Source of the DNA: Macrostomum lignano
Taxonomy: Eukaryota
Length of the DNA stretch: 32,490 nucleotides
Assembly: GCA_002269645.1 (NCBI GenBank)
Contig: NIVC01004881.1
Span: 1 to 32,490, forward strand
Direction: 5' to 3'
The position numbers and the translations under genes are program-made. Below, in pieces: positions 1 to 32,490 of the stretch; position 1 is the stretch's first letter, and each line of letters opens with the position of its first letter. The notes beneath the pieces were generated by a model that was not told the origin of the DNA, made no database searches, and worked only from the letters and a program-made list of their open reading frames with translations.

Positions 1-1883
1 AAAGTGCTTCAGGGTTGTTTAGAGGAAATTGAAGTAGAGCAGCTTCAAAAAGCATCTGAACCATTAACCAAGATCAAGCCCAAGGCAATAATCATCAACA
101 AGATGAAGATTCATTCAAGCTGAAGAATACGACACTGACTTTCTTGGCAACAGTCAGGCAATCCAATGATAATAGTGAATCAGATGAAGACCTTGTAGAA
201 GAGATCAAGATATACCTGAAGTTGAAGATGCTACGCCAGAGCTAACAATTGAGCAAGAACTGCCTTCTATTTTATATACTTTTTAATGTGTCACGCTCTG
301 CTATGGCTTGGATCCTTGCCTTTTTAAATCGCAAGGGTATTTCAGTTCCAAAGTCTGTATATGGCTTGAAAAAGCATTCTGCTAATTCTTCTTATTATTC
401 TATTATTGCTACTGAAGGAGACTTTTTCTATGTATCAATGGCCAAAATTTGGAATTTTGTGTTAGCAATAATTATTTTGACTTTTCAAAATGCATTACTG
501 ATTCTGAAACTGGGCACATAAAAGTAAATTCCATTTTCAGTATAGATGGAATGCCCTTGTATAATAGTTCTTCCATGTCAGCTTGGCCAATTTTAATGAA
601 AGTATCAGGCTATTTGCGTCCATTGCCCATTGCTATTTTTGTTGGTAAAAGTAAACCATCATTGAATATTTTGTTATCACGCTTCTGTGAAGAGCTAAAC
701 ATTTTTTTTAGTAATGGTATTCAAGTTCTTGGCCACCATTTTAAGTTAGTCCGTGCTCTTTTGTTTGTGATGCCCTGCTCATGCTCATATCTGCTCTATT
801 ATGAACCATAACTCTCGCATGGATGTAGTTATTGTCAAGCTGAAGGTAGATATTTTGCTAATCGTATTGTTTTTCATCTTCTATTGGTACTTTGCGAACT
901 GATCAGTGCTATGCTGATTCTAAAGAAAATAACCAGAAGGTAGGGCATTCAACACCTTTGCTGAGTATTAAAAATATTGGTTTTTATTCTCATTTTCCAC
1001 CTGACTATCAACATGCTGTATGTTTAGGTGTTTGTAGAAAAGTTTTTAATTTTCTTTTTTCATCTAAGTTTGGTTCATCTTGTAAGATTTCAGCACTAAA
1101 GTTAAAAGAGCTGTCTGATTTTATTGATAGCTATGCCAAGTTCACTCCTGCTGAGTTTCAGCGGAGGCCTCGCCGTATTGATACAAATTTAGCTCACTTT
1201 AAAGCAACTGAGTTTCGACTCTTTTTGCTATATTTGGGGCCTTTTTTCTTCAGAAAGTTTTTACCACAAAAATACTATGACCACTTTCTTCACTTGCACT
1301 TTTGTATCTATGTTTTTTGCTCTGATGTCCACCAGACTCTCTTACCAAATGCTCATCGTTGTATTGAGATTTTTGTTAAGGAAATGGAGTCATTGTATGG
1401 TGAAGCATCAATTTCTTATAACCCTCACACTTTGCTCCATCTTTATGAATTTGTTTGTCTATATGGAAAACTTGACAATTTTTCTGCATTTGACTTCGAA
1501 AACTATTTGGGGCATGTTAAAAGACGAATTTCAGTTACCCGCTTTGCTTCTAAGCATATTTTGCACCAGTTTTTAATGTCCGTGCTACTCTTACAAGTGA
1601 TCCAGCTAGTATTGTGTTTTTTTCTAAGAAGTCTCCAAATAATTGTGCAGTTGTAAATGGAGTTCCAATACTCATTAGTACAGTAGTAGGAAATGTCCTA
1701 ACTGGTCATGTGTTAAAGTTTTCGCATCCTTTGTATACAAGTCCATATTCATCAGAAATTCTGAATATTGGATTTTACCATGTGACACGTAATGTTGTTA
1801 CTGGTAATGCAAGCAGAAAGTGCTTCTTGTTGCCATCATCTGGAGGTGAATATATAGTAATTCCCTATTGTTGCGCTATTTGA
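1..1883 (+). pseudogene. EnSpm/CMC-type DDE transposase, frameshifted (ORF pieces 249-521, 449-811, 892-1656, 1614-1883)
   Basis: Joined pieces give family motifs: SIDGMPLYNSS..AWPIL, VCDAPA (restored), GCSYC, PPDYQHAVCLGV, PAEFQRRPR, FKATEFRLFLLY, YNPHTLLHL, FSAFDFENYLG. Collinear with the copy at 24700-26323. Confidence 0.9.
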
Positions 1884-2189
1884 TTATGATTATACTATTG
1901 TCTTCTGGTACTAAGTCAGTCTTGGTCAATATAGCAATTTCTTTTTTCATGCAACTGTCATCCTAGGGTGTGCAAGTGTACATTTTTCATTATTTGTAGC
2001 ATTAAATGTCTCCTTGTGTGTTCAGCTTGTTTATAAATATAAACACAAATATACATATAATATGAATAACAATTTTTTTATTTTGGTTTCAGACAATATG
2101 AATTTCTTTATTTGATGTCACAAACATGTCATGTATATATTTCCAACATATTCCCATTATTAAGAGTATTTCTATTTCTCATTTCAGCC

Positions 2190-4184
2190 ATGAAGTTTAT
2201 CGTGATCTTTCACGTTGACAAAGAAATAGTCGAATTGAGCGAGACTGAAGTCCTCTTAGAAAACTTCCAAAAATTCACTCTGGACAACTGGCGAAACTTT
2301 GTTGGCGAGCCTATTGCAAGGGCATACTACAATGAGCAAGTATGGGACTGCACAATTCTTCAGGTAACTGCACGCTTTATTCCCTGAATGTTCCCATAAT
2401 CATACTTGTATATGGGGGTCGTTTGGTATTTTTGATTTTCACTAAGTAATTTTGCATTTGCGCTAGGTTCTCCCTGACGACGATTATGACGCCACTGGGA
2501 CGGTAAATTGGCTTCGGGCGTTCAGGCGCGAGAAGCACTGCAAAATCCAAACTCTTTTGGGACTGGTCAAACGAGTACCCGATGGCAGGAGGCAAAGATT
2601 CCTTCCTTTGGAGGTTAGCTACAAACCGTTTTTGTTGCTATAAGTGTGTATTAAAACTTCGAAAGATGTTAACCATTTGTAACCATTAGTCATTATTATT
2701 CAATCGATCTCACGAACTACGTTACTATAAGTAGCGCGCAATCATTCTCAGAATCTGCAGACCGAGTCCGAGTCTGACTGCCAACGATCGCCCTCAAGCT
2801 TCTCACGGTCGGTTAGACTACCCCAAGCTGAGGATTCCGCCAGGGCAGTTCAACAAAGCCCAAGCTCGCTGCCGCTGTTGCCTTTGCCGGAGACAAGAAA
2901 CCCATCGGCTCAGCTAGCGGTTGAAACAGCTCCACCGGAAACGCCCAAATCACTGCCCCACCATGGACAGAACGACAGGTGCAGGTCACAGCAGAGTGCG
3001 GCTGAGTTGCTCAGCCCTTCGGATCAGCCAGGAGCCTTGCGTTTCAATGCAGCTGCAGCTGACGTCGCGTCATTGAACTTCGGTACCGGGGGGCTTGACT
3101 TGCTGAAGGCTAGAATGGAGGCTAAGCTTGGAGTCTCTCTGACATCGCCTCTCGGACTGTGCTACCTGGGGCTCCATACCCTTCGTCGGACATCAGCTTG
3201 CATGACAACAATCTCAGAATTGAAGCAGTGCATGTCGCGTGCCGCTGCTGCTGCTGCTACTACATTTGGTCCAGTTGATGCAGATGCAGAATGGAAGCCG
3301 ATTGCGACCTGGCCTGACTACATTGACTTCATCAAAAATCCACCGGCTCTCGAATGGGTATGTACATCAATAGTTTAGTGTTTGTTTTTGCAAAGTCTAT
3401 TATTTCAAAAAGCCTCCGACAGCATGCTTTCACGATAGTTGGAAAATATAATTGTCTCTGACATATTCCACATTTTATTTCATATTAATATTCCATATTT
3501 CTTCGTGACTGTCCATCTACATGTATGATAAAATTATTGGCACCCTTGCAGATGACACGGCTGCTGCTGCCCTGCAAGGCTGACGACCTTGGCAGCACCA
3601 TTCGCCGAATGGTGAGGCGAATTCTGTCACCAGAGATGCTGGCCGCTGTCAATTATAACGGAAAGGGTCTTGGTGCTCTCTCTGGCTCTGAGCTTGGGGA
3701 CACCGAACTTGCCTTTCGATCGGTGTTCTTGCCCAGTATTCTACGTAAGTTCAATGCGCGTGTGTGTGTGTGTGTGTGTGCATATCACATTAAATTCAAT
3801 GATCGAAATTAATTACTGAGTATACTGATTCTTAATTCATTTGATTTACGTATTGATAGGTTTTAAAATCAGACGGCCTATTAGTTTTAGATCAGTTATG
3901 TTTAATAATTGTATTTTTGTGACATACTTTTAGGGACGATGAAGGCAATGTACCGCGATGCTGCTGAGCGTCCAAAAGACCGCGATGTAGAGCTTGCAGT
4001 CATTGCTGCGCTGAAGCTGGGCAAGGACGGGCGAAGTCGTGGACGTCAAGGTCCGACGGAGTCAGGCAGCCAGGCGTCGGCAGCCAGAGTTGGCACATCG
4101 CAAGACCCTCCGCCTGCCAAGGTTCGACGTTCCGTTCAGAAGGTCCCTGACCCTATCATTTACGACGCTGACAGTGATGAGTGA
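2190..4184 (+). CDS. Spliced EnSpm accessory gene (ORF2), 5 exons, 453 aa; C-terminal region resembles DUF4806-type accessory proteins
   Basis: Exons 2190-2363, 2467-2613, 2761-3357, 3552-3744, 3934-4184. All introns are GT..AG, phases are compatible and there is no internal stop. Motif GSTIRRMVRRILSPEMLAAVNYNGKG resembles the DUF4806 pattern (from recall, not searched). Confidence 0.75.
3760..3781. repeat. (GT)n microsatellite in intron 4 of ORF2
   Basis: Direct read: gtgtgtgtgtgtgtgtgtgtg. Confidence 0.9.
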
Positions 4185-4777
4185 CTGGTTTGGAGTCATA
4201 ACCTGTGAGCAGTACAATTTGAGATAATCAGCAGGCTAGAATGGGATATTGATCGTATGTTGTGTCAATTTAGCTACTTAGCTTATGTGCAGTACAATCA
4301 TTGGACACAGTCAGTTAGTTATTATTCAAAAATAAAGAAATGATTTATAAAAAACGTTGTTGAAGCCATCATATCATCCTATAAACAAGTAATTTAGTTT
4401 GCAATAATTGCCAATGATTACACTTATACCTAACCCTGAGACTTTAAACGCGTATGCATGCGAGAAATTTTTTTGCTTTGCTGTAATTTCATTTGACAAA
4501 TATATAGATCTTTGCCAAATGTCTCAACTTTAAAATGTAACGTTTTTGGACACATGAGTGACATGACACATTTGATTGCGAAAATTGGCTTTTTTCATAC
4601 TTTATTTCACGTGGATCAGCACCTCTAACAATATTTTGACCGTTGGAATAGCGTTGATTCGCAGTTGGACTGCCGTTGGTAAACCGCCGTTGTATCAACG
4701 GATTTTCCTCCAGACACGCCCAACGGAGGGCCAACGGAGGGCAACAACGTTGAATCAACGTTGGTTTTTCCGCTGGG

Positions 4778-4889
4778 TCTGCGCGATTTTCCGGTTTTTA
4801 TTCGTGCGAACGCAACGCTACCGGTTTCGAAGAATTACCGGCCGACCTCCAATATCAAATTTTGTTTTATCTTCTCCACCCCCACCTCA
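4778..4889 (+). mobile_element. 3' remnant of family-1 LTR (copy A), cut by the EnSpm copy 1 insertion
   Basis: Begins TCTGCGCGATTTTCCGG...TTCGTGCGAAC, as in the other copies, and ends TTCTCCACCCCCACCTCA at 4889, followed by ACAT. Confidence 0.8.
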
Positions 4890-5861
4890 ACATCCCCGGG
4901 ATTTTACCCGCCCCCCTCCAAACCCGGGATTTTTGTCGTCATTTCTTCCAACCTCCGGTGTGAGTTCTCCCTCTCCTGTCCTTGGCCCTGTTTGTCTTGT
5001 CGATGTTTTTGCGTTTTCTCCCCATTTGTCCCTGTGCTTTTCTGTCTGGTCCATGCCCGGTGTCCTGCCCTTGTCACCTTTTCTCCTCTCGCTGCCCTTC
5101 TCAACGTACTACTTAAACATTGTGCTCAGCGCGTTTTTTTGCATGCCTTTCCTCTTTCCCCTTCTTCTTCCCTCCCTTTTCCGCTTTTACTATTATTCTC
5201 TTAGCTTGATCCTCCGTCTTAACAGCCTTGCGTTTAATAGTTATTTTGCGTGAATAGTTAAAATTCATTGGTGCGTGAGTAGTTTAGTCGCCAAGTTACA
5301 GTTTTTCTTTTAATAGCCTGTGCCTCCGGCACCCGTGGAGAAACCTCGTCAGTTATTCAGCCTGCAAATTTAACAATAATAATAACCGAAGTAAACTGCA
5401 ACTTAATAATTCTATTTATTTTTCCGTTAACTTTAAGCCTTAGTCTCTCTTGAGTCATTGCCCGTGGGGCGTAAAATAACCAAGTTCTCATCTCAAAGAA
5501 AGCTCTGAGACTTACTCGTTCCGTAATACGTAAATTACGGTGGTGGCAGCAACTACCCTATTGAAAGCAACAAGCTCAGCAAATCGACACATTAATTTAC
5601 GGTGTCAACAACCTCCGGTGTTTCATCGCTTTGAACGACCGCGCCGCTACACGACCGCTCCGCTACGATTACGACTACCCTCCCCCCGGACTTGAGAACC
5701 CGGCAGTCGGAGTAAAAGGAGAAGAAATTCGTTGAGATTCGTCTGCGCGATTTTCCGGAGTTAATTCGTGCGAACTCAATGCCGTTCGGGTTTTCGAAGA
5801 AACCCAACATTTCAAACCCACCAACTTTCAAATTTTTTCATTCTTCTCCACCCCCACCTCA
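4890..5861 (+). mobile_element. Family-1 LTR (copy B), lacking its first tens of bp
   Basis: Pyrimidine-rich 5' part, CGGCAC motif, AAT-rich tract, conserved core (5450-5780) and end CTCCACCCCCACCTCA at 5861, followed by GTAT. No TGTG start between 4890 and the core. Confidence 0.8.
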
Positions 5862-7953
5862 GTATCACCACTGATTATTTTTCGAAAATTGATTTTAATA
5901 ACAATAACATTATGTGGTAGGGCGATCTACCACTGACCGACGAACGTGATGGCGCCGTGTGGTGACACTTGCTCATGACTCTCTGTTTTTCCGTCACTCG
6001 GTGCGCCATCCCTTGCCCGATCCCTCGCCCCATCTTTTGCCGTTGCTCAATTTTTTTGTTAATTCCCGTTTGCGGCTTTAGTGTCGTCCGCTGCCCCATC
6101 GTCTGCCCCATCCTTCGCCTTCCTGCCCCATCTGTTGCCCCATCCCTGTCCGGACGACATTGTTTCCCCTTTTATAAGGCCATTTCGGGCCGCCTTTTGG
6201 TTTTTTCGCGCGCGCGCGTTTTTTTCCGTATTCGTCGTTCTTCTTCGTGTAAACTCCGTGGTTTGTGCTCGTTCATTAGTGTTTGAGTTTATCCAGTTTC
6301 TGTTTAGTGTTTATAGTTTTTGCCTCCGCTAAGTAAGTTTTAATAGTTTCGCTTAATAGTTAGTCGTTCGGCACCCGGCACCGGCCGTGGACATCTCGTG
6401 AAATTAATATTAATCTCTAATAACTACCGCTTGCGCAATTAACAATAATTATTAATAATAATTTACTAGTTGTTCATTTATCGAAGCCCTTGACAGTTTA
6501 TCTTGAGTTATTTGCCCGTGGGGCGTTAAACAACCAAACTCATTTCATCTCCGAACGAGCTTTGAGGTCTCAACGTTCCGTAATACGAAATTACGGTGGT
6601 GGCAGCGCTACTATACTGATAGTAATCAGCTCAACAACTCAGAAACAGATTTACGGTGTCTAGACCATTGAGTCTACAAATCTGAACGACCGGGCCGCTA
6701 TACGACCGCTCCGCTACGATTACGACTACCCTCCCCCGGACCTGAGGACCCGGCTGTCGGAGTAAAAGGAGAAGAAATTCGTTGTGATTCGTCTGCGCGA
6801 TTTTCCGGCTTTATTCGTGCGAACTCAACGCCGGCGGCAATCCAAACGGGAATCCGCCCCACCTCACTGGTGTCAGCAAATTTTCAAAGCCGCCCATTCC
6901 AAGAAAATTCTTCTCCACCCCCACCTCAATTATCTGGACATTAAAATTAAGCTCGCCCCTTTCTGGCCCCCATTTGTCCACCCCCTGGCGCATATATGAC
7001 GTTTTCTGCCCTCTTTCTGTTCTCCCCGCCCCATTTTCTGGCTTTGTATGCCCAATTTATGGTTATTTTGTTTTTCTGTGTATTTTCTGCGGTATTTTTT
7101 TGTTACCTCTTTCTGGACTCTAGTGTTTTCGCCTTCCCCATTTTCTGGGCTATGTCGACCACCTTGTGTCCTTCGTTTTGGGGTATTTAACCCCGCCCCT
7201 TGCGCCTGTCTCTCCCCTAGACTTCTGCTTTTCCATGCCTTTCTTTCCTTCCGATCCCTTTCTCCCTTTCTGACCCCCCCCTATTCTGCTAATCAACGTT
7301 AAATTAACTTTTATTAATTTTGCTCAACCGGACAGTTACTTAAGTTTAGTTTAAGTGAGAGCCCGCACCGCGGCACCCCAGTCATTTGAATCGTTAGTCG
7401 CTGCTCGAGTGTGAATACAATAACTTGTTTATAATAACTTTGTTTACCGATTAATAAATAAGCAACAATTATAATTTGTCTTCTACGTTCTGGATCAAAA
7501 GCCATAGCCTATCTTAAGTCATTTGCCCGTGGGGCGTAAAATAACCCAATCTCATCTCAAAGAAAGCTCTGAGACTTCAACGTTCCGTAATACGTAAATT
7601 ACGGTGGTGGCAGCGCTACTCTACTAACAGTAATCAGTCAAGCAATCGAAGCGCATTAACTACGGTGTCTGAGGACCCTCTCTGAACGCTCGCGCCTAAC
7701 AAAAACCGCTCGTCTACGACCGAAACTACCCTCCCCCCGGAATTGAGGACCCCGGCAGTCGGAGTATCAGGAGAAAATTTCGTTGAGATTCGTCTGCGCG
7801 ATATTTCCGGATTTAATTCGTGCGAATTCAACGTCGGCGGCAGTTCAAAGTTAATATCACCCAATTCATTTGTGTCAGCAAACCAGCCAAATTCACCGCC
7901 AAAGTTTCCAATTTTTTTTCAACACCCCCCCTTTTTTCTCCGCCCCCACCTCA
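5862..7953 (+). mobile_element. Family-1 LTR (copy D), interrupted by copy C; segments 5862-5912 and 6933-7953
   Basis: Pyrimidine-rich part from 6933, core at 7520-7830, end CTCCGCCCCCACCTCA at 7953 followed by TATA. 5862-5874 (GTATCACCACTGA) resembles positions ~12-24 of the family start (GATCTACCACTGA); that part of the assignment is weaker. Confidence 0.7.
5913..6928 (+). mobile_element. Complete solo LTR, family 1 (copy C), 1016 bp, Gypsy-like 4-bp TSD ATTA
   Basis: Starts TGTGGTAGGGCGATCTACCACTG, ends CCACCCCCACCTCA. ATTA at 5909-5912 and 6929-6932. TATA-like TTTTATAAG near 6170. Confidence 0.9.
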
Positions 7954-8298
7954 TATATATCACTAAATCGGACCTAGTTGTAACGATGTTGATATTTAAT
8001 TTTTAAAAATAATTTGATATTAAATATGTCTCTTTAGTATTATATTAATTTATTTACTATTCATAAGCGAATTTTAAAGTATTCAATATTGTACGCTTAA
8101 AATTTGTTTTACTGTGTCCTTCATAGACATACGAGTATTGTTATATTTAAAAGACGGTTAAATCGCGATTTTGCGCTCAATTTTCTTGGGCCTCGTGCGT
8201 GCTTTTTGGTTGGTCCGCCGCCTGGTGCCTGTTCGCTATAGCTTACCACCAATAATTTAACGGCAATAGGTTATCCGGTCTGTTCAAATAAATAATAC

Positions 8299-10514
8299 TA
8301 TAGCTTTTTGCAGCCCATTTGGGCTTACGCGCATTGAATTTAATCCAAGATATGTTTGTCAAAGTAATGGAGCTTTTGTCTATGGTAGCAAGGCTGGCAC
8401 AGCGGCATTTAATTTGGTCCAACAAGCACCAATTTGGTCCATTTAGTTCATTTGCAGCTTAGTCCCAGAATTGTGGACCATATGCTAGGCTGTTGAACGA
8501 ATGTCATTGGCTTGTGATCGAAGCACTCGACGGAGGTGAACACGAAGGAGGTTATCAGATTTCGACTATCAGCAGAGCTCTGGAAAAGCTGTAGCGTACT
8601 TTAATGACTTTCCCGAAATTTCTTCAGATTTCTAAAAGTCAAAAACTATTTCCAGAAACTTCTTTGAGTTAGCAGCTAATCTATAACATACGCATATAAA
8701 TAGTAAATAATTAATTATCACTTAAGTATTAATGTTCTAATTATATTTACGTAATGTATATAATTAAAGGGTTATTTCGCTTTGTTAAAATTAGCTAAAT
8801 CTTTCTAGAAATTTCCGGAAGACAATAACAAAGCTATAAATACACGGCGGCGGCAGTGAAACAAATCACTCGCTCTCCCCTTGTTTTCTCTTTGATCTAA
8901 GTTCCGTTGGTAAATAACTAAATGAACCACCGCCTTGCTCTTATTCAATAATCAATTAAAGAAATTCTACAATGGTCCGGTGAGGCGTCGAGCGATCTCT
9001 TTCAGAATGCGTGTGCATACGCACGCCCGTGACCGCTCATCATGCCATCATTCGCGATCAGCACCGCCGTCGCTACCAACGCCGAAACATAGCACACCAC
9101 TGTCTACTGCCCAGCGTCATCACTTCTCAGCGTGTCTCCCGTCGCCGTCATGTAATATAAATTTAGCTAAACCGTCGCCAACCTCCCTGTTCCCACATCT
9201 AAAAACGACACGGTATCTCGTCGGTGACCAAATAAACTACGCCTACACGGGCTCACGAACGGCCATCCGATCGAGCCATCCGCGCAGCTACATGTATGAC
9301 CTCCACGTATACGTACCAGCGACATCAACCGCAGCACCGCGCAGACGCGACGTTAGCACTGGGTCTCATCCATCGCGAAGAACTCAATTAGCAATCCACA
9401 ATAAACCGGCTGGCACCACTGGCGAGTCTACACATTGCAACCTACTACGAGGTTCCTCGATAAGCCGGTGGTCAACCAGCTGGCCTAACCCGGACGACAC
9501 CCATGAATCTTCTCGGTTCTGTTTCAGCCGCAGAGCGACTACCCGCCTTGATCCCTGGCGCCTATCCGTAGTTCGGGAGTCGTCTGTCTGCAAACCGGCA
9601 ATAACCCGCAGGTCGTTCCAAACTACAGCGACAAACCGCCATCCTGGAGCAGTGCCGCAGAGATCACGGACTTGTTAACCGCCATAATGTACAATCAGTC
9701 TGAACTCCTCGACCGCAGTGCAGCCCAGCTGCCCCTATCCGTCTCGCGGTGAACCCAGTCGTCATCTGTATTAATTTTCAGCAGCGTAATTTCAACCTGG
9801 ACTTTATTCACGGTAACCCAGCATCTAATTAACATTAATTAACCGTCATACTTAGGGACTCCGTCTCCCGTGGGGGGAACTGTTGTAGCGTACTTTAATG
9901 ACTTTCCCGAAATTTCTTCAGATTTCTAAAAGTCAAAAACTATTTCCAGAAACTTCTTTGAGTTAGCAGCTAATCTATAACATACGCATATAAATAGTAA
10001 ATAATAAATAATCACTTAAGTATTAATGTTCTAATTATATTTACGTAATGTATATAATTAAAGGGTTATTTCGCTTTGTTAAAATTAGCTAAATCTTTCT
10101 AGAAATTTCCGGAAGACAATAACAAAGCTATAAATACACGGCGGCGGCAGTGAAACAAATCACTCGCTCTCCCCTTGTTTTCTCTTTGATCTAAGTTCCG
10201 TTGGTAAATAACTAAATGAACCACCGCCTTGCTCTTATTCAATAAACAATTAAAGAAAATTCTACAAAGCAACTTAAAATTTTTGGTAGAGACGCTGACA
10301 TTCCAGCGGTGCGCAACAACCTGCAGACGGTTGAGAGAAGGCAAGAGTTTGTCAAATGGCTCACGAGTGTTTGGACCAAATGGATGCTTTTTGAACCAAA
10401 TTAAATGCCACTGCGCCAGCCTTGCTACCATAGACAAAAGCTCTGTTACATTGGCAAACGTATCTTGGATTAAATTAAAAGCGCGTTAGCCCAAATGGGC
10501 TGCAAAATGCTATA
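8299..10514. mobile_element. MITE-like element (~535 bp net) with ~143-bp imperfect TIRs, carrying a nested LTR element
   Basis: 8299-8441 is the reverse complement of 10372-10514 (TATAGC.TTTTGCAGCCCATTTGGGCT...TTTGGTCCA). Ends are TA-bounded. No coding capacity seen. Confidence 0.8.
8590..10266 (+). mobile_element. Non-autonomous two-LTR retroelement (large TRIM-like or internal-deletion derivative), 1677 bp, TSD AAGC
   Basis: LTRs 8590-8971 and 9884-10266 (TGTAG...CTACA) differ by 3 substitutions and 1 indel by my reading. AAGC on both flanks. TGG-starting PBS-like site at 8973 and GGGGGGAAC polypurine tract before the 3' LTR. TATAAA at 8835. No gag/pol motifs seen in the ~910-bp interior. 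Confidence 0.92.
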
Positions 10515-10954
10515 TTAAATACAATCAGTCAAAGTTCAAACATAAGACTCTCTTGTTACGAAGACTCAATTTATTATTGATAGTGCATAGCCGTCAGCAC
10601 CGAACAAAGAAGGGTCGCGTCACATAGTGGCATATGCAGGGGGCAAACGAGCCTTTGAAATATTAGCAGGAGAGTGTGGCAGGCGAGGCCGCTACTTGTC
10701 CGCCGGACTCCGCTCCACCCGATGTATGTCACTGTGCGGAATTACTAACTCGGTATTTGCATTTGCGCCATCCTGACGTCATCGAAATTTTTACTCTTAA
10801 TGTAAACTTCCTTCCCACTGCCTGTAGTAGTAAGAATTTGGCTCAGGCAATTAGCCTGTTAGGCCAATATATTATAGGGCAATGTATTTGGAGAAATTTT
10901 CGAAATAGAAGTTTAGACGATTCGACGTAGGGTCGTTCTCAAAGCTAGGTCACA

Positions 10955-12013
10955 TGTGCTAGGCCGGTCTACCACTGGGGTGAACGACGGCAGGCCTCCA
11001 GCGCGGACAACGGCGGGACGACCAGCTAGACTCCATCGGATGACGGTTGACGTCATGCTTTCAATGTTTGTTCCCATGTTTGTTCCCCCGGTTGTCCCCG
11101 CCCTTGCTCCTTCGTCTGCTCCTTTCGCTGTTCCCTCCCGTGGCCTCTGTTGTTTTAGTGCTTTGAAGTTTTTCCCTTTTCCTTCGTTGTCCTTTCCCTT
11201 GTCCCATCCTTTGTCCTAACCCCTGGGTTATCCTTGCAAAATTAATATTTACAACGTTGTTGTTGGAACCTTTTGCTCATGCGCTTTGCTCGCTTTGCTC
11301 TTTACTTTACTTTTGTTCTCTGACTTTTGAATACTGACTTGACGAGTCTGCTGTTAATATTTAATTTGCGTTTAACTAGAACAGCCTTCTCGACTAAGCG
11401 CTTGTAATTTATTAGCTCGCCCTCGGCACGGCCGAATCCATCTCTCGAGGTTTTTCTTTTAATAGTTAACAACAATAGTAATAACAATTTATCTATTACT
11501 TTAATAATAGCGATAATATTTAGTTCCAATAATAATAATTGCTTATTCAGTTGTTCTTAATCGAAGCCCCAGTCTCTATTGAGTCATTTGCCCGCGGGGC
11601 GTAAAATAACCAATCAGTCTCAACTCAAAGAAAGCTCTGAGACCCTTATCGTTCCGTAATACGAAATTACGGTGGTGGCAGCGCTACTTTACTACTGACA
11701 GTAACAAAACAGCATTTCGACAGTTTACGAATTTTACGGTGTCTGAGGACCCATTCTGAACGACCGGGCCGCTACAAGACCGCTCGAATACGATTACGGC
11801 TACCCTCCCCCCGGAATTGAGGACCCCGGCAGACGAAGTATCCAAGGAGAAGAATCCACACATCATTCGTGAAATTTTCCGGGTTAACGAGTGCCGAGAC
11901 AACACGGCGGAAATTCAAACGTAGAATCCGCCCCACCTCACTGGTGTCGACCAACAATTCAAACCGCCGAATTCAAACGCCGCCCAACAAATTTCTTCTC
12001 CACCCCCACCTCA
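10955..12013 (+). mobile_element. Complete solo LTR, family 1 (copy E), 1059 bp, TSD CACA
   Basis: Starts TGTGCTAGGCCGGTCTACCACTG, ends CCACCCCCACCTCA. CACA at 10951-10954 and 12014-12017. Shared core at 11580-11900. Confidence 0.9.
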
Positions 12014-12524
12014 CACAACTTTTTGTTATTGAAAAAAAGTTTGTACATGGACCAATGATCGTACAAAAAAATTTATTTTGACAATTTCTATAAGAATCTG
12101 CTACTAAAACCACAAGAAAACTTAAGTATGAGAAGAAATCAATCTATTTGTTAATCTTTGTTACGGAAGACAACGACAAAATATTTTAGAAAAAATGGAT
12201 TTTTACTAAATTTTTTATTTAAAATACGCAGTTTAATTTCTTTCGCAAAAATAAAAGAACAAGAAATCGACTAAGGAAATGTTTTTGAGCACAATATTTT
12301 GTTTCTCTGCTCTTAATCCCAAACATAATTTATCGTGTGCAAGAAATCAGTGCGAAATTATTTAGCATGCACTCGAAAGGATTTCGATCTGTTTAACTTA
12401 ATCAGTGAATTTAGAAGTCTTACGTCTTAAAAGGTTGAATTTAGAAATACAGTTTACAGTACATATCTTTTGAAAGTCAAGGTGATTCGACCAATTAAGA
12501 ATGTTAATTTTTACGTTGAAAATA

Positions 12525-12783
12525 GGGCCTTTTCATATTACCAATTCCAGAACCAGAATCGGTTCGGAATTCCAAGAAAAACAGCAGTATAACTCTTAAA
12601 CTCTGTTAATATTTGACTGCCTTAACAACCTAACTTAGCACAATTTTTCACTTTCTTCTTGGCGATGTCATTCAATAATAAAAACTTTATAGCACGTATC
12701 TCCCTCTAGTTATGGAGACAAAAAGTTATACTTCACAAATTGATTCTGGTTCTGGAACCAGAGCAAGCAATATGAAAAGGCCC
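12525..12783. mobile_element. Tourist/PIF-Harbinger-like MITE, 259 bp
   Basis: TIRs GGGCCTTTTCATATT / AATATGAAAAGGCCC, subterminal inverted TTCCAGAACCAGAATC / GATTCTGGTTCTGGAA, and 3-bp TSD ATA on both sides. Confidence 0.85.
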
Positions 12784-13105
12784 ATAGAATTCTTCATTTT
12801 TACATTGAATACAATTGAATAAAATGTAAATAGTAATAGAATAAATCAAGAACTATCCTTAAACAACAAAAAATGCACATTATAGATTTCATATCGACTA
12901 ACTACTCTTTTATAGAGGAATTTGGACACTAGTAAAATAAATATTTGATTTGCAGAAAACTATAACTTTCTTGATTTTATTTTAATTAGTTTACTTATTA
13001 TAAATTTTAATCAAATTAAATTGAAAGAATTGAAAATGATTTCAATTAATTCAATAAATTCGATTTTTTTGAAAAATTAGACAAAATTGAATATGACCGT
13101 ACAAT

Positions 13106-14329
13106 TGTGGTGATCCAGCATTGCTAGCATAGGCTGCTCCTGGGATCCCCTCTTAGCCACAGTCATTTAGTGCTTGGGCTGTAGCAGTGGGAGCTGGGCA
13201 TAGGGCCTGTGCGCTTGCAGCGCTCCCGTCCCTTCCTCCTCTTCCCTTGTGCAGGCTCAGGTGTGCAGCTGTCGCGGGACAGGGAGAGAAACTCTCTCCC
13301 CCTCTCCCCCTAGCGCAGTCTGCAATGGGCTAAAAATAGAAACATTAGTCAGTGGGATATTTCTCCCTAGTAGTCTTAGTTAGTCAGCGGGAACGAGAGC
13401 ATAGCTCTCCGCCCGGGGTAGGCTCTCGTGGGGTCTTGTTGCACTCCTTGCATGCTGCAACATGCAAGCAGTGTACCAGTAGGCCATGCGGAGGCCTCGT
13501 GATGAGGCAGATGTCTTATGGACATCTCCAAGATCGTTCCTGGCTCCGGGTAGTCCACGGAACTGCCATGGAATCTGCCACGGAACTGCCTCTGAGCTTC
13601 CCATTGGCCCTGAGACCCCCAGATTTTAGTATAAATACAGAGTAGGTGAAGGCCCAAAAGAGACCATCTCGCTCTCGATCTTCGGATCCTCGTCTTCCGA
13701 TCCTCGTTCGGAGACTGCCTGCTTGGCTTCGAGCAAGAGCTAGTATTCCTATATGCTTTTCCTAGACTAACTAGCTTAGGCAAATTCGCTAGACGCTTTT
13801 CCTAGGGATAACCAGCAAGCAAACATTTGTTGCAGCTGCCATTGCTCGTTAAGACTGCCGCAGGCCTTTTGTGTCTTCAGCTCGCCAGACCTTCAACACC
13901 GTCTGGACCTGGTCTGGTGGCCTACATCCTACGCTGTTGGGCAACATCAGCGACACCTCATAGGCTTACGGATTGTTACTGCGACACCAGTTGAGCAATT
14001 AAACGATATTTTAGGATCGGCCTGTGACCGTTATTCACATTAATAAACGTTAACTGACTTTGTCTTGTCTTATTCATTCTCTACTTAACAGTAGGCCTAC
14101 CTAGGGACAGCCTGTCAAGGATATTACCTGTAGACCTACAAGGTGGCAGCAACCCAACTACCAACTCGGTTTAATATCTGATTGTAACTTAATAGAGACT
14201 AAGGGTTCTCGGACCATAGTGATAGACCACTCAGGCCAGCTACCTGCCGTGCTAGTTGTTGAGGACAGACAGAGTGTGCTAGTAGGCAGCAGCAGTAGTC
14301 ATCAAAGAGTAGGAAGCGCAGGCATCACA
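13106..14329 (+). mobile_element. Solo LTR, family 2 (1224 bp), TSD CAAT
   Basis: TGTGGTG...CATCACA ends. CAAT at 13102-13105 and 14330-14333. TATAAA at 13630 and AATAAA at 14042. GC-richer than the flanks. Confidence 0.88.
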
Positions 14330-14717
14330 CAATATACTAAATCTCTAATAATTACTAAAAATCTACTGGCTTAACTAAAATAGTTAAATTCGTTTTATGC
14401 GAAATATTTCTCACATTGAGAAAAATGAGGTTGTGTGAGATGTAAAAATGCAAATGAGCATGCAGGAAACAGAGCAAACAAAAATAATGTAGGTAAATGT
14501 GTGAAAAAATTTCGCATAAAACGAAGAATGACACTGCACATGCACATTTAATATAAGAAGGAGACATAATGCGCACACTGAAACACCAGTAGCAATGGCG
14601 CCCAAACCTTTGATGATCAAAAGCGAGCTCTCGTCTGCCTCTCGTTGCGCCCCCAGACCCATGCAAATAATCAAACTTATGATCAAACTATACATGGTTT
14701 CCGTCCCTCGCTTTGAA

Positions 14718-14730
14718 CCCGAATAACAAT
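14718..14730 (+). repeat. CCC-type EnSpm left terminal inverted repeat
   Basis: CCCGAATAACAAT is the exact reverse complement of ATTGTTATTCGGG at 29285-29297. It is followed by ACGT/GTCTCAAA-type subterminal motifs. Flanks do not form a TSD with 29298 onward. Confidence 0.6.
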
Positions 14731-15423
14731 CGGACGCATCAGATAGGTCTCAAATACGTTTCAATAAAATCGAACGAACAGATATGTTTTTCGTGTTTAA
14801 AAGGTACTTAAAATTACTTTTTATTATGGTGCCAAACAAATTCAGTCATTTTAATACTTTAAAACAGACATTTTTTAGTATTTAAAAGCTACGTTTTTGG
14901 TAACGTCACAGTAACTTATCAAGTTGAAGTAAAAGGTACGTATTGGTGGCAGGCGGGATGCCACGGTTGAAATCTGAACTTTATAACAATAACTGCATGC
15001 GAAAATAATTTTTTAAAAAGTTCCCCATCCGCTGATTTTTTTATTTCTCTCGTCCATCGCTAGTTCTATTCCTCTTCCCGTCCATGGACTGAATTCGTCC
15101 CTTCTCTGATTTTTGCCGTCCCTGATTTTTGTAACGTCGTGTGGGTCGGTCGTATGTATGTCGTACAGACTCTCTGATTCAGATTCATATTCATATCAAT
15201 ATCAATTAGAAGCCACAGTTATGCGGATTATTCTATCCAGTATAATATGACTTTAGTTTAGTATCTTCAGTGTACATTCTTTAGTCACAAATGTTAAATC
15301 ATATTTGTGAATGAGGTAATAATAGTAATAGCTAGTTAAGCAAATTTATAAAAACAGACTAGGCCTGTAGCCCTTATCATTTTATAATTTATGCACAATA
15401 CATTTTACGGTAATCTTGAACTT

Positions 15424-16618
15424 CGTAAAGACGGTCTCTGACTGTTTTTACCCTGGTTGCCTCTCTGGTAGCTTGTCTAAGGGTTGCGCGCAATCCGATT
15501 GGCCTGGCTTCGGCTAGCCCAATAACTAAGGGTCCGCCCCGGAGGGGCTGTGCCTGTTCAAAAATATACCCTATCTTTTCTAACCAATAGAATTTCGGCC
15601 CTCGGCCTTGGTTTAAGGGGGGGTGCCCAGAGTGAGTAGGTACTCTGGACTGCAGTGTGGCTAGGACGGGACTGAGCCCCCCGGTCGTACCCGCCCTGCA
15701 GGAAAGAAAATGACCGATTCACAAAGGTGCACGGTAGGCCCAGTAGACTGCCAGCCCTGAGGCTGAGCCCCGGGTAACAGGTTGAGGGGGCCTGTGTGGT
15801 TTCAGGTGCTCCTCCAGTTATGTTTTAGTCCCATTACAGTATTGGTTTTATCAAATCCCGGCCTATGTAGCCGTCCAATCTCTCGGAGTAATGAGCTCTG
15901 TCCACTGCCCGGTCCACCCTGCTCTGTTTTTGGGTCCATCTACTGGCTCCTGCTGACGGTCCCTGCTTGCGTGTCTCTGGCTCTCATCCTGACAGTGGAT
16001 TGGTGTCCTGGGAAGGATGTTCGTCCCGTACCGGGGACAACCGGCTGAGTCTGGTGTCCTCTTGCCCCTGGTGCCTCTTCTCGACCCCTTGGCCTGCCCC
16101 CCAATAATGAGCTGGATAGGCGATGCCCTTGTGGCTTGCAGCCCTATAGGAGGGTTTTCTGGTTTACCTCTTGATAGGAGACTCGCCCTCGGATACAAGC
16201 CTCCCAGACTCGCTCCAATAGTTAGCCCTTTCCAAGACTTCTGGGTTTCCCCGCTCTTGGACGGCTCCTTTCCAAGACTTCTGGGTTTCCCCGCTCTTGG
16301 ACGGCTTAAGTAGTATATCCAATTCTGTTTTTCGCGCACTCCCGAGGACCTGTCTGCTGGGGGGGGGGGTGGCCTGGGTGGACTCGGTCTTAGCACCGTC
16401 CCTGATTCCACTGTTGGTTTGGCGGTGTCTTGTACCGTAGGTTTAGGTCCACTTCGCCTCCCGTGCTTTATGCCGGGCCCAATCTCCATCCCAATCGGGG
16501 TATATCGGGCTCTAAAAACAGCTAATGCTGTGCCCCTGGCAGTGCCTGTCGCGGCAGAGCCCTTCCATGTGGCTGATCCGCGGGTCCCCCTTAGGACCCT
16601 TTTGTTTAACAAACAAAC
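15424..16618 (+). mobile_element. Non-coding retroposed insertion (SINE-like, or 3' part of a non-LTR element), 1195 bp
   Basis: 12-bp direct repeat AATCTTGAACTT at 15412-15423 and 16619-16630. 3' hairpin GGGTCC-CCCTTA-GGACCC (16582-16599) followed by an AACAAACAAAC tail. GC-rich island in AT-rich DNA. No recognisable RT/endonuclease motifs. Confidence 0.75.
16227..16306. repeat. Perfect 40-bp tandem duplication, each unit a CCAAGA..TCTTGG hairpin
   Basis: CCTTTCCAAGACTTCTGGGTTTCCCCGCTCTTGGACGGCT x2. Confidence 0.95.
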
Positions 16619-17480
16619 AATCTTGAACTTTATAGTTCAATAAAATGCTTTAAATTTTGTGGAAAACATTTTTGCATATCCTAATATCTTTCTTCTGAAT
16701 TCCCAAATGGCAATAATTATGTGAGTTACTCAATTGGAGCTTTGCTGTTGTTACCAATCACTAATTATTTGCCGTAACCCTTCTTGTAGAGGAAGTATTG
16801 TGCTAGTCGGGCAGAAAATGCTGTCAAACTAATGCTGAAAATGCTGATATTGACAGCAAAACCTTCCGTTTTGTGCCAATACAATATGGAAGGTCGAAGA
16901 GGGGGGGGGGAAGCAAAAACTACCTGCGCCAGTGGCCGACTGTGCAATCGGTGAGTCTCTTAATTTGCGTTATTTATTTTTTAAATAAAGACGTATAGTT
17001 GTGGCAAAATCTAAAATCCAACTTTTCAGGAATCGTGCTGGACTCAAAATCACTGCGACGTCAGTTAGGATGCGTCGGTGCCCGTTCTTTTATCGGCAGC
17101 ATTCTAAAACGAATGATGCGGAAATCGAAATGTGACAGACAGATCGACGACGACGCAGACGTAGAGAGCGACTAATAACTCCCCCGGCTTGCCTGTCAGG
17201 CTTGACGTTTTATTCGCCGACGTAGTCCGACTTGGTCGGCCAATAAAACTTTTTGCTACGTCTCTTTAAAGAGAAAGAAATTGCATTGCTCAGTGAAAAT
17301 TCTCAGTTGCTAATTTTTCACTTTCGCCTTTGTTATTTGTCAACGTATCAGTTCCCCAAAACTGTCAAAAAAGTCCGACATTTCAGTCAAGCAGCCAGGT
17401 CACGTGATTGCAAAACTCAAAAGTGCAAAAAGTAAGAGCAATATGCCTGTGGTGGATTGTCATTATTAAGGTCTCATAGA

Positions 17481-17627
17481 AGTCACCTGGGACCGTCCCT
17501 GGGACGTCTCAAAATTACATATCGGATACGTATCTACAACTATCAAAAGTACTATCCCTGGGACGAGACTTTGGGAATTCAGGGGGTCGTCTCCGATACG
17601 TATCGATACGAAATTTTGCGTTACGGG
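17481..17627. mobile_element. Orphan CCC-type EnSpm terminus (copy 3)
   Basis: Subterminal repeats CCCTGGGACG x2 and GATACGTATC x2. Terminus TTTGCGTTACGGG at 17627 abuts an LTR core. No matching CCCGTAACGCAAA end found in the window. Confidence 0.6.
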
Positions 17628-17909
17628 TAACAAGCTCAGCAAATTTACGGTGTCTCATCATTTGAACGACCGCGCCGCTACACGACTGCTCCGCTACGAT
17701 TACGACTACCCTCCCCCCCAGACTAGAGAACCCGGCATTTGGAGTAAAACAGGAGAAAGGATTTCGTTGTGATTCGTCTGCGCGATTTCCGGATTATTCG
17801 TGTGAACTCAACGCCGGCGGCAATTCAAACGTGGAATTCGCCCCACTTCATTGGTGTCAGCAACTAATTTCAATCAACCCATTTCCAAGAAAACTTTCTC
17901 AACCCCTCA
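17628..17909 (+). mobile_element. 3' remnant of family-1 LTR (copy F)
   Basis: TAACAAGCTCAGCAAATTTACGGTGTC...GAACGACCGCGCCGCTACACGAC...GTCTGCGCGATTTCCGG matches copies B/C. Ends TTCTCAACCCCTCA, followed by CGTG. Confidence 0.85.
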
Positions 17910-18974
17910 CGTGTCTTCAAATAAGGTTAAATAATAAATTGATTGAAAAGATAGTTTATCATAACAACAGGTGACAAGTCTTAAAAAATTCTTTTTCTCG
18001 ACACAAAAAATAGTGAAGGTATGAGAGTTAAGAAATAATTAATTTCCTAGATTCTCTGTTTTTTCTTAAAGCTAAAATTCCAACAAAAATGATTTGTTAA
18101 CATGCGTGTTACATGTTTCTCACTTCTTTTTGAATTGTTACACTACTTACAGAAATTAAGCATGTGTTCAACAGATTTTAAATAATGGTTGCTCATTGTC
18201 CATTGATCATCTGCATTTCTTTTATTTGTTTGCATAATTTAATTTTAGATAAAAGCAAGTGACAATATATTTTTACTTTTAGTCTCAATTATAGAATCAA
18301 AAGACAGCAGTGAGCTTGAGTGAGCACGAAATTTAGGTATACTAAATAAAGAATGTCAACTCACCTTTCCAGCACGGCAGCAAATGCTAGCTGGCTCGTC
18401 CTTCCAGCGTAGCGCCCTTCAGTGCGGACATTGGCGGTCCATGCGACCGAGCACATGTGGCTGGTGTGCCAGATCCAGCAGCCTGTGGCAATGAAAAAAG
18501 AGCATTTTTATCAGGACTTATCCTTGAAAATCCAGATCTACATGCAGAAAGTTTAATAGTCTCCAAGAATGAGCAGCCGCACATAAGGTGACCGGAAATT
18601 TCGTCAAATACCCTTTTAAATAGTCATGTTTGTCATTTCGTCAAAAAGTGTGGTAAAGAGAATAGAGATGTGTGCATGGAAGGTAGGTATAATGGTTTTT
18701 TAAAGTGAAGTGTTTCTAAGAAAAACATTTTAATTTTAAAAAAACTTCTTTCAAAGCAAACCCATTCTTCTTTTCTTAGAAACCCATCGCTTAAGCAAAT
18801 AGTTGTAAAGTCCATCTTAAATATATTTATCCTAACTTAGCAGGACATTATATTACTTAATGAGAAAATTTTTTAAACTTAAATTTAAAACAGAAATGGG
18901 CTCTGTTTTATCTACCATTTGACGAAATGACGAAATGTCTGTTTGAATAGCAGAATAAAATATAAGAACCCCTT

Positions 18975-19247
18975 TTAGCTATCTCCACGCCAATCTACCT
19001 GTGCGTGTAGACGGCCTTCGCAGTCGTCAGCAGACTCAGCCGCGCGATGCTGACTCTGGCGCTGCCGCTGCGCCTCCAGGCGATGCAGATGGACCGCCTC
19101 GTCCTCGGCTTCACGGCATTCAGCTGTGCGCAGTCGATTTGCTTCAAGACGATGATGGCGCTCGTCGGGTGTCTCCGACGCCCTGCGCTTCTTGGCTGCC
19201 GATGCAGCGCGTGTAGAACGGGAAATATTTCCGCGTTTCGGTGGCAT
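18975..19247 (-). pseudogene. N-terminal fragment resembling Helitron Rep/helicase proteins
   Basis: MPPKRGNISRSTRAASAAKKRRASETPDERHHRLEANRLRTAECREAE...RLEAQRQRQSQHRAAE: an MPxKR start plus E/R-rich helical repeats typical of animal Helitron N-termini. No Rep or helicase motifs and no termini found. Confidence 0.5.
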
Positions 19248-21193
19248 TTTAAGCAAATAGTAAATATAAAAAATGAGCAAACAGAAGAAAATTGCAAAAT
19301 CGGCAGATCAGATTGGAGATCACAATCGATTATGATTTGGAGAGAAATAAACCTGAATTGAAAATTCGCCTCCTTAAGAAGGACCCAGCGTACAAGATTT
19401 TTCGTCTGTAAAAATCAATAAAAAAGAGCCTTTAGCCCCGACCAGTCTGTCCGCCCAGCCAATGCAGGGGCTGACTAAAGGCGCCGATAATAAAACCAAT
19501 TGAATCTCGGCACAGTCCTAGCTATCTGCTTACATTGTACAACTGTTATGTACACACAGCCTAAGCCCAACCCCTGTTTCCGAGGGGATCATTAAATTTA
19601 ACTGCTCCCCAAACACGCGAGGGTTTTATTTGCGTTGAACGCAGAACACGCGCACTCCCCCTCCCCCAATACACAGCGACCCGCGGGCCACATGACCCCC
19701 GAAATTGCGAAGAAATTATTAATCTTATAATTTTATTACGGTTTCGTACATGAAATGCAATTTTCGTAAGGCAATTTCATAAAATTACAATTTCGTTTTA
19801 TACGAAGATTGCAATTCCTGTAATTCTCAATTTTTAAGATACTACTTGTTTGAGTAGAGGGAATAGAATTTTTAAATTACAAATCTTGCACTTCTGCTGC
19901 ACACTGCAATTACAATTTATGTAATCTGCATGGGAACTGTTATTTAATGCCACTTACGTATTTATTCATTGAGTTGTTTGATCAGACTGAAATGAAACTT
20001 ACATGTAATATTATGAACATAAGAAAACAAAAAGGACGTAGCGCTATTCACTGAAATATGACTTTGTTTTTTAAGAATCATGTTATAAACCCAATTTATG
20101 ACTTAAAATACTTATATTAGAAAAACTGTGCACCAAATTATACTTAAAATGAAGTAAATGAATACTTAAACTATGAAGTATAAAAAACTATATTTTGTGA
20201 TTTTATTACTGTTTTATAATTTTTTTTGACGAAACTAGTATTAATTTTTGTTTATCTCAACACAATTATCCGAATATTCTAATTGCATTCTGCATCTTCT
20301 CTTGTGCAGTATAAACATATTACCTTAGGCTTTATAGCCTAAAAAGTCCAGGTTTCATGCCTTCTAGTCTTATTCTGCAACTGGAAAATTCTCTAACCAT
20401 AATTTTCAATCAAAATTGTTTATGCCTATCTGTGCTTATGCCTATGATTTTGTAATTTAATTCAGATTTACATTCATACTAATATAGCATAGGTAGGGCC
20501 TAAATGGATTAAAAATCATTCAGCCATTATTTTGGTTTCAGTGAGAAAACTTAATATATAATAGCCTATGGGGCAAATATTTTCATTAAGCTATTAGTTA
20601 TAGCCATGGCTAATTCAAGGAAATGGGCTTTGCTTGCTTGCCGTGCAAAGCCTTTGCTTTGACCTTTCTAATTCTAGGCTAATATATAATGATTGTTGTG
20701 ATACCACTGATACAGTTGGCCTATGTGCCATAGTTTGGAAGGCGAAATGTACAACAGGATTTTCCAGTGTACAAAAAGGGTAGCTAGGGGTGTAAGACCA
20801 AGATGGCCACACACCAAGATGGCCACAGCTGGGGTGGGGGTCACGGAAAATGACAGCTGGTTTACTATTGGATAGCTTCGGGTGGGGAGATGTGGGTTGC
20901 AATGGGGGGGGGGTTTAGACAGGCAGTCAAAATTTTATTAGTATATTGCAGGGCTAAAACAAAAATGGTTACGAGTCTTAATTTCCTACTTATAGTAGGC
21001 CCCTAAGAGGTGTAAACATATTTCGTATTAAACAAATCTCTTCTTCATATAAAATCTGGTGTAGCTTTTTCCATTTCTCTTATTGGTCGAGACTAATTTA
21101 TTGTTTAAAGGATAAAAACTGGGTAAATTTCATGCCCTGTTCAAAATTCATCTGTCTCATTCACTGACAGCACTCTAAGCACTTAGATACAGA

Positions 21194-22212
21194 ATGGCAG
21201 GCGCATATCCATGTGTAGTCTGTCTGCAGCCAGTTTGCGAAGGACAAGAAGCAATTGAGTGTTCTCAATGCTTGAATTGGCAGCACCGTGCATGCGATAG
21301 TTGCGTCACAATCGATGAGTATTCTGCAATGAGAAATGTCGGTGAGTTTTTTTGGCTTTGCAATCAATGCAATAGACGGGCTCCTGCAGGTAACTTAGCA
21401 GTGTCTCAAGCTGCAGATGCTGCAGAGGTACATGTACAAGCCCCGAATTCTGGACCAGCGGCTGTTCCTCTGCCTGCTGAAAATCCAGAACCAGTGCATT
21501 TGATTCCGGCACAAGCAGAAAATTTTCTTTACCAGTATCCAGATTTCAATGACCCTGATCCAGCTCTGGAAGAATCCATTCAAATTCCTCCAGCAGAGCT
21601 TGCACCACCTCGCAGCCCACCTCCCCAGCCCTTTGAGATTCTTACAGGTGCAGGATGCAGTCCGGAAAAGACCTTCTAGTGTAGTATGTCCAACGAGACC
21701 TTGGCCATCTGATGGATGAAAAAACGCGGCGAAATGGCAACACATACTATCGCTGCACTAAGCGTTTATCACTGCACTGTCATGGCTCCGCAGTCCGCCG
21801 TGCTGATGGAACCATAGAATCCCTTGCTCCGCACACGTGCGATCCAGTTGATCGGCCAGCTCAGAAGAGAAAGGCAGCAAAGGAGGTAAAGGAGGGAGCA
21901 AAGCGCATGTTGTTTACCTCTGCTAGAATTATCGCGGAGGAGAAGGTAAGAGAATTTTCACCTGAAGTGCAGGAGGTGCTTAGTATTGAGTCATTGAGTC
22001 GCAATGCAAATACAGACGCAAAAAAGATCGCCCTATGGAACCTGTTGACGTACATTTCCAAGTTGATCCTAGACATGTACCTGCCCAGTTTCATTTGCAG
22101 GATGTGACAGTTCCTGAGACAAACGGGCGACACTTCGTCTTCATGACGACAACTCAGCGAAAACTATTATCAACCCGACGAATCTTGAAGTGCGACGGAA
22201 CGACGCTCAAAT
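21194..22212 (+). pseudogene. Mutator-like (MULE) transposase remnant with PHD finger and FLYWCH zinc finger
   Basis: C4HC3 pattern CVVC..CSQCLNWQHRAC..WLCNQC; FLYWCH-like GKDLLV..NGNTYYRCTKR..HCHG..H; then RHFVFMTTTQRKLL...KCDGT (first catalytic D at 22194). Contains stops and frameshifts and is truncated after DGT. Confidence 0.8.
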
Positions 22213-22441
22213 TTGGGATGGGGGGGGTTCATTGCGTCGCACTTACAGAGCAAGCAGCCTTTACTTGGGCTAGTCACTGCATGTATGTGTGACTTAGTGC
22301 ACTTCTGCCTCCGTATTTCATCATCACCTCACCATCCCCATCATTATGCATGATATTATATTATATCGTGAATGGGTGGCAACTGATGCAGCTTTTTTAG
22401 TTTTTTATTTCCACTTCTATTCAGTTCACATACGAGCCGTA

Positions 22442-22765
22442 TTCTGTTGTTTAAGTTGAATACAAAAGGTAGGCGGGTTGCTTTCAATTCAAGCTTGAAT
22501 GAGCAGAGTTAATTTATGGTCAAACAGTCCTCACACTGCTCCCCTAGTGGTGGTGGTACCTCACGGATAGTTACATTCAAGCCAACCCTAGTGCAACTTT
22601 TTTCTGTTGTTTAAGTTGAATACAAAAGGTAGGCGGGGTTGCTGTCAATTCAAGCTTGAATGAGCAAAGAGTTAATTTATGGTCAAACAGTCCTCACACT
22701 GCTCCCCTAGTGGTGATGCCTCACGGATCGTAACACTCAAGCCAACCCTAGAGCAACTTTTTTTT
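22442..22765. repeat. Two ~160-bp tandem copies
   Basis: TTCTGTTGTTTAAGTTGAATACAAAAGGTAGGCGGG...GCCAACCCTAG.GCAACTTT at 22442 and 22602, with few differences. Confidence 0.9.
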
Positions 22766-23122
22766 CAATCTTGGCCTTTACTGATACGATACGATTGAAG
22801 TCATATAAATACAGTCTAAATAACTGACTGGCTTGCGTGGAGATAGAAATCTATCTATATAAAACAGCTCACCTCAAATCAGCCATATCGTTATTTTTCG
22901 TTGCGATCTTTTTTTCAGTTTTAACATTTTTAGCTAACTGCTATGGTTGGTAACCATGATAACAATTTGGTTCGTAAATAAATAACTCAATATAGTGATT
23001 TTGCATGCAGCACTTAGCATGAAGCCTCAGATTTATTTATGTAAATATCATTTGTACTCTTTATGCACTGAGACAAATTTGCACAGATATGAGATGCATG
23101 TATTTTTCAGCAAGTACTGATA

Positions 23123-24418
23123 CGAGGGTCACTCCGAAAGTTTTTGCGTTCGACTACTTCCCCGCAAGCCAGCGCCGTAAAATTGCACCAAACCTTAATT
23201 CCAGAAGTTTTCAACTTGCATATAAAAATTCAAGTGCCCAGCTTTAAGAGAAGCAACGCAATCTGCAATTGAAATTCAGTTTTCAGCCGCCTGCCAGCCA
23301 TGGCCGCCGAACTGTCGAGGCGCGACATCCGCGCCATAATTTTCTACAACTTCAAGCGCGGCCTCACGACGCAGCAATGCCACGAGAAGATGCAGGCAGC
23401 TCTGGGAGATTCTGCGCCTTCGATCCGCACCATCCAGAACTGGTACCGCGACCTTCGGGCTGGACGGTGCAGCCTGGACGACGACGACCGAGAAGGACGT
23501 CCTGCGACAGCAACGACTGGAGAAAACGTCGAGCTGGCACGCAGCCTGATCGAAGAGGATCGGCGTGTGACCCACGTGCAATTGGAGCAGTAGCTGGGCA
23601 TTGGATCCGGGCAAGTGCAGAAGATTTTGCACGAACACCTTGGCGTACGGCGACTGTGCACTCGTTGGGTGCCGCATTTGCTGACGCAGCAGCAGAAGGA
23701 TGAACGCGTGCGGTGGTGCCGCCAGATGCTCGCTGACTTCCAGGACGGCGCCGCACGTGGTGTTTTCGACGTCGTGACGGGCGACGAAACCTGGGTGTTC
23801 CAGCACGACCCCGAGACGAAGCGCCAGTCGTCGGTGTGGTGCTTCTTTGGCGAGGAGTCACCAACGAAGGTTCGCCGCTCCAGGAGCGTCGGCAAAGCCA
23901 TGGTCGCCAGCTTCTTCGGCAGATCAGGCCACGTGGCGACTGTGGTGCTGGACGGGCAGCGAACAGTGACGGCGGAGTGGTACGTCACAGTCTGCCTGCC
24001 GCAGGTGCTGCAGGCGTGGCAGGAGCGGCGTCCCAAACGCGGAATCCGCGGCCTTCGCCTGCACCACGACAACGCGAGTTCGCACACGGCGCAGCGAACC
24101 ATCACGTTCTTGGCCGAAAATCATGTTTCCGTGGTCGGACACCCGCCCTACTCGCCCGACCTGGCTCCGTGTGATTTTTTTTTGTTTCCGAAGGTGATGG
24201 CCGGGCTTCGTGGACAGAGATTTCCCACGGTTGAGGACGCGATTCGTGCGTACAGGGACGGTGTGGATGCACTGACAAAACAGGACTGGGCTGCGGCCTT
24301 TGAGCAGTGGTTTGAGCGAATGCGAAAGTGTGTGTGCGCGCAGGGCAACTACTTTGAACAGATGTGAGGGGGTTTAGCTCTGGCGAAAGCTGAAAGTGGT
24401 CGAACGCAAAAACTTTCG
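23123..24418 (+). mobile_element. mariner (Tc1/mariner, D,D34D) transposon, 1296 bp, TA-flanked
   Basis: TA|CGAGGGTCACTCCGAAAGTTTTTGCGTTCGAC left TIR; right GTCGAACGCAAAAACTTTCG|TA; transposase inside. Confidence 0.95.
23300..24367 (+). pseudogene. mariner transposase with one in-frame TAG (23591-23593)
   Basis: ORFs 23300-23593 and 23615-24367 are in the same frame. Motifs WVPHLL, TGDETW, HHDNA and YSPDLAPCDFFLF, with 34 residues between the 2nd and 3rd catalytic D. Confidence 0.95.
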
Positions 24419-24522
24419 TATCCAAGAAACGCAAGGCTTCAATCAAAGTCTGACAATTCTGAAATCTCGTCAAAAAAGGCCGAACCTCTAAATACATGTA
24501 CAGATACAAGTCTGATACAAAC

Positions 24523-24715
24523 AGAAGAGAGAAGAGATCAGATAGAAGAGATGAAAGAGGAGAAAGGAGAGATGAGAAAGAAGAGACGAGAAATGAGACA
24601 GTAGAGCTAGAACAGAGGAGAGAGGAGAGAGGAGAGGGAAGAGATTATAGAGACGAGTGGAGAGAGAAGAGAAATATGTGAGAGCAGACATGAGAGACAA
24701 TGGGAGAGAATGGTA
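24523..24715. repeat. Purine-rich (GA) low-complexity tract
   Basis: Nearly all A/G on the + strand (GAGAGAAGAG, GAGAGGAGAG...). The ORF called across it is compositional. Confidence 0.85.
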
Positions 24716-26323
24716 TAAAGAAAGGTCTAGTATTTTTGGCTTTTCATGTTCCTGAGATTTGTGAACAACTAGTTAATACTGATAATATCAAGATTCTGGT
24801 TAATATTGATGGTGTGCCTATTTATAATAGTCAGTTTGGCTTTTGGACAATTCTTGGCACTTTGGAAAAGCTTCCTGGTAGTGTTTTTCTTATTGGTGCC
24901 TACTATGGACCAGGAAAGCCAGATTCTTCTAATGAATTTTTGCTAGAATTTGTCTTGAGATGAAAGAACTAGCTGAGAATCAAGGATTACAGCTTGTACC
25001 ATGTAGGCAAAAAGTGCCAGTTACACTTCAGTGGATTTATGTGACCTTCCTGCAAGAAAATTTGTAAAGAATACAGCTGGTCATACAGGCTATTATTCAT
25101 GTGATCATTGTTCAACCAAAGGTGTGTTTGATGAACAAGCTCGAATGGTTGTTTTTCCTGAAACGAATGCAGTTCGGCGGACTAAAGATTCATTTCGTTT
25201 GCGTTTACAAACTGAGCATCATAAGGCAACATCATCATCTTTTGAACAGATTGCTGTGGACATGGTTAGAAGTTTTCCTAGTGATTCAATACATGTTCTC
25301 TACAAAGGTGTTGCACAAAGGTTGCTTGGAAATCTTAACTCTGGACCTGCTAAGTTCCGCATTAGTCCAAAAAATAAGCTGCAGATCAATGAGTGGCTTA
25401 AAGATATTGGGAAGTTAACACCATCAGATTTTCAACGCAAGCCAAAATCTATTGCACATGTCAACTCATGGAAAGCAACTGAGCTGCGTCAATTCTGCTT
25501 GTATCTTATCCCTCTTGTGCTACCAAAATATGTGCCTAAGGAAGAAGCAACTGACTTATTTCTTTGCTTGCATCTCATCTGTATTCTTCTGAACTGTCCA
25601 CGAATAGTCAACAATCAACATTCCCTACTTCAACAGTTTGTGAAGGCATTTTATAAGCTTGGGCAAGAACTTTTGGGTGCAAGCCTATTCACACCAACTG
25701 TTCATGGTCTTCAGCACCTCGTTGAAGATTTAATTGCACATGGTGATATTGAACAATTCTCAGCCTTCCAGTTCGAAAACTTTAGTCGGTTTGTCAAGCG
25801 GAGCATCCGATCTGCTAATCTTCCTCTTCAACAGTTAGCAAATCGAGTCGAGGAGCAGGGGCCATGTCTAGGTCAGCACAGGAACATTCGTATATCCAAG
25901 TTAAAGGCTCGATGTGCATTTTCAGAACACTTTTCGAGCATTGCACCTGTTCCTCCAGACTATGCAGGCTTTATGCAGTTTAAGAAAATTCAAATAAGTT
26001 CAGAGATCCAGCTTGCACTTAGGCAGCGCGACTCTTATTTTTCTATTGTTGTTAGTGGTAGGATGAAAGTTTGCAAGCTTGCCAATATTCTTCGCGACAC
26101 TCGAGATTCTTCTTGTCTGTTAGTGTACCAAGAATTCAAGGAAGTGTGTCCTTATTATGAGAAGCCCATCCGATCATCAGAAATTGGTATCTATCGTCTA
26201 AGACGCCTGGACCGAAGTTTCAAAACTTGCAATGCTGGGGCTGTTAAATCGAAGTTTATGGTGCTGCCAGCAGGCCAAGAATCAAGGGACAGCTATGCTG
26301 TCACCCTTTTGCATACCATCTAG
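24700..26323 (+). pseudogene. EnSpm/CMC transposase, 5'-truncated, with two frameshifts (~24955, ~25038)
   Basis: VNIDGVPIY...FWTILG, CDLPARKFVK..GHTGYYSCDHC, PSDSIHVLYKGV, PSDFQRKPKS, WKATELRQF, TVHGLQHL, FSAFQFENF. Confidence 0.9.
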
Positions 26324-26404
26324 GTTCGCTAACCTAGGTCACAGTTTTCTGATTTACGCCATATATCATGTCATATTATAAACAAATGAAATTTCAATTT
26401 CCAG

Positions 26405-28739
26405 ATGTTTTCCCTAATCGAGTTTTTGGAGATCTAACAACAGCTGTCATCCCATATATCTGGTTGCATGGTGACCACACTGCTGCATTCCCCCCACCTT
26501 CTCAATATTCTCGGTTTCGCACAATTAGTCGAACTCAGACAGTTGCTGAAGATGATTGGCCGCGGTACAATGTTAAGGTCCTAGCGGCTCAAGGTATTTT
26601 TATGCAAATCTTTTTTTGTTTAAATCTTTACATAAATATTTTTATTCTAGTATCTTTTCTACTTCAGACTCTTACGACAGGCTGGAATATTTGTCACGAA
26701 AGTATGAGCAACGCGCGTCATTATCAGACAGTGATTTTGGAAAGCGAGGGAGAACAAAGACTTAGCTGTTTTTAGACGAGCCTTTACTGCCAGACCCAAA
26801 AATGCAAAAGAAAACCAATGACAGAAGCAGAAGCAGTGTCTCGGCGCGAGCCTGTCAAGATTTTCACTTCCAGCCCAGCCAGCCAGACTCCTCTGAATAC
26901 AATTCTTGAAGAAAACATCAGGCGGTCTGATGCGCAGCGAGACCGAGAGGGCGACATCAGGCGGTCTGATGCGCAGCGAGACCGAGAGGGCGACATCAGG
27001 CGGTCGGATGCGCAGCGAGATCGAGAAGGCGACAGCCTTCGGTCCGATACGCAGCGAGACCGAGAGGGCGACAGCCTTCGGTCCGATACGCAGCGAGACC
27101 GAGAGGGCGACATCAGGCGGTCGGATGCGCAGCGAGACCGAGAGGGCGACATCAGGCGGTCGGATGCGCAGCGAGACCGAGAAGGCGACATCAGGCGGTC
27201 GGATGCGCAGCGAGACCGAGAAGGCGACAGCCTTCTGTCCGATACGCAGCGAGACCGAGAGGGCGACAGCCTTCGGTCCGATACGCAGCGAGACCGAGAG
27301 GGCGACAGCCTTCGGTCCGATACGCAGCGAGACTGAGAGGGCGACAGCCTTCGGTCCGATACGCAGCGAGACTGAGAGGGCGACATCAGGCGGTCGGATG
27401 CGCAGCGAGACCGAGAGGGCGACAGCCTTCGGTCCGATGCGCAGCGAGACCGAGAGGGCGACATCAGGCGGTCGGATGCGCAGCGAGACCGAGAGGGCGA
27501 CATCAGGCGGTCGGATGCGCAGCAAGACCGAGAGGGCGACATCAGGCGGTCGGATGCGCAGCGAGACCGAGAGGGCGACAGCCTTCGGTCCGACCTATAC
27601 GCAGCGAGACCGAGAGGGCGACATCAGGCGGTCTGATGCGCAGCGAGACGAGAGGGCGACATCAGGTGGTCGGATGCGCAGCGAGACCGAGAGGGCGCCA
27701 TCAGGCGGTCGGATGCGCAGCGAGACCGAGAGGGCGACATCAGGCGGTCGGATGCGCAGCGAGACCGAGAGGGCGACATCAGGCGGTCGGATGCGCAGCG
27801 AGATCGAGAAGGCAACAGCCTTCGGTCCCATACGCAGCGAGACCGAGCAGTCAACGGCAACAGACGGATCCAGCTTGACAATGAGCATTCGTGTCACTGT
27901 CCCTGTGTCCAAAGTAAGCCATCGTTTTTACTTCAAGCTTTAACCTAAAGCTGAACACTTTATAAACACTTTTTTCTTTATACAGGGTGGTTTAATCTGC
28001 TGTTTATGCGACTTGATGATATGGAAAAGAAACAGACTGCCATCATGGAGCAGATGACCAAGATGACCAAGAAGAAGGCTCAGTTGCTGCCAAATTTGAC
28101 GCCATTATTGCCCATCAAAACGAAGGACGAAATTCTTCAATTTGCAGTGCTTCTGCAAGAAAATGAAGGCGTCCAAGCTGAATTGGTAAATTTGTAATAA
28201 ATGTTTCAAGTATTTGACATTACTCAATTTTGCTGGTATCTCATTACTTTTTACGCAAGTACAAAGTACTTATTACTTTTTAACACCTGTTGTAGGACGT
28301 TCTTGCCAAGCAATGCCATTGTTCTGACGCTAGACGAACGGTGAGGGATTTCTTCGAAAAACTCGCTCCACTCTCGGTTTGGTCCGCTTTTTCCGTTCCG
28401 AGGAGAAAAGGAAAGACAGCTGTGCCTAAATTAGTGACCAAAGCTATATGCGGTACGTTGTTTCACTTCCAAATGGCTTATAAGCAGCATTATTCAAAAA
28501 GTTAAATTCTAAGTTCGCCCAATTTTTCGTTCTCAGACAGTCTAGCCGCCAGCAAGCTATTGTCCTCGCAGACTGGAAAGCAGAAATTGTCCGGATTCGT
28601 CGGCGAAATCGTTAAATATTTCGGAGGAAATGACAAGTCCAAGGACAATGACAACGGGCAACTTCCATCAGTTCCATTACTTCCATCTCCAGCAAGCGAG
28701 CTGCCTGATGATTTTAAGGAGGGCGAGTTCAGCGATTAA
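26405..28739 (+). pseudogene. EnSpm accessory gene (ORF2) of copy 2, spliced and disabled, containing a 13-aa repeat block
   Basis: Start MFSLIEFLE, then a frameshift into LTTAVIPYIWL. GT-AG introns at approximately 26593-26669, 27913-27985, 28186-28295 and 28453-28538. Later exons read WFNLLFMRLDDMEKKQ, RTVRDFFEKLAPLSVWSAFSVPRRKGK and ...EGEFSD*. Stops and frameshifts at ~26435, ~26768, ~26815, 27334, 27373. Confidence 0.7.
26915..27847 (+). repeat. 39-bp GC-rich minisatellite, ~24 units of two variants
   Basis: Variant A GAGACCGAGAGGGCGACATCAGGCGGTCGGATGCGCAGC and variant B with CAGCCTTCGGTCCGATAC in the variable segment. No spacers. Confidence 0.95.
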
Positions 28740-31505
28740 TATTGTCTTGCATTTTAGTTTCGTCGACTTTTTACAAACTAAATCATTTAGTCTTAAAATG
28801 TCAACGTCGTTCCGATTGCTGCCTACCATTTAATCCCAATGCTGTTCTGTTTTATCGCGTTCTGTGTTGTCATTTCATTTTCTGATTGCTGCCAGCCATT
28901 TAATCCCAATTTAATATTGCTTTAGTCAGTGTAAGATCGGAACATTAACTGGATTAGTTTAATTGGTTGGTAACAATAGATCTAGCTCTTGCATGAGGCC
29001 TAGCTCGAATGCAATGTATGCTTTTGGAAAGAAATGAACTGTTGTTTTTACTTCGACTTATTTATTTCTACAAGGCAACATGGTTTATGCTGGCAAAAAA
29101 GGAACTGATATATATCTATGAGCAGAAACTTCAACGTCATCGAGCGTCTCAAAAGAACGTCTAATAACGTCAAAATCAGACGTTGTGTAAACGTCCATTT
29201 TAGTGTACTGTTACTATCCCACAGAGACGTTCCTGGACGTCTTGACCATTCAGGACGTTTGGGCGGACGTCCGCGGGACGTTAAATTGTTATTCGGGCGT
29301 GATTTCATGGAAATATCACACATTAACTATGTTACTTTAAGTAGCATAGACGACAGCAAGTGATCGCATATTTCCTAAATTAAGTATAATGAATATCTTT
29401 CTTAAACTGTTAAACTTCAAATAGAAATGCATCTCTTACTATACCAAAAATATTTTGCAGCCAATCGTTTCTCTCGCCGCTCAATTAACATTGAATAAAA
29501 AAATGAGGATATAAAAATCAAGTGAACTCATTTGAAGCTGAATCAAGAACTGTGTGCTTTCGAGAGAAGACACTATAGAAGGAATGCGACTAAAATTTAG
29601 TCACAAGTAATTGTTTAACTACAATTTATGATTTTAAAAGTACGAAAAAATCATTTTTTGTGATAACGCGATGCAATCTGCATCCACATAAACTTCTGAC
29701 GCAGCTTACTTCCATCTTTGTTAAAGTAGTTATAAAGCAAAGCGGTGTAATTAAAACGCGGAAGGTTTTTTAAATGTTTAGCGCCTGGACTCTTGTTGAA
29801 CGTGCATTGCATGGGCTATAGTTGAAAAGACAGGAGACGAATAAAATAGTCAGTCATCGTGGTGCCACCCAATGATGTAGGCACCAATAGTCTATCACGT
29901 AGCCTATCAATATATATCGATTGCCTATCACCTTACTAACTGCGCTCTATATACTACTACTGCCACAGAATTTTGATTTTTTTATTAACCAGATTATTTC
30001 TGCAGAAGAACCCCATAGATCAAAAGTTATATATTCTTGTTCTTGGTATATTTCCGTCACCTTTTGTATGCCAGTATGCTATTAAATTTACTTTTAATTG
30101 GGCTTATAGCTAGATATTATAAATGCAATCAGTTTGTGTTAATTGTGTACATTAGCTAAGTACATTAGCTATATAAAATGCAAAGGATTTGCTACTTAAC
30201 TCCTAACTCTCAAATGAAAATTTACAAAAACAAGACAGAGGACAATTATTAAGATTTCTTATTTGTTTTATTATTACAATAATGCATTCTTTTTATTTAT
30301 ATACTTGGCACTTAATTTATTATTAATATTACCTTAATTACCAAAAAACGGTATACTATATTGAATTCCTAAAGAACTCCCTTTTGCTCTACACTTGTTC
30401 CTTTGTCTTATCCTACCTTTTATGTTTTTAATACTGTTTAAATTCCATACTCCAAAAACTCAAATTATAGCTATTTTGGATTCTACCTGACTTAATAGAC
30501 TATATAGTAGCCATAGTCAAGTCAACAAGGTGTCTTTGGCCCAGAAAAATTCTGGCATGAAAATGAGTGAAGAAAAATTTTGGCATATAATTTCCATCGT
30601 ACACATAGGAAAAATATGTATGAAAAATTTGAGCATTTTGGTTTATTCTATTAGGTATTAGGTCATAATGTTCAAAATGTTCACGTGCACTTTGGCATGA
30701 GCATTTTTTGTATAGACATAAAGAATTAACACAAGCTTACTAATGCTGATGCCCAAAGTCAAGTCATTAGCAAACTGGCAGCAAAGTATTTAGTGAGTTC
30801 TAAAGAAGTTATTCACTGCTAAGCTTGGACACTAGCAGGAGGCAAAGGAAAATTGTTTTTTTATTGTAGTTATACAATATAGCTATATTTTTCTATATAC
30901 TAATAGAGCCACAAACCCTTTGCTTGTTTCTTAATACTCTGTAGTATAATAAAAAATCCCCTCAATAAAAATGTAACCTTTTTACCTATCTCTTTTCATA
31001 CATTAGTATTATGACAAGCAGGTCTGTACATTTACTGAAACATATGGAATAGACTAAAATGGACCAAAACAGGCCTAAGGGCTTGTAGTGTGATTGACAC
31101 CCATGAGGGACAAGTCCCAAGGCACAGAGAATATATAGTGCCTGACAATGAGAAAGTCAGAGCAGATGTACCTCTGTGTGACCGTTGCCTATGTACATAT
31201 CCATGTGCCTGTGTATGCTCAGAAGTCAGCAGAATGGGCAGAATTGCCTCCCCACTGGTTACAGTTTTATAAAGGCATTACACCAGGGTGCCCATAGCCC
31301 TTAGAGCAGTTAGACGGTTCTAGTGCAATTAGTGAGCAGCGAAGTGCACCCAAGTACTACTAGTCTGGTAGTCGATCATACGACTTTTGAAGCAAGATTT
31401 TGCAAGCTAGCCGACCAATTCAACAAACAAGACCGCACGATTCGAGCGATTTATTCAAAAATTAGCAGTACAACGATGAGTCATACTTTGAACTGTATTT
31501 TCCAT

Positions 31506-32050
31506 GTTATTAGACACAAAGCGACTATATAAAATCAGGAAAGAATCACTTCAAATACAATAATTAAAATTTCAAAAATTTTAATGGCAATAACACACTA
31601 AGGCAAGCGGCGTCCTTATCATTGTCTGAGTTGCATTTCCTTTTACCATTCTAATAAAATCAAAGCAAACCTTAACACAACTTTACTTAAAGTATACATC
31701 ATTAAATTATCTGGATAGAGCCAGAGATTCTGCGATTCTTTGTGTAGTGTTATTAGACACAAAGCGAAAGTCCCGATAGACAGGAAATTTTTTTGTTGTA
31801 TTTATCACTTCAAATACAAAATTAAAGCATGTTTGAAAAAGCAACCCTCAATGTGTTAGCTTTTTTGTCCAATAACATTAAGTTTTTTCAAGCGGCGTAT
31901 ACTTAAAGGTCAGTCTGAGATTTTTTACTTGCATTTCCCTTTTACCATTCTAATAAACTCAAAGCAAACCTTAACACAAACTTTACTTAAAGTAATCACA
32001 ATTAAAATTATCTGGATAGAGCCAGAGATTCTGCCATTCTTTTCGTGTTA
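31506..32050. repeat. Two diverged tandem copies (~243 and ~300 bp)
   Basis: Both begin GTTATTAGACACAAAGCG (31506, 31749) and share TTGCATTTCC..TTTACCATTCTAATAAA and ATTATCTGGATAGAGCCAGAGATTCTGC. Confidence 0.85.
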
Positions 32051-32490
32051 GTTGTTTTTATTATCTTAGTTCGCGCTGTTAAACTGCAAGTCCCCGACGA
32101 GACGTAAGTGTCACGTTATTGGCGTAGTGGCTAGGACCCTTAAAAATGGCCGTTTGACGAGAATTGTCGTAAGTCGTTGTAGTCCCAAAATGAATCGAAG
32201 TCAATTCTTTGCAAAACGGATTGTGTAGCGGAGCACTTGGCGTATAAGGGCAGGAAAATGCCGTAGTTAATTTATTGTTGAGATCAATATTAGAACTGGT
32301 TAATGTCAATACAAAACTTATTGCGCTTTGGGACACTGGCGGCTGCAACAATGGTTTTGAAGGTAATTTAGAATGATGAAGTCGAGTAGTAGACGAATGA
32401 TACAATGGTGACGCAACGTGGTGGGTGATGGCGATGGCACAGTGGAAGCAGTGAGTAGCAAGTAGACGGGCAGATAAGTAGCGGCGAGAA

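Follow-up and report, generated by a model that had tools for sequence, protein, structure and literature searches.

A conserved core of Ty3/gypsy LTRs in Macrostomum lignano is predicted to pair with the 3' end and the 5' half of its putative primer, tRNA-Leu

Extended contacts between a retrotransposon RNA and its primer tRNA are described, in the parts of the literature covered here, for Ty1, Ty3 and Drosophila gypsy. In Ty1, according to the accessible parts of the papers, boxes that match the T and D arms of tRNA-iMet by complementarity help to package the primer and to start synthesis from it (PMC4974528, PMC5371799). The accessible accounts of Ty3 describe a primer binding site (PBS) of the 5'-3' bipartite kind, with extra segments within the LTR (U3) that include a D-arm contact (PMC11381356, PMC5371799), and a second, 3' PBS is reported for Drosophila gypsy in the available text (PMC1635307). 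A different kind of tRNA-related LTR sequence occurs, as far as the accessible text goes, in Helenus TRIMs, short and non-autonomous elements whose A and B boxes are retained, presumably to serve as a Pol III promoter, and for which the author excludes a role in priming (PMC10886601), and a one-off insertion of two tRNAs is described, again in the parts available, for a mosquito LTR/PBS border (PMC3286476). The LTRs analysed here have a conserved core whose strongest signal, judged from its sequence, is intermolecular complementarity to tRNA-Leu, the stems within the core being secondary.

The stretch under study (contig NIVC01004881.1, 32,490 nt, hereafter the window) contains diverged copies of a ~1-kb repeat whose 5' halves can barely be aligned while their 3' ~350-450 nt share 73-81% identity, which bears out what a first reading of the letters alone (the sequence-only reading) had claimed for this core. 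When the genome was searched with the core, 1177 candidates came up, 40 of which were scored. Pairs of LTRs 9-13 kb apart are 99-100% identical and have TG...CA ends and 4-bp target duplications (3/3 full-length copies). Between the LTRs of one copy a Pfam scan detected gag and pol in the order PR-RT-RH-IN. Because paired LTRs with TG...CA ends and target duplications flank gag-pol, the repeat bearing the core is a Ty3/gypsy LTR; the LTR is ~1.05 kb long and in sense on the + strand of the window, the core forms its 3' part, and the full-length elements (family 1) are coding and ~10 kb in length. A PBS for the host tRNA-Leu starts 1 nt past the 5' LTR and is an 18-nt match to tRNA-Leu(AAG/TAG) genes of the host in some copies and bulged or CAG-like in others. 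In two young LTRs a TATA-like sequence (313) is followed by AATAAA (497 or 577), the internal tRNA-complementary site described below (658 or 737) and the D-arm box (771 or 850), and since the core thus comes after TATA and AATAAA, it probably corresponds to U5. The closest named relatives of the reverse transcriptase (RT) are labelled Macrostomum lignano (56-61% identity), and the accessible main text of a paper on LTR families of this species mentions neither a PBS nor a tRNA (PMC12801592). A metagenome scan with the RT gave 26 short loci of 27-44% identity, and an RT tree of 13 rows, built without named references, did not resolve relationships.

The window contains the following LTR copies (the internal site and the D-arm box are tRNA-complementary segments defined further below):

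4777-4889: 3' end of nested copy A, which displaced the 5' end of copy B; the nest and its target duplications were worked out on L245, a different allele
4890-5861, + strand: 3' portion of solo LTR copy B, ending in CCACCTCA at 5854-5861
5913-6928, + strand: solo LTR copy C, inserted in copy D, target duplication ATTA; internal site 6597-6606, D-arm box 6704-6711
6933-7953 plus 5862-5912, + strand: solo LTR copy D; internal site 7605-7614, D-arm box 7704-7711
10955-12013, + strand: solo LTR copy E, target duplication CACA; internal site 11673-11682, D-arm box 11778-11785
13106-14329, + strand: solo LTR of a second family that cannot be aligned to family 1 and follows the same box logic; GGTGGCAGC..CTACC at 14142-14162 and, at 14225-14232, a D-arm box that fits tRNA-Leu(TAG), with TATAAA (13630) and AATAAA (14042) upstream

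The joint spanning the insertion of copy C is present in public contigs. The tandem LTRs at 4777-7953 (2700-4900 in L245) are a nest of solo LTRs, all in one orientation, each inserted in about the first 15-65 nt of another member with 4-bp duplications (GTAT, ACAT, ATAT, ATTA), which suggests self-targeted integration; at least two copies per source were found in 15 of the 67 sources with a match, some of these sources duplicating one locus. Elsewhere in the window, two 98% identical repeats that have TGT...ACA ends and enclose non-coding sequence, at a distance of 1294 bp (8582-10270), are probably a small non-autonomous LTR element, and transposase-like ORFs, which we take to be CACTA-like and mariner-like, occur together with a 39-bp tandem array at 862-1656, 23594-24367, 25007-26323 and 26767-27966.

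Within the core of copy B, complementarity to tRNA-Leu is distributed over two regions:

5541-5550, + strand: internal PBS-like site TGGTGGCAGC, complement of the last 10 nt of tRNA-Leu(AAG/TAG), CCA included
5553-5557, + strand: CTACC following the internal site, complement of tRNA nt 1-5
5628-5679, + strand: colinear tract for the 5' half of tRNA-Leu, pairing with nt 1-39 in cofolds, with the next five segments
5628-5637, + strand: anticodon-arm complement, tRNA nt 31-39
5641-5645, + strand: complement of tRNA nt 24-28
5653-5660, + strand: D-arm complement GACCGCTC (D-arm box), tRNA nt 13-20
5662-5667, + strand: complement of tRNA nt 6-11
5675-5679, + strand: 5'-end complement CTACC, tRNA nt 1-5

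Conservation was scored in an alignment of 68 near-full cores, taken from 74 distinct matches in the first 78 loci and the window, of which 43 were kept at <97% identity (mean identity 78%). The tRNA-paired boxes are the most conserved elements scored, with values of 0.97-0.99 against a core mean of 0.82; the internal site reaches 0.98 and is exact in 37/43 copies. Computed, like all duplex and cofold energies in this study, for tRNA without modifications, the duplex of the tract with tRNA-Leu has a mean of -41.7 kcal/mol in the 43 copies; the four tracts around it give -19 to -23, and the tract itself gives -18.5 kcal/mol when paired with tRNA-Lys (43 copies). In cofolds with the whole tRNA, Leu-AAG beats 20/20 shuffles in each of the copies B, C, D and E, and the Lys control does so in copy D and only there. 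A further predicted partner of the tract is tRNA-Leu(CAG), with duplexes of -36 to -38 kcal/mol, and the conserved TGAACG is an exact complement of the anticodon arm of this isoacceptor; the PBS of the family fits tRNA-Leu(CAG) better in 4/8 sequences, whereas the internal site fits AAG/TAG only. The presence of the tRNA-Leu boxes would explain why one part of a fast-evolving LTR is frozen.

These segments lie outside the PBS and are complementary to the predicted primer tRNA, as in a multipartite PBS. Like that of Ty1, in the parts of the papers available, the arrangement consists of several short boxes that are colinear with a 3'-end site and pair with other arms of the tRNA. In Ty1, however, the boxes sit just 3' of the working PBS, whereas the colinear partner in the core is an LTR-internal, apparently non-priming site, the true PBS is located downstream, and the 5' acceptor strand is among the targets as well. 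With Ty3 and Drosophila gypsy, as described in the accessible text, the core shares that a Ty3/gypsy element has extra, here predicted, tRNA-binding segments away from the PBS. The segments of Ty3 and Drosophila gypsy are located near the RNA 3' end without a duplicate CCA-end site; those of the core lie in the putative U5, cover approximately nt 1-39 and include a further site for the CCA end, adjacent to a helix. What sets the core apart, at the level of sequence, from the multipartite PBS of Ty1 and Ty3 and from the second site of Drosophila gypsy is where its segments lie, how much of the tRNA they cover and that the CCA-end site is duplicated. No arrangement like that of the core was found in the accessible parts of PMC3601003, PMC3286476 and PMC12471100, and we found no description of an LTR-internal second PBS combined with a 5'-half tract in the accessible open-access literature.

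The sequence-only reading had put its emphasis on hairpins in the core, with apparent covariation, and had proposed selection on RNA structure. The hairpins it named were confirmed in sequence and coordinates, hairpin 3 recurring at 5521-5540, 6578-6596, 7585-7604 and 11654-11672, and the long stem at 5732-5779 is likewise present:

5459-5471, + strand: hairpin 1 (GCCC/GGGC), 98-100% canonical in 43 copies, no two-sided changes; possible extension at 5454-5458 / 5476-5480
5486-5510, + strand: hairpin 2 (UCUCA/UGAGA), 93-100% canonical, changes only one-sided, G-U
5521-5540, + strand: hairpin 3, 91-100% canonical, one compensatory change in 9 rows; abuts the internal tRNA 3'-end site
5680-5712, + strand: hairpin 7 (CUCC..CCGG/CCGG..GGAG), 84-100% canonical, no two-sided changes
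5732-5779, + strand: bulged stem around the TTTTCCGG loop, conservation 0.74, the lowest of the scored elements; refolded in E-type copies

Hairpins 1-3, 5 and 7 are mostly 84-100% canonical and nearly invariant in the 43 copies, and it is plausible that they are real as structures; their near invariance also means that the power to detect covariation is low. For hairpin 1 an H-type pseudoknot was considered by eye, and an extended stem fits equally well. Pairing of the 5' arm of hairpin 3 with 5666-5673 was rejected as an alternative, being weaker than the local hairpin (-3.9 vs -6.5 kcal/mol). In total, 56 proposed pairs were scored against other complementary column pairs as the null, a variant state being counted if common to at least three rows. 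At this low power, covariation within the family showed no significant excess: lineage-level variant states are still paired in 14/44 cases, as compared with 37% for other complementary column pairs, and compensatory in 4/44 as compared with 4.1% (p=0.11; 43 copies in both cases). The sole clean two-sided change in the 43-copy alignment is U-A to A-U at 5527/5534, in 9 rows. The different stem proposed to close the loop in copy E has both its arms (11864-11870 / 11887-11893), yet these are not positionally homologous to the stem of the other copies, being shifted in register and inconsistently kept in E-type copies. Selection at the RNA level is still the best reading of the core, but what carries it is the complementarity to tRNA-Leu and not stem covariation; the hairpins themselves may have a part in packaging or dimerisation, or a TAR-like one.

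The highly canonical hairpins could also be taken to mean that the core is an intramolecular leader structure, serving packaging, dimerisation or sequestration of the PBS, in which CUACC pairs with the GGUGG of PBS-like sites and the match to the tRNA follows from the symmetry of its acceptor stem. GGUGG/CUACC hairpins are indeed predicted, and two sister LTRs have GCCACC in place of the tRNA-matched box. Genome-wide, however, GGTGGCAGC-N(0-7)-CTACC occurs 1835 times (14 for the reversed pattern) and the CCACC variant, which makes the better hairpin and mismatches the tRNA, 153 times (24 reversed), a ratio of 12 to 1 in favour of the tRNA-matched form over the perfect hairpin, in counts that represent copies and not independent events. 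This explanation, moreover, leaves the D-arm and anticodon-arm boxes and the ACG extension unaccounted for and lacks significant covariation, and we regard it as quite unlikely. Even less can be said for a self-cleaving ribozyme, which we consider extremely improbable. The minus strand at 5675-5725 has a stem-loop ending in GGAGGG and looks superficially twister-like. By eye, though, it has neither the UAA cleavage motif nor the P1 of twister, and the second pseudoknot is broken in copies D and E. The core matches no Rfam covariance model at E <= 5 on either strand, in line with the earlier failure to fit it to a known ribozyme; a single chance-level miRNA match lies elsewhere in the window.

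Complementarity to tRNA-Leu extends beyond family 1. A search with the RT detected sister families at 58-61% identity, and of 10 sister elements fetched, the 8 with clear LTR pairs were analysed. The D-arm box is present in 8/8 of their LTRs, in several of them in a hairpin loop whose stems differ (by eye), and ACGCTACC-type 5'-end boxes are found in most of the 8, with up to six in tandem. A broader set of 17 Leu-PBS clusters, comprising 30 loci chosen by their Leu PBS and 10 full-length elements, was searched for individual 7-mers: those complementary to tRNA nt 2-8 occur in 7/17 clusters (0.4 expected), D-arm 7-mers in 4/17 each (0.4-0.5 expected) and CCA-end 7-mers in 9-10/17, the last belonging in part to degenerate PBS arrays, whereas T-arm/B-box 7-mers occur in 0-1 of 17. 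Neither an internal site nor a clear box was found in three of these clusters (L132, L139, L154). Fifty internal-type sites fall into 9 mutually unalignable contexts, and helices stop immediately 5' of it more often than they do in shuffled sequences (Fisher p 5e-5, 10 representatives); taken individually, the abutting helix has p<0.05 in 6/10 representatives, and p=0.54 in that of family 1.

The choice of tRNA segments bears on two other possibilities, namely that the boxes derive from a tRNA and act as a minus-strand Pol III promoter, the role suggested for Helenus LTRs, or that a tRNA was once reverse-transcribed and left them behind as a neutral relic. The minus strand of copies B and C reads an A-box-like TAGCGGAGCGG, with a B-box-like word 24 nt away in copy B, and the colinearity of the boxes suggests an origin as a captured tRNA copy. 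T-arm words, however, are not enriched, the enriched nt 1-8 and CCA end are no promoter elements, and the order and copy number of the boxes vary between families. In keeping with the accessible description of Helenus, the LTRs share with it tRNA-related sequence in gypsy-mobilised animal elements with 4-bp target duplications; unlike Helenus, family 1 is autonomous and coding, has no B box that is conserved and shows complementarity to the kind of tRNA that is its own primer. A B box is present in 1/12 LTR regions and 9/43 copies, which together with the coding length of ~10 kb led us to reject membership in Helenus/TRIMp3, and which also makes a promoter or relic very unlikely.

Duplex formation with nt 1-25 of tRNA-Leu(AAG) was also compared between regions. 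Among 17 Leu-type regions, including the 4 window copies of family 1, 12 have z <= -2.4, and the mean z is -3.8, as compared with -0.4 to -0.8 for control fragments. The five regions in which this signal was not found are copy D, L128, L137, L176 and L180, the last of which reaches z -4.0 with the TAG isoacceptor. The second LTR family of the window likewise prefers tRNA-Leu(TAG) (z -9.7), the isoacceptor that its D box matches. LTRs primed by other tRNAs, represented by 7 of 10 fetched (the other three were a near-duplicate and two whose ends were unclear or duplicates), range from -1.8 to +1.8, with 0/7 at z <= -2.4. In three LTRs primed by tRNA-Lys(TTT), no corresponding boxes for tRNA-Lys were seen, so that covariation of primer and boxes from one amino acid to another was not observed, and a tRNA-Leu(CAG)-primed family with a perfect PBS was represented by one match only, which resembles a decayed copy of a sister family; the Leu-type LTR families may be of common origin. 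Approximately ten otherwise unalignable LTR contexts that keep tRNA-Leu boxes in differing orders, one of them matching another isoacceptor, provide a natural comparative series. As a separate observation, CGAACCC, the complement of the 5' strand of the tRNA T arm, lies 59-66 nt before the LTR end in 3/7 non-Leu LTRs (L225-L244: C505, C3200, C1760), an arrangement that to us recalls the HIV-1 primer activation signal.

Taking these comparisons together, we consider it fairly likely that the core boxes form a multipartite docking platform for the predicted primer tRNA-Leu in the leader of the genomic RNA. The tRNA's 3' end would first anneal to the 10-nt internal site and stack on hairpin 3, which would hinder extension from there, while the 5' acceptor strand, once freed, would be kept on the colinear tract along with the D arm and the anticodon arm. 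In a next step the 3' end would pass to the true PBS, which is longer and lies ~320-420 nt downstream; alternatively, a second tRNA might remain attached and act as a ligand for packaging or bridging. Productive priming is unlikely to start at the internal site, since in full-length copies both LTRs run past it to CCTCA. In the standard scheme of retrotransposon replication, an LTR that extends past a site implies that productive priming takes place elsewhere, downstream, and as the LTRs extend well beyond the internal site, priming should therefore occur at the downstream PBS. Help in docking would be useful, since several PBSs of these elements are short or bulged. When a whole leader was cofolded, the tRNA paired with the true PBS and nowhere else; simultaneous pairing with the PBS and the upstream tract is a crossing topology outside the scope of the program. 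Going further, and tentatively, one might see in this branch of animal Ty3/gypsy elements an RNA chaperone built into the LTR, in which a non-priming second PBS stacked on a helix and an antisense copy of the tRNA 5' half would together seize the CCA end of tRNA-Leu, force its acceptor stem apart and deliver the unfolded 3' end to the true PBS, or keep a second tRNA as a structural ligand. The locus makes the question of how a retroelement chooses and unfolds one tRNA among many directly testable.

Boxes of this kind might instead have a regulatory role, and not one in priming, when they bind tRNA-Leu or pieces of it: they might be decoys or targets for tRNA fragments, take part in tRNA-guided silencing or form a sensor tuning gag translation. 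A tRNA 5' half (nt 1-39) fits the tract and a 3' fragment fits the internal site, the 5'-end boxes are multimerised up to six times, and targeting of LTR elements by 3'-tRFs and by Gtsf1-tRNA is published, according to the accessible parts of the reports (PMC12853362, 10.1101/2020.08.11.246769). Yet the boxes follow the element's own primer type, and surplus targets for silencing should disappear unless they are of benefit to the element, which makes a regulatory role unlikely when set against docking of the primer.

Several further features of these elements concern priming and coding capacity. The 3' ends of LTRs (L105-L124; 6859-6874 and 11933-11948 in the window) have arrays of degenerate units, each of an LTR end plus PBS, in U5, and one element has a duplicate of such a unit directly after its 5' LTR; the LTR may grow through priming at a duplicated downstream PBS. 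At the 3' LTR of family 1 no polypurine tract was found and a C-rich stretch is present just outside it in 3/3 copies (L031, L034), whereas purine-rich sequence adjoins the 3' LTR in 8/8 sister elements. A third ORF of 285 aa without a Pfam match precedes the 3' LTR in one copy (L031:2057-2911, minus strand). In another (L032), gag and pol overlap in different frames, and their translations imply GGGAAAC within the overlap, which is presumably a slippery site.
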